Assembly: GCA_904063045.1 (NCBI GenBank)
Contig: CAJFCJ010000007.1
Coordinates: 2,673,404 to 2,737,403, forward strand
DNA from: Dimorphilus gyrociliatus
Lineage: Eukaryota; Animalia; Annelida
DNA: 64,000 nt
Reading direction: 5' to 3'
Shown: positions 1 through 64,000 of the stretch, in pieces
Layout: each line of letters opens with the position of its first letter
How positions within the stretch are numbered: position 1 is the first letter of the stretch
Program-made: the position numbers and the translations under genes
The notes under the pieces: generated by a model
Databases searched by the model: none
Told to the model about the DNA's origin: nothing
The model's input: the letters and a program-made list of their open reading frames with translations, nothing else

Positions 1-651
1 TCCTATCTCTTCTCTAAAATATTGTGATAAGCCTCGTCCCTTGTTATCAACTCTCCTAACAATCAAATGCAAGAGTGCCCCATAAGTGAAAGCATGGTAG
101 GCATGATCTTTACCAATTCTACAAGATGGTTCTTGATCCTCAAAGATTTTTTCAACAGCTTTAGGATTAACAATGAGATCTTCAGGATCGTAATTCTGGT
201 CTACTAAAAATAGACAGGACCTATGAGTCAAAATATCACCAATTGTGATATCCTTTTTGCCATTCTTGGCAAATTCCGGCCAATACTTTGATACTGTATC
301 ATCTAAAGACAATTGTTTTCTCTCGACCATATGCAAAATAATTGTAGCACCATACATCTTGGTACTAGAGAACAAAAGAGATAAAGTGTCAAAGTCCCAT
401 TCAAGCAAAGAATCCTTATCAGCATAACCCCCAACAATATTAACCACTTCTTTTCCTTTATGGCGAACAGAGAAAGACGAACCCTTAATTTCACCTGCTA
501 AAACTAACTCCTTAAATTTTTCCCCAACTTGTTCCCAACCTTTTTCAATTCTCATCTTAACGCTTGTTACTGGCGCTGGTTTTTCTTTCGTATAGTAGTT
601 ATAAACGCCTATCGCAATTATTGCAAGCAAAACTGGCTTCACAAAACCCAT
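1..651 (-). CDS. Beta-lactamase/esterase family VIII-like serine hydrolase with N-terminal signal/anchor; partial, 3' end outside the window
   Basis: Not in the ORF track because it has no stop in the window. ATG at 651 opens 217 stop-free codons: MGFVKPVLLAIIAIGVYNYY...LFSSTKMYG...LDDTVSKYWPEFAKNGKKDITIGDILTHRS...AYHAFTYG. It has the SxxK motif (SSTK), the typical YWPEF..NGK..IT...LTH block and the Tyr motif. No intron in the visible part. Confidence 0.9.
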   Translation of the reverse strand, partial: MGFVKPVLLAIIAIGVYNYYTKEKPAPVTSVKMRIEKGWEQVGEKFKELVLAGEIKGSSFSVRHKGKEVVNIVGGYADKDSLLEWDFDTLSLLFSSTKMYGATIILHMVERKQLSLDDTVSKYWPEFAKNGKKDITIGDILTHRSCLFLVDQNYDPEDLIVNPKAVEKIFEDQEPSCRIGKDHAYHAFTYGALLHLIVRRVDNKGRGLSQYFREEIG

Positions 652-1374
652 AGCTTTAACTTCTCGAGGATTGCTTTAAACTGAATAGTAGTTTTTCAGT
701 TGTATTAGACAATCTGCTTTTGAACTTTAAACTTATTTATTTATACTCAATCGTTGTCGCCACCTATTGAGAGATAAAACTGTACTAGTTGATACTCACC
801 GAACCTTCTATGAAACTGTGGCGAAAATAGTCATTCAATCGAGTACTCATTAATATCGACCTACTATTATACTAATACATATTATTATATATATATACTG
901 TATCTATATATACTTCATGTATGATTCCTACAACATTTTTACAACCGTTTTAGTGATGAGCAGAAAAGCTTGACTTATCTAATTTAGCGAAGTAGTCTTT
1001 AATCTAAATTTAAATAATTTCTGCATAAACTACGCCGATAAAAAGCTTGCCGATTAAGTGTAATATCGAAAGAATTGTGTCACTTTTACTCTATTTAGTA
1101 TGGTCTAATAATAGTAAGATAACCAGTGCAAAAGGTTAAAATATATGGACGATACATATGGTGCTGTTAGAACAAGTTGTGAACCTGATTTATTACTTTA
1201 ATTAAAATTATATACAATCTCATAGAGGACATTGCCCTGATAGAATATAGATTAAAAAAGGGAATAGTTGACAAGAAGAGAAACAGTATCAAATTATTCT
1301 TTGAGATTGTTCTTTGATATGTTAAAATATCCCTCTATTGATTTAATATATTTATTATCTTAGTTAAGTTAGTT

Positions 1375-2089
1375 TTAAATATAATAAGCTATATATAAAA
1401 TATAGAAAAACCTATTAAATAAATAAAGTACAGATGATGTATTACACAAATTACCATTACATAAACAAGTAGTTATATTACTTTCTTTACGCGTAGTTCT
1501 CTTTGTAAAACTATGACATCCAAGTGAATTTGGCCTTGGCGAGGATTCACACCATCTTTTCATCCAAGTGTAAGTTACTCCTGAATTGTATGCCTCCTAA
1601 AATTGATACGCAAAACAAAGCTATAATTATTATTGAAGAGGAACAAAAACTATATGTTACTTTAATAATTCTTTTGGCGCAATAGCCCCTACATTTATAA
1701 TCAACTCGAGTTAAGCCGCTGGATTTAGGTTTTCTGCAATTGTTAACGTCCTTTGTTGTTTCACCAATGATTTCGCATTCGAAACATTTTAGTATCTCTC
1801 CAAACCAGCAATCAGCAAATATCCCTTCGTCGCTAAATTGCCCACAATCATTTTTACCATCACAACGTAAATTACAGTCAATCTTTTTACCGTCAGAACA
1901 AATATACATATTTTCTTCATTACAATACCCCCATGATTGCGGTCTTTTTAAATCTTGACGTTGAACATCATCAATTTCTATATATCTCCTTTGAACATCT
2001 TCATCCAAATTACAACTTTCGTGATCAGAATCACTCAGTATTAAATTAATAGCATTAGCCAGCATTAATAAGTTAAACATTATTCTCAT
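1375..2089 (-). CDS. Secreted, probably GPI-anchored protein: LDL-receptor class A module plus Ly6/uPAR (three-finger, quiver-like) domain, 216 aa
   Basis: Two exons, 2089-1661 and 1596-1375, joined in phase 0 across a 64-nt GT-AG intron. Signal peptide; LDLa-like CNEENMYICSDGKKIDCNLRCDGKNDCGQFSDE; then KCFEC...C...CRGYCAK...WC...GC...TCLCNGNLCN and a hydrophobic C-terminal tail. Confidence 0.75.
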
Positions 2090-2529
2090 TTAAAAGCTCT
2101 TAATATAGATGTTTTTATATAAAACTACATGATCATATATACTGTATATATATATATATGTTTATGCTTTATACGACTAGTTGAGTGAGATATTTCAAAT
2201 TTAATTTTTATTTAGGCCTAAATTTGTAAAAAAATATTTTTCTATTACAGCTTATTTGATATTCAGCATAAATTCTGTTAGGTTATTTAGTAGGGAAGCC
2301 GAGTAGCATACGAATCAATTTGAAGAAAGTATAGTCTATATATTGTTCCCTTAAGATTTCCATTTGACAGTAAGGGAAATCAATTGATGAATCTAAATGA
2401 CAGAACCGTTTCTTAGCTAACCAACTTTTATTCTTTACTATTTAATAAAGACAATAAAAGTATAAACATCTTTATTTTTTTGTGTTCTTTTTGTTCAGAA
2501 TGTAAAATCGATTGATAATTATTATATCA

Positions 2530-3743
2530 TTATAATTTACTTGTCTTATTATCAATCTGTCCTCTGATAAGGGCTTCTTGAGCAACGGAGACGGCTAGAG
2601 TACCGTCTCTTTTCCAAACTCTTCCGTGTATTAAACCTCTATTTGCGACTAAATAGTGAAAAAATTAGTATTTAATTTTATTGAAACTTAATAGCTACCT
2701 AATCGAGGACTCTCACATTCGTAGAGCATCCATTCGTCTGCTCTAAATGGAGAATGAAACCACATTGAGTGGTCTAAAGATGCAGCGAATGTCATTTTAA
2801 AATTTGGGTATGGCACTAAAGCTGTCCTCAGCAATGCAATATCCGATATATATGCACAAGCACACCTATGTAAGTTCCTATCATTTTCATCTGTTTAGTT
2901 TATAAGGAAAAAAAAAAGATAGCAAATAGCGATACGGACTTTATTTACTCTCTTATACCTATATTTCCCCTAACTCTCATCCAAAGAAGAGCTCGGGGTG
3001 CAGTACCTGGAACCATTTTATAGTATATGAATGGATCTACAGGCTTTATTTCAATTGGCATTTCTTGAGCTAATACTTTGGTTACGTAGTCTCTTCTACT
3101 GTCTGATAAATCGGATCGACTGTTTTTTAACAGAGATTAGACCAACTGAAGTTAAAATAAATAGAGCAAAAAAATTATCGCAAACCTCAGAAGTGTACGC
3201 AGTAAATGTTCAATATTCATAAGACTCTCTGGAGGGGGAGCTTCTGGCATAATAAACTGATTCTCAATGGGCATATACTCAGTTTTTTGATAAGAAACCA
3301 TCATCGTTAGAATAGCATTTCCCTTTTGCATTGCTCTTACTGACCTTGTACAAAAACTTTTACCATCTCTAACTCTTTCAACATGATAAATAATCGGTAT
3401 ATTAGGATTTCCGGGAGATACAAAGTAACAATGAACGCTATGTACATGAAAATTTTGCCTTTTCGTGTTTCCTGCTGCCACGAGGGCTTGACCAACAACT
3501 TGACCACCATATACCGCTCTGGCTGCCACAGGCCTCCATAAATTATCTGCACTTCTGTTAATGAAGAACAAATGTTCGAAGATGAATGACAAAATTCTAT
3601 ATTCTCAGAATTGAGAAATGTAAACACTATTTTGGAAACGAAAGAAAAGTATCTGTTGAAATTGGGGAGAAAAAAGCTTGCCTATATAAATCAGTGTCAA
3701 TTTCTTCCAATTGGAGAGGGTTGGATTTTAAGTTTTTTTCCAT
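2530..3743 (-). CDS. ACOT8: Peroxisomal acyl-CoA thioesterase 8 (TesB family)
   Basis: Spliced protein MEKNLKSNPLQLEEIDTDLYR/SADNLWRP..VYGGQVVGQALVAA..VHSVHCYF...ASLDHSMWFHSPFRADEWMLYECESP...GLIHGRVWKRDGTLAVSVAQEALIR...TSKL*. C-terminal SKL is a PTS1 signal; stop at 2532-2530. The first exon (3743-3682) uses a GC donor. Confidence 0.93.
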
Positions 3744-4658
3744 AAGTGAATTATCGTTGAAAAAAACGACAGAAAGTTTTTACATAAGTCAAACCGGCCT
3801 TTGTTTTTATATGAAAATAGTTTTTGACCTTATGGGACTATTGTTGGGTACTAGTTCCTCAACTAAGTATTATTGTTGAAAAAATCAATAGGAGCCTGGA
3901 TCATTTAATTGGCGACATCTGTAGGTTATTTTGCAGTCGGCGCATGCGTACAACTATTGGCGTGCGGGCTGTAGTCCGTGTTTGTCTTTATTATAGAAGA
4001 GATTTTCATGGAATTAAGCCACCTTTTTATGTTTCAATCGAATCATAATTGCTTTGAACACGCTTTGAATTTCTCTGCAATTTTCAACATTTGTATCTGG
4101 TAAGTACAACCTGCATAAGCTCAATTTTATTCATTTGAATGCATGTATTCGTATTACTTCTGCTTTTTCTTTTATTGACTTAACTTTCCAAAATCCGACG
4201 AGTGACAGCCCCAATGGCGGAGTCTGTAAAATTTAGTAGACTTTGATTAATAAGTTACACTAGGTCCCATTAGCAATATCTAAAAATTAGATAGAATTTA
4301 TTATATGTGAAAACGTGACGATCATATCGCATTATATCGAATGTCGCATTATTGTCTGTTCATATTTTTATAACCAGGAACATTGTGCAACGTACTAGGT
4401 AAACGCCCATTTCATTGATGTATTAAGGGAAGGAGGCCATAAAGTGGCGCTGCTTTGTCGGACTATTGAAGTTGTATAATAATATTAATAGAATAGAGAG
4501 TGTCCTTGGCTTTTTAGCCTTTATCAGCTTTATGAATTGTAATGGCGTTGTTTTCGTAAAATTCGTAATTGTATCGCCTCGTGTATTTTACAGTGACAAA
4601 TCCGCGTCGAAGCTTATCACAGTCGGCTAGCGGCGCCGGACCGTAAAACTACAAAACT

Positions 4659-7600
4659 ATGGATGACGGTGTATCGGATATGTGCCTATTGGAACCGGTT
4701 TCGGTTGATTCTATTATAAAGAATATTCGAGTTCGTTTTGGCAAGGATCTTATATATGTAAGCTATCCGTTTTAAAGCAAATATAGATTTTTTTAAAGAC
4801 AACTATTTATTCTGTCACAGACTTATATTGGAAATGTAGTTATATCTATCAATCCGTACAAATTTTTACCCATTTATACTAGAGATGTCATTTTTCAATA
4901 TCGAAGTAGGAATATTTACGAAATACCACCTCATATGTAAGTAGAAAAATACATTTGGAAAGCTTTATCTTGAAGGGAGTTGACAGGATACTTATGCTAA
5001 ATTTCAGCTACGCTATATCAGATGAAGCGTATCGTTCGATGAGAGATAGAAACCTGGATCAGTGCGTTATCATATCCGGGGAATCGGGAGCTGGAAAGAC
5101 GGGTAATTGAATTTGCTTTTGGACTTATCGAATTTTCCACGCTTTAATTACCGACTATCATTGATACGTCGACACCTCTGTTGCAGAAGCGAGTAAGTTA
5201 ATAATGCAGTATATCGCCGCTGTTTCGGGAAAGGGACGGGAAGTGGATGAAGTCAAGGAGCAGTTATTGCAGTCCAATCCAGTTTTGGAAGGTAAATTTC
5301 GTTACCGACTTTCTTTTTCTATTGATTTTCATTCGACTCTTTCTAAAGCTTTTGGCAATGCTAAGACTCACCGAAACGACAATAGTTCAAGATTTGGGAA
5401 ATATATGGATATAGAATTCGATTTTAAAGGAGATCCAGTTGGTGGAGTTATTACAAATTGTTCGTATTTCTAAATTGATTATTCAAAATCTGTTACCTTA
5501 ACATTCATCAGATTTGTTGGAGAAGTCAAGGGTTGCCAGACAATCTGACGGAGAGCGCAATTTTCACATTTTTTACCAAATACTTAGCGGTGCTGGAACG
5601 TCGTTCTTAAGTAAACATTATTATTTTACAAAGACAAGAGGGCTTTTCTCGTTAACCAAATGTTTTATTTTGTTATATAAATATAGAATCTTTAAAATTG
5701 CAAAGAAATCCTGCACATTATCATTATCTTAGTTCCAATTCAATGACCGAATGTTTGTTAACTGACAAGGAGAATTTTGAGATTACAAGAAAGGCCATGA
5801 CTACAGTCGGGTTTAATGTTAATGATATTATGTCCGTCTTTCAGGTAGGTTGAATACATATTTTGCTGACTATTTGATTCAAATACATTTCCAACAGCTA
5901 GTAGCTGTCGTCCTGAAATTAGGTAATTTGAAACTGCAGCACCACACAAAAATAGACGGCAATGAAGGATGTATTATACAAAAAGAAGAGGGTTAGATAT
6001 CAAATTTTTCAATTTATATTCTGCTTAACCTCAAATTCTAATTAGTTATATACTAATTTTAGAACTGCAAGAATGCGCTGAGTTGCTCAAATGTTCGTGT
6101 GATAGATTAAAAGCTGCATTAACTCAAAGAACGGTTGAAACAAGTAGCGAAAAAATTCGAACTGATTTATCCTGTACCGAAGTAAGATAGGAATTTTAAA
6201 AGTAACTTGTTTCTATTTAAAAAATAAGCACCTTCTTCCCTTTTAGGCAATTTATGCAAGAGACGCTCTATGCAAAGCAATCTATTCTCGTTTGTTTACA
6301 TGGATTGTTGAGAAAATTAACGATGGCATTCGAGTTTGTTTTATCTTTAACATTGATAAATTAGAAAAATTGATAAAAGAAATAATTTGTAGACTAAACG
6401 AAGGGGAAAAAAGAAATCGATGGGAGTTTTAGATATTTATGGATTTGAAGTATTTAATGTACGCCATTGTTCTACTTTTTTTTTCTAAGCGTTATAAAAT
6501 TTACGACATCCAATAATAATGATATTAATAAATTTTGATAGAATAATGGTTTCGAGCAATTTATTATCAACTACTGTAATGAAAAGCTACAACAGCTATT
6601 TATTGAATTAACTTTAAAAGAGGAACAGGAAGAATATATTAAAGAGGTACAATTATTATTTTTTTATTGACTTTACTAGTTTTTTGTGTTTGATTATCCT
6701 TTTCATATCTAAATCAAGTTTTTTATTGTTACTTAGGGTATCGAATGGATTCAAGTGCAATATTTCAATAATGCAGTTATTTGTTCTTTAATTGAAAATG
6801 TAAGTTCATAATATTAATTAGATTCTATATTCTATTGATTTCTTTATTGAGGATATACGCTGTACATATGTATCTACTTATTTATTAAGACTTTCTATAT
6901 ATATAAACTTACATATACTGTATGTATATAATAATAGAAAATTATAAAATATGAACAATCTTAAGTAATTACCATTGTTGTTATTGCAATTACAAGCAGC
7001 AAAGTGAAGTAAGTTAAATTTTTAAAGGGTTACTTTTTCTTTTTTTTTTTTACCCTTTAATTTTATTGTATCCTTCCATATTTTTTTGATATATTTACTT
7101 TATTTAAATTAATTCATTAATTAGTTAACTTATTTATTAATTAGTAAGAAATTTTCTTTTATTTTTTTTAATGCATGATATCATAATTTTTGTATTTTTT
7201 TTTATTTTCTATGTTGTACTTCTTTTCTTTCAGATACGTTTTTGAGTATATTTCAGATATGATTGTGTAAGTTACGCAATAGTTTGTTAGCTTAGGAGTA
7301 TAAACAATTAATGGACACAATACATATTGTATATAACTATATATCTATATATGTATAGATATATTTGAGCAATATATACAATATATATATATGTATATAT
7401 ATTTATATATCAGTATTTCTTATATGCACATAAAACTGAATTAGATAATAATTAACTACTTGATCGTGAATAGAAGAGGAAAAAAAGCATGAAAATTAGC
7501 ATTTGAAATTTTAATATCTATTACTTTGCATGTTAGTGAGTTGTTTTAGTTTGGTTTTATTTTTCATTGAAGATTTTCGATATAATGATGTTGTTTGCTT

Positions 7601-10600
7601 TTATCTCTCCTTGAAATATCGTTTAAAAAAAATAATGAAAGAAAAACAAAAACATGAAATCTTTTCGTTTTTTTGCCCAACTAACTAAGTCTTATTCTTT
7701 TGTATAAGCTATTCTTACTATATTATCTCTTTTATTCAACAAAAAATATTATTGTATACAGCATTCTCAAGGAATTCTATCTTTATTGGATGAAGAGTGC
7801 CTAAGGCCAGGGACAGTGAGTGATTCGACTTTCTTGGCAAAGCTAAATACAAATTTTGCCAATCATGATCATTACGAGGCAAGAAATTGTAAAAAGAATC
7901 AAAACGATAGGTCGGTTTTAAATAATTTATATTTGCATAATATTATTTAATTGTGAGGTATTTTATATAATTACTTTCCTAATAGGAGTCTACCTTTTGA
8001 TGCTTTCCGGCTTAGACATTATGCGGGCAATGTCACTTACTATGTTGACGGATTTTTAGAAAAGAATAACGACCTTCTATTTAGAGACTTATCAAAAACG
8101 ATGTGGCTTTGTAAACATCCTCTTACGCCTATATTATTCCCTGAAGGTGAATATTATCAGCCCTATTAAAAGTAAAAGATAAATTTTACGCTCCTTTTTT
8201 ACCTTAAGGTGATCCGTACAAGACATCAATGCGAAGACCACCGACGACAAGTTCACAATTCAAAGCCTCTATTAATGCCTTAGTTAAGGATCTACAAACA
8301 AAGGTGCCGAATTATATCAGATGCATTAAGCCTAACGACGAAAAAAAAAGCGACGTTTTCGACGAGTCTCTCGTTAGACATCAAGTGAATTATTTAGGGT
8401 ATTTCAACCGCTTCCGTTTCGTTTTCTTAACCATTTATTTTCTGATTTCTTTATTATAGACTACTGGAAAATGTACAAGTTAAACGAGCTGGTTATGCCT
8501 TTCGACAGTCTTACACTCAGTTCCTATTACGTTTCAAAATGCTTTGCCCTGAACTTTGGCCAACTTACAACGGCAAAATGGAAATTGGAGTACGAAAGCT
8601 GTTCAGCTATTTGCAAGTAAGTTTAATTTATATGAATTATTCATGATTTTATATTATACTAATTCTTAACTTCCTTCAATATGTAAATATTAGAAAGTAT
8701 ATATTAGTTCATACGTTATATATATATACAATATGTATTAATATATCTGTATTAGTATATCTATATTAATATATTTATACATATTAAAAACTCAATATAT
8801 ATTTTATATACTGTATATATGTGAAGTACGTTAATAATTTTTGTTCTTTGTTTTTTTTTCTAGTTTCCGGAAGAAGAAGTTGCCTATGGCAAAACTAAAG
8901 TATTTATTAGAAATCCGTCTACGGTAGGTTATATTCGGTTGACTATATTTCTCTTTTTGTCTCTTTTTTTTGTGAGATCTATATTGATATTTTTATACAT
9001 TTTTACACTTTATACAGTTGTTTTCGTTGGAAGACTTACGAGCGAAAAAATTACACGATCTGGCCACTCTAGTTCAGAAGGTCTATAAGGGATGGAGTTT
9101 AAGAAAATTATTTTTGAAGAAGAAACAATCACAAATTCTAATAGCCAGCAGATGGAAATGCTTCTTTGTAAGTTATTAGCTTAGATAGAGAAATATGCCC
9201 TCTACCTAGTTTTTTTATTATTTTTTATACTTAGTATATAATAGTTTAATATGGTGTTAGTAGTTTTGGATCACAATAGGAAATATTTTAGATATAATAG
9301 TTAGGTTAAACCTTTATGTGCATGCCCCTTTATTCCTGCATGTTATGTTTAGGCTTGGAAACGGTATCAAAAAGTGAAACAGGCTACCTTGGTATTGTGC
9401 TCTTATTATAGAGGATGGAAGGTGAGGAATCACTTGTTTAAAATTAATCCGATTAGTACACCTTATTGTTTATTAATGCTTTTTACCTAATAATATTAAT
9501 TAATATACTTTCTTAGCATTTATAATAGACTACATTAATTTATATTTCTCTTTTGTTTCCGAACAAAAAAAAAATACAATTCGAAATAGGCTCGTATGCT
9601 TTTGAAACAATATAAATACGAACAAAGATGTAAATGGGCAGCTGAAATAATTCATAAATACTTTTTGGGCTGGCAAGTTAGGAAGCAATATGGTAGAAAA
9701 TTTAGGAGAATAGCTGGACCAAAAATTGCCAAGTTTATTAAAGCTACTTTGGTACAGATTATTTATTATTAAACTTTTAAATATTTATTAATTATTATCT
9801 TTGCATACAACAAAATAGCGATATAGGTTTTTAACGCACGTCATACAAAATTTACCAACAAGTTCGCCTGCGGATCATAGATGGCCAACCTCTCCAAAAT
9901 TATTTACTAAAACTTCAGAACAGCTGCGTTTATTACATCACAAATGGAGGGTTAGTTGAGAGAATGTTTAATTTAAGATTGTTATTTACAAGCAATTCTC
10001 TTTTCACTTTAGTGTTTAAAGTATAGAGGAATGTGTGATCAAAAGTCGCGGAGCCGGATGAGGGAGAAAGTTATGGCATCTGAAACTTTTAAAGATCGAA
10101 AGATTTCATATCCTAATAGTGTGCCACATCCTTTTAAGGGAGATTACGTTCGATTAAAGCAAAATCACAAATGGAAAAAAATGGCTACGAGAAATGACGA
10201 TTTACACCTAGTGTTTGCTGATATAGTTTCTAAAGTGAATAGGAAGAATTGCAAGGTAAATAAATATTATTTATTTAAAGATAAGAGAAAATATTAATAT
10301 CAATTGTATCACTCATTTAGACGGTGTTTCAATTACTTGTGATATCAACAAGTGCAGTCGTCATATTGGACCAAAGAACTCTGGTTGTAAAGTTTCGTTT
10401 ACCTCTTAAGAGCATTCATTCGATTTCCTTATCGCCCTTTGCGGACCGAATTATGATTCTGCATGTGATGAAGGTAATACTTATACAAAGTTGGAAATTA
10501 TATTTTCTCAACGTTTACAAATGCATTTAAAAATCTTAGATAAGAATTTAAAAAAAAGAACGTCATAGTACAATTATGGTCTATTTTCCAATCAATTGTT

Positions 10601-11116
10601 CTATAATTATATATTAGTCTTTTTATATTATTAAAAATTTAAATATATATAATAAGTAGATTGCTCTGCCTCTAACGAACCTCTTTAAAGGACTCTAATC
10701 ATTTGCTATAACAGCGAATTAGACGCTTTTTCTTATAATGCAGTTTGATTTTTTTAATTATTAAATCTTTTCAGTCTCAAGAAAATGGCGATTCTAAGCA
10801 TAAGAAAGGTGATATAATGCTAGTTTCGGATCACGTGATTGAAATCGTTGCAAAAATATGTCTTCTCGTTCAGGATACGACGGGAAGGAAGCCGGAGGTT
10901 ATCATTAGTAACCAGTAAGTCGATTTAATTCTTATCCGTTTTCTTTATAGAAAAAACAAAAATCAGTTTATTCTCCCTTCCTTCAACAGATTGCAGGCGG
11001 ACTTTTGCGGAGCATGCGTTGATTTGTCTTTCAAAACGAACGATCCTGAAATGATGTCAGGATATATTAAACTATCTAGGAATAATAACAAGATTGAAGT
11101 GACCGACGGAAAATAA
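4659..11116 (+). CDS. MYO1: Unconventional myosin-I (MYO1A/B-like): motor, IQ motifs, TH1 tail; about 26 exons
   Basis: Starts [14 protein letters not shown]-loop [46 protein letters not shown]-like exons at 9018-9421 and ~9590-9750, TH1 segment [22 protein letters not shown]. Consistent GT-AG introns traced by hand; stop TAA at 11114-11116. Confidence 0.95.
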
Positions 11117-12182
11117 ATGATTATGTAATGATTGAAAAAAAAACCAAAAAAAGACAATAATCCAAAGAGAAATTAGATTTTTTCCTAATATTAACTAAAA
11201 ATTAAACAAACAAACAAATCAAATGAAACAATTGGATACTTGACTTTAGCATCGTGATACAATAAAGAAAAACAAGGAGTGTTCTAAAAAACTAATCGTC
11301 TTTTTCCTGCATTTGTCTTTGTTACGTGAGTTGTGTTAAGTTTTTTATTTGTAGAAACATTAGAGCAGCGTTTTAAATGGTGCTTTTTTTGTCAGTGAAT
11401 TCTCTTCTTTTTTTCTCTTTATCTCTCCTTCTCTTTTATTCTATTTAAATTGTGAAATATTGTTTTTAATATTAATGATAGTTGCAAAATTTGTTTTGCA
11501 AATATAATTGATTTTTACAAGATTAAAAACACAAACAAACAAACGAAATGATTCTTAAATTGATTAATATTATCTTATCAAATCTGTCCCTTTGAGACGA
11601 TTAAAAGGCAACTGTCTTGTAACCTTCATTAGTATGACTTAAGTCAGAGTCTTACACAATGTAAGACATCGTTGCTCTTTTAATCTTTGAAGGTGTACCT
11701 TGACCTTAACGATTTAATCCTCTTTAATCCTTTGATCATTTGTCGGTAATTTTTGTAACAATAAAATATTAGGACACTTCTTTTAAAAGAGGAATTTTTT
11801 TTGAGAAAAGGCGTTTCAAAGAGAATTTAGGCTTTTGGCGGGGGAAGATAACAGACTGACTCAGAAGAGGGAGGTGGAGATCTAAAAACATTGCGACTAT
11901 GTACTCTCATATTCCTAACAATAAACAATTTTGTCAAAGACTGAAAATAAGGATTGATTTACCCTGCTTAAGGAAAAAAATGGAGTATTTATAAAGGTTA
12001 AAAGGGAAATTTATCTTAATAAATAACTTTAAAATTGCCTTCTTGCGCTCGGCGTTTTTTCAAAATGCTTATTAGCCTTATGGCTCTGTTTTCGTTGAAA
12101 GAGCATAAGAGGAATATATAATTTAGAGGTGGCGCTACAATGACTCTTCTGGGCAGAAAAGTAAGTCTTACTAAAATCAACG

Positions 12183-13491
12183 ATGGCAGAGGAGGATAAA
12201 ACCCGCAATAATTCCGTTCAACACACTAATCCACCTATTAATTGGTTTGAAAATCTTCAAAAATATTTAATGGGTAATATGGAAGTTTTGGATCAATTTC
12301 TGGAAGATAAGCCGGTGCTCTTACAATTTCCAATTTGGATGTTAAGAGCAACTGGTGCCCCTATATTCGTGAACAATCCGTTAAGTGGGGTGTTTATTCT
12401 TGCAGCTCTTTTTTACTCGAATTCATGGGTTTCCGTATGCGCTCTGATGAGTCTTGTTGTGGCTATCTCGACAGCCTTACTCTTAAATCGTGATCAATCT
12501 GAAATATCCAGCGGTGGCATAACGTTCAATAGTATGTTGACTGGAATTATCGTTTCTAGTATGATTGACAAGGATGATTGGTACCCATGGACAATATTTC
12601 CCATCGTATTCTTAAGTTTTTCATGGTAAGTTAATTAATTATTATTTTACAGAATATAGAGAAATAACTATTAAATTTAATAAAACGACAAAAACTTTAT
12701 AAAGACAATTTTCTATAAAATATCAAAATATTACAGTGTTTTCATCAGTTATGGACTAAATAATATTTTCTCGGCAATTGAAGCCCCAGCATTGAACTTA
12801 CCCTTTTGTGTATTATCATTTATCTTCATTGGATCGTGCTTATCAAATACTGATAACAATTATTTTCCGATTAAAACATCAGTAGGATACAATTATACGG
12901 ATGATTTGGAATGGGGAAAAGTTTTTAAATCAATTGTCACAAGTGCTGCACAAATTTACGGTTCAGACAAAGTAGTTTGCGGCGTTTTGGTTCTGATGGG
13001 TCTCTTCGTTAGTTCTCCAATCATTTGCTTACATGCTGTGTTGGGAGTTATTTATAGTTCTTTAGTTGGTGAGTCGTTACTTTTAAATTTTCTTCCTCAT
13101 TAAATGATATAAAATGATTAATTTTCGTTATAAAGCCGTTGCTATTGACGCTCCTCCTGAAGAGATTTATAACGGATCATGGTCTTACTGTGCATTACTG
13201 ACTTGTGCCAGTTTGGGAGGTTTCTTTATTGTTCTTAATATAAGAACTCATATATTGGCAATAACTGGGGCTTGTTTGTCGACGATAGCATTTGGAGCGT
13301 TAAGAGAATCGTTAAAACCTTTACCAGTTTTGGCATTCCCGTTTGTTCTAACAGCAGTAATTCTTTATAAATCCGCCGACGATGTTTACTTTAAGAAAAT
13401 ACCACTTCAGAGTATATCATATCCGGAAAAACATATCAAGGAGTACGGTCATCAAAATTCAGCTGTTTCTCCAATAGTACCACCCGTATAA
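12183..13491 (+). CDS. SLC14A: Urea transporter (UT/SLC14) family channel, divergent filter residues; 3 exons
   Basis: FVNNPLSG, WYPW, AQIYG, two pseudo-repeated hydrophobic halves with P..xLPF and LP..xFPF motifs. Introns at about 12626-12736 and 13069-13134. Confidence 0.9.
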
Positions 13492-13707
13492 TCCAAAAAT
13501 TCCATGGAAAGAATACACGAACACGTATTTAAAAAAAAACGTTCCATTATAGAATAGCAGATTGTTTACTATTTCTGCACCGAATATTTAATTAGTGAAG
13601 TTTTATGCAAATTGTAATAATTATAGATATAGCTAGATAAAAAATAAACAAACAAATAAATAAACAAAACAGTAAGAGCGGCTAAACAATAATAAATATG
13701 TGTTTTA

Positions 13708-13977
13708 TCACATTTGAGGATTAAAATAGAACATTGTAAAAAAGAGAAGCAATATTAATAAAACAATTAAAATACTAGTGCTGGTAAATTTACATTGATC
13801 AGTTTGATACCAGTTTTGTCTTTTTTCATTATTTTCTACCGACAGTGTTCTCTCATAATTCATTGTAGAAGACATATTATTTGTATCACTGTTATTGTTT
13901 GCCTTTACAATGTGAGAGTCTTTTCCATCGTCCTCTCTCGCGTAATCTCTTAACATTGAATAACGAACCTCAGCCAT
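13708..13977 (-). CDS. Small orphan protein (~89 aa) with a single C-terminal transmembrane helix (tail-anchored-like)
   Basis: ATG at 13977 (MAEVRYSMLRDYAREDD...). Hydrophilic Asn/Ser-rich body, then SILIVLLILLLFFTMFYF and NPQM*. No family recognised; a short upstream exon near 14180-14192 is possible. Confidence 0.45.
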   Translation of the reverse strand: MAEVRYSMLRDYAREDDGKDSHIVKANNNSDTNNMSSTMNYERTLSVENNEKRQNWYQTDQCKFTSTSILIVLLILLLFFTMFYFNPQM

Positions 13978-14668
13978 ATAATCAATATTTTCTTTCGTCA
14001 AGACGAAATATAAATAGTAACAGGAATAGAAGCATAAAATATATTCTGATAATGCTTTGTATTGTATTTCTATATATACAAATATATATTATTTTATATT
14101 AATATTTAATATTTTCACTCCATTCACTTTGAACCGATATTAAAGATAGGTTACAGGTTTACTAGCTTGATATATACACCTATTGAGTCCATGAGGCCTC
14201 TACTATTATGCCTGCATTGAGTAAGTGTTCCTCTGTGGCCTTAGGAATAATATAAATAGAAAATATTTAGCAGACAGCTAGTTTTTCTTTTTTTTTTTTG
14301 CATGCGAACGATAGATGAATGAATATTGATGTTTGTCAACAATTTTTAAACTATTAATTAATAATACTAATGGTTTATTTACTTATTTTTCTGTACATAC
14401 TTATCACAGACGTAGAATTATCACCTGGACAGAGAGAGAATGAAAAGCTTTACGCTTGTTTCTTTTTTCTCAGCAAAAATGACAAACAATAGACGTAAGC
14501 TTCCCTCAAAGAAAATTTATATATATATATTAATAATTGTAAATAAAGAGTTTATAATAGGAAAAAAATGATATCAAAAAACGGAATAGAAACTGATAAA
14601 ATAGATTATTTCTTTCTTCTGTGCTCTTATTTGTTGGTTTGTTTTGTTTTGCTTTTTGCATAGTCTTT

Positions 14669-17600
14669 CTATTTTGTATCACAAAGTAAAGCCACTCCTC
14701 TTAGGATCCAGTGATCTGGAGTTTTGGAACATTTTAGTTGTACAACCGCAATATAGGTTAAATCTGTTCTTCTCGGCTTTTTATATATCGGACATATGTA
14801 TAGAGGAGTATTCTTAGTTTCGCTTGTTGTTAGCGAATTGATAGCGTAGATATGTATAATTGGCATTTGTTCAAAAAGTACTTTGGCTTTCGCTTCTATT
14901 AATCTATGATTTCTCTTGTCCCATGCTGCACCCTCTAAGAAGAGGCCGTAGACGTATACTCCTTCATCCGGTCCAACTTTGACATCGTCTTTCATCATTT
15001 TCATCACCTATTAGAAGTTAATTGGTATTTTTTGTAATTTTTTCTTGATAAAGTAATCAATACTTACATCATTAGTTAGAACTACGGTATCGAGAGCCCA
15101 GCCTTTGTGGGCGCGGGTAACTTCCTGTCTCATGGCAGTTATAAATCCTTGAGGATTAAAGAATCCTGTCATCCAGAAGCAAGTAGGTCGACCCTCGAAT
15201 ACCCAAGAATGAAATTGATTATTTCTATCAATTAATTCAGTAAACCAAAAGCCGAGAGAAGATGATTCCCAAGAAATTTTCCTCCAGGCATTTGGAATAC
15301 GAGCATCAAACATACAGTCGAGGGCATCTCTCAAAGAGTCAGACATAATGATTGTACCATCGATAGCTAATTTCAGGTCATTTAGTGTCGAACGAACGCA
15401 TGAGATAACCTTTTGCATTCTGTCAACTTCTTGCCTTAAAAAGATGTTCATTGGTTGTAAGCTACCCATCTTTTGCAACCTCTCTTGTACTTCAAATGGT
15501 ATGTAATCGTTCGGTAGTTTATCAAGCATGTCATCAGCTAATCTGTAAACATAACTTTCTCTGGTCTCTCCTCCACCACCAGACGAATCTTTGGGTTGTA
15601 TACTTAAAGTTGTGTCCAGAATAGACTTAACCGTTTTTGTTTGATAGGTAATATCGGCATTTGAGTGAAGACCAAATACCTCGGGACTATCGGTATTTGG
15701 TAAATCATTTATATAGTCATTGATATCGTTAATCTTTTTGCCACTCGGTATAACGTATTCATTATGGAAACTGAAGCTACTGGCAAACATCTCATCTTTA
15801 AACCATGTTTTACAGAAAGTATTTAGTAGACGTTTATCGAAGTCATCTGTAACTCTACCACCGTATTGAATTTCCCCAAACATATAGCGAACGCACGTCC
15901 AATTCACACCTCTCTTCAAGTCGGTATCGTCTAAATGATTTTGAACAAATTGAACTGATGCGTTAAAATCGGCTGTATTAAACTCATAAGGTATATTCCA
16001 GCCTAATGGACCGAATTTTCTTCGTTCCTGAACGACAGAGTGCAAAAACGCCACACCAAAAAGCATAGGCCTCCATTGTGGCATATTAGATATATCTAAG
16101 AAATCTTGCGTAACACCTGCATATGTTCTCTTTAAACCAGCTTTTACACCTTGAGGTGGTTCGTTTGTGAATTTTATAGACATTTGTAAAAATGTTATAG
16201 GGAATTTTGGATGAATTTCGGTCGTTACCCATACTCTGAATTCATCATGAATTTGTTCAGTTTCTAATACTTGATCCATAACCTCAATAACGTATGCCAA
16301 ACTCAAATGGCAATTTTGTAATAGTACCCAACCACCGTTTGTCATACAATTGCTCATTAATCTACGAGCGTGAATTTCTTGACCTTGACCCATAGAAATA
16401 GCTCGACATTCAACTTTGTGCTTTTTAGCCAAAGCCTCTATGCTGCTTGTTGGATCCGAACCCATAGATAGAAGACCAACAAGTGGGGTTCTGCTGACAC
16501 TCTCTTCCCAAACTTTCTCAACATCCAATATTATCCCTTCAGCATACTTTTCGCCAAGAGAATCAGCGACGTACTTTCTGGCCTGAGACAGAGTTCTGTC
16601 CGGACACCAACATCGGACTAGTAATAATCTTCTAAATACATCTAGTGTGTTATTGTAGCCATCTGGTATAGTTTCTTCTTCAGGGGCCTCTTTGTCGAAC
16701 CAAGACTTCCACTGTTTTTCATTACGAGCAACTTGTTCTAAAATACCCGAGAACTGATGTAAATTAGATAATTCAACCAAATTCAACCATGTTGTATCAG
16801 TAATCCACTTAGCAGGTATCGGCTGTACGACCTTTAAATCTAGAGATGCTCCACCCTTGATGAACGTAAGGAATTCTTCTCTTTTAATCTTGCCGCTCTG
16901 TATATCGATTTTCATGGCTAATAAGAGAGTAAACATCATCTTATCGCATTCGTAAAGTCCTCTTACTGTATACTTGAATACTTCAAAAGTCATATATTCA
17001 ATTATATTTTGCATTCTCTTTTGAGTGATAGGTGATTTTTGAGATTTAGCCATAGATTGATCGAAAAGACCTAAGAATTGTTTCAACGATGTCTGATACA
17101 TTACATTTACAGTTGACATTTCAACGATAATGAAATAGAGAATTGAGCCTCTTGTAGCTACTGGTCTAAACTCTTCTCTTGCAGCATTTATCTTTATTTC
17201 TGTATCGGCAGCAATTTGTAATTTTTGGTTGACATCTACCGATGTAACCTTTGTGGTTTTTAATACATCTATCAAATTTTCATCGTCAACTAATGAACCC
17301 TCAGTTGATGTTAATCTGAACAATAAATTATCTTCCAATTCCTTCATTTTCCGTTTATTGGCTGTTACATCTTCCATTAGTTTTACTCTTTCGGATTCTA
17401 ATTCCGCTTTTTCAGTTAGAATTACCCGACCAAGCAACTGATCTTCAAGACCCTTTATTGTAACGGTGAAATCAATAATAGCAGTTCTGGCCGATATCTC
17501 TGGAGTATAGATGGGGTTGGGTAGTTTTGTTGTTATATATAATCTAAATCCGTCCATAACATCAACCTCTTTGTCACCAACTTTTACTTTGAAAGTCGAC

Positions 17601-20600
17601 CCTGATTTTATGTAGTTCTTTTCCAAAACGTTGTCCAAAGCCGGATCCAATTCCTCGCCCACATCTTCAATAAGCAATGGTCTTCCTAAACTTAATGCGT
17701 CTTCTAAATGTTGTCTAAAGTACTTATGATTTAAACTTGTAATTTGTAGCTCATTCTTTGATTCTTTGTTCTTAATCCAAGTAATACCTTGTGTCTGAGG
17801 ATCAATGAGTAAAGGAAATCTTGCTGCTTTTGTAACAATTATACCATTCTGAATAGAAAGTTCATCATTAGGTAAGCCTTCTAAGTTCCATTCGGCTACT
17901 GTTGTAGGGTCGGTTAACATACCAAGAACATTAAGATTTGCAGTATAAGGTATTTTTCTAGTCTTTAATTCTTTTGTCCAATGTTTGTTTAATAAAGATC
18001 TAAAGTCTTGATTAAATGGTCCTGAGTAGGAAAGGAAGGCGGTGCACATTAAAATGTCACCTACTAATCGGCCAATTTGAGCTTTAAATTCTTTACTCTG
18101 TTCTGTCCATCTCTCTCTTTCTCCAGCCAATCCATTGATTAATTCCGAAGCTGCGTTCATTTTCCTCTTACAGCGATCAGCGTCGTCAAGTAGATCTTGC
18201 TTGTCTTTCATAGCTTTATCGTAAACTGCTTGAACTTTATCTAACTCCTTCTGCTTGTCGTCTAATTGAGCCTGAGCTTTGTTCAAATCTCCCATTGCAG
18301 CTTGTAATCTGGCCTCTTGAACAGCAAGATTAGCCTTAAGAGGTAATACTTCTTTGTTGATGTAAAAGAATTTAGCCATAGCTGTAGTCCAAGACAAAAG
18401 TCCAGCAACGTTACCACAAACTCTCTTTGCTTGTTCCATGTTGTAATCTTCCCCAGCGAAATAAGGTTGCAACAGCTCAACAGTTTCATCATTTATAGTA
18501 TCCTTAGGGAAGGAAAGTAAAGCTTGTAAGAAATTTCCTCCTGACATCATTTTTAAACTTTCTGACCAACTAGTCTTAATTCCTCCTTTTTCTTCATCAA
18601 TAGCTGTTGGTTCAACTCTTCTCTGGAAGAGAATGAGTACACAATCCATAATTTTCGTAATTAAATATGGAGGACGTCCAAGTTTTCTGACAGTTGCAAT
18701 ATCGGCTGGTTTAATAGTGTTTAGAGCTGCCTCAGCTTCTTCAAGGGCAGGTCTAGCTGCTTCCAACTTTCCCTCAGCGATAACTTTATCGGCTTCAATA
18801 GAATCTACAATAGCTTGAGCTTTATCCTTAACTTTTTGCACCTGATTTTTAATTTTTTGAGCTGCTTCAGCCTTGACTGTAACTTCTTTCAGAACTTCGC
18901 TTGCTTTCTCTGAAGCAACAGCCAATTCCTTTTCCTTTTCGACTAACTCCTTAGCTAACTCGGCCACTGATTGGGCAGCCTCAACTAATTTAGCCAAACC
19001 TGTATCCATACGGTCAGCCATATCACCTATTTCTTTCTTTTTAGTCGCATAAACTTTCTTATATCCTGCTATAAAGGATAGATATGACTTAGGAGTTACA
19101 TGAGCAGTTCGTCGATATCTTTGAAAATAGTCTAAGCAACTTTGGGCGACTCCGTCATGAACAGTACCCATACTGTGTATAACCTGTTTCTTTATTTCAG
19201 GTGAACATTCCATCGGGAAGACATGAAGGAAGTGATCAGCTACAGCAATAAGAGCTTCCTTTGGCCAACGTTGGAACCAATCCATTGTACATCCTGAAAT
19301 TAGTCCTGGAAATTTCAAGGCTCTCGATCTAAATTTCTCTCCAACTGGTGAGAAGCAAAGTACTACATGCAAATTCTGTCTTGTTCTACTTAAAAAGTAA
19401 TCGTAAAGATTTTCATTTGTAGGTGGTCTTCTAGGATATTCTTTCTTCATAACAGATATAAGTTCTTGCGTAATTTCATCTAACTCATCTCTGGCGAATA
19501 AGTTAGATACTACACCAGAGCTGAGAACGTTATTAAGGTACTCAAGGAAGCCTTCGTCCTTTATTTCTTGATCAGTAAAGATAAAGGTAATACCCTGACC
19601 TTGATGTCCAGCTACTCTGTATAAGTATTTCAAATCTTCCAGCAAATTGGAAACATTATATGAACGTGTCAGAGTTATTTGGAAGGTTTTATAACCAGCG
19701 ATAAACGATGCCAATCTTGTTAAAGACTGTTTTCCAGAGCCACCAACACCTACTAGAAGAGCGTTGCCTCTTGGAGTTCTGATAATTCTTGAAATCTTTA
19801 CTAAATGAATCATTGCATCAGTGAAAAACACCAAATCCATGCCGGATCCTCTAATAGATTCATTATATTGTTGAAGGAACATCTGTAAACGATCTTTCAG
19901 TTGATCAAAATTTTCGACCTGCAAAAAATAAGATAAACAATAACTCTATTCAAAATATCGTTATTTCAATCTCACAGGTTCATACACTTTCGGCATATCG
20001 AAATCAGCATCTTCCGGTTCTTCTCCAGTTGCTTCTGGGGCATCTCTATTTTAGTAAAAAAAACCTAAATAAATATAAATTCTATAACATTTCATTATAT
20101 TAAAGTGCCAATAGTGTAATTAGGATATTTAAAGGTTAATGAAAAAAGCAAGAAGATTACATACATAACAACGATAACAACAATAACTAATAACAGTGAT
20201 AAGGAATAGCAAAACTACTAATATGCTTGAGTTTTTAACGAGTGTAGTTGAGTAAAAGTATCCATCTTGATTGAACTTGAACATTGCTATTATAAAGTGC
20301 CTCTCTGGCATGCCCAAAATGCCAAGATATAACAATTAATCTAAATAATACCTAGATATTTTCCAGAAAGAAATAGGGAAGGGGAATTTTATGCAGGATG
20401 AAATATTATGAAAATCGGTGGTCCGTGTTGATATCTTTTCAGAAATTCTAAAAAATTTAGACTTAAACTAAAAGAAGATATCTTTTTATTTTTGGCTACT
20501 TTTCACTTCCATTTTATCCAATAAGCGATCATGGAAAACGTATAATGAAAACATAAACCGATTCTAAAGTAGAAAATATATCAAATTGAATGAAAAATGT

Positions 20601-23600
20601 CTCCAAAAATGAACATCAGATGTAAAATAGAGATAACAAACAACTAAAAAAAATGATGAAAAATCGAGTATTTAAAAATCAAAAGAAATTGAAGATGTAG
20701 AAAGCTATAATTTTTGTCTAAGATCCTTTTTTTTTGATATTTTCACCTCATAAAATCCATGAAATATCTCGAATTTTCAGTGTATTGACCAAAATCTTCT
20801 CCAATATCTTCAACAACAACCCGCTGAATAGTCTTTTCGAACCACTGAACGTCCGACACTTCAACGCATCTATAGGATTATGGGGTGGCAAGTGCATGGT
20901 TAATGAACAAAGGCAGTTAATTGAGTGCTAATATTATTATTATTATTTAATATAAGAACGCCTCTAAGTTGTCATTTAAGAAATTATAATAAAATAGACA
21001 ATTAGTGACGTTCTATAGGTAAATATCAATTGTAAAATCTATTAGGTGAAGCGTACAGGAACAGTAAACTGGTGCAAATAAGTTTTGGTACATATTTGCT
21101 ATTAGCATGCATTCGGTCACCTATTGAAGTCAACCCAAAGTGATTTAGATTGGTCAACAATTTGACCAATACTTTCGCTTAAATCTTCTGTTGCGACTCT
21201 AGTCGCAGTTTTCGTAAACCAATGATAATCATCCAAAATAGTGAACCTTTGTATTTTGCGCGAAATATTTAAATACATGCATAAGTGATAAAAGAAAATT
21301 TTGTTTTAAATATCTTATATATTGTCTAAAACTATAGCTGTAAATAAAAAATATCTGATCTAAATAGAAAACAATAAACCAGACTAACCTGTCAGCTATG
21401 ACTCGACAGCTCTCGTGTTTCCATAAAGCCAAGAGGGTAGGAACGTCCTTAATAACATCCGAAAGTGTATTAATCATGCCCTGCCATATTCTAGATAAGT
21501 CTCTAAGATTGAAAATATAGTGAAATTTAGCTGGTGTTGGCAACATTTTAATTTTTGTTAGCTGCCACAATCTCCTTGTGACTGGAACTAATTTAGCAAC
21601 CATATCTCTGACTTCCTCACTAAATCCTCTTTCTGCACAATAATGACCACAGCCAATAATACTAAATATTTTATCGATTGATGTATTTGATGGTAGTGTA
21701 CAATTGAAGATATTGAATTGTCTCTTAAGACGCTGGGGTATATCATTTCGACCTCCCCCAGGTTGGATCATAGCAGCCATAAATTGAATATCTACAATAT
21801 TTGTAAAATCACCAGGCTTCTCCAGATTGTAAAATCCTCTCATTTCCATCAGTTGACGTACAATTTCGTTTGCAATTTGATCTCCCCATTCGTTGATTAC
21901 TGGCATATTAATATCATCAACGAAAACTGTCATCTTCTTTCCTGCTGGGGGTCCATAAGTTGAACCCATTCGTTTGTCGACATAGCTTTCAATAGTCCTC
22001 TGGAACATTAATGGTGTTGTGGCTGATGAAAAGTTGAATGACTTTCCTAAATGATTTTCAGGATTATATCTTGCCATGTAACCGTTTATCATGACTGTTT
22101 TAGCTGTTCCCTGTTCACCAATGAGAAGAATTGCTTTTTCTTGTTTGGCTATTGTTTCAATGAGAAAATCTGTTCGGACATTATCGACATTTGGTACTAA
22201 AATGGAGCCGTATTCAGGAGTTGAATCTTTTGGATAGATATATTCTTGAACTCTAGAATTCCAATGAACCCAACTGCCATCTTGTGCCACCAAATAATCA
22301 AATATGGATCCCTCGTTACCTTCACCTTCACCCAAATCTGGCAAATTTAATTTGAACTCCTCTGTCTTTCGAAGCATTTCTTCGAATTTCGCTCTATCAT
22401 CTAACTCAAGGAAGGCACCAATTGACCACATGATTATGAATACATACAACTTTTCATAAAAAGCTTTTGACGGACTTTCACCATGACTGGTTGGAGGAAT
22501 TAATCCTTGTAAGAGATCACAACACTGTCTGATAACAAATGCTTCAAGGACATCCATCTTGAAAACAAAATTTTGAATGGCATATCTATAAATTTGACTG
22601 AAAGAGTCGTCAAATAGCCCCATTATGATGGCTTGTTCTTGAACTGATCTACTATTAAGCCATCCTTCTAAAATTGGTCTCCAATTAAGACCTGAACTTG
22701 ACATGTAAACCATACCGTTTCTAGAAACAGTAGCTGGAGAAGCGTTGTCGATATTATGAGGTTCAAAAATGATTTTACAATTAGCAGCCATTGGAATACG
22801 ATCTCCGTTTGCCAAAGTCAATGTCTTGTTGTCGTCCAATACGGAATTCAAATTTTCGATCCAAATTGCATCTACGGGACCATCAAGAACCAACCATACA
22901 TGCTCACCCTTCTTAGCTCTAAGTGTTCGACGCCAAAGTGTAGAGAAAATACCATCTGTCCAATCGTTTGTAGCAACGTCCAATCTGCCAAACATTTGGG
23001 GAGCTGTAATAGCTTTTGGATTCATTCTCATTTCTCTATGAGGTTCTCCACAATCAGACATAGCTTTCATTAAGATATGAATGCAAGAAGTTTTGCCAGC
23101 ACCGGATGGACCTAGAGTCATCATACCATGTCTAACACGTTGAGTTTCGAAAAGTTGAATCAGTTTCAATACCCAAGCAGGATGATTAACTAATTTAGCA
23201 TTTTCTACTTGCATCCTGATTGCTGACTCTAATTCAGGATAACCAGCTTTATCTAGAGTAATACCAGGGAAGAGATCGTTAATTAGTGATAAGAATAGAG
23301 GTTCATCCTGATCAACTAGTTTTGACAAGTTCATGTCTCGAAGAACTCTCATGACAATTGTTTGCTCAGTATCATTTGGACTTGAACGTTTGACGGCTCC
23401 CAATGTTCTCAAAACAGATAAGATGTTTCTCAAACCAAAATCGTAATGGACCTGTTTTGTGAGTTGTTCTTCGCACAATTTATAAAGAACAAAGAATTTT
23501 CGAGCTAACACAACGTTATCGATAAAACCAACAGAGGCTAGTTTAACTCTTATAATAATCTGTCTATCAGGAACCATCATAGCTACTGTCCTAAAATTGA

Positions 23601-26600
23601 TCTTTAAATTTTCAGGCAACTCCTGACGTCCAGCGTAGCCTGGATTCATTGTTAAGAAGATGCCAAATTCAGGATTCATTGCTACATTATCACCGTCGGT
23701 AAATATGAACTGCTTCTTCCTTTCTTTTTTGCATGTCAGTACGATAGCAATTTGCTGGGCAGCTACAGATAATACGGGTAAATCGATACGGTTAAACTCA
23801 TCGAAACATCCCCAAGATCCAGATTGAGCAAGACCCTTATAGATTCTTCCCAATCCTCGGAAGTCCATCTGATCCGAACAATTGAAAACGACGACATATT
23901 TTCCCAAACATCTTCCCATATCCTTTGTTGTCTCGGTTTTTCCCGTACCAGCTGGACCTGCAGGGGCACCTCCCATTGACATTCCCAAAGCCTGAGAGAG
24001 GGTGATGTAACATCGATCGGTTAAAGGGGTAATTACAAGACGCTCGGTGCACCCTAAAAACTCATTTTGATATTCAAACTCGACATCCGTAATATTGATA
24101 CAGCAGCGATCTGTATCTTCATGGAAATAGAATCTTGTTTGTTTCTGCCATTCAAAATCCAATGGATTCTTTATATTTTTTGATACTAGATCATTAAAGA
24201 TATCCCTTTGATGAACATGAATAGTGATTAAAGTTTCAAATTTGGTTCTTTCTACTTTTGTTAAATCTCTTGTTGTTTGATCGATTAACGTATTCAATAA
24301 GCTTAAGAAATTTTGATTGGTCTGATTCATAATCTTTTTATCAGATCTTGCATTCATTAAAGCATTTGTTGAGTCTCTAGTCCAAATCAACTGAATGCCA
24401 AGAAGACCTACTTGGGCAGGGTAAGATTCTAAAAATTCCAATAATTGAAAACCCGAGTCTGAAATTGTCACTGCAGCAACTCTAATAACGTTGTGCATAG
24501 ATTTGTGTGCCATTTGCATTAGAGACATTAGCCAAATTTCCACGTTACCTTCAGCTTTAACAGGTTTGATGAGATCAATTGTTTCACCTTCTGAAGAATG
24601 AATTGACAAAATACTTTCGTATTGTTTTTCATGGAATTTCACTGATTTTATATTATCAAACACGCTAAGTAAGTGAGCCTGGATAGTATGAGGATCGCTT
24701 GCTTGACCCAAAATTTCCAATAAAGCAGGGTCACTAACAAAGAAGAAACGCGGAAATAATAAACGTTTCTTTTCCAAATAACCTGTCAAAGATTTCTGAC
24801 ACAATTCTAATTGTTCTAATAAGTGAGGTAGTAATTGACTAAGTGTTTCATCTCCCACGCAGCATTGTACCACATTGGGCGTTTCGTGAGCTCTCGTCAT
24901 TATTTTTATCCACGATTTGTCAATATTTGAAAATCTCTTAGCTTCTTTGGGCAATTGTTTTGCAATATCTCCTCCAACGAAGACTGCTTCTAAATATACC
25001 CAAAGATTTTGTACAGTCATCCAATTTTCAATAATTTCCGAAGAATTTGATAGTTTCTGTACCCATGTTTGAATATTCTTTTTGAAAGGGGCATTATATC
25101 TATTAGATAGCAGAGAGGATAAGACCATAAGAGAATCTTCCATTGTCGATACAATTTCCGAAGTAGAATCTCCTCGAAGTAATAATTCACCTCTGCTCTT
25201 AAATGATCCAAAAGTAAAGTCGACGCCATTCCATTCGTTTATAACTTGTTTCAGCTTAGCTTCAATATCCTTTTCTTTGACAGCCGCTATGCAAATGTCC
25301 TCAATATCTTCTTTGTACTTAACAAGTGGAGCTTCCAAAACGTTCTTTAATACAAAATCATCTCTTTCAACATCGAATGTATGGCCAGTTAAATCTGCTA
25401 TTCTCTGCCAATGCCTTGCTTTCATCGCTTTATTAGACATTAATTCAAGTAGAGGAACCATTTCGTTAAAATCGTCAATAGTCTTTCGTAAAACTTCGAA
25501 AGCTGGCCACTCCTTTAAAGCCTTCGGTAGCTTACGACATCTGTTTTGGAATTCTTGAAGTTCTACGTTAATTTTCTCAATGTTAATATCCGTCCATAAA
25601 ATATCATAATAGCCTCGAACTGTATCAATAACGTCGTTAAATAGACCGTAAAGTTTCTGTAACAGATTTAATTCCTTTTTAATCTTTAGCAATTGAGGAT
25701 ATTCAGTTACGGGTAAACCAAACAATTCCTCTCCTCCAGTGTATGTAATAAATTTCCTGTATAGTGTGTCAAATGTATTTTGAAAGATTACTAGGCGATC
25801 CGAAGCTTCTCTGGGTTCAATGCCGGCAACCATCGGACCTCTCTCGTCATAATTATAATAGAATTCATCACAATCCTTAATGAATATTTTAACATTATCG
25901 ATAAGTTCTGTTCTAAAGTTAGGTTGGATTTCTAGCAAGGTTGAGGCAACTTCGACTGTTTGACTTTGTAATTTTTGCCACGAGTATCGTAGAGTATCAC
26001 ACTTTTCTGCTTCTTCTTTAACAACTGGTAGCTCGTGTTTATTAAGCATAGCATACGATTCTTCGATTGGACTGATATCCATGTCGATTCTAATTTCATT
26101 TTCTCGTATTTCCTTCAGGGCTGCCATGGCGAAACGAATGTCATCCAAGTCTTTGATTGGTCTTGATAAACGTTTCACAACATCTTCAATAAATTCAAGA
26201 ATCTCATTCATTTTTGTTCTATATTTATTATTACAATGCTTTCCGTAATGAAGGCACCATTGACGAGTCTCAGCTACTAGACCATCTTTAAGGACCTGGG
26301 TAAATATAGCTATTGGGCCTATTCTAACACTTTCTTGCATAGATAAAATTTCTCTTTCTAATTCTTCATATTTGAAAATCTTCTGCTCAAATTCATTAAG
26401 ATTAGGTGCATCTTTAAGGAAGAGTTGTAAGTCTTCTTCCCTATCGACCTCCCATACATCGCTAAACTTGTGAAATTGTTGTAGAGCTGTTTGAACATCT
26501 TTCTTTGTTGCATTTATCGATGTTGATAAAATCGATATAAGCTTAGAGATGTCCTTGTTTGTGGACACACTCAAGAAGTAATTATTTGGCATTTCTTGAA

Positions 26601-29600
26601 TTTGATTGGGATTCGAAGATTGTTGGTCTTTTCGTCCACCCACTCTTGTTCCAAGATCAGATCTCGAAACCTCCGACGGAGCCATACTGGTAGCACTAGG
26701 TCTTCTTTCTAACGAAGGTTGATCAGCCATAGACGATGACGATCTATCACAAATAGGTTTTTTCTGAAGTTTTTTATTCCATTGAGATACGCCTTTTGAG
26801 ACGCTAACAATGACGTGGGCAGAATTGGTAACAGCGTGTTGAACATCCTCTAAGGATGGGCGCATGACGACATTTGGTATTTCAAGACAAGCATCAGTTC
26901 TAAAGAATGGTTGATGGTCTTTTCGGTCATCTTTAGATGATAGGGAAGAATACATCATTATTCCGCCAGAAGAAATTCGTTTCCTAATTGATTCTAAAGT
27001 ATTTCGTGTAACTTTGAGTATAGCTTGAAGATTTTTCGTATTAAAATGATTTAAAAGTTCTTGAGCTTTTTCCTTCAGATTTTCTTGTTGAGCAGCTTTC
27101 CTTCTGGCTACTTGTTCAGCTCTATTACTCTTTGTACTTTGAGGTCTGGACATTTTGGAAGCAGCTGTTCTTCTTGAAGGTGAAGCAGAAGCTCGACCAT
27201 CTTCACTATTCTCCTCATTCTCATCCTCTTCACCCTCTAAGTCATTTTCCTCCTCTGCTGCTGATTGCCACAACATGGCTATTAATTCATTTACAGCATC
27301 CTCTACGTTAACGCTCTTAGATTGCAATTGTAAAGCTCCTTTACAACATAATTGAGAAGTTCTCTCAACGAATTCATCAACCTTCCAAGCCTCGTCTTCG
27401 GGTAATTCGCAAAGTGAGATAGTAGACATTTCTGCGAGAACGGCTTCTATTCTAAATTCAACAATGTCGTTTGCTCTGTTCATCATCAATTCCAAATCAG
27501 CAAGCCTTTCGTAAACAAGCTATTCAATAAAAAACAATTACATTAAAAAACAAATGAGTTAGTCTCGTTTTATATTGAAATAAATATAAACTAATATTTA
27601 CCCGGATATAATCGTCAACTTTGGTTGTTGTCCAGGTATATTCAATTATTGCTGGTTCAATAGCATCGTTTACCTTTTGAATGTGAGGTTGCATCAATTC
27701 TTTAAAAGCTTCTGGTATTTTAGATTTTACTCTTCTAATTTCACCGATCATTAGCTAATTTAAGAATAAAAAGAGGAAATCAATTAGATAAATGTTAATA
27801 TTCAGTCTAAAATTATATTACTGTTAATTCATTATAGGTTTTCTTGAAATAATCATGTTTAGCTCTTAGGGCTTGAGCCGCTTGCGGTATTTCCAATTGT
27901 AGTCTTATCATACTCTCGGTTTCTCTTATTAGAGTGAGAATTTGTGGATCAAAGTTAACAAAGAGATCATCTGGATTTTCTGGGTGCCTTACTAAAAGCG
28001 ATGCTTGTAAACCGGATTTTGCAGCCTCAACTTGACGAATCCATAATCTATGAAACATCATTTCGAATTCTAACAAGACTTTAGCTAATTTATTGTAGTT
28101 TCTGATTATCTTTTTGGCTTCTGAAGTTTGAAGAATAGATGGATGACGTTGAAAGGCGTCCATTGGCTCTTGGATACGTCTATATAATTGTCTAGCCCAT
28201 GTTATTTTTCCGGCAATTGGAGGTAGATCTCTCGGAATGGGCGGCTCAGTTTTATTTTTGCCGTAGATTCTGGTTATAATATCAACATCTCTTGCGTAGT
28301 GAGATAATATTCTTTGATATTTATCTTCAATCCCTAAATTCGGTAGACCTAAACATTCGAATTTTTTCAATAGACTTAATGCAAATTGAGTATTATGAAT
28401 TCTTTCGAATCTTTGATCCATAAAATTTACAATAGCCGAGTGTAAATCGCTAATCTGTCTTTTAAAATCTTCGAAATCATTATAAAACTCTTGACGCCTA
28501 TGATCTAAGAAATCGTACGATTTCTTTTTCATACTTATAACGATCACTTGAAATTTATTGCTCATTAGTTCCATCCCTTCGATTTTCGAATCGGCTAGAT
28601 GCGAATATAGTCCCATTGTTTCAAACATTTCAATTATCATCTTTAACCTTTTGGTAAATGTATCCATTTTACCAAAAATATAGACACCAGAAAAATCAAA
28701 TTGTCTTTCCTCTGGTACTTCCTCTAACTTTTCCTTAGTCTTGTGGAAATGATTTTGATAGCTATCATACAATTTAATACAATCTTTCAATTTCTTTAAA
28801 ACTGAGTCTGTTTCCTGTGTCCATATTGTTTCGATTCCACCGTCTGTTATATAAGCTTTACAAGCAGTAATCATTTGATTAGTTATCTTAACAAATAGTG
28901 AAGTCATATGTTTAGAGGTATTATAAAATCTGGAAATGCTATGTATCATTCGAATCGCATTAATAAGACCCGGTATTGCATCTAACATTCCGACTGGATC
29001 ACTGTTGTATAGTGGATCGCAAAATTTTTCGAGAGTATATAAATATTTAACATTATCCTTTGCCTCATTTGCATAGTCAGTAATTCTTCTATCTAAATCT
29101 TGCCATTGTCTAATAGTTTTGCTTTTAGCGGCCGCTAGTATGCCAAGAATTTTCTTCACTTCATTACCCTTCAATTGATCTAGTATAAAGTTAAATTTGG
29201 ACATTCTTTTCTTCCAATAATCTAACTCTGCTCTTGGTCCTATATTATCCGCTTCCCTTCTCATTTGTTCACTTTCAGCTAGGACTTGTTCTATCTGCTT
29301 CATCCAGACTGCCATACATTCTTCAACAGCCTTTAAAGTTTCAGTGTTGTTTGCAGCGTTGTTATAATCGGATGGACCTCTAATATTCTTCAGTAAGTCT
29401 TCTCTTCCGCACTCTTTTAATTGCACTTTATCTTCAAGTGTATCTTGAGCGCCATCCAGTACGGACACAAAACCATCCAATGTATTTAAAAAATCATTTC
29501 TCTTTTGAAATTGAGTATCCAGATGCCCCCAACCTTTATTCATTTTCCTTAACGAAGGTATATAAACAGAAGTGAGAAGTGATTGTATCGCACTTAATAA

Positions 29601-32600
29601 ACCATTTCCATTTGTGGCTGCATTTGAATCCATTAAAGTAAAGCTTATTTCTTGCGTAAGATTTGTAGCAGTAATTGCTTGGGAAGGATTGGCTCTATAA
29701 AACATCAGACACTGACCATGTAAGGCGACTTCGTATCCATTCGTTACAAAAACTCTGGGCTTATTGGATTTTATAGGTTTATTTCCACTGGCTCCAAGTC
29801 GGACGTGTTCTACTCCTTCTCTTTCAATAACTTCCGGTTCTTGATAAAAGAACATAATCTGCTTTGACCCGTCGGCCTTGAAAAAATCATCCATTGCCTT
29901 AATTTGACAATCTTCCAGAATGCCATCTTCAACTTCGGATTTTTCTAATCCAAGACAATCAGCTATAGTTGATAATAAATATTCATGTCGTTCGTCAAGA
30001 TGTGCTCGTCTTGCTTCTTTTTCCTCTTTGAGCTTTTGCTAAATGAATAAAAATATGATACTATGTAAATTTGAGAATATTGATCAGTAGAAACAATAAG
30101 AAAATTTTAAAATGAAAATAGGCTGAATATAAAAGACTGTATTCTCATTTTCTTTTCAAAACTAAAAAAAAAACTATAATAAAATTGTTTATAATAACCT
30201 TCTATTCTGAACAAGAATAAATCAATCGATTACTTCGAAACTAAACAATATAGGAAAGGTTTTTCAAAGCTTTTCGATAACTATAAAACGATTTAATACA
30301 GAAAAATTATTTAAATGCGAACTTTCCATGCTCTAATGTTGTTAAGTGTTTAATTATTTTATTTACAATCAACTCAAGTTGAACTGATAAGAGGCTTACA
30401 AAAGGTCGGATGTACTATTAAGCCCGAACCTGCACGCATAGATACTTATAAGTAATCTTCCCTAAATCTATAAATAGATATATTCAACACATATATATAT
30501 ATATATATATATTTATAGTTTATGCCTATATAAACTAATTTTTCGCTTACTATCTTACAAAACTGTTTAAATTCAACATTATAATAATGTAACTAAGAGG
30601 CGCATTAAAGTGGAATAAGCTCTAAAGTGAAGAGTTTCAACAAAGGCGGTCATAAATCTAAATGTCCATTGATTCCTTGACAAGAGCCCGTCTAAAAGCG
30701 TTCACCGAACTCTTTCTTTCATTCCAATTTTCACGCACAATCATTACATTTTATTGATAAGCTGACATCATCAATCTATACCAGGACAAACATAGGTAAA
30801 TAGAATTTATGTTTATTCCAGGATTTTTTCCTTTCTCCTACCGTCTACCGAATATTTTTTCTATCAATAATCCATTGGATAGTAAACAAAGAAGATAATA
30901 TCTAAAAAAAGACCTGTAACAATATTTTTTCGTTTATTTCCTTCCTAGAAATTATTTTCCAGCGAGACATAACGTTTTTATCACGATGAAACTTGAATAA
31001 GTAATGTGCCTAAAAACAACGTCTTGCATGGATAATCCAGTTATCACCAATGTACACATTTAGAGTACATAATTGATAAAATCCCACTATCAACATAATG
31101 TTACTATAGCAATATTTCGTAAACAGTACATATACCTGAACTTCTAAGAGATTTAGTACCAGACTGGAATCTTTGTCCTTATCCCTAAACTTTGTCATAT
31201 CCTGGAGTTTTTTGGCGTATTTTACATGTAAGCTAAATTTTTTATCCTCTCATACAGTCTTTTTCACTTTTTTTCTTTAAAATCTGTTTACTGCTTTTTA
31301 TTTCGAAACTGTCGGTTGACTTCACAGAAAGAAAATGAAAAGAAAAAAAAGGTGCGCCAGGTTCAAACAGTAAAAAAAATCGTAATTTTTCAGTATATCG
31401 ACTATTGACTGTATCACGTTCAAGCTCGTTTCTAGCGGCAGTCAAGTAAAAATGAACGCTCCCTTTATTTTCAACCTTCTTAATGTATTAGAATAGCTTT
31501 TTTCTTATTCTAATTACCTTTTCAGCGTAGCCTTGTTTCCTAGACGCTAATAAACTCTCCATTAAATTCTGTTTTTATATTTAAGAGTTTACCGGCGTGT
31601 ATACTTCATACTGCGTTGATGTCGTCTAATAAATCATCATATTAGCTTTACTTGTATTTATACACTGCATCATATATATATATACTGTATACATATATAT
31701 ATATATATATATATGAATGATAATAAACCTCTCGAAAGTAAGACATTTCCCCAAGAGCTCTGTCATTTACTATTAATTTGTCTTAAGATAAAACTAATTA
31801 AAAAAAATCAACAGTAATCGTTGATTTATCAATTTTCTTTCACTCATACATACTTTTTTCTGATTTATATTTGCTTGAATAGCAAGTTCAGCTAACGTAT
31901 TTCTTCTTTTTAGCATTTTCGACCATTTCTCAGACATTGCTGACTAGATTGACAACATTGTATCTAATGACTACTATCTCTTATCTCTTAAAAACTTTTT
32001 CAGTTTTGAATATCACTAGAAATAAAAGATATTTTATATATTTACATATATCTGATAGATTGAAGCAAGTGACTATAACAATAAAAAATCCAACAGATTG
32101 ACGGCTAAAGGGGACAAAATTATGAAAGATGTATCAACTATAATAAAGAAAATAAAGAGATTGTTGTTTAAGTAGGATAGTAACTATTAGATAGAAAGAA
32201 AAAAATCAATATTATAGGAGTTCTATCAACTTGAAAACAAGCTAACAAATATAAAGTTGTAGACTTTAAATTAAATAGAAAACATACCTATATAAATAAA
32301 AAGAAATAGAGAAGGGGGACTTAATAGTTGGTTGCTTAGCAATTAAGGGCTAAAGTCGATGTAATGGAAAAGTTAAATATTGTATATAACAATACAAAAG
32401 AGACCGGAGACTGAACTAATCGAAGTGAATTACTGAACTACGATTTACTATGCTTTATTCATGTTAGCTAATTATTGGGGGCGTTATTATAGGCATTGAA
32501 TACAACTCACTTTGGACGTTATTTTAAAACGTCCCCTCCTGGCTAATAACCTCCAATGACCAAAACTCCTAGAAAACAGAAGCATTTCATTCCATGAGTC

Positions 32601-34721
32601 TCTCCTAATAGATCTTCTTGAGTACATTCTCGATTTAAAAGTTGTATTCTAACCACTTTTACTCTTTTTTTTTTAATTAATAAAAGGTGAAAAACAAGGT
32701 GTAAACCTTACTATGGTGCACAGTCAAACTATTTTATACCTTTGTTTTATGTGTCAATTGGCACCGACTTTTTAACTGTGTCTGTATAATTAACTCGTAT
32801 TTTGTTTCAGCTTGCTCCAAACATGTTTTGCATTGAATATAAAGAGACTTTTTCTCTTTGAATTAAAAAAGAGGAAAAAGTTGAAATAATTCGCTATACA
32901 GTATAAATTTATATATGCATCTGCTCCCCCTTTCTCCTCAAATCCCTACTCTATCATCTCGTATTTAAGAAACCAGCTTGATAAAGTCACATCTAAAGCA
33001 ACCAGTCTTTTCATTAGTTATCTTTAAATTATTTAAATTGTACCCATGTAGTATCCCTTAATTACTATAATTAAAGAAAATTTAATGAGATGCCACCTAG
33101 TGTGTAATTGGCAAACAAATGAAAGAGATTGCTCGGTAAAATTAACTATCGACAATCGATTTACCTATTATTACTATTATTTGAATCATCTCAAAGCAGA
33201 AACAATAGAGCAACGCTATATATATAGTAAATTCCATAATAGGATGATAAAAAACAACGATTATTCTAAACTAATAAATAATAATTGTATAAATAATAAT
33301 TATAATAGAGAAATAGAACGTTCGAATATAGAATAGAATATTTTTGTTGAACACCTTTTTTTCCTTTTTCCTCATAATCGCATTGTATCAATTATTAGAT
33401 TTCAACCGTAAAATTGTGCGCTTAAAAACTATTCAAACCCTCCTCTAACAACATGAACAAAAGCCTTTCAAGGTAAAAAAAATAACGATTTAATTATAAT
33501 AGAAAAAAGATTATAGAGATAGCAAGAAAGAAAAAAGATTCATCTGTCTCTTTGTCTTTCTTTTATATCTTTAACCTGTTTATAGGCAATCCTATCCATT
33601 ATGTTCTTTTTATTTTAAATGTATTACTTGAACAAAACAAAAATAAGACTAATCCTTATTCTCTATCTTTCTTTATTCTTTATTCTCTATATTTTTTTTC
33701 TTACATCAATATCGACATTGGAGAGTTCAACAAGCCAAAGAAAACAACCAAATGAAATCGAATAGCTTGTGAAAGTAAAAAAAAATTGAAGGAGAGAATA
33801 TTTCTGAATAGCAACTGCAAATATAACGTTGTCGTTAAGGCAGCTAGTAAAAATGTACATATAGAGAAAATAAAAGCTCGTTATAGTGCGCTTAGGCACG
33901 GTAAACAAATTGTTAATTTAATCGACAGTTTACATTTTAAAAGAAAAATTTTATAAATAAATATTACGAGAAATAAAATCTATAAATTCCTCTTATAATC
34001 ATTCAAACAATCCCCTCCATAACATATATATAAATAAAGGCAAACGTTCAGTCGAGCGCTGGCCATTCAATCAAGAATATTTACTTTTATTACCTTTTCT
34101 TTGGTGATATTCAAAGACTGAACAGGATGATCGGATTCGTCGAGCATAGCGTAAATAGTGACGCTTGAACGCTTCAGCGCGTCGATTACTATTGAACAAT
34201 TGACAAGGTGTGGCTCGAATTATCAAGCAACATCTTTGACAAGTTGACACAATCTTTTGTTCTAACGCAAACAATCGTTCCTGTTTGTTTATTCAAGCCG
34301 TTATGGTCATTGTTTGCAAAATCATAAAAAATAACCTCTTAAGAATATTCTAATACATTCTTGTGCTATTCCTTGTTTTTTGGATATTAATGTAATTACA
34401 AGTTCTTTCAGCTTAAAGTAATTATTTTTAAACTCCCCTTCCCCCTTCCTACATATTTTATTCAGCAAAATAGAAATGTCTATGGTCTTAGCAATATTTT
34501 GAATTATCTCTTTAGAGATAAAACAGTAGAAGACACTGACAATGAATCGTTCAGCTATCGATAGATAACAGGCAGATAAGGCAAGTAATTAAAAAAAAAG
34601 CGTATAAAAGTTCGTCACCAACCTGTTTCTCTTTTATATTCTCTCCCGGTGCCAGAGGAGCTAGTCTAGTAGACTTTTTCGCTTCGGCGCTCTTTTGCCG
34701 TGTTTGCACCTTCTCCGACAT
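14669..34721 (-). CDS. DNAH5: Axonemal outer-arm dynein heavy chain, DNAH5/DNAH8 type, ~4,660 aa, 8 exons per isoform
   Basis: Exons: first exon (34721-34623 or 31937-31854), 30038-27822, 27754-27602, 27519-21389, either 21246-21121 or 20869-20747, 20045-19976, 19918-15068, 15007-14669. All junctions are GT-AG and phase-consistent (13,983 nt with the 34.7-kb first exon and the 123-nt exon). P-loops [24 protein letters not shown] (DNAH5/8-typical) and GVGGSGKQ; ends [10 protein letters not shown]. Confidence 0.95.
20747..20869 (-). CDS. DNAH5: Dynein alternative exon B (123 nt, phase 2/2), paralogue of exon A
   Basis: Acceptor cctatag, donor gtgaaa. Encodes (R)[40 protein letters not shown](R), with the same D..WF.KT..RV..ED.....DF.R skeleton as exon A. 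Confidence 0.85.
21121..21246 (-). CDS. DNAH5: Dynein alternative exon A (126 nt, phase 2/2)
   Basis: Acceptor caaaatacaaag, donor gtgacc. Encodes (R)[41 protein letters not shown](R) in frame with the flanking exons (..ADR / DAPEATGE..). Confidence 0.85.
30491..30512. repeat. (AT)n microsatellite
   Basis: About 11 AT units. Similar (AT)n tracts occur at ~31693-31714, ~46768-46791 and ~55505-55530. Confidence 0.85.
31854..31937 (-). CDS. DNAH5: Proximal alternative first (or internal) coding exon of the dynein ([28 protein letters not shown])
   Basis: ATG at 31937, 84 nt, phase-0 donor gtatgt, in frame with the exon at 30038. An X-box-like motif lies ~390 nt upstream. Confidence 0.55.
32331..32343. 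promoter_or_regulatory. RFX X-box-like element GTTGCTTAGCAAT
   Basis: One mismatch from the RFX-type inverted repeat GTTGCTTAGCAAC, upstream of a candidate first exon of a ciliary dynein. Confidence 0.4.
34623..34721 (-). CDS. DNAH5: Distal first coding exon of the dynein ([33 protein letters not shown])
   Basis: ATG at 34721, 99 nt, phase-0 donor CAG|gttggt. Joins in frame to [18 protein letters not shown] at 30038 and lies next to a CpG-rich divergent promoter. Confidence 0.7.
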
Positions 34722-34828
34722 GATCGAGGAATGAACGCTTCTTAAAGTTTTTCAAATGAAATCTGCAAATCGCGTATTTATTGACGACAAATTATTTAGC
34801 GCGATAATAATTAGCGCTTTAACACATT

Positions 34829-34876
34829 ATGGCGGCCGCCATTTTGTATGTTTTCGAAGGCTGTCATGACAGCAAC
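34829..34876. promoter_or_regulatory. Core of dynein/actin bidirectional promoter: two 14-bp palindromes
   Basis: ATGGCGGCCGCCAT (34829-34842; back-to-back YY1-like ATGGCG/CGCCAT) and GCTGTCATGACAGC (34860-34873) followed by AAC (RFX-like half site AGCAAC). Both lie between ATGs at 34721 (-) and 35167 (+). Confidence 0.5.
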
Positions 34877-35166
34877 ACTTGACATATTTCCACTTCAGCC
34901 TATACACTTTTGGCTACTTGTTACTAAGTTTTTTCCCCTTATTATTTCCTTTTTCGAGTTCAAAATCTATCTTTCGATTGCTTATCAATTGTCATAAAAA
35001 AATTTATTACTATGAATTATTTTTTATTAACTTCCTCCAGATTCCAAGCGTTTATTACTTAATGCGAAAGTACATAGTGCTGCCACCTTCAGTCCTTTTT
35101 GGTCATTTGTAGGCGGTGATCTTTTCATCATTAGATTACATTAGTTCTAAGACCGTTGCGACCGAA

Positions 35167-36431
35167 ATGCAAAACGAAATTGGAATTGTAATAGACAATG
35201 GTTCGGGAATGGTTAAGGCCGGATTTGCTGGAGACGACGCCCCTAGATCCGTCTTTCCAGCAATAGTAGCAAGACCGCGATATGTGGTAAAAAAAATAAA
35301 CAATTTAATAATTTTTATACATTAAAATGTATTACAAAACAATACAAAAACAAATTTATAGAGCATTATTGTCGGTATGGGTAATAAAGACGCTTATGTC
35401 GGAGACGAAGCTCAGGCAAAACGCGGTATTCTTAGCATCCAGTATCCAATAGAGCATAGTATTGTAACCAATTGGGAAGATATGGAAAAAATTTGGCATC
35501 ATACTTTCTATAATGAGCTCAGAGTAGCCCCTGAAGAGCACCCTGTACTTCTTACTGAAGCCCCCCTAAATCCTAAGGCAAATAGGGAAAAGATGACAGA
35601 AGTGAGAATAGGCCTAATTTTCTTTGTAGGTGTTTCCTCTTATCGATTTTTTTTGCTAATTCGTAGATAATGTTTGAAAAGTTCCGGGTTACCGGAATGC
35701 ATGTTCAAATACAAGCAGTTTTGTCCCTATATTCGGCAGGGAGAACGACAGGAATAGTATTTGATTCTGGGGATGGCGTTAGTCATACGGTTCCAGTTTA
35801 TGATGGTTATTCCCTGCCACATGCAATAGATCGTCTTGATTTAGCTGGCAGGGATATTAGCCAATATTTAAGTAGGATTCTTAGTGAAAGGGGATACTCA
35901 CTTAAAACGAGCAGTGAAATGGAAATAGTTCGAGATATAAAAGAGAAATTGTGCTACGTGGCATCGAATTTCGATGAAGAACTTCGAATAGCCAACTCGT
36001 CTTCAAGCTTAGAAAAGTCGTATGAATTACCCGACGGACAAATTATAACTATAGCAGATGAGAGGTTTAGAGCCCCTGAACTGTTATTTCGTCCAGCCCT
36101 TGCCGGTTTAGAGATAAAAGGAGTTCAAGAGATGATTTATGATTCTATATTTAGATGTGACGTCGATATACGAAGAGAACTTTTTTCTAATGTCGTACTT
36201 TCAGGTGGATCTACTATGTATCCAGGAATGGCTGATAGGGTTCAGAGGGAATTGATGAGCATGACACCAAGTAATGTTAAATTAAGAGTGATAGCCCCTC
36301 CAGAGAGGAAGTATTCAGTTTGGATCGGAGGTTCGATACTGGCCAGCTTATCAACATTTGAAGAAATGTGGATATCCAAAGGAGAATACGATGAATTCGG
36401 TCCCGAAATTGTTCACCGAAAATGCTTTTAA
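35167..36431 (+). CDS. Divergent actin paralogue, 374 aa, 3 exons
   Basis: Exons 35167-35286, 35362-35601, 35667-36431. [70 protein letters not shown]. Closer to conventional actin than to Arp1, but with many substitutions. Confidence 0.93.
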
Positions 36432-36587
36432 TTATAAAATAAGTCATTCCCGCCAAATAATTTTTATTCGAAAAAAAGAAAAATAAACTGAAAATAAACC
36501 GGTATTCATGTGTGTTTTTCCATACTATATTTTAAAAAATTGGGCTATCAAGTGTAATAGCAATAATAGTATAATTTAAACTTTATA

Positions 36588-38574
36588 ATGAGCTATTATG
36601 ATCGAAACTTAGAACCTTGCAATTTCCGCCCTCTTATTTCTTTTCCTTTATCACCAAGTGACATAAAAAAGCTATTACAAGGTGGTTTTCAAACTGTTGG
36701 AAATATTTTTGATTATAGCCCAAAGCAGTTATCAACGGGTTAGTTTTAGTCTTATTAATATATAAAGCGTTATAAAATGTTTTAAAAAAACAGAATTAGA
36801 AATAGACGAGGAAGATGCGAAGAGAATATTAGATATAATTAGAAAAAGACAACAGCCTAAAATTAGTTGTCCACCCCGTCAAAGCGAATGTCCTTCAATC
36901 ATGACTTTTTCCTATCACCTAGATGCCTTATTGGGTAACGGATTCCTTGTCGGTCACTTAACGGAAATTGTTGGGCCGCCTGGTATTGGAAAAACTCAAC
37001 TGTGGTTTGTACAATATCTCTAAACAGCTTATCCTATAACTACATTAGTTTATTAAGAAAACTCTTATACAAAAAATCCTATTATCACCACCTTGAGTCT
37101 GAACGCTACTGAGTCTATCGCTTAATAATATGCTCAATATGATAAATAATTAGACTAATTGCTTTTTCTCTGCCTATTTACTGAAGATGCATGTACTAAT
37201 TATATCTTATTCTTCCAAGTACAAATTTTCTTTTTGTATTTATCTTCTCAATCTTTACTAATTGGATTTCATAACTATTCTCTTAGCGAATGTCAAATTT
37301 TCCCCAAAAGATACAGACTTAATTAAATTAATATTCCGAATTTTTCATAGAACTATAAAGGAAAAAAATCTACGTTATTCTCTCGACGTGTCTTTGTATA
37401 GTTAAATATAGAATGGCTTGAACTATTTTTATACAGAATAATTACAGGAAATATGGGTTTATTTATAACTTCTCACTTTTACTTTTTCACAACAGTATGC
37501 AGATTTGCGTTAATGTTCAGTTACCGAATTTCGTCAGGGGTTTAGAAAGCGAAAGCATGTTTATTGATACCGAAGGTAGTTTTACAGCATCAAGGATGAA
37601 TCAGATTGCTGCTGCAACGGTACGACAGTGTAAGAATATACACGCTCCAATGCCTCAAGGTAGAGGGAATCTTGTGTTCTATAGTTATATAGAAGCAAAT
37701 GCACGTCATTGTTATGACTTAAACAAATCCAATTCCTTTTTATTCATGATAGAAAACAGGACGAAATTAGATTCTTTGGAGACGGAAAACTTACTATTCA
37801 GCACTCATTATCAAAGGGTTCTAGGGTACTTGGAATTAAAAGCAATCGTTAACTGCTTAGCATCATATATAGAATCAAATAAAAAGGTTTGTAAAAAATC
37901 ACAAACATTCTCCCTTCCTAATAATAGATGGCGCAAGTGTATTATTGAAGTAATAATTATGTAAATTATAGAAAATTATATTTGTTTAAGTAAGCTGACA
38001 GCTAAGTTTTATATATGATTGAGTAGACTTTACGATTTCGTAGATTCGATTAATCGTCATCGACAGCATAGCGTTTCCAATTCGTTGCGAGAAAATAGAG
38101 CAAAGAAGATCTACAACAGAATTGGTTGATATCACGCAAAAACTATTTAACGTTGCCCAAAAGTATTCCGTAGCTGTAAGTTTATAAGTTTATCTAATAC
38201 AAAATGCCAGTCTCATATTGAAAAGAACAGATAGTAGTAACAAATCACGTTACTGTGGAACATAACGCAGCATTGGGCGAACAATGGAATCACTTATGCA
38301 ATTCAAGGCTTCAACTATCTTGGAATGGAACTTGCCGTCTAGCAACGTTAAAAAAGCATCCATATTTGCCGTTAAAAACAACCCCTTTTCAAGTTGTTGT
38401 TAGTATAGATATTCGATTTTTTTCATTTAGTTTTTTTAAACAGTTTATAGATTAAATCTGTTTTATTTTTTTACTAAGGAAAACGGAATTCGTGATTGCA
38501 GAAAGGCAGATTTAAACGAAAATAAGGATAATTATTATCAATATAATTACTTGAATAGGGTCAATATTGAATAA
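36588..38574 (+). CDS. RAD51C: RAD51 paralogue C
   Basis: LISFPLSPSDIKKLLQGGFQTV (RAD51C-type N-terminus), Walker A GPPGIGKTQL, MQICVNVQLP..FIDTEGSF, VIDSIAFPIR, ALGEQWNH. About 7 exons; stop at 38572-38574. Confidence 0.9.
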
Positions 38575-38777
38575 ACAATTGATATTATGTAACTACGTTA
38601 TATTTGTAATTTACGCTCGTTTCATGTAGCAAACAAACATTCATTGAACGTTTTATGGAACACTTTCGAGCGCTCATGTACAATTATGGACAATAAACAA
38701 TTCACGTTCCAACAAATAACATGTAATCAATTCTATTCATTATAAACAATCGCACTGTATGCAAATAAAAAAGACGA

Positions 38778-41700
38778 TCACACCCTGGTTGCATTGCCAA
38801 TTACATAGACTGAAGCGGGGTTTGAATCCACCTTTTTACTGGAACTAGACGATGAGGCTGCTCCTCTTGGCAGGTAATGAAATTCAAAGTTTCGTGGAGC
38901 TAATTGAGTTTTGCGGAGAGACGGCACTGTTGTAAAAGATAAAACAAATTATTTGAAATAAGAGAACAATTTCAAGTACATGATTTCTTTAACATGTTAA
39001 ACTAAAATTATTACTGAGCTACAAGCATCAGTTGTCATGCATGCTTAAAGAAAGCACTATCTTTATCAAGATCACACTTCTCTCTTACTAAGAGAGTAAT
39101 AAAGTAAAATAAAAAAAGGAATATTCTTCTAGTACAGTATATAATAAAACGATCAAAAGCTAATGATTAGTAAAAAAAAGTTAGCAAAGGGAATATTTTT
39201 TTTTTCAGTCTTTTACGAAAATGTAAATCACAAACGCTGACGCATTTTGAAATTGACCAAAAGAATTGTTTAATGGAAAATAAAACATCATAATAGACAC
39301 TCACAATGGAACTCTTCTCCTCAGCAATACGCGTTGAATTTAGTGATATGACTGAAAAAATAAAAGAAAAAAATAGCTACCATCAACTTTCCGAAAATCA
39401 ACCTTTGAAACGCAATTATATACGAGAGATGACAACGCAATCACAGAAACAGCACGAGATTGTGTAATTAGATTAACTTGATAATTTTACTTACCGTATC
39501 CCATTCCTTGAAGAAATAGACGTAGCGACTCAGTCAATTTTCCGGGCTGCTCCTCTAAGACAAGACCACCGCAATCGTACTTTATCCAAGTGGAATTTGT
39601 TGGATCTAAACGTGCGTTCATAGCCACAGTGTCATTTAGGTGGGGCGAATGATCGCTCGTGACTAGCATAACAGGGCATCGTATCATCCTAGCTGCTTTT
39701 TTCTTTGATGGTAAAACCTTGACAAGAGAAAAAAAATTAACGAGCTACAGTAAATCTACTTGGAAGGAAGACGATAAGCGATAATAGACCGATACAATTG
39801 ACGAATAGCAGAGCGGTTTTCAGACACACTGGCATTCGTTAAATTCTAGTACAAACATTCTAATGCAATCAGCTCAAAACGGCTTGCGGACGTCACTTTG
39901 CGCCTTTCGTACAACTGTAATGAAATAAAGTTTACAAACCTCTCTGACGATGTCCAAATCAGTGCGTTTCACATATGAATCAATAAGATGTCCCAAATTA
40001 TACGGATTGATGTGTTTAATATATGTAGAATAAGCGTTAACCAAATCGTAATTCGTGTCTACCGTCTTAGTTCCAAACCAGTGCCACAGAAGGTATTCCT
40101 CTACTCCATCTGTCAATCGGCCTCGACACAAGTGGTAAATATTCATCTAAAATATTTCAACACCTATTAACTAAGCCATGCGTTAATGTATCAACATTAT
40201 ATACTTGTACTGTATATTTCTACTCTTAGTAAAATTACCTTTTGATACGCCCACTCAGTCCAACCGGCTTTAGATGCTGTACAGTTGATCAAAATCAGAC
40301 CTTCCACTTTATCGGGATGAGATAGCTGTTAGAAATAAGCTTTCGTAATAGAACAGAGACAAAGTTCAGAAATTCCCTCTTCCACTTTTTGCCAGCAAAA
40401 CAAAGACTAAGAGGCAGTAATTAAATTAAACATCTCTTAGTCGGTATTATTATTTTGCGTCAAAGAAGGAAGCTAAAGTCTGTTAAGCCAAAGGATTATG
40501 GTATCTTATTGAATTAATAAAGATAAACTTTCCCAGTAGCATTTATTGTTTATGAAAAACTGAAGAACTAATATAAATAAAAACGATCCATCTCTACCTA
40601 ATGTTTACAAGTGCAATACAACTTTAAGCCGCAAATGGTATTGACATTAAGTGACATCAAATGGTTTGTCAGAGGGCGTTACTAAAGTTTCAAATCTCCT
40701 TATTATTTGAGTCATCCTCTATATAAGCTTAAATAAGTAGGATATAGACTTATCTAGATAAATGTTTCCTTGCAAATAAATTACTCTATCAAAATATTTT
40801 GCTGGCAATTCGGAAAAGATTCTGGTGTTTCTTACCGCAAATCTGCATAAAATATTCCCTCCCGCTCCAGAACCGAATCCAATAAACCGGTCGATGCTGT
40901 TAACAAGTTCACAATTATTTACTTTACTAGCACGTTATTCAATTTAGTATAAAGTATATCGAAGTCGTACTTGTAATGCTCCATGATGAACCAAATCATT
41001 TCAGCCAGTTTATCCATGGAAGGATAGGTATCGCTTTAAAGAAAAATCAATCACTGTCAAGTTTTATCCAAATTTTCTTGATATATATATATATATATAT
41101 AAATTTATATATTCTCAAAACTAAACCGAAGAATATAAATAAGAATACAACAAAAACTGACCATAAAAGCATAAAAGAAGTAAATATATCGTGGATATAA
41201 TGTACAATATACAATATATTCTATATTTGTTTTTATTTACTGAATAAATGAATATAATAATAACAGCAACAACTAAAATATATAAGTAAATAAAAATGTA
41301 AATGAAATAAAACCCAATCAACATGCAAGTGAAAACATTCACACAAACCTTCCTTCGAGGTTCGAATTGTTTTCCGTCAATCCTACACTGATGAAATCAA
41401 CAAAAACAGTTATTCGCGATAACAAGATAAAACGCTTACAAAATAAATATACAGAATATCAAAGAGGATAGAAACCTAGTCGACAGGCTCAAATAAAAAC
41501 GAAAATGGAATAAAAACAAAGAGGAGATAAGAGTTATGATATAAAGACAGCAGCATATGCCATCTAAACTACAAGCACGCAATGCCTACGGGATACGAAA
41601 TAAACTTGACGTGCAAAGTAAATAAGTTTCGCCTAACACGTAAAAAACCTGCGTCTATAGATGTTTTGTGCATCGACGGAAACAATGACTTCACGTGGTT

Positions 41701-43815
41701 GGCTATTTTTAATTTTTAATAATCTCTTATAAAAAATAGCATTATACAGATATAAATAAACGCACACACACACACACACACGCTTATTCTGTATATATAT
41801 AAAGATATACTCTATAAACTATATATAAATCTGAAGATAAAGGATGATTTTAATAATATAAGTACAGTAAATATAATAAGAACAATTGTGGTAAAAAAGG
41901 AATAGTATTTATAATACATTTATAGCATTAGAATAGTATTAGTATTATGCATTTATTCATTTTAATTACACACGAGATGAAAATCTGACAAAGAATCTTT
42001 TCTTTTCAAAAGGTTTTCCATTAGAGATGATACACCTTTTAATCATGTGAAAAGGGTCATTCGGTCAATGTCGAGAAAAAATTATGAACTAACAAGTAGA
42101 TAATCAAACAAAAGCTATACAGACTCACGAACGTGTACTCTTTTCGTAAACATTCACGTCAAAAGAGCGATGTATAGTTAGAAAACAAAACGTAGAGATG
42201 AATTAAGTGGAATAAAATTGAACAAACCCTTGCAGATATGACATATACATTGTTATAACGTTTATTCTCTTAATTTATAAATAAAGTATGATAAATCGTA
42301 GAGAATATCAATAGTTGCTTAATTTAGATATAGAATAAGGTGTACATAGTTCGTGACTTGTGTACATAAAGAAAATCAAAGGAAATCCTTTAAAAGTATC
42401 TAGCTATTAAGGGTAAAGCAATTCTTAACAATTTCTATTGCTAGTTTATTCAATATCTTTATAAAATTTTCTTACACTTTAAAAACGTCTACCGATTTCA
42501 GATCACGTAACATTTTAAGATGTTTGACTAAAGTGTATCTTTTATTCAGTAGATTTTATGGCTATGTGTTAGCTCTTGAATTTTATATATTAAGATATTT
42601 TGTACAATAAATTACCTTGAAAAAAAAAAATAGATGAATACTTTCAAATATTAATTAATTTAGAACAAAAGACAAATTTATCTCCATTTAACGTCCCTTG
42701 TTGTTAACTCTAGCTTATGGATTTTAGAATTAGGCTTCTGTAGAAAATAAAACTTTGAAAAAAAATTAATGGCTTTGCATTAAGTGCTATTTTTTTTCAC
42801 TCTATCAAACAAAAATAAAAAACTGTACTTTTAAATAAATCAACCGTCTGCTTTAACTTTTCAAAAGAAAAAAATACAAACTGAACTTTAACAAAGACCG
42901 TTCTAAGCTTCTAAAGTAGATGAAATTAACCGTCGAGTGCAGTTCAATACACATCAAGTATTAACTGTACCAGATAACCCGCAACATGCTATTATCGAAT
43001 CAATCTAAATTTGGGTCGCATTAGCTAAATACTATTGAACGCCCGAGCCGGCGGCTATAACTTCACTTTAATCAACTTTAAATCGATTTTTGCGACCCTA
43101 TTAACACTTAAGATTCTGTCATATACGGACTTCCCCCTTATAAATTATTCATCAAGAATATATGAATAACCAAAATTTTTGAAGACAAAGATTAAAGTAA
43201 CCTTCTTCGATACGATATCGACGAGCGTAGGATCTATAATTATACTTGACTGAGTTTACAAAGGGAAACTTACAATTCGCATAGCCACTGTATATCATAC
43301 AACGTCAAGGTCAATGATATCATGGTAACAACGGTGAATGTTTACGTAGTCTCATCGAAATTGGATAAAATTGATTATCCTAGTAGATTGTAAAATAAAT
43401 AATAAATATGGGCTTACTTTGAACTGAACAACGGTGCACCATCTTCCTGGCCTGGTGCATTAATATGATAAATGGTAAAGCTCTTTAAGATTGGAATCAT
43501 ATCTGGGTAGTTGAAATATCCTCCAAAAGTGCTCATGGCTGTGATGGACATAAAAAGGATAAATGCGTATAATCTAGATAAGAAACATGTGCTCTTCAAG
43601 ATACCATTTAATCCGATGTCATGAAAAGTAAAAATTGCTGGCTTTTTGCTCGAGACATCTCCTTGAACTTGGACCTTTACTTTACAACAACTACCTGCAT
43701 CAATATAATCTTCTTGGGTAATTATTTCATTGACATCTCTCTTCAATGCATCCGGTGTCTTTTCTGTAAGCTGGGTACATTCCAAATCGACTTCGGTCAC
43801 TAGCTTCCTCGACAT
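38778..43815 (-). CDS. NDRG: NDRG family alpha/beta-hydrolase-fold protein
   Basis: PAIFTFHDIGLN, HINAPGQEDGAP, YPSMDKLAEMI, GFGSGAGGNILCRFA, HPDKVEGLILIN, CGGLVLEEQPGKLTESLRLFLQGMGY. Terminal exon 38926-38778 ends ...GNATRV*. Confidence 0.93.
41763..41781. repeat. (CA)n microsatellite in the NDRG intron
   Basis: About 9 CA units read directly. Confidence 0.85.
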
Positions 43816-43991
43816 GTCTCAATGATATATATCTATTTGAAGGTCGATGTGAGCGTTAGATGACTATATTGTAATAAAACTTACAGAATAATTAACAAAT
43901 TTTTTCCTTTAAAAAAAAAAAAAGCAATTCTGAACGGAAACGGAAACGCCTTCTAAATTTGTAAAAAGTCGTACGATTGGTCAGAATTTAG

Positions 43992-44000
43992 GTCACGTGA
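43992..44000. promoter_or_regulatory. E-box GTCACGTGA (USF/MiT-TFE CLEAR-type) in the NDRG/GOT2 divergent promoter
   Basis: Motif read directly, in the 414-nt gap between ATGs at 43815 (-) and 44230 (+). Confidence 0.45.
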
Positions 44001-44229
44001 TTATAAATCTCTAGCCACTAACGTCAGAATTTAATTTACTGGACAGTTTTCTTGTCATTTTTCGGGAAAAGGTTGTTTGTGAATAAAAATTCTTTCGAAT
44101 TTTGAAATTTAATTGCTTTTTACATTTATGATTTAAGCAAATTCAACAAACTGGTGTTGAAAGGTTTGTAAGCAATCAGACGATTGGTTTAAAACTTTTA
44201 CCCTCCGAAGGTCCTTGACACTCTACGAC

Positions 44230-45698
44230 ATGGCGGTATTCCTCAGAAAATCTACAAATATTTCCAAATACCTGTTTTCGAACGCGAAACTTGCCAGCGT
44301 TTACAGTTCGAGAATTATCGGGTAAGTCAGATTAGCGAATCTCCAAATCTATATTAAGCTGTCCAAGTGTAACAATGATAAGTTACACAAAAATTTTACG
44401 AATTTGTCTTATTTCTGGTTCAGATGCCCAAAATCAACATGGGAAAACGTAGAGATGGGCCCACCAGATGCTATTCTTGGTCTTACAGAGGCTTTCAAGA
44501 GCGATACGAGTGCAAACAAAGTCAATTTGGGTGTTGGAGCGTATAGAGATGACGATGGAAAACCGTGGGTTTTACCAAGTGTAAGAGAAGCTGAAAGGAT
44601 TATGACCGATAATAAACTGGAAAAAGAATATGCTGGAATTGCAGGATTTCCCGAATACACTAAATATTGTGCCCAATTAACATTTGGTGAAGATTCAGAG
44701 GTTGTCAAAGAAGGATTAAACTCTACAACAGCAGCTGTTGCTGGAACTGGAGCTCTTCGAATTGGTGCAGAGTTTATCTCCCGCTGGTACAAACCATCAA
44801 AATGTATTTATTTGCCAACGCCAACTTGGGGAAACCATAAGCCGATTTTTAGGGACGCTGGCCTAGAATTGAAAGAGTATCGCTATTATAATCCGAAAAC
44901 AGTTGGTTTCGACTTTGAAGGTTGTATGGAGGACTTGTCACGCATACCGGACAATTCTATTGTACTACTTCATGCTTGTGCTCATAATCCTACTGGTATA
45001 GATCCAAAACCTGAAAATTGGCGCGAAATGAGCCAGCTGTTTAAAAAAAAGCAGTTTTTAGCTTATTTCGATATGGCTTATCAAGGATTTGCCAGCGGTG
45101 ATACAGACAGAGACGCTTTTGCTATTCGTCACTTTGCATCCGAACGCATACCTATTGTCGTTGCTCAATCTTTCAGCAAAAATTTTGGTCTGTACGGCGA
45201 AAGAGCAGGTACATTTACAGTTGTGTCGCAAACAGCCGAAGAGCAAGCAAGAGTTACAAGTCAACTGAAAATACTTATTAGACCGTTGTATAGTAATCCG
45301 CCGATTAACGGAATGCGAATAGTCACGCAAATTCTCTCTTCCAAAGAGTTAAAACAAAAGTGGATGTCTGATGTAGTGACTATGGCCGATCGCATCATTT
45401 CCATGAGACAACTGCTCGTCGACAACTTGGCTAAATTGGGTTCTTCTCACAACTGGTCTCACATCACTGATCAAATTGGAATGTTTTGCTTCACTGGTCT
45501 AAATACATCACAGGTTAGTAACAAAGTGTGCTAAGTTTTAATAAGTGTCCAATATCCTACGCAATCGCTTTTCAGGTGGAACGATTAACCAAAGAATTCC
45601 ACGTTTATATGACGAAAGACGGTCGCATTTCGATGGCGGGAGTTACTACAAAAAATGTTGAATATGTTGCCAAGGCAATTCACGAAGTGTCAAAGTAA
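44230..45698 (+). CDS. GOT2: Mitochondrial aspartate aminotransferase, 3 exons
   Basis: Exon 1 is a basic, acid-free presequence ([31 protein letters not shown]). Then [48 protein letters not shown]-lysine motif [24 protein letters not shown]; stop 45696-45698. Confidence 0.96.
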
Positions 45699-47338
45699 AA
45701 CAACTTCAATTGCTATAAAAACTAAAGATATACGGAATAAAGATTAATATTTCAAAGAAAACTTTTATATGATGATGACTACGCAAACACAAAACGTCAC
45801 ACTTAACGCCCTCGTAATTAAGCAAAATATTTGCGTGACACAATGCAGTTTGCTGATTACGCATATCATACTAGCAAAAAAATCTTATAGGCGTGTCTAA
45901 ATGGTTGTTTTCGAATCAGTCTATAGGTTTTTATATTTCGAAAGAGACGAATGGTCAAGTCGATAGAGTTTAGCGCCTTTAGAACTCTCGAGCGGCACCG
46001 TTTCAAGTCGGAAAGGAAATTGTCGTGACAAGCGTTTATTCCTAGGAGAGCTCCTATACCTTGGCCGCTTTTCGCTAACGATGTCTGACGGCGTAACCTT
46101 CGGCTCGACCGCAACGATCCGCTAATAAAGCTTTGTATAGCAGTATGAAGCGAGACATTGGTACAAAGAGGGAAAATGATAAGAGTAAAAAGAAATATTT
46201 CTTTATGAGCGTTGTTTAAACGCCGTTTTACATTTAGCAATTCGCTGATTGATTTAGCTCGTTCTTTGATCGATTAGGACTACCGAAGTGCGTTTTTTTT
46301 ACCGTGAAAAAATTTTCTAATTATGTATACGAAAAAACGCCCTGTAAATTATGTATGGGAGGCGAAAGGCGGCGTCGCTGAGGGAATTTTATAAATATAG
46401 AGTCTTCATCTCACCCTTTTGATATAGCAAGTGATATCATATGTCAGATAAGTTATGACAACTGCACTGTTAAATATTATCATAGCTTCTTGATTGTTTG
46501 CTTGGTCAGGTGATATTTAGTAGAACCTTACTTATAAATATATATATATACTATGTTTATTTACATTTATATGTGCCTATGTATATAGAAAGAAACACAG
46601 AGATGTATTCATCTTGTAGAGGAGAGAGAGAGAGGGAGGGAGGGAGAAAGCTAGAGATCATACACTATTTTATATAGTAAATATAACGTTCTCTGTGTAT
46701 ACATACCCATTAAATATAGTATATATATATTAGTATATATGTATTGTATATATATGATTTATATGTGATATATATATATATATATATATATCATATGTTT
46801 AGTTTATCTAGACATCATATTTATATATGAACTATATACAGCATATCACTGTTGATAAAAAGAATACATGTATAGATATAAACATATATATATATATATA
46901 TCGTACGAGGCCTTTTGATGCAGCCGATGCAATTAAGTATTGGTGTAGAATGTTTCTTTTATCTGCACGACCGTATAAAATGGAATTTGACCGTCTCGAA
47001 GAATCAATATATCTATATAGATTTATATTATATATTTTGCGCGCTCCGCCCTGCTAATTCGCCCATTAGAGATGGTGTTTATGAGTACAAAGTTATGAGA
47101 AAGTAAAAAAGAAGGAAGGAATCGATATTCCCGATATAAGCGGTCTCGACTGCGCATCCATATTACGATTATTCTTAAATATAAAGAAATGAAAGAAAGG
47201 GGGAAGGCCGGCAAGGATTTGTCGATCGTTTTATATTATTGCAGTGACGCTAGCCAGGTGCCTTTGGTCGATTACAACGCCGTCTAGCGTCATAAGCCAC
47301 TGCAGTCAGTACTGCAGATCGACTCGGCGTAATGCCCG

Positions 47339-48484
47339 ATGGCTGGCGATGTCTTCGTCTACACTCTTTTCTCATTACTCGCCGCCACCACCACAGCTTC
47401 GCGATCTTGGGGTGTCAGCTCTTACCATCCAAAACCTTGCATCTTTCAGGGTCATGTAACGACCCGAGGCGATTGGTACGGATTTTTAGCAAATATTACC
47501 ATCGGACGTAGTGGAAGAGTTTTGTTCGATTTTCGTTTCCCGGCAAATCATTGCTGTCCAACAGTGTTATTTTATACTGACGATCAAGTCCATGGATTGG
47601 CTAAGGATATGACCTGTTATTCAAAGAAAAAAAAGGCCGGAGCTCTCAAGGATCATCCACTTCATCTTTCTCCTCGCTTTGTTTACTCGGGATGTTTCAA
47701 AGAGAAAAAATTTGGTAGTGTTGATATGTACGTTTGTAAAGGTGGTATATCATTAGACCCCAACCCTCCTGTAGAGTCAATGGAAACTAGGTATTATATT
47801 GCCGTATCGCATTGTGCCGATGATAAATCCGGTCTCAACTTGCGTTACGAACTTAATGTTGAGGGTCATGTAGCAAAATGCAGAAATGGCCATCATCCAA
47901 CTACTTTAAATCCTCCTTTAAGACACCCATCCAGCGTTGACAGACTACATTCGGTCAAAGGCGGTCAAAAGGATGAGAAAAACATTTGCGTAATTAAAGG
48001 CGTTCTTAATACGACGGCCAGTTGGTATGGATGGTTAGCGAATTTCACGGTGGACAGAAACGGAGGATTTCGTTTTTCCTTTTCATATCCGTATGATATG
48101 CAAACTGAAAAGATCCTTCTCTATACGGATGCAGAAGCTCGCAAATTAAAATCGGAGATGCAGTGCCACGAAAAGACTTACGTTCTTCCCCCTGGCAGAG
48201 ACGGACAACGTCAGATAGATTTACGGTCGGACGCCGATTATAATGGCTGCAACACTGTTGATTCTCCTCAGGGATCATTGGTCGTTTGTGAAAAGGAGAG
48301 GGCATTCGAAAGGCCTGAATCTTGGCGTATGGCTGTTAGCAATTGCCATTTGAATAAGGGATTATGGTTAAATTACAAACTAGAATTGTTTGGTTTTCGT
48401 GGTAATCCATGCTGCGCGTGTAGAACTCAATTTTATGCCAGTCTTTTTATTCTACTTCGGCTTTTGACGTCTTTCTTCGGCTGA
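47339..48484 (+). CDS. Intronless secreted, probably GPI-anchored protein with two tandem TMEM145/GPR180-type luminal (GOLD-like) domains, 381 aa
   Basis: Signal peptide, then two ~150-aa repeats sharing G..tT...WyG.LANfT....G...F.F..P....vLfYtD...C..K...L.....sGC....vC...yyiAVS.C...GL.L.Y.L, the pattern of the TMEM145 N-terminal domain. It ends in a short hydrophobic tail with no 7TM region. Confidence 0.75.
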   Translation: MAGDVFVYTLFSLLAATTTASRSWGVSSYHPKPCIFQGHVTTRGDWYGFLANITIGRSGRVLFDFRFPANHCCPTVLFYTDDQVHGLAKDMTCYSKKKKAGALKDHPLHLSPRFVYSGCFKEKKFGSVDMYVCKGGISLDPNPPVESMETRYYIAVSHCADDKSGLNLRYELNVEGHVAKCRNGHHPTTLNPPLRHPSSVDRLHSVKGGQKDEKNICVIKGVLNTTASWYGWLANFTVDRNGGFRFSFSYPYDMQTEKILLYTDAEARKLKSEMQCHEKTYVLPPGRDGQRQIDLRSDADYNGCNTVDSPQGSLVVCEKERAFERPESWRMAVSNCHLNKGLWLNYKLELFGFRGNPCCACRTQFYASLFILLRLLTSFFG

Positions 48485-49854
48485 AGAATTCAAAGATGTC
48501 AGTCTTTGACTAAATGTACGTAAATGCACGCATTGAGTGACTGTGATAATTAAACCTATATATACGCATATACGGTATATATATATATAGTTTATCCTAT
48601 ATAATGCATCTAACCTGAGAAAAAAAATAACATTTCACAACAACACAAATAAAAATTAATAACAAAATAAAAGAAGTTGGATTGTTCCCCACTTATTGCT
48701 TAATATCAAAATAATCCAACTCTAATTGTTCTTTTTGACGCGACTGTTTTGTTTCTCTATATGGTGCCTAAAATAATTTATAAAAAAAGAAACGACAAAT
48801 CCTGCACATGCTGTACAGAAGAATGACTCAATAAAGAGTCTAACGGCGCTTATAGGTTCTGTTTCCGTTCCGAAAATATATAATTTATATACGTATATAA
48901 ACATACAGTATACTATAAAAAAATTGTCTGTTTTTCAAGGTATGTCTATAAAATGTGCAGTGTAAATGTATAAATATATATTGTATATGCATAGTACGTA
49001 TATTTACGTACAAGTATATGTAGATCATCTTAATTAAGTAACAAAATAAGAGTACACCAACTTTTTGCCTTTTTTGTCTAGGAAAATGTACGTTTGATCT
49101 TGTTTTTACAGAATTACAGTACATATACATGTATATATACATATTGTATACACATATACAGTATATACAGTATATATATACATTAAAATTATACGTAAAT
49201 TATGCAATTGTTTCATTTACTAGATACATCTATTTTTTTCTTTTCAACAACTTCTCTATATCTGCCTTCTCCTCCGCCCTTTTTCTTCTTCTTCTTCTTC
49301 TTTGTATTTTTCTCCTATATATACAAATATATTTCCCTTCTACGTATAATTTGTATGTATTCATATGTATATATTTATATACCGTTCATATAATCGTACA
49401 TGGGTCGAACGTAGTTTTATGTTTGTAGTGAGTGTATATACAAGAACTTTGTTTGAAAATAACGAGAATTCTTTTCCTTTTATAATATAATATATCGACA
49501 ATAGAATAAAAAATAGGATAGTTCAATATCGTTTTTATCATCATTATAATTCCAATACACTCGCAATGACTTTCCAAAGTAATTAGGCATAAAAAGTGTT
49601 CAATGAGTTCAAATTGGTGAAGCGTGCTTCCGTAATAGGCCTTATTTTGCCACTTTTACCCACCTTTTCTCGCCTTTTCTTTCTCCGTTAAGCCTCATTC
49701 GATAATCGAAAATTAGCGCCGTAGGCGCCATCTGTTTTGGCAAGAATTTATTAAAAGTCACGTTCGAAATTACAAAATCAGGTGTCGAGTATTGAAGAAT
49801 TGTTTGGAAAGAATTAGCGGCGGAATGGCGACTTATTTGCAAGAACAGCAGGCG

Positions 49855-49866
49855 GGTCACGTGACC
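49855..49866. promoter_or_regulatory. Palindromic E-box GGTCACGTGACC in a CpG-rich island
   Basis: Perfect 12-bp palindrome read directly, in a locally GC-rich segment (49640-49930). Confidence 0.45.
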
Positions 49867-50718
49867 TATCGACTATGCCTTGCGTCAACACGGAACTCCT
49901 TGCCTCCGGCTCGGTCGGCAGTTGTCATGAATTAACTAGTAGCTCTTTCTAAACGTAGCTTTTAAATGCATCTATCATTGGATAAAGCATGCAAACGTCT
50001 GCAAACAAGTGAAATGAATCACTGAAGAGAACTGTTAATTAGATCTAATCCGGAAGAAATTGAAATAGCTTGGGGGGAGAAAATTAAAAAAAAAGAAAAT
50101 GAGATAAGAGAGTATGGAGGGAGAGAATGATAACTGAACTTAAATTTGATCATACACGTTCTTAAAAATATTTCATGTATAATCTTAGACTGTCGTCAGC
50201 AGGCTAATGGGAAGAAAACATGCTGGCGAGTGGTCTTTGAAACACTCCATTTCCATTTACGTCCGATTCTCCCTTCTGGCTAAAAACAGATGCCCATGAC
50301 CGAATCTCATTGAGCAGATAAGACATACCCAACTATCATTCATTTATTTATTAATGCTTTTTGCTAGTTTATTCTCTTTATTCCTTTTGTATATAAAAAA
50401 AATAGTATAACAGATTAAAAAAACGAGATTCTTTTCTTCTTTGTATCATACTCCCTTCCTCTATTCATATTTCTTGTCATTTCCAATAGAAGTATAAAAT
50501 TTATAAGAGTAAAAAGAAAAGATGGGTATAGAAAAGAAAGAAATAAATAGCTGGATAGTTCTTTCAAGCTTAAATCAGTTGGAAAAAATGTCGAAAATTG
50601 TTTATGTACATGTACAGGTTAATATTCCTCACTCTCAACCTCAATTTTTTTCCTTAACCAAACGCGTCAACGTGTCAGCTGATAATTGAGCGTTAGACGA
50701 CGCCTCTGGCAGGTGCAA

Positions 50719-51689
50719 TCAGTTACAAATGACGGCGTTTGAGAAGACGTGAGAAGTTCTCCTCGAAGCCAACTGGCAAGCTCCGCATTGGCAATTGCCA
50801 CCAACGCCATCTGTAAATTGTTGCTCTCTAATGAGGAAAGACATTGTCGGCACTTCATTGAACATTGATGTGTGTCGAAAAGGTACGCAGTATGGTGAAT
50901 TGCAGGAACATCGTCTTGTTAATCGATTAGTTTTTGTATTATTGTTGCTACTTGTTCTATTGTTGATATTACTCCAACTTGAAGGCGTTGTGGTAGACGA
51001 CAAAGGATTAGCTATGGGTGGAACGTGAGCGGCGATGGACCGTATACCAGGCGGCGGAAACGCGTAATGATTCCTTTGAGGCGTCAAGCGGCGTTTAGCA
51101 GTCAACCTTCTCCTTTGTGCGCACGTCATCGTCGAGTAGTTGAGGGTCGCGGTTGTATAGCCGCTTGCATGGCCGGTTACATCTGTAAACAAACGGTGAA
51201 AGTTTTTAGCATTTAAATCTCCGTCAAATACAATTGTTCAACTTGTTCAGAGCCTACTCATTAAGCGGCAATTGTGTCACCGCCCAGGTGCTGAACAACT
51301 TTCGGTTCCAATTACGTCATATCAGCCTATTAATACCCATTAGAAAAGTGTACACTATGCATATGACTTTATATTCTTGTTTATATTGTATAAGTTATAT
51401 TAAAACTTGTATATATACACAATATAACAAAGACATTGCATTATCCATCATTTGTATAAAGAATAGTTGAGACTATTGACGTAAAAGAGAAAAATCTCTT
51501 ACCTCTTAATTGACTTTCATCAATCATCAAAACTCGTTCGTTCTTGTACTTTTCCAAATCAGGGAATTTAGTAGCATCCAAGCGGTAAGCAATATTTGTA
51601 TCAATGGATAACTTTTGATCATATGGAGTTTGCGAAGCGTTGCTTTGCCAATAGCAGGGTAAACGTTGAGTCGTGAAACATTCGCACAT
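50719..51689 (-). CDS. Uncharacterised 216-aa protein, 2 exons, low complexity with Cys clusters
   Basis: Exon 51689-51503 (ATG TGC GAA..., donor G|gtaaga, phase 1) joins exon 51182-50719 (acceptor tttgtttacag) in frame. GC content is coding-like. No family recognised. Confidence 0.5.
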
Positions 51690-52490
51690 GACGGCGTCTC
51701 GGCGTAGAATGTATAAATGAATATAAAAGGAGCTTGGGGGGAGGGGAGAAGAGCGAGAGTGAGTGCGTTTGCGTCGAGCACAGCCGACCGACTGAGTTGC
51801 ACGCAGCTTAGTTGAATCATTGCTGTCACTACAACCTGACACGGCTCGCTTCAATACGTTATCTCCTTTCGCCTTTTCTTCTCGCTTCCTTCTCGGTTGT
51901 CGCTCGTCATTAAAAAGACGGATTACGTAAATTCGCGAAAGACAAGTGATAAGAAATAAAAGACCATCACACAAACCGGAAAGTACATATATACATATAC
52001 AGTATATATATATATATATAACTAGATACGGAGAACGAAAGATAAAAACAAATCTAATTACGTCGGCCCTAATTAATGACAGACAACAATCAAGAATATT
52101 TTTTGCCCTATTTTTTTATAATTTTAATTAACTAAGCTTATTTTATAGGCGTATAGAACAATTTCATTAATGGTAATGTATGGAATATAACCAAGAATCG
52201 AACATTTGGACCTCCCGCACTTCTAAGGTTACCTTGAACTCCAACTATGCAAGGAATAACACTCTATGCCCCAGACCATCAGCCAGTGCCTACCCCTGGC
52301 TAAATATTGTTTTTATATTTTAACCTGTTTATTTATTTGATATACGTGAGCTGTAAAAAATCTACTGAACCTTATCTATATTCATACTATAGTGTAAACT
52401 TTCATTATAGACTATAGGTGTAATATATATGTTATATCTATCGGTTTCGCGCTAATCTCTTGGGCAATACCTATCGGTCGCAGATGATAC

Positions 52491-52500
52491 GTCACGTGAC
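52491..52500. promoter_or_regulatory. E-box GTCACGTGAC (CLEAR/USF-type)
   Basis: Perfect 10-bp palindrome ~800 nt upstream of the 51689 ATG. Confidence 0.4.
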
Positions 52501-52866
52501 CTCTTAGGAGAAAAAAAACTGTTGGTGTCGGATTTAGCAGTTTGATTCCGGTCGATTTATCCGTCTCTTTAATGAAAGACACTGGGGTTGTTGTTACGAT
52601 TTAACTGGCTTGTTTATCTAAAGCGAAAGTTAGCCGCTGACGTGATTCTATAGTATATTTTCTTTCTATTTATAGGCCTCTTGTCATCTAGGCCCCCATA
52701 CAAAATATATGTGTATACACACAATTAATAGCTGCCGGGGTTTTTTTATAGCAACCATTAAATGAACCCAGTAGAATAAAAGCAGACTTAACAACGAGGT
52801 GCATGCTCCATAGCGAATGAAAGGCGGTAAAAGCCAATTAAGGAAGATTGTTTTGTATTTGAAAGT

Positions 52867-53654
52867 TTACAAACGCTTAAGAACTTTATTAAGTCTTGTC
52901 GACTTTGCGAATTCCCTATATCCTATGTAACCGTCTCCATTGATGTCGTCGTCGCGTAGTATTCGGTCAACCAAACCTGTTGATGATGTGTGATGTATTA
53001 TAAAGGCGTCTTGTAATTTTCTACAAGGGTTATGTAATAAACTCACGAATAGCTCTTCTTCTGATTTGCATGTCCTTGACATTTTCAAAATCATCTCCCA
53101 AGCGTAACTTCATAGTAGATTCTATAGAATGACTCATCGCTTCCATCAATTCTAAGCCGTCTAGTCTATTATTATCGTCGAAATCGTGGGACCTTTTAAG
53201 CGTAACGGGATACAAGTGGACAGAAAAGGAAGAAAGAGTATATGAAGGAAGAACAAAAGAAAGCGTACATTAAAAGAAGACAATGAAGAGAAAATAGATA
53301 AATAATCGGTACGAAAATTGGAAGGGTAAGAGGAAACAACAAAACAAAAAACGTGCCGTACTTGAAGTAATGAAAGAGCACTTGGGGTACCGACATTTTT
53401 TCGATATCGTGCTTATTCACGTCGATGATTCCTTCCAGGTGTTTTCGAATATGCCTAATTTAGTTTTAGTTAATGGAAACATATACTTAAATAGCGATTA
53501 CGTGTAATTATACTAACTTAAAATCTTCCGTAATATCTCCATCTCGAAAATAATTTGAGTCTATCTCATCATCATCATCCCCGGCAAGGCTGGACCCTAA
53601 GGCTAAACAAACGGTTAGAATTAGACAGGTATGAAGTTGCTCTCGACGGAACAT
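52867..53654 (-). CDS. MCFD2: MCFD2-like secreted/ER EF-hand protein
   Basis: ATG 53654: MFRREQLHTCLILTVCLALGSSLAGDDDD (signal peptide), HIRKHLEGIID..MSVPQVLFHYFK, HDFDDNNRLDGLEL, LVDRILRDDDINGDGYIGYREF. About 4 exons. Confidence 0.85.
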
Positions 53655-53964
53655 TTTAGAATCTAATGATAAAATACATTCCGTATTTGAATATATAAAG
53701 GCACCATATGCTTCATCTCACATAAGATTAAGGAAATATTTTTCTTTTTTCATTAAAACTAATTATAGGCCTATACAAATGTATAAAACTTTGATTATTT
53801 GCCATCGGTCTGAGATAAGGGTATTAATCGAAGTTTATCAGTTAGATAGTAATCAGTCTAAGACTGGCGAACGTAACATATCAACTGTCCAAAGTATCCG
53901 TTTTCAGTCGCAAAAATTTAAACAACAAAAGTATCCTACAGAAAAAGGAAAAAGGGAAGAAAGC

Positions 53965-54843
53965 ATGGCAAGCAGCAATTTTTTCCTGATCGGAATTTTA
54001 TTTGCATTTGTGGTGTACCAGAACTTACAATCTAGTACAACCATAATTAACTTGAATAGAGAGGTAAATGCTCCAAAGCGATTTGTTTTTAACATCCTTT
54101 CCATGGTGGAGAACATGGAAGAAATCGATCCGATAATGTAAGGTTATAATATTTCAAAATGAAATACCTTCTTTTAGAGAAGTTTTTGGGAATTTTTAGA
54201 TTAGAAATGAAAGTGAATCCAGGCTATCCAGTTAAAAAGAAAAACGGAAACATTAAGAACAAATTGACGTCCGTTTTAAAGTTTGATAGCGTACCCATCC
54301 TACCCCCATTGCCCTTCGATACCGGCGCTCTAATTGATTATCGTTTTGATCGTGTTACACTGACTTTCCAGCCACAAGGACTTTTACAATGTAAGTAAAG
54401 AAATTGAGAAGAATGTCTATTTTTATAGAAAATGATTTGTTTTTTTTATTATTATTCTTGAAAAGCTTGTAGATACTTGATGTTTCTTTTTCTTTCTTTT
54501 TTTCTTTCCTTCTATCTATCTATCTATCTTAGCGGTTATGCACGTCGAGGATATTTGGTCTGTAAAAAGCAAGGGCGACGAAAGAAGCAAAATCGAAGTA
54601 ACTTCTATTGTGTCTACACCATATATGTTAAAATCAACGACCCGCCGAACTGCTTATAAAGTCATAAATATTATGTTGGATAAGATGAAGCGAATGGCTG
54701 AACGCGACTATGAAAGGTACATTCAAGAATCTGCGGATTCGAATTTGGGAGAAGATTCTATACAGGACACTTACATACCAGGAGTTTCCGATGGCGCTAG
54801 TGCTCACGATCCTGAATCGACGCCTTTAGGTAGGCGGCGTTAA
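53965..54843 (+). CDS. Signal-peptide/anchor protein with probable SRPBCC (START/polyketide-cyclase-like) fold, 3 exons
   Basis: MASSNFFLIGILFAFVVY then VNAPKRFVFNILSMVENMEEIDP (matches the I.AP...V...l.D.e....w.P opening of SRPBCC domains). Phase-consistent introns from 54138-54199 and from gtaagt near 54391. A strand-rich middle and a long C-terminal helix precede an acidic tail ending GRRR*. Confidence 0.55.
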
Positions 54844-55863
54844 AGACTAATAAAATGAGTTTTATATTGCTGAACTTTGTTGTAACCTGTAGTTCTTTTA
54901 TTCATAACGTGCTAAAGTAGGTAGTATAAAGAGGATATTAGAATGAAACGTAGGGTAGTGAAAAACACACATTTTTACAATCGTAAACATTTATCAATGC
55001 CAACTCACTTAATCAAAGAATTCACAAAATTGCTAATTACAAAAACATGACCAAGTGCGATAGACTAGTCTGTGGCGGTAGATGGCAACACTTGATAGCT
55101 ATTTCGGTGAAAAGAAGGCGTAACAAGTTTGGAAGAAAAACAATGCTAATGATTGTAAATGACCGTCTATAACAGCCTTAGCAGAATCGTAGAGCATGTC
55201 ACACGCCATGAACTAAATGAAGACTAATTTTAAATTCTCGTATGACCTTAGTTGATTATCGCGTCAATAGGACATGTCTCGTGAGATAGACTTCAGTCTA
55301 TGTACAAAAAAGTAGTATGTCTTTTTTTTACGTCTGAAGGAAAACTATACTGTTTTCTTTTCCTCTCTTAGGATCTGACGACGGCAGCTTAAGTAAGGGA
55401 AATTGCTAGCTTTAAAGTCTTTGACGTCAACCAAATGTATTATTTTTCGTTGCACAACAATTAGCATAAACGCATGCATAATTATCAGGTCGACCCTTTT
55501 ATAAATATATATATATATATATATATATACGTCTATACATACACGATATATTCAAGGTACCTGCATACGGTTACATTTGATATATATATATATACATATA
55601 AATCAATTTGTATACATTTCGTTATGTATGCATTATACAAAATATATTGTATATATAAATAGACGCATGATAAGATTTATAAAAGTGACACGCACGTTTG
55701 AACAAAATCGTCACTGCAGCACCATCTAGTGAAAGTTTGCGATAATACAATGTACATAATAATTGCGGGGGGTGCGTATGTATAATTGGCAGTAGGACAA
55801 ACCGCTTCCTTACAATTCGTTCAGCAGCAGTGGCAGCACCAGTCTTCGCATACAATACTAAAT

Positions 55864-56661
55864 TCAGGCAATGTCGTCGGAAGAGGAAGAAGAAGAGGAG
55901 GAGTCCCTACTATCGGCGTCACTATCTCCCAAATAGCAAATTACGTAGTCCTTAATAAAATTTCTTGGTTCGGTGACATTTTCGTCTTTGTAGGGCGTAG
56001 GGTCATCTTTTCTCGTTTCAAAGAAAGTTAGAACGGTAGCGCATTCGGAAATCTGTAATTGAGATAGGGGTTATTCGGGGTTGCGCTTATAAATAGGAGA
56101 CTGTCGCCGTCTCCAGTAATCAATAAATGAGCGACAGACGATGTCGTCGGTCAGTCTGGAATGATTGTACTAATGCGGGTAAATAATACGTTAATTATGT
56201 AAAAGAACAAAAAAAAAACTAGAAAAATACAAAAATAACCAACGCAATATGCGTTCTACTTTTTTTTTTCTCATGCTTACCTTTGGCGGTAATTTAATTA
56301 GTTCTTTGCAGTATTTATTCAATTGCAATTCTCTCTTCTCAGCTAACTGAATCGTATTCGCTTCTCTGGGCTTGTGAACTGGCAAACAACTCGTAATCTT
56401 TCGGGGATTTTCGTTAGCAGCGGCCGTTTCAGCAAATTCGGCAATGAGGGCGTAGTGCATAGCATGGAAATCTTGATAAGTCCTCTTTACGACATTTGCT
56501 CTCCCATCCATCCACTTTACTTCTACTACAAAGGCATAATCTGAAGGATAATCGCCATTCTCGTCTTTTTTAACGCATCTAATCGGTGCGAAACCGGACA
56601 CGGTGATGTTCGAGATTGGCGTTGTTGTTTTAGTTTCTACTTCAGACGTCTGAACTAACAT
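55864..56661 (-). CDS. PX-domain-only protein (SH3PXD2/p47phox/PXDC1-like PX), 2 exons
   Basis: YAFVVEVKWMDG..VVKRTYQDFHAMH..LAEKRELQLNKYCKELIKLPPK spliced (gtaagc...caattacag) to ISECATVLTFFETRKDD. It ends in a Ser-rich tail and stop at 55864, with no SH3 domain. Confidence 0.8.
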
Positions 56662-57808
56662 TGACAGTCATCGCATGGTCCTGCCCTGAAGGAACAAAAG
56701 AAGAAAAATTTCTTATTATAGTCGTTCATTATTCATTCCAGGCATTATCTTGCTTCGTTTCGTTTTTAATGTCAACCGCTCCTTTTTTCCAGCTCTTATT
56801 AAATCCCTTTACGGGCCTATACGAAGAGGAAAACGATTGTCCTCCGTTTACAATGGCTCTATACAATTATTTGTTCTAGACCTATATTTTTCTCACGGAA
56901 ACGAGGCTTTTATCTTACTTTCCGGTGGAAATGCAGGTGATAAGAAGTGTTTTTTTTTGTAGATTAATTAGCAGTTTGCACTCTTGACACCTAACGACCT
57001 TTGATAAGCGATTGGTCGACGCTGCACGCCAACAATGCAAGCCTATAGAGTAGTAATAGGAAGACGTGCGCGTGTTTATACTTACTTGCGCGCATACGCA
57101 GCTTTACTAAATATAAATTTGCATGTGTATGATTTATTTATATATAGAAATATATTTTATATCTGTATATTTAAAACAGATCGCTGTTATTTAAAGATTA
57201 TGAATATTTCAACAGACTAATATCGCCAAGAGTTCGAGACCCTCACATAGGCATAATTAAAAATCTGAAATATTCAAATGACCATATTGGAACATGCGGT
57301 ACTTACCTATACAGTAAAAATCACACTCGTCCACTCAAACAGCGACAACTATTAACTGTCGATACTGCAAAAAATCCCCGCAGTTCGACACTGCTCGTAT
57401 GATTCACGCGATCGTCTGCATCTGTATAATGCTAAGTATCGTATAGCAGTGCCACCTAGGAAACTGTTCTGATTTCATGTTTACTTGCTTTTGGTTCTTT
57501 TAATATTCTAACTCTGGAAAAGGACTTTGCCCTGAACATAATAAAAGCCTAGATTTTCTATTGCGATTATATATAAGAAATATTACAATATGGGCCTTAA
57601 TTGAATTTTGAAATCGAATGCCCGGACCGCGGACGGAAATGCCTCTTTCGACATTGACCTTGGATAATGTGGGTTTCGTATTTTGGACTCTTCGTACTGC
57701 ATATTATTTGAATCACACCTCGGAACCATATCAAAGAACAATTAATTACACTACGAAACTACGAAATACTGGGAAATCTCTTGATTTAAGATCTAATTCA
57801 CCTATGAG

Positions 57809-60800
57809 ATGGGAAACGAGAACAGCTCACACTCTAAAGATAGTCGTAATAGACCACCTCGTTCTCTCAAGAATGATCGACACTCGTCAAGATCCACTTC
57901 GGTCGAATCACCTATGTCACAGGAGTCTGTTGAGCCAGTCGAAACTACTCAAATAGTTCAAGCCGAGAATATCGAACGACCGGAATCTACGGAAACAGTA
58001 GATGTCGAAGAAAGTCCACATCAAGCTCTACTATTAGCGATCAAGGAAGCTATGCTATCAAGCAGACAAGAAAATCAGGTTGAACACGCAGCAATAGCAA
58101 TTTTATCAAATATAGAAGAAATCACACAGAGTAGTTCTTCTGAACAAGAAACAAAAGAAAATACTGCGAAGTTTATAAAAGTGTTCGTAGCTGTTGGTTT
58201 ACCTAAAATATTCATGGTTGAATTTAAGAAAGCTGCTGCTTTCCTAACTGAAAGATCAATTACTGAAACTTCCGTTAGTCTATTTAAAACAGTTGGAATA
58301 TTAGTAGAAATGTTTCGTTTATTATCATCCTACGGAAAATCCGAATGGGTTAAACATATGGACGACGATAGTGGAAAAAAAGTGGCTACAGTTTTAATAA
58401 ATATATTAAAGTAAGCATTGTTTATTTTTTAAAACGAAAGTTACATTCGTAAATAAATATATCTCTATTAATTTTACAGTTGGCACGGAACAGATAGAGT
58501 TCCTTCCCTAGACGTAAGTTGAACTAGAAATTCATATAATACTTCTTTTTTTTCATTGTTAATAATAAGTTTTCTCTTCTTTTTTCTTTTTCTTCATTGA
58601 AAATAGCTGCATGCGTCATTGATATGCTCAATCTGCAATTTTTTATCTGTTATTTATATCGATCCACTTACGGATACAGAAATGAAAGAAGTTGTTAAAA
58701 ATCATTTAGAAAAATTAAACGAATTAAATCATTCAGATGTGAAAAATGCCGCATCGAATGCTTTATTACTTATACAATTAAAGGAGACTGCTCGTAATAG
58801 AGAACCACGAGTTGAAGCTGAACTTTTACAGCAAATTCAACAATTCGGTCAACTTCTTGATCGTAGAAATAATCAAACTCAAATTTCTGATCGTCAAAAG
58901 CAAATTGAAGCTGTGAAGTTAGTTGAAGTTGGAATGCATCGTGTTTTGGTAGAGAACATAAAACGTTGGCTGTTAAGTCCACATAAATGGGCTGCTTTTA
59001 ATCAAAGTGGTAAAATGTCATCGGATGTAAACGAATGGTTTTCCCAAGTTGCTGCTATGTGTAAAGTATCGAAATTGTTTTGTACAGCTATCACGAGAGC
59101 AGGTATACATACACCTCTCATCGATTTCTTAAATAATGATCAAGTACAAGACGCTTTCGAAAGGAATGATAAAACGCAGGCAATCGTTGCATTCTCCATA
59201 TCGACATTAAATTCAATTGGTGGTCAGCGAATGGCAAGAAGGCTCTTAGACAATTCGCAAGTTTCAAAGGTATTGGTTTATTATGCAACAACGTCGAAGA
59301 GTGTAAACGTTACTGGTTTATCCTATTTGGCTTTAAGTCGTTTAGCGGCTTTATGTCCATATAAATCGAAAGCTGAACTAGGTCCGAATCCAACATTAAG
59401 TGATTGCGAGATGTTGTTAGCAACTTACGCAGCATATAAACAGTTAGGAGGTGTCCTTGGCGACTTTCTAGCGAAATATACTGATTTACCAAAAATATTT
59501 ACGAAAGCGATGCTTGAATTGTCGGTAAAAAGCGAAGAACCTCTAGACGAGTCCGATTTTAAATTGAGAATAAGACCAGTAATTGCTTCTATTTCATTAT
59601 TCTCTGACAAAAGTCTGCAATTTTCTGAATCCGTAGTAGAGCATGGAATTTCTGCTGCAGTGGAAAAGCTTCTTAGTAGTAGAAATTATAAAATAAATAT
59701 AAAGGAGGATAGGTACGGTGATGTACTTAACGTCTGCACAAATTTAGTCGCCTATTGCCTTCGTAGTCGCAAATCATGGAAAAGCTTTGATAGACCGATT
59801 TTATGGAAAAGTCTCTTTGATATAGCAAACAATGAATCTTTGGGTAAGGATCACGTTCTTAGAGCAACTTCTATGCTAGGTTTTGTACAAGTGTACAATG
59901 TAATACGTCAATCGGACAGTATAATACAACCTTTTGGTAAGCCTGAATTCCCATCGCTAACTGCTTCATCAAACGATATGGCTTTGCTTTTAAGATTGTG
60001 GAATTGTACAAATGACGACGAAGAAAAAATGTTGGGTGATTATTTAGCCTTTTTAAATTTGGGTACAATTTATGCAAAAAAATGTATCGAACTAGTTCCT
60101 ACTACAAAATCAATATCTGAAATATTGAATGATAATGATAGTGTTGTTGAAACACGTCAAATGTTAGCAATTATTAATAATATTGTTCTGGAATCAGAGA
60201 TTTTTGCAGTTCAGCTATGCCAGGGAGGTCTTCTAGATTGCCTTTGCTCCATACTACAAGCTCCGCAATCTATAAAAGGATTAGCAAATTCCCTTCTCGA
60301 ACCATCAGTTTGTATTTTACACGGATGCGCGTTATACGAAAAAAGTATGCCATTTTACGCTAAATCTAAAGTAATGGAAGCTTTGCTGCCCTACGTAGTT
60401 CCTGAAGCTTTAAATATCAAAGATCTTGCCGATGATCTTAAGAGGCGGGCGGGGACTGCTGCCCTTTTAATAAACTACTATGACCCCATTCAAGTACAAC
60501 CGTTTTTAGAGAATATTCGAATTAGGAAATCATCTTTTGACCAACTTCAATACTTAAAAAATATGTACGCGTCCACCAAGGTAGCTCAAAAAGATCAAAG
60601 GAAAATGCTTATGAAATATTTAAATGACTGTGGTTTAGCGAAGGCTATGGCAGAACAACTGCAACAAATGCACACTAATGACACTCTTGTAGAAGAGTTC
60701 GCCCTGACCGACTTACTATTGACAAATATGCTAAATATGACAGATTCCGACGAAAGATTCTCTAATGAATTAAGAGATAATGATGCTCTTTTAGCTGTTC

Positions 60801-61927
60801 AAGAAATTGTCAGAGATCCAAGAGTTCGACAACAATCAACAACAGACGGTAAATATACAGCCATAGTTGGAACGGGACTAAGTATATTAGCCAATTGCGC
60901 TCAATATCAGTCAAACCGTAATGCTTTGGTAGGAATGCGCATGATAGATGATTTATTACTTTACGTACAATTGGATGGGCATCTTGATACTCTCAGGGTT
61001 CCGGCTATGATGACAATTTCCTTTCTAGTAAATGAGGATAATGCACATGTTTTAAGAACAACTTCGCGTGACCGACTTTTACGCTATATGTTGGAACAAC
61101 TGGAGCAATGCGCCCTAAATGATGTATCGAATGGTTATAAACCTTCTGAATTGCTATGTGGCTTGAGACGATTGGCGTTGAATGAGACAAATGCAGCTGC
61201 ATTAGTTTATGAAGACACACTTCCTTTATTGGCAACTCTTATTGAACATTTTTCAACAAAATCGCTAAATCAAACGGAGAGTCTTGAACATTCTCTTTAC
61301 TTGCTGTGGACTCTGCTGTTTATTGACGATAATAAGAAAGCTGTAAGAGATGATACAATGCTTATTGCTCAACTCGAGGAATTGGCTAAGCAAGAATATG
61401 CTGATATAAATATCAGACAAATTGCCCAAGGCGTCCTTTTTGAAGTTGATATTACAGGCTCAAGGTCATTACCTGTTTTAAATAGACAATTATCAATGAA
61501 AGATAGTTATTCCACGCCAAAAACATATATCTCCTTTGATAATAGAGATATTTCGGTTGCCCAATGCGTCAGCTATTACCTACGCGGAAGAAATGTTGAC
61601 GTCGTTACCACTCGCGAAATACTTCAGAGTGCAGTAAATCCTTATTCAACATTGTCAAGAATTGTTAAATCTGTTCCAGTAATTATTGTTATCATGTCAA
61701 GGCATTACATTCAAAGTTCCCATTCAAGAACCGAAGCCCAACTAGCCGCTGCATGGAGAAAAAAAATATTACCCGTCAAGGGTAGAAGATTGAAAATTGG
61801 CGGATGGTTAGCAAGACTAACAGTTGGCTTACATACAATCGATTTGTCAAAAAGAGTTCCAGATCACTGTAGACAAAAATCTCTGGAGGAGATATATGAA
61901 TCGGTAGTTAACGAAATTAACCCATAA
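57809..61927 (+). CDS. ARM/HEAT-repeat protein with C-terminal TIR (TIR_2-like) domain, 1,318 aa, 3 exons
   Basis: Exons 57809-58410, 58480-58513, 58607-61927 are phase-consistent. N-terminus MGNENS. Repeated helical ARM-like units, then TYISF...YYLRGRNVDV..VIIVIMSRHYIQSSHSRTEAQLA..KKILPV..GGWLARL, typical of invertebrate ARM-TIR proteins. Confidence 0.8.
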
Positions 61928-62692
61928 GAAAAGAAATACATTATCAAAAAAAAATGAATCATTTTCAATAGAAAATGATATTTTATTTATTTTCCCATTC
62001 AACTAAAATTAATAAGAGAAACGAAAGGAGGAATAGACAAAAAGAATGATAGAAAATTATTAAGATTTAAAAGCGAAAGCATATGTGTGTGTGAGTGAGT
62101 GTATTTTTTTTTTTAAAAAAACAAATGTGACTTTTTTTTATTTGTATTTACACATAAATTTATATATATTTTTATCTCGAATTTATTCATTTATTTATAT
62201 TATAGTATACGTGTATGTGTATTTTATCTACTTTTATTTGGCCATAAATATATATTATATTGAATGGATTAAACTAGAATACTGCTTACTGTACATAGAT
62301 AAATTGAAAATGGATTATTATTCTTTCGTGCTTTTTGAGGAAGATAAAATAATTAAGTAAGAATTTTATGTAGGTTTTTTAGTTCGATGTTTATTCAAGC
62401 AAGAAAATGCATAGGGTGAGAAGTTTTCAAAAGAGACACAAAGAAAAGAGAGAAAGAGGTATTAAGAAACAAAAATAGAACTATGACTAATAATGAAATA
62501 GGCAGAGGTTGCTGAAAAAAAAAATGTTTTCTCTTTTGCATAATGACTCATTATTTCTCTTCTTTTTTTTTGCAGTATATTTGCATAATTATATTAATTA
62601 ATTACAAAGTCCTTTTTTGTAACCAGTACATATTATTTTATCTATTTTTTTCTCTTTATTTTCCAGATTAAAAGTGCAATCAATTCTCTCTT

Positions 62693-62694
<2 letters not shown>

Positions 62695-62726
<32 letters not shown>
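62695..62726. repeat. (CT)16 microsatellite between convergent 3' ends
   Basis: 32-nt CT run read directly. Confidence 0.9.
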
Positions 62727-62728
<2 letters not shown>

Positions 62729-62927
62729 TTTCAACAGAGTTTTTTTTTCTGTGTCTCATCCCCTTTAAAATAGACGAATTAAAAAAAGTTTTTAGACGTT
62801 CATACGCCCAAGTCTATATAGGCAGAAAAAGAGAATAGAAAACAAGACTATTCCTTCTCTAAGCTTAATCAATACTGTTACGGCTGCATGCAAAAAATTG
62901 AAATTTCATTGGAACGCTATGATGCTA

Positions 62928-64000
62928 TTAAATATCTGTTGTTTCGTCAACTTTCTTTATCCAAGGCCATTTTTTTTCTTTATAGATTTTAACTAAAAGG
63001 CGTGTAATGACGGCTGCTGCTGGTATTAGGGCACCGGCAAACATGTATATGACAGGAGCAACTCCGGCAAGGTCAGACTCTGGCGAATCGTATGTCAGCT
63101 GAATCATTAGAAGAGATAGTGCCATATTTTGAAAACCAGTTTCTAGACCAATAGTGATTGCTTTATCTCTACCTTGTCTGAATATAAACCCAGCCGAAGT
63201 TCCCAATATATAACCGATACTTGAGAGCAATATAACTCCTAAGTATTCTCTCCAAGTGGCAACTTGGAGAGCGTAGTAGTATACATAGATGCCAAATGAT
63301 AAAAATACTAAGCCAATAATAACAATGAACGGCTTCAAATATTTTTCGATGACATTGGAAATCTTGACTGCAAAATTTGTCAGAACAACTCCTATTAAAA
63401 CTGGAACAATTACAGCTGCTAAAGAAGTAAAGACATTAACAACTGGAATCTCAATTTTAGCTCCATCGTCTATAATAAATCTACTAAGTGCCCACAACCA
63501 AAATGGAGTTGTTCCGAGAGCGGTAAAAGTCGATATGGTTGTCATAATAATACTTAATTCTAGGCTTGCATCCAGTAAAACCGCAAACACATTACTTCCT
63601 GCTCCACCGGGCGAACAGCCAATACTAACTAAACCAATTGATGGATAAGAGGACATTTTTAACATTCTGGTCAAGAGAAGAGAAACTGGTGCCATTATTA
63701 AAAATTGACATAAAAATCCAATTATTGGCGCAACTGGTTTCTTTAAAATTTCTTTGATTTCTTTCCATTTAAGTTTACAACCAAAGCCAATATTATTAAA
63801 AACTATTAAAATTCCCAAGGTTATCTGAAAAGCCAACTCTAATTTTTTTGCATTTGGTCGTTTAACCTTAACTTTTATTGGTGGACCAACTTCACAATTT
63901 GAATTCTCACCAGATGGCAATAATCTAATTTTAGTTATTCCAAGTCTTTCTGCATTTATCTTAATATTTATCCTTTGGAATCCATTTTCTATTAGGATAA
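62928..64000 (-). CDS. SLC10A: SLC10 sodium/bile-acid symporter family (SLC10A3/A5-like long N-terminus); partial, 5' end outside the window
   Basis: KKPVAPIIGFLCQFLIMAP, GCSPGGAGSN, LSIIMTTIST, TIGLETGFQN. The frame stays open from the ORF-track start (63920) to the window edge. Confidence 0.9.
   Translation of the reverse strand, partial: ILIENGFQRINIKINAERLGITKIRLLPSGENSNCEVGPPIKVKVKRPNAKKLELAFQITLGILIVFNNIGFGCKLKWKEIKEILKKPVAPIIGFLCQFLIMAPVSLLLTRMLKMSSYPSIGLVSIGCSPGGAGSNVFAVLLDASLELSIIMTTISTFTALGTTPFWLWALSRFIIDDGAKIEIPVVNVFTSLAAVIVPVLIGVVLTNFAVKISNVIEKYLKPFIVIIGLVFLSFGIYVYYYALQVATWREYLGVILLSSIGYILGTSAGFIFRQGRDKAITIGLETGFQNMALSLLMIQLTYDSPESDLAGVAPVIYMFAGALIPAAAVITRLLVKIYKEKKWPWIKKVDETTDI

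What the first reader, a model, noticed from the sequence alone, without database searches (positions are those of the whole stretch)
20747..21246. Duplicated, probably mutually exclusive exons in the motor ring of an outer-arm dynein
Seen: two tandem exons of 126 and 123 nt, both phase 2/2 with canonical splice sites. They encode homologous peptides ([32 protein letters not shown] versus [32 protein letters not shown]). Each alone fills the gap between ..[10 protein letters not shown] and DAPEATGE.., which as I recall is a single segment in vertebrate DNAH5 (FTVSSDVTWFDK..YFVDFLR). Including both would duplicate a structural element. The segment lies at the end of AAA3, leading into AAA4. Inference: one gene makes two motor variants with a swapped AAA3-AAA4 element, perhaps for different cilia or sperm. 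I know of no description of this for axonemal dyneins. The 251-nt spacer is too long for steric exclusion, so an RNA-pairing or factor-based switch is expected.
Basis: partly seen in the sequence, partly recalled or inferred. Interest (0 to 1): 0.8.

Follow-up and report, generated by a model that had tools for sequence, protein, structure and literature searches.

The report
Swappable exon pair in ciliary dynein
One gene for the main outer-arm motor of cilia (a DNAH5-type dynein) holds two alternative copies of a 41-residue piece at the end of its third ATPase module; RNA uses one copy or the other, and the same pair occurs in annelids, molluscs, a bryozoan, a flatworm and a rotifer.

Summary
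On the minus strand, exons A (21246-21121, 126 nt) and B (20869-20747, 123 nt) are homologous, both in phase 2/2, with AG/GT splice sites. They lie between two giant exons of a DNAH5 orthologue.

RNA contigs of one run join each exon directly to both flanking exons. They show no A-B joint and no skip-both joint. Form B is about three times as deep as form A.

A relative (L003) has saturated synonymous divergence, yet keeps both exons under purifying selection, along with blocks of the intron between them.

New here: the pair is not a local oddity.
- Tandem pairs with identical phase lie in the genomic DNA of a second annelid-like contig, a rotifer, Lottia and Bugula.
- Equal-length RefSeq isoforms in Physella, Haliotis, Ostrea and scallops swap exactly this segment.
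- Nematostella, a sea cucumber and Priapulus have one copy.

The segment is the last helix of the AAA3 lid plus the run-in to AAA4 (human DNAH5 2834-2875).

The switch mechanism is not settled. Steric, U12 and NMD models fail, and no conserved RNA pairing was found. Conserved (U)GCAUG motifs suggest a factor-driven switch.

The scan has noted similar exon pairs in other dynein genes of this genome. I found no paper that describes this pair.

The parts
21389..27495 (-). Giant upstream exon of the DNAH5 orthologue (open frame; the 5' limit of the exon was not determined). It ends ..[11 protein letters not shown] plus 2 bases of an Arg codon.
   Evidence: ORF list. Pfam DHC_N2, AAA_6, AAA_5, Dynein_AAA_lid, AAA_7 and AAA_lid_1 (profile 8-67). 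846 bits to human DNAH5 over the last 500 aa.
21247..21388 (-). Intron 1 (142 nt, GT..AG). It holds a TGCATG at 21281-21276 that is kept in the relative L003, and a purine-rich, weak tract before exon A.
   Evidence: (joint 21389>21246)
21121..21246 (-). Alternative exon A (126 nt, phase 2/2), the minor form.
   Evidence: Joints to 21389 (depth 84) and to 20045 (depth 80) in X2. dN 0.12, dS 0.67 against L003.
20870..21120 (-). Intron 2 (251 nt) between the alternative exons. It has three colinear exact blocks shared with L003: 21113-21102 (contains TGCATGC, 8 nt after the exon A donor), 21057-21046, and 20904-20889 (branch-site-like TTAAC plus the tract before exon B).
   Evidence: 16 shared 9-mers against 0.86 in shuffles, maximum 7
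20747..20869 (-). Alternative exon B (123 nt, phase 2/2), the major form.
   Evidence: Joints to 21389 (depth 215) and to 20045 (depth 281) in X2, and both joints in X1. dN 0.086 with dS saturated against L003.
20046..20745 (-). Intron 3 (about 700 nt), mostly unconserved. A GCATGCC at 20313-20307 and an A-rich block just after the exon B donor are kept in L003.
19976..20045 (-). Constitutive 70-nt exon: an acidic linker ([23 protein letters not shown]) between AAA3 and AAA4.
   Evidence: (joint 19976>19918)
15011..19918 (-). Giant downstream exon (open frame; its 3' end was not determined): AAA4, stalk/MTBD, AAA5, AAA6 and the C-terminal domain.

Best explanation
Exons A and B are a tandemly duplicated, mutually exclusive exon pair in the DNAH5-type (gamma-type) outer-arm dynein heavy chain of a small spiralian, by similarity an annelid. 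Each mRNA takes exactly one of them. The gene therefore makes two motors that differ only in the last helix of the AAA3 lid and the stretch leading to the AAA3-AAA4 linker (equivalent to human DNAH5 2834-2875). The pair is old. The same two-exon arrangement, with the same phase, exists across Spiralia, and exon B is nearest to the second-type exon of scallops. Both versions have therefore been kept by selection for a very long time.

What is shown: the anatomy, alternative use in RNA, selection on both copies, and the wide distribution.

What is inferred about the switch (about 35% for this model):
- B is the default exon. It has the better pyrimidine tract and about 3/4 of the transcripts.
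- A has a weak purine-rich acceptor. It is switched on in some cells by a factor bound to conserved intronic elements, most likely an Rbfox-type protein at the conserved UGCAUG 8 nt downstream of A.
- The same intronic complex sits upstream of B and would hold B back.

What is inferred about function: the swap tunes either AAA3 nucleotide gating and AAA3-AAA4 coupling, or a surface contact of the motor ring, for different kinds of cilia or flagella.
For: Anatomy.

Gene identity: human DNAH5 846 bits; DNAH9 267 bits; Pfam order.

RNA. X2 contigs carry the joints 21389>21246 (depth 84), 21121>20045 (80), 21389>20869 (215) and 20747>20045 (281). X1, an independent coral metatranscriptome about 1% diverged, carries the B form in one 537-nt contig. 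Neither run has an A-B or a skip-both joint.

Selection. Flanking exons have saturated dS, yet A and B each differ at only 7 residues from L003, with splice sites intact.

Conserved intron 2 blocks.

Distribution:
- Genomic tandem pairs of 123-nt phase-2/2 exons in L004, rotifer L006, Lottia L007 and Bugula L009, where the first copy is unannotated.
- Tandem double models in Biomphalaria, Macrostomum, Didymodactylos, Ylistrum and Elysia.
- Equal-length isoform pairs that swap the segment in Physella, three Haliotis species, Ostrea, Argopecten and Mizuhopecten.
- A single copy in Nematostella, Apostichopus and Priapulus, and in the two other DNAH5-family genes of this genome.

Tree: window B plus L003 B group with scallop X2 at 97/91.

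Motif: GCATG occurs 8 times in introns 1 and 2 of six loci against 1.24 expected. All three window copies are kept in L003.
Against: The RNA evidence is from assembled contigs, which drop rare variants. Low-level double inclusion or double skipping, both in frame, cannot be excluded.

Only one run shows form A. Its library type is not on record; it is judged to be RNA from its spliced joints and the exon/intron depth ratio.

The AU test does not reject a separate duplication within the window's lineage (p 0.17; p 0.24). A single ancient origin is therefore favoured but not proven.

The GCAUG motif was noticed after looking at the sequence. It is absent from L004, and its position in the intron varies between phyla. 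A search for the Fox-1_C domain in this genome found nothing (a weak test).

Nothing here shows what enforces exclusivity, where each form is expressed, or that the two proteins behave differently.
Confidence: 0.85

Rival explanations
1. Exclusivity and choice are set by competing RNA secondary structures (docking site and selector sequences, as in insect Dscam, 14-3-3 zeta and Mhc), not by a protein factor.
For: The exon lengths rule out NMD and the 251-nt intron rules out steric hindrance, so some active mechanism is needed. Intron 2 holds conserved non-coding blocks. By eye, a 5-6 bp pairing is possible between the exon A donor (GGUGAC) and the conserved block GUCACU/GUUACU about 110 nt downstream; it survives a C-to-U change in L003 as G-U.
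Against: The inverted-repeat search of the whole intron region in the window and in L003 gave only A/T-rich chance matches. None joined conserved blocks at matching places in both species.
Confidence: 0.2
2. The two exons are independent cassette exons, or one is noise. Only one form (B) matters, and A is a tolerated minor product without a function of its own.
For: B is about three times as abundant in X2 and is the only form seen in X1. Exon A has a weak acceptor tract. Exon A finds no dynein in a single-sequence PDB search, whereas B does.
Against: A is joined cleanly to both flanks at about a quarter of transcripts. Its dN/dS against L003 is 0.18, with unusually low dS. First-type exons are kept with intact splice sites in Lottia, Bugula, a rotifer and others, and are used in RefSeq isoforms of five mollusc genera.
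Confidence: 0.07
3. The pairs in different phyla arose by repeated independent duplication of the same exon, not from one ancestral spiralian pair.
For: The AU tests do not reject keeping the window's A and B together (p 0.17-0.24) or the gastropod copies together (p 0.33). The copies in L004 and in the rotifer do not sort cleanly by position. Only 40 columns are available.
Against: The best tree is 12.6-14.8 log-likelihood units better than the constrained ones. Window B groups with scallop X2 at 97/91, and a second-type clade has 94/85 support. Phase, the 123-nt length and tandem order are the same in every phylum. The three non-spiralian outgroups checked have one copy.
Confidence: 0.25

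Closest known systems
Mutually exclusive exon in the cytoplasmic dynein heavy chain (DHC1) of Schistosoma mansoni (WebScipio test case, PMC3228551); general remark that some DHC genes have alternative motor-domain exons (PMC5100056)
   Same: Tandem, homologous, equal-length exons with split codons inside a dynein motor domain. They are judged exclusive because all other dyneins have one copy of the segment.
   Different: That case is a different dynein class (cytoplasmic) and a different exon. It was predicted from sequence only. Here the gene is an axonemal outer-arm heavy chain, the swapped part is the AAA3 lid end, RNA junctions support the splicing, and the pair is traced across phyla.
Muscle myosin heavy chain (Mhc) exon clusters of insects (my own knowledge; also named as a test case in PMC3228551)
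   Same: One motor gene yields several motors by swapping short structural elements of the ATPase core through mutually exclusive tandem exons. The variants are kept over long evolutionary spans.
   Different: It is a different motor superfamily, with several clusters per gene. For Mhc the tissue specificity and kinetic effects are shown by experiment; here they are not.
Vertebrate DNAH5 / DNAH8 paralogues (two genes; PDB 8j07 chain n0 and the 4730-residue chain 9fqr_I3)
   Same: Both give two versions of the same outer-arm heavy chain. The window's segment aligns to DNAH5 2834-2875 and to 2940-2979 of the second chain.
   Different: Vertebrates diversified by duplicating the whole gene. The spiralian gene diversifies 41 residues by splicing. 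This genome also has two further DNAH5-family genes with a single segment.
Fox-1/ASD-1 (Rbfox) control of the mutually exclusive exons 5A/5B of C. elegans egl-15 through intronic UGCAUG (my own knowledge, not checked in a paper here)
   Same: A two-exon exclusive pair with UGCAUG in the flanking or intervening introns. A factor bound between the exons can favour one and repress the other.
   Different: Here only the motif and its conservation are shown. No binding, no factor and no tissue pattern were tested.

Membership tests
DNAH5/DNAH8-type (gamma-type) outer-arm axonemal dynein heavy chain | Closest to DNAH5 and clearly better than to other heavy-chain classes | tested here: met
   human DNAH5 846 bits over 500 aa, Chlamydomonas gamma 448, DNAH10 about 310, DNAH9 267; the named best hits are all 'dynein heavy chain 5/8'.
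DNAH5/DNAH8-type (gamma-type) outer-arm axonemal dynein heavy chain | Dynein motor domain order (linker, AAA1-AAA4, stalk, AAA5, AAA6, C-terminal domain) | tested here: met
   DHC_N2, AAA_6, AAA_5, Dynein_AAA_lid, AAA_7 and AAA_lid_1 in the upstream exon; AAA_8, MT, AAA_9, Dynein_heavy, AAA_lid_11 and Dynein_C in the downstream exon.
DNAH5/DNAH8-type (gamma-type) outer-arm axonemal dynein heavy chain | Sits in the outer dynein arm of the axoneme | not testable with these tools
   Inferred from orthology only.
Mutually exclusive exon cluster born of tandem exon duplication | Neighbouring exons are homologous, of like length and same phase, with own splice sites | tested here: met
   126 and 123 nt, phase 2/2, AG/GT, 38% identity. 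The same holds in five other loci.
Mutually exclusive exon cluster born of tandem exon duplication | Transcripts contain one member, never both or none | tested here: met
   four single-inclusion joints and no A-B or skip-both joint. Limit: contigs can miss rare forms. Equal-length isoform pairs in molluscs.
Mutually exclusive exon cluster born of tandem exon duplication | Both members kept by selection | tested here: met
   (dN/dS 0.18 for A and under 0.1 for B, against saturated dS). (kept across phyla).
Steric-hindrance exclusive pair (alpha-tropomyosin type) | The intron between the exons, or the donor-to-branch-point distance, is too short to splice | tested here: not met
   Intron 2 is 251 nt here and 101-391 nt in the other loci. 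AG dinucleotides follow the distal branch-like sites, so a far-upstream branch point is unlikely.
U2/U12 spliceosome-incompatibility pair | One intron has U12-type splice sites | tested here: not met
   All donors are GTTAGT, GTGACC or GTGAAA, and all acceptors are AG. There is no ATATCC or GTATCC donor.
Exclusivity enforced by frame shift and NMD | Exon lengths are not multiples of three | tested here: not met
   126 and 123 nt: both-in and both-out stay in frame.
Docking-site/selector RNA pairing (Dscam type) | Conserved complementary intronic elements that compete | tested here: inconclusive
   no conserved inverted repeats between the window and L003, only A/T-rich chance pairs. The energy scan timed out. 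Only two close species were available.
Rbfox-regulated alternative exon | Conserved intronic (U)GCAUG near the regulated exon | tested here: met
   GCATG at 21280-21276, 21110-21106 and 20313-20309, all kept in L003. 8 seen against 1.24 expected in introns 1 and 2 of six loci. None in L004.
Rbfox-regulated alternative exon | An Rbfox protein binds and changes the exon ratio | not testable with these tools
   The Fox-1_C Pfam search of the genome was blank. That domain is short and split by introns, so the blank says little.

The most novel reading that the evidence does not exclude
A single exon duplication in an early spiralian gave the DNAH5-type outer-arm dynein a two-state AAA3-lid switch, and annelids, molluscs, bryozoans, flatworms and rotifers have all kept it since. 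The two forms would equip different axonemes (for example sperm flagella versus locomotory or feeding ciliary bands) with motors that differ in AAA3 gating. This would parallel at exon level the vertebrate DNAH5/DNAH8 split. It would also offer a natural pair of sequences for studying what the AAA3 lid does in an axonemal dynein.
Probability: 0.3. Interest if true: 0.75.

Novelty: new member of a known kind. Interest (0 to 1): 0.58.

Why it matters
Outer-arm dynein sets ciliary beat frequency, and AAA3 is the regulatory ATP site of the dynein ring. Selection has kept two alternative 41-residue versions of the AAA3 lid end across several phyla. That marks this small element as functionally tunable.

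The pair gives matched natural variants for motility assays and structural work. It also shows that ciliary motor diversity in spiralians comes partly from splicing, not only from gene number, so counts of dynein genes understate it.

In practice, several public gene models are affected. Biomphalaria, Macrostomum, Didymodactylos, Ylistrum and Elysia fuse both exons into one protein. Lottia and Bugula omit one.

Tried and rejected
- Single-exon searches of the PDB were nearly blank. Exon A found no dynein, and exon B found only a weak hit. A profile of 15 copies then placed the segment.
- Pfam on the bare 40-41-residue exons found nothing. The placement came from the flanks and from full-length mollusc isoforms.
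- Owenia (P0002) and Physella (P0160) had no genomic record, and the Aplysia gene was too long to fetch. These three could not be checked at DNA level.
- The other rotifer DNAH5-family gene (L005) has one copy, split by a different intron.
- The RNA duplex scan with shuffles timed out. The inverted-repeat search gave only A/T-rich chance pairs.
- Pairing between the palindromic GCATG copies was considered by eye. It reaches only 5-7 bp and is not kept in L003, so I dropped it.
- A distant branch point close to the exon A donor (tropomyosin model) was considered and dropped, because AG dinucleotides follow the candidate sites.
- The Fox-1_C domain search of the genome was blank.
- The AU tests did not settle single versus repeated origin.
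- Literature searches found no paper on this exon pair.
- P0005 shows an exact internal repeat that looks like an assembly artefact, not an exon pair.
- No structure was predicted, because the tools return no coordinates for contact analysis.
- Complex prediction and the large representative search were not needed.
Full report
**1. What is in the window**

The gene lies on the minus strand. A 6.1-kb open exon ends at 21389 with ..[11 protein letters not shown] and two bases of an Arg codon. Then follow, in order:
- intron 1, 142 nt;
- exon A, 21246-21121, 126 nt;
- intron 2, 251 nt;
- exon B, 20869-20747, 123 nt;
- intron 3, about 700 nt;
- a 70-nt exon, 20045-19976, that encodes an acidic linker;
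- a 57-nt intron;
- a second giant open exon from 19918 downward.

Every intron is GT..AG. Exons A and B both begin with the third base of an Arg codon and end with the first two bases of the next Arg codon. Their peptides align over 41 columns at 38% identity with a single one-residue gap.

**2. Which gene, and which part of the protein**

The last 500 residues of the upstream exon score 846 bits against human DNAH5 (PDB 8j07 chain n0). The Chlamydomonas outer-arm gamma chain scores 448 bits, and DNAH9 or DNAH17 about 265. The Pfam order is that of a dynein motor.

AAA_7 (the AAA3 large domain) and AAA_lid_1 lie at the end of the upstream exon. The lid profile is cut at position 67 of 100. 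AAA_8 (AAA4) begins 27 residues into the last exon. In full-length mollusc isoforms the lid profile runs on about 17 residues into the swapped segment.

A profile of 15 copies of the segment places it at human DNAH5 2834-2875. It also matches 2940-2979 of the 4730-residue chain 9fqr_I3 and 2686-2723 of the Chlamydomonas gamma chain.

The same genome has two more DNAH5-family genes. In both, the segment is single and lies inside a large exon.

**3. RNA**

One search for runs and one lay of reads were allowed.

Run X2 (organism coded, 2017, library type not on record) behaves as RNA. Its contigs lie at depth 160-790 on exons and about 27 on introns, and they carry spliced joints. It shows:
- 21389>21246, depth 84;
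- 21121>20045, depth 80;
- 21389>20869, depth 215;
- 20747>20045, depth 281.

It shows no 21121>20869 joint and no 21389>20045 joint.

Run X1, a coral metatranscriptome about 1% diverged from the window, has one 537-nt contig that joins the upstream exon, exon B and the 70-nt exon.

Both forms therefore exist, each with only one of the two exons, and B is about three times as deep as A. The limit of this evidence: contigs drop rare variants, so a few per cent of double inclusion or double skipping would go unseen. Both of those products would stay in frame.

**4. Selection**

The word search found a 2038-residue protein that is 91% identical to the query, on a 17.5-kb Logan contig (L003). That contig has the same layout, with exon A' at 10706-10831 and exon B' at 11084-11206.

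Between the two species the synonymous sites of the flanking exons are saturated. Even so, A and B each differ at only 7 residues. For A, dN is 0.12 and dS 0.67. For B, dN is 0.086 and dS is saturated. All splice sites are kept. Neither exon is a decaying copy. The low dS of exon A hints at extra constraint on its RNA.

Intron 2 holds three colinear exact blocks of 12, 12 and 16 nt. It shares 16 9-mers with L003, against 0.86 in shuffles. Introns 1 and 3 are at chance level by that measure.

**5. The pair is widespread in Spiralia**

- A metagenome contig (L004) whose dynein is closest to that of the annelid Owenia has two tandem 123-nt exons in the same phase, with introns of 63, 101 and 88 nt.
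- Among about 230 DNAH5/8 proteins, the distance across this region is constant, except in models that are 41 residues longer and hold two copies in tandem. These are Biomphalaria, Macrostomum and two Didymodactylos genes, and later Ylistrum and Elysia crispata.
- Genomic DNA shows two 123-nt phase-2/2 exons with AG/GT in the rotifer (L006), in Lottia (L007) and in Bugula (L009). In the last two, the first copy is missing from the public protein.
- RefSeq isoforms of equal length that differ in exactly this segment exist for Physella, three Haliotis species, Ostrea edulis, Argopecten and Mizuhopecten.
- Only one copy is present in the fetched loci of Nematostella, the sea cucumber Apostichopus and Priapulus. 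The Priapulus locus has assembly gaps, none close to the exon.
- The intron after the segment is shared with cnidarians and echinoderms. The intron before it is shared with Priapulus.

In a tree of the 40-column segment, window B and L003 B group with the scallop X2 exon (97/91), inside a second-type clade (94/85). Window A groups with the only annotated Owenia copy (94/80).

The best tree beats the tree that forces A and B together by 14.8 log-likelihood units, but the AU test gives p = 0.17. One ancient duplication is the better reading, but it is not proven. For the second tree I left out the rows for human DNAH5, L004 copy 1, Liolophura and Pecten, because they were long-branched or redundant.

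**6. How the choice could work**

Four textbook ways to enforce exclusivity can be judged from the sequence.
- Steric hindrance fails. The intron is 251 nt here and 101-391 nt elsewhere.
- U2/U12 incompatibility fails. All sites are U2-type GT-AG.
- Frame shift with NMD fails. Both lengths are multiples of three.
- Competing RNA pairing found no support. Inverted repeats in the window and in L003 are A/T-rich chance matches that do not coincide.

What the sequence does show:
- Exon A has a purine-rich, weak acceptor tract, kept in L003. Exon B has a normal one.
- Three GCATG elements are conserved: 30 nt before exon A, 11 nt after it (8 nt for the TGCATG), and in intron 3.
- Over six loci, introns 1 and 2 hold 8 GCATG against 1.24 expected. 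Four of five independent lineages have at least one in intron 2.

(U)GCAUG is the binding site of Rbfox proteins. By established knowledge these activate an exon from downstream and repress it from upstream.

My working model: B is the default exon. A is turned on, and B held back, by a factor bound in intron 2. I give this about 35%. The motif was noticed after looking at the sequence, it is missing in L004, and no factor was tested.

**7. What is known**

- A mutually exclusive exon in a cytoplasmic dynein heavy chain of Schistosoma mansoni was a test case for WebScipio (PMC3228551).
- Kollmar's survey of dynein heavy chains says only that some genes have alternative splice forms in the motor domain, and it did not analyse them (PMC5100056).
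- The survey of human mutually exclusive exons does not mention dynein genes in its text.
- Five searches found no paper on this pair.
- The mollusc RefSeq isoforms show that annotation pipelines have already captured the swap, without comment.
- Earlier notes of this scan report exon pairs in cytoplasmic dynein-1, DNAH6 and DNAH12 of the same genome, and one note names the animal as Dimorphilus gyrociliatus. I did not test those notes. A small annelid with a 78-Mb genome fits what I saw.

**9. Verdict**

The feature is a real, selected, mutually exclusive exon pair in an outer-arm dynein. It is an old spiralian trait rather than a curiosity of one worm. It is a new, apparently undescribed member of a known kind. 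Its biological role and its switch remain open.

Noticed in passing
window 15011-27495 (minus strand); L003 4431-16990; L004 1719-12485: The dynein gene is almost free of introns. It has two exons of about 6.1 and 4.9 kb, and the few introns that remain cluster around the alternative exon pair. The same holds in both relatives. Introns next to alternative exons seem to have been spared by intron loss.
   Followed up: partly
window 21121-21246 against L003 10706-10831: Exon A has much lower synonymous divergence (dS 0.67) than the flanking exons and exon B, where dS is saturated. This hints at splicing signals or RNA structure inside exon A.
   Followed up: no
G000:C2:2213313-2213432 (L013) and G000:C9:1098125-1098244 (L014): Two further DNAH5-family heavy-chain genes lie in the same genome. 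In both, the equivalent segment is single and lies inside a large exon.
   Followed up: partly
run X1 on window 19000-22500: A coral metatranscriptome holds transcripts about 99% identical to this gene. This animal, or a very close relative, therefore lived in that coral sample.
   Followed up: no
L007 24520-24642 (Lottia); L009 31038-31160 (Bugula); proteins P0153, P0164, P0157, P0168, P0261, P0276: Public gene models mishandle the pair. Some omit one exon (Lottia, Bugula). Others fuse both exons into a protein 41 residues too long (Biomphalaria, Macrostomum, Didymodactylos, Ylistrum, Elysia crispata).
   Followed up: yes
protein P0005 (metaclust), residues about 1304-1464: An exact repeat of about 70 residues spans the segment and the linker. 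It looks like an assembly or model artefact, not a diverged exon pair.
   Followed up: no
L006 22556-22828 (rotifer intron between the pair): This 273-nt intron holds two GCATG motifs, and a TGTATACTTCAC that resembles the conserved window block TGTACGCTTCAC. By a rough estimate the resemblance may be chance.
   Followed up: partly

Follow-up and report, generated by a model that had tools for sequence, protein, structure and literature searches.

Does the ARM-TIR gene found in a 64-kb stretch of DNA from the small marine invertebrate Dimorphilus gyrociliatus encode a membrane-tethered sensor-enzyme analogous to SARM1, as a preliminary description of the letters had proposed, or a protein working in another way? 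ARM-TIR is among the commonest TIR architectures of invertebrates, and we know of no function for invertebrate ARM-TIR proteins. The gene bears on whether animal TIRs with the Glu, other than those of SARM1 and the TLRs, turn into enzymes only when clustered at membranes, whether the BB loop is dispensable, and what the ligand of a repeated solenoid might be. The class has been catalogued in immunome surveys of oyster and Aplysia (PMC4346834, PMC9334734). Below, the window denotes the whole 64-kb stretch of DNA that was analysed.

Gene structure and transcription

The gene is real and expressed, and it encodes a cytosolic protein of 1318 aa. RNA contigs define three exons (57809-58410, 58480-58513 and 58607-61927), with MGNENS opening the reading frame at 57809. 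The span proposed from the letters and the 3.3-kb exon were correct; the gene additionally has a micro-exon of 34 nt, and both joints flanking it are supported by RNA-derived contigs. The joint 58410>58480 is present in contigs of X1 and X3, and X3 and a coral metatranscriptome both yielded spliced contigs of the gene. The gene model is as follows.

57719..57808, + strand: 5' UTR, minimum extent (5' end of the spliced 4360-nt contig, run X3)
57809..58410, + strand: coding exon 1, 200 codons plus 2 nt (ORF; GT donor at 58411)
58411..58479, + strand: intron 1, 69 nt, GT..AG (spliced contigs)
58480..58513, + strand: micro-exon, 34 nt (in spliced contigs; the orthologue keeps the micro-exon and its splice sites)
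58514..58606, + strand: intron 2, 93 nt, GT..AG (spliced contigs)
58607..61927, + strand: coding exon 3, 1106 codons plus stop, 3321 nt (ORF; RNA contigs)
61928..62076, + strand: 3' UTR, minimum extent (RNA contig)

Because the genome is compact and the transcript is confirmed, the gene is a clean candidate for functional tests.

Family membership and the long-form branch

A word-based protein search returned only the 92% orthologue, which justified the exhaustive phmmer search by which the family was found. Exon-3 aa ~650-1075 matched about 100 ARM-TIR(-SAM) proteins, and Pfam searches on 69 of these relatives detected TIR_2 in 68/69, Arm in 44/69 and SAM models in a minority. These results agree with the class of invertebrate ARM-TIR proteins to which the gene had been provisionally assigned. 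The family corresponds to cluster A0A0B7AZE4_1 of a preprint (10.64898/2026.04.20.719644).

Two further long forms are proteins of a brachiopod and a hemichordate. Lingula anatina XP_013390051.1 matched with a phmmer E of 4e-125 and is colinear over exon-3 aa 98-1098, and Glandiceps talaboti XP_077995347.1 matched with E 1e-54. The long forms make up a single clade (SH-like support 0.94), and the window protein is the annelid-lineage orthologue in an old bilaterian, SAM-less long-form branch of the ARM-TIR(-SAM) family. We consider the assignment of family and architecture highly probable. The protein is an architectural variant within the known ARM-TIR kind and no new category; the gene defines a long-form branch that is sparse, single-copy and under strong constraint and is older than the protostome-deuterostome split.

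Helical modules and the ARM segment

The region upstream of the TIR domain was divided into modules by comparing profiles. Since pairwise BLAST of the window protein against itself gave no repeat match, the modules are detectable only with profiles. Segments taken from a 150-sequence MAFFT alignment were unreliable N-terminally, with short forms misplaced, and a profile of the four long-form proteins was used for hhalign self-comparison. This revealed four tandem modules of ~187 aa, followed by the segment that adjoins the TIR domain.

58910..59458, + strand: helical module M1, exon-3 aa 102-284 (hhalign self-comparison)
59459..60034, + strand: helical module M2, exon-3 aa 285-476 (hhalign self-comparison)
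60035..60595, + strand: helical module M3, exon-3 aa 477-663 (hhalign self-comparison)
60596..61156, + strand: helical module M4, exon-3 aa 664-850 (hhalign self-comparison; phmmer)
61157..61501, + strand: canonical ARM segment adjoining the TIR domain, exon-3 aa 851-965 (pLDDT >90; Arm matches of homologues)

Exon-3 aa 102-622 aligned with aa 285-807 (probability 99.6, E 1e-24), aa 102-429 with aa 477-807 (E 3e-13) and aa 97-246 with aa 664-807 (E 4e-7), against a best E of 0.02-0.6 in reversed and column-shuffled controls. The module consensus (G..LA, SE.F...L...G, IL..CA, L..Y) agrees with the motif noticed earlier, and the count of roughly four degenerate repeats stands, with a span of ~750 aa instead of the 950 first estimated. 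M4 is the only module also found in short-form ARM-TIR proteins. Relative to these ~650-aa forms the helical arm is indeed expanded, by three extra tandem modules. A candidate fifth module, composed of the exon-1 helices and exon-3 aa 1-100, was rejected (hhalign E 0.01-0.05, probability <5%). A VGLPKIF stretch in that region resembles the start of a unit.

A Pfam search on the window protein itself gave no significant Arm match. The Arm matches of homologues map onto exon-3 aa 857-906, and 12 of the 15 conserved family positions over exon-3 aa 763-944 are kept. Designed ARM proteins and beta-catenin fit the protein model at Z 16-17, the model being of low confidence over exon-3 aa 1-750, and the top Foldseek matches were full-length SARM1 and TIR-1. 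ARM-type families are also the language-model neighbours of exon-3 aa 102-850. Homology, conserved positions and structural matches together place predicted Armadillo repeats immediately before the TIR domain.

The TIR domain and its glutamate

The following features were assigned in the C-terminal part of the protein.

61514..61924, + strand: TIR domain, exon-3 aa 970-1106, full-length 1182-1318 (Pfam TIR_2; structure match)
61595..61612, + strand: VDVVTT, replacing the family V-W-M/I-D at the beta-B/BB-loop start, exon-3 aa 997-1002
61733..61735, + strand: conserved Glu codon, exon-3 E1043 = full-length E1255 (alignment)

The TIR fold of the C-terminal domain, already recognized from the letters, is secure. 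Pfam TIR_2 matched with 30 bits (cut-off 28), and the best structural match was the human SARM1 TIR (VIA Z 17.8, rmsd 2.0 Å, 18% identity). A phmmer search of the PDB with the TIR alone gave no match, and a 28-sequence TIR profile was required to obtain PDB matches by sequence. Profile alignment equates the family Glu, which in the window protein lies in SHSRTEAQ (exon-3 aa 1038-1045), with the HKE Glu of TIR-1/SARM1, the RPS4 'WCVRELE' Glu and the Cat1 'WCWDELE' Glu, and the structurally matched ranges (970-1105 in the window protein, 561-700 in SARM1) agree with this alignment. The suggestion that SHSRTEA carries its Glu at the catalytic position was therefore upheld. This Glu is conserved in 96% of the family; every long form has it, contig L004 included. 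Family-wide conservation of the S..CR.EA motif amounts to 93-96%.

Elsewhere the TIR domain departs from the family consensus, and much of the BB-loop consensus is gone. The window protein retains S1037, R1041, E1043, A1044, P1056, G1066, W1067 and L1068 (exon-3 numbering), with Ser for the Cys of CR.E and Leu for the Tyr after the Glu, and it keeps 13 of the 32 family-conserved TIR positions. In the BB loop, which had been correctly read as VVTT, Asp is replaced by Thr, the loop Gly by Gln and the preceding Trp (Trp/Phe) by Val. Four residues ahead of the Glu stands His, where SARM1 and plant TIRs have Trp. The BB-loop Asp and this Trp correspond to D594 and W638 of SARM1, conserved residues that contribute to the composite active site of NAD+-cleaving TIRs.

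Pfam gave no SAM match, in line with the first reading. The TIR domain extends to the very end of the protein (model range 970-1106), which leaves no space for a further domain behind it; neither SAM nor another oligomeriser is evident in the window protein.

The N-terminus and a putative lipid anchor

Upstream of the modules, the N-terminal part of the protein consists of the following elements.

57809..57826, + strand: MGNENS, N-myristoylation consensus with Gly2 and Ser6 (family consensus MGxxxS)
57809..57898, + strand: basic leader, aa 1-30, net +4 (charge count; aa 1-23 identical in the orthologue)
57899..58024, + strand: acidic Ser/Glu/Pro-rich unstructured linker, aa 31-72, net -10 (pLDDT 39-51)
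58025..58410, + strand: first part of the N-terminal helical domain, six predicted helices (AlphaFold)

AlphaFold gave residues 1-69 a pLDDT of 39-51 and zero secondary structure. MGNENS and the disordered acidic linker were both found as first described. An MG start occurs in 51 of 111 relatives (46%), 40 of which begin with MGxxx[ST], the form that the window protein has as MGNENS. As far as start sequences can tell, this shows the MGxxxS-type N-terminus to be a trait of the whole ARM-TIR(-SAM) family, and the putative myristoyl anchor of the preliminary description gains in plausibility. It is distinctly unlikely that the MG start is coincidental and the protein soluble, with the leader merely a disordered tail. 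That reading would suit the Lingula and Glandiceps gene models, which do not start with MG, but it conflicts with the frequency of MG starts and the consensus among relatives, and with the invariance of residues 1-23 (23/23 matches in the orthologue) despite saturated synonymous sites. It is also at odds with the close likeness of this N-terminus to the start of calcineurin B, a myristoylated protein. Myristoyl anchoring of the window protein is thus predicted with good probability, and since an MGxxxS N-terminus is common across the family, membranes are the probable site of action of these TIRs.

Constraint and biological role

Compared with the sister-species orthologue, dN/dS was 0.03 for exon 3 and 0.08 for exon 1 (dS ~1.5-1.9). 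Positive selection, for which a test had been proposed, is not indicated in this pairwise comparison with one orthologue, where no 100-aa segment exceeded 0.13, and a dN/dS of 0.03 gives no hint of an evolutionary arms race. At this value the gene resembles a conserved orthologue present in single copy and not an immune sensor under rapid evolution. Within the 64-kb window it does not belong to a tandem array, and its synteny with a PX-domain gene is conserved. These features, together with orthologues that are colinear in annelid, brachiopod and hemichordate, favor a conserved housekeeping or developmental/neuronal signalling protein in which the solenoid is a constitutive scaffold, with roles comparable to the developmental and axonal ones of SARM1/TIR-1. 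We regard such a protein without any immune sensing as rather unlikely.

Enzyme or adaptor

Whether the TIR domain acts as an enzyme is less clear than its fold. In a survey of animal TIRs, 12 of 61 Glu-bearing domains made cADPR isomers, an oyster TIR of the neighbouring cluster K1QUY0_1 among them; this TIR, from Magallana gigas A0A8W8J0Z4, produced cADPR in E. coli in a Glu-dependent manner (preprint 10.64898/2026.04.20.719644). Four isolated TIRs of the family's own cluster, A0A0B7AZE4_1, were not flagged 'Active' in Table S4 (E. coli assay), and one of them, from B. lanceolatum, is almost the same as the TIR of hit P0010 (same preprint). With these four TIRs, the loss of BB-loop Asp and Gly and the small share of TIR positions kept, the sensor-enzyme proposed at the outset is only a candidate.

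The same observations favor a TIR that serves only as an adaptor, i.e., a membrane-anchored scaffold that, like MyD88 and TRAM, signals purely via contacts of its TIR with other TIRs or with partners, and that retains the Glu for structural or binding reasons. Besides the low proportion of active Glu-bearing TIRs, such a role is suggested by the remodelling of BB loop and alpha-B with loss of several family-invariant residues, and by the TIRs of MyD88 and Hydra TRR-2, which fit the TIR model about as well as that of SARM1 (Z 16.8-17.6). TRAM is a myristoylated protein. On the other hand, Ser, Arg, Glu and Ala of S..CR.EA survive under a dN/dS of ~0.014-0.03, the neighbouring-cluster oyster TIR depends on its Glu for activity, and a negative E. 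coli outcome for an isolated domain may be a false negative. We therefore hold the adaptor-only role to be a serious though tentative alternative. Glu-dependent NAD+ processing with a cADPR/ADPR-type product, which is suggested by analogy, comes a little short of an even chance. In our opinion an enzymatic output is the most likely one, with an adaptor-only role nearly as likely.

Proposed mechanism

The explanation that best fits the findings as a whole combines the architecture with an anchored TIR driven by clustering, to which we give a probability of about 50%. N-myristoyltransferase would acylate Gly2, and the myristate together with the basic patch would hold the protein at the cytosolic face of a membrane. 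The long solenoid, sitting on a flexible tether, would serve as a platform to which a partner or ligand binds, and would hold the TIR next to it away from other TIRs. Binding of the partner or ligand would cluster TIRs at the membrane, and clustered TIRs may then process NAD+ in a Glu-dependent manner, as in SARM1 and the neighbouring-cluster oyster TIR.

A more specific proposal is that the long form is a distinct and ancient bilaterian, myristoyl-tethered sensor whose four tandem modules recognise a ligand that is multivalent or polymeric, and whose clustering-activated TIR makes an NAD+-derived second messenger. In this sensor reading, the lack of SAM and the remodelled BB loop would imply that the TIR is activated by ligand-driven clustering at the membrane. 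We consider it improbable in this full form; if true, the ligand-clustered long form would represent SAM-independent activation of an animal TIR enzyme.

Comparison with known systems

With the ARM-TIR(-SAM) family the window protein shares homology over M4, the ARM segment and the TIR domain (phmmer E down to 1e-17), as well as the LA.ND.NK-type ARM motif, the S..CR.EA and P...GWL TIR motifs and the MGxxxS N-terminus. It differs by its about twofold length, due to three extra ~187-aa modules and the N-terminal helical domain, by the absence of a C-terminal SAM, which only part of the family has, and by a BB loop and alpha-B that diverged from the consensus.

SARM1 has the order ARM-SAM-SAM-TIR, a SAM octamer and a mitochondrial targeting leader. 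The proposed analogy to it holds for the ARM solenoid and the TIR with Glu at the catalytic position, which SARM1/TIR-1 and the window protein share, but not for domain order or a SAM oligomeriser. Instead of the ARM, tandem SAM, TIR order of SARM1/TIR-1 orthologues, the window protein has a putative myristoyl leader, the solenoid and, immediately behind the ARM segment, the TIR domain. Within the TIR domain, Tyr-Arg-Arg after beta-A in SARM1 corresponds to Phe-Asp-Asn, the BB-loop Asp to Thr and the Trp four before the Glu to His. The Magallana gigas A0A8W8J0Z4 TIR (cluster K1QUY0_1) shares the CR.EA..A and GWL motifs; it belongs to a 639-aa protein of another sequence cluster and, unlike the window protein, retains the VWMD BB-loop start.

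The closest counterparts are the two other long forms, both annotated as 'uncharacterized protein' and colinear with the window protein over the full length: Lingula XP_013390051.1 (1431 aa, 30% identity) and Glandiceps XP_077995347.1 (1092 aa, 24% identity). Their annotated N-termini lack MG, and they keep more of the conserved family columns (36/47 and 39/47, respectively) than the window protein (25/47). All three combine four modules, ARM and TIR without SAM, and form one clade.

Gene structure and selective constraint

The coding region of the ARM-TIR gene opens with a 201-codon frame that starts at 57809 with MGNENS and closes with a 1102-codon frame that ends at 61927. Reading of the DNA placed the end of exon 1 at 58410, before a GT donor, followed by a 34-nt micro-exon with AG before and GTAAGT after it, and by an exon 3 acceptor immediately before 58607. 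The three coding pieces sum to 3954 coding nt, i.e., 1318 codons; exon-3 numbering starts at 58607, and adding 212 gives full-length numbering. All searches were run on the exons taken separately. A spliced contig of 4360 nt from sequencing run X3 aligns to 57719-58410, 58480-58513 and 58607-62076, and both exon joints (GT..AG each) are present in one coral metatranscriptome contig. These contigs settle the three-exon model.

Features around the gene
56191-56661, minus strand: exon of a PX-domain gene, upstream and on the opposite strand (Pfam PX, 30.8 bits)
57809-61927, plus strand: ARM-TIR gene
~62600-62840: dinucleotide microsatellite with mirror ORFs reading RERERERE and SLSLSLSL
62928-63920, minus strand: 330-codon ORF without interruption, sodium/bile-acid symporter family, downstream and convergent (Pfam SBF, E 7e-33)

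The stretch 62077-62200 was skipped as a repeat in the search of sequencing reads. Transcript pieces (57912-61734) occur in coral metatranscriptome X1 at ≥99% identity and in marine metatranscriptome X2 at 95-99% identity, many of the X2 differences being spaced at multiples of 3, as third-codon positions would give. The high identities indicate that the animal or close relatives were present in these samples.

An orthologous locus from another species (contigs L001 and L002; Logan run SRR23372228/9) retains the ATG-GGA-AAC start, the micro-exon and 4/4 splice sites; indels distinguish the introns of the two loci. The PX-domain neighbour is also found on both contigs, so local synteny is conserved. 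Located 5 nt before the main start, an out-of-frame ATG (57804-57806) opens an overlapping 50-codon frame; the orthologue (L001) lacks it, and sequence context favours the main ATG.

DNA identity between the two genes is ~81%, with protein identities of 91% for exon 3 and 81% for exon 1. Nei-Gojobori dN/dS was 0.031 in exon 3 and 0.081 in exon 1; dS, at about 1.5-1.9, is saturated. The ratio stayed at 0.13 or lower in every 100-aa window and was 0.014-0.027 in the TIR windows. Thus the gene is functional and under strong purifying selection. The preliminary description had called for a check on positive selection; dN/dS of this single pair gave no hint of diversifying selection.

A long-form variant of the ARM-TIR family

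A word search of proteins matched only the orthologue (92%). An exhaustive phmmer search returned 221 proteins at E ≤0.001, among them two colinear full-length homologues, Lingula anatina XP_013390051.1 (1431 aa, 30% identity, E 4e-125) and the hemichordate Glandiceps talaboti XP_077995347.1 (1092 aa, 24% identity, E 1e-54). About 12 short matches are exon pieces of other long-form genes, on metagenome and Logan contigs with a GC content of 39-47% and short introns between the exons.

Exons of further long-form homologues
L004: 2782-3981
L003: 379-4281
L005: 9953-10549

Around 100 matches are short forms of 550-780 aa, homologous only to exon-3 aa ~650-1075, from sources that include amphioxus, echinoderms, a crinoid and, as a paralogue, D. 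gyrociliatus. Pfam detected TIR_2 in 68/69 scanned relatives, Arm and ARM_ARMC5 in 44/69 each, and SAM models in a minority, in agreement with the invertebrate ARM-TIR class proposed earlier. Oyster and Aplysia immune-gene surveys list this class (PMC4346834, PMC9334734). The family corresponds to cluster A0A0B7AZE4_1, with a TPR-clan domain and a Glu-bearing TIR, which holds TIR domains from at least 9 D. gyrociliatus proteins (preprint 10.64898/2026.04.20.719644); none of the D. gyrociliatus entries listed for it has TIR coordinates fitting the window gene. One D. gyrociliatus paralogue, P0009 (DgyrCDS7910, 1195 aa), starts with MGSAPSK and contains two stretches of TIR_2 and two regions of the TPR clan, which makes it a duplicated ARM-TIR unit in one protein.

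The four long forms group as one clade (SH-like support 0.94) in a 120-sequence tree of the ARM+TIR region. Their branching order resembles the species tree, and the lineage of the window gene has roughly double the branch length of the rest. Pairwise self-BLAST of the window protein found no repeat matches, and Pfam found no significant Arm repeat in it. Repeats emerged when a profile built from the four long forms was compared with itself.

Self-matches of the long-form profile (exon-3 numbering)
aa 102-622 with 285-807: probability 99.6%, E 1e-24, 491 columns, score 206
aa 102-429 with 477-807: probability 98%, E 3e-13, 316 columns, score 116
aa 97-246 with 664-807: probability 93%, E 4e-7, 142 columns, score 68

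Reversed and column-shuffled controls reached best scores of 17-30 (E 0.02-0.6). The repeat period is ~187 aa, and units begin near aa 102, 285, 477 and 664, which bears out the earlier description of an expanded arm with roughly four degenerate repeats. A fifth, N-terminal unit was unsupported. Units share 19-38% identity with their positional counterparts in Lingula and Glandiceps but 10-19% with sister units, and therefore the quadruplication is older than the protostome-deuterostome split. The last unit is the only one present in short forms. The window gene is thus a long-form variant within the known ARM-TIR(-SAM) family, with four modules and no SAM domain.

In the AlphaFold model of exon 3, built from a 150-row alignment, pLDDT is >90 from aa 750 onwards; before aa 750 the model consists entirely of helices, at a confidence that is low to intermediate because only four sequences cover that part. 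Foldseek ranked full-length SARM1, C. elegans TIR-1, designed armadillo proteins, beta-catenin and APC at the top. With VIA-align, ARM proteins matched aa ~200-950 at Z 16-17, helical-repeat scores that reflect fold type rather than relatedness. All language-model neighbours of aa 102-850, TIR clusters excluded, were ARM-type families (ARM_LRRK2, ULK4, Arm, ARMC9, KAP, UNC45, V-ATPase H), which serves as a lead only.

N-terminus

A basic stretch (aa 1-30, net +4) is followed by an acidic one (aa 31-72, net -10) with a high content of Ser, Glu and Pro. AlphaFold gave no secondary structure for aa 1-69 (pLDDT 39-51), followed by six helices. The orthologue has the same residues 1-23, an unusual degree of conservation for a disordered tail when synonymous sites have reached saturation. 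Of the 111 relatives with a length of ≥500 aa, 51 begin with MG and 40 match MGxxx(S/T); two more have MGS a few residues past a probably mis-called start. The majority consensus of a 69-protein alignment likewise opens with MGxxxS. The myristoylation-type start is therefore a family trait and not a coincidence, and the proposed myristoyl anchor of the window protein is likely, its acylation being predicted from sequence. No Cys occurs near the protein start, and for this reason a putative anchor of myristate plus basic patch is more likely than dual acylation.

TIR domain and possible catalysis

The C-terminal domain is indeed a TIR: Pfam TIR_2 scored 30 bits (cut-off 28), and model residues 970-1105 superimposed on human SARM1 TIR 561-700 with Z 17.8 and an rmsd of 2.0 Å over 124 residues, with Hydra TRR-2, MyD88 and SPARTA TIRs within ~1 Z unit of this match. 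The Glu of S..CR.EA is near-invariant in a 28-sequence TIR alignment; the window protein, its orthologue, Lingula and Glandiceps all have it, as does L004, where an intron splits the motif between CR and TEAEYA. In a profile alignment it coincides with the Glu of the TIR-1/SARM1 chimera (HKE), RPS4 (WCVRELE) and Cat1 (WCWDELE), so that exon-3 E1043 (full-length E1255, codon 61733-61735) occupies the catalytic position, as first described.

Of 32 TIR columns conserved in ≥80% of short forms, 13 are kept in the window protein, including S1037, R1041, E1043, A1044, P1056 and G1066-W1067-L1068. The BB-loop start V-W-M-D is replaced by V-V-T-T (V-T-S-V-D in L004, likewise without Trp). Also lost are the Gly of this loop, most of alpha-B, the CR.E Cys and the Tyr that follows the Glu. 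The orthologue has these substitutions too, and they are themselves under purifying selection.

In E. coli, 12/61 animal TIRs with the Glu produced a cADPR isomer, and the activity required the Glu. Table S4 of that study covers, for cluster A0A0B7AZE4_1, TIRs of Chlamydomonas, Branchiostoma lanceolatum, Lepisosteus and Phallusia, 0/4 being flagged 'Active', and in the neighbouring cluster K1QUY0_1 an oyster TIR is 'Active' for cADPR (preprint 10.64898/2026.04.20.719644). The Branchiostoma TIR is nearly identical to that of phmmer match P0010. A clustering requirement may cause such negatives with isolated TIR domains. The kept Glu makes catalysis by the window protein possible but does not establish it. 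All features observed in the preliminary description were confirmed, and its reading holds for the family, the expanded arm and the likely lipid anchor; its labels 'sensor-enzyme' and 'SARM1-analogous' exceed the evidence. The active oyster TIR shares the CR.EA..A and GWL motifs with the family of the window gene.
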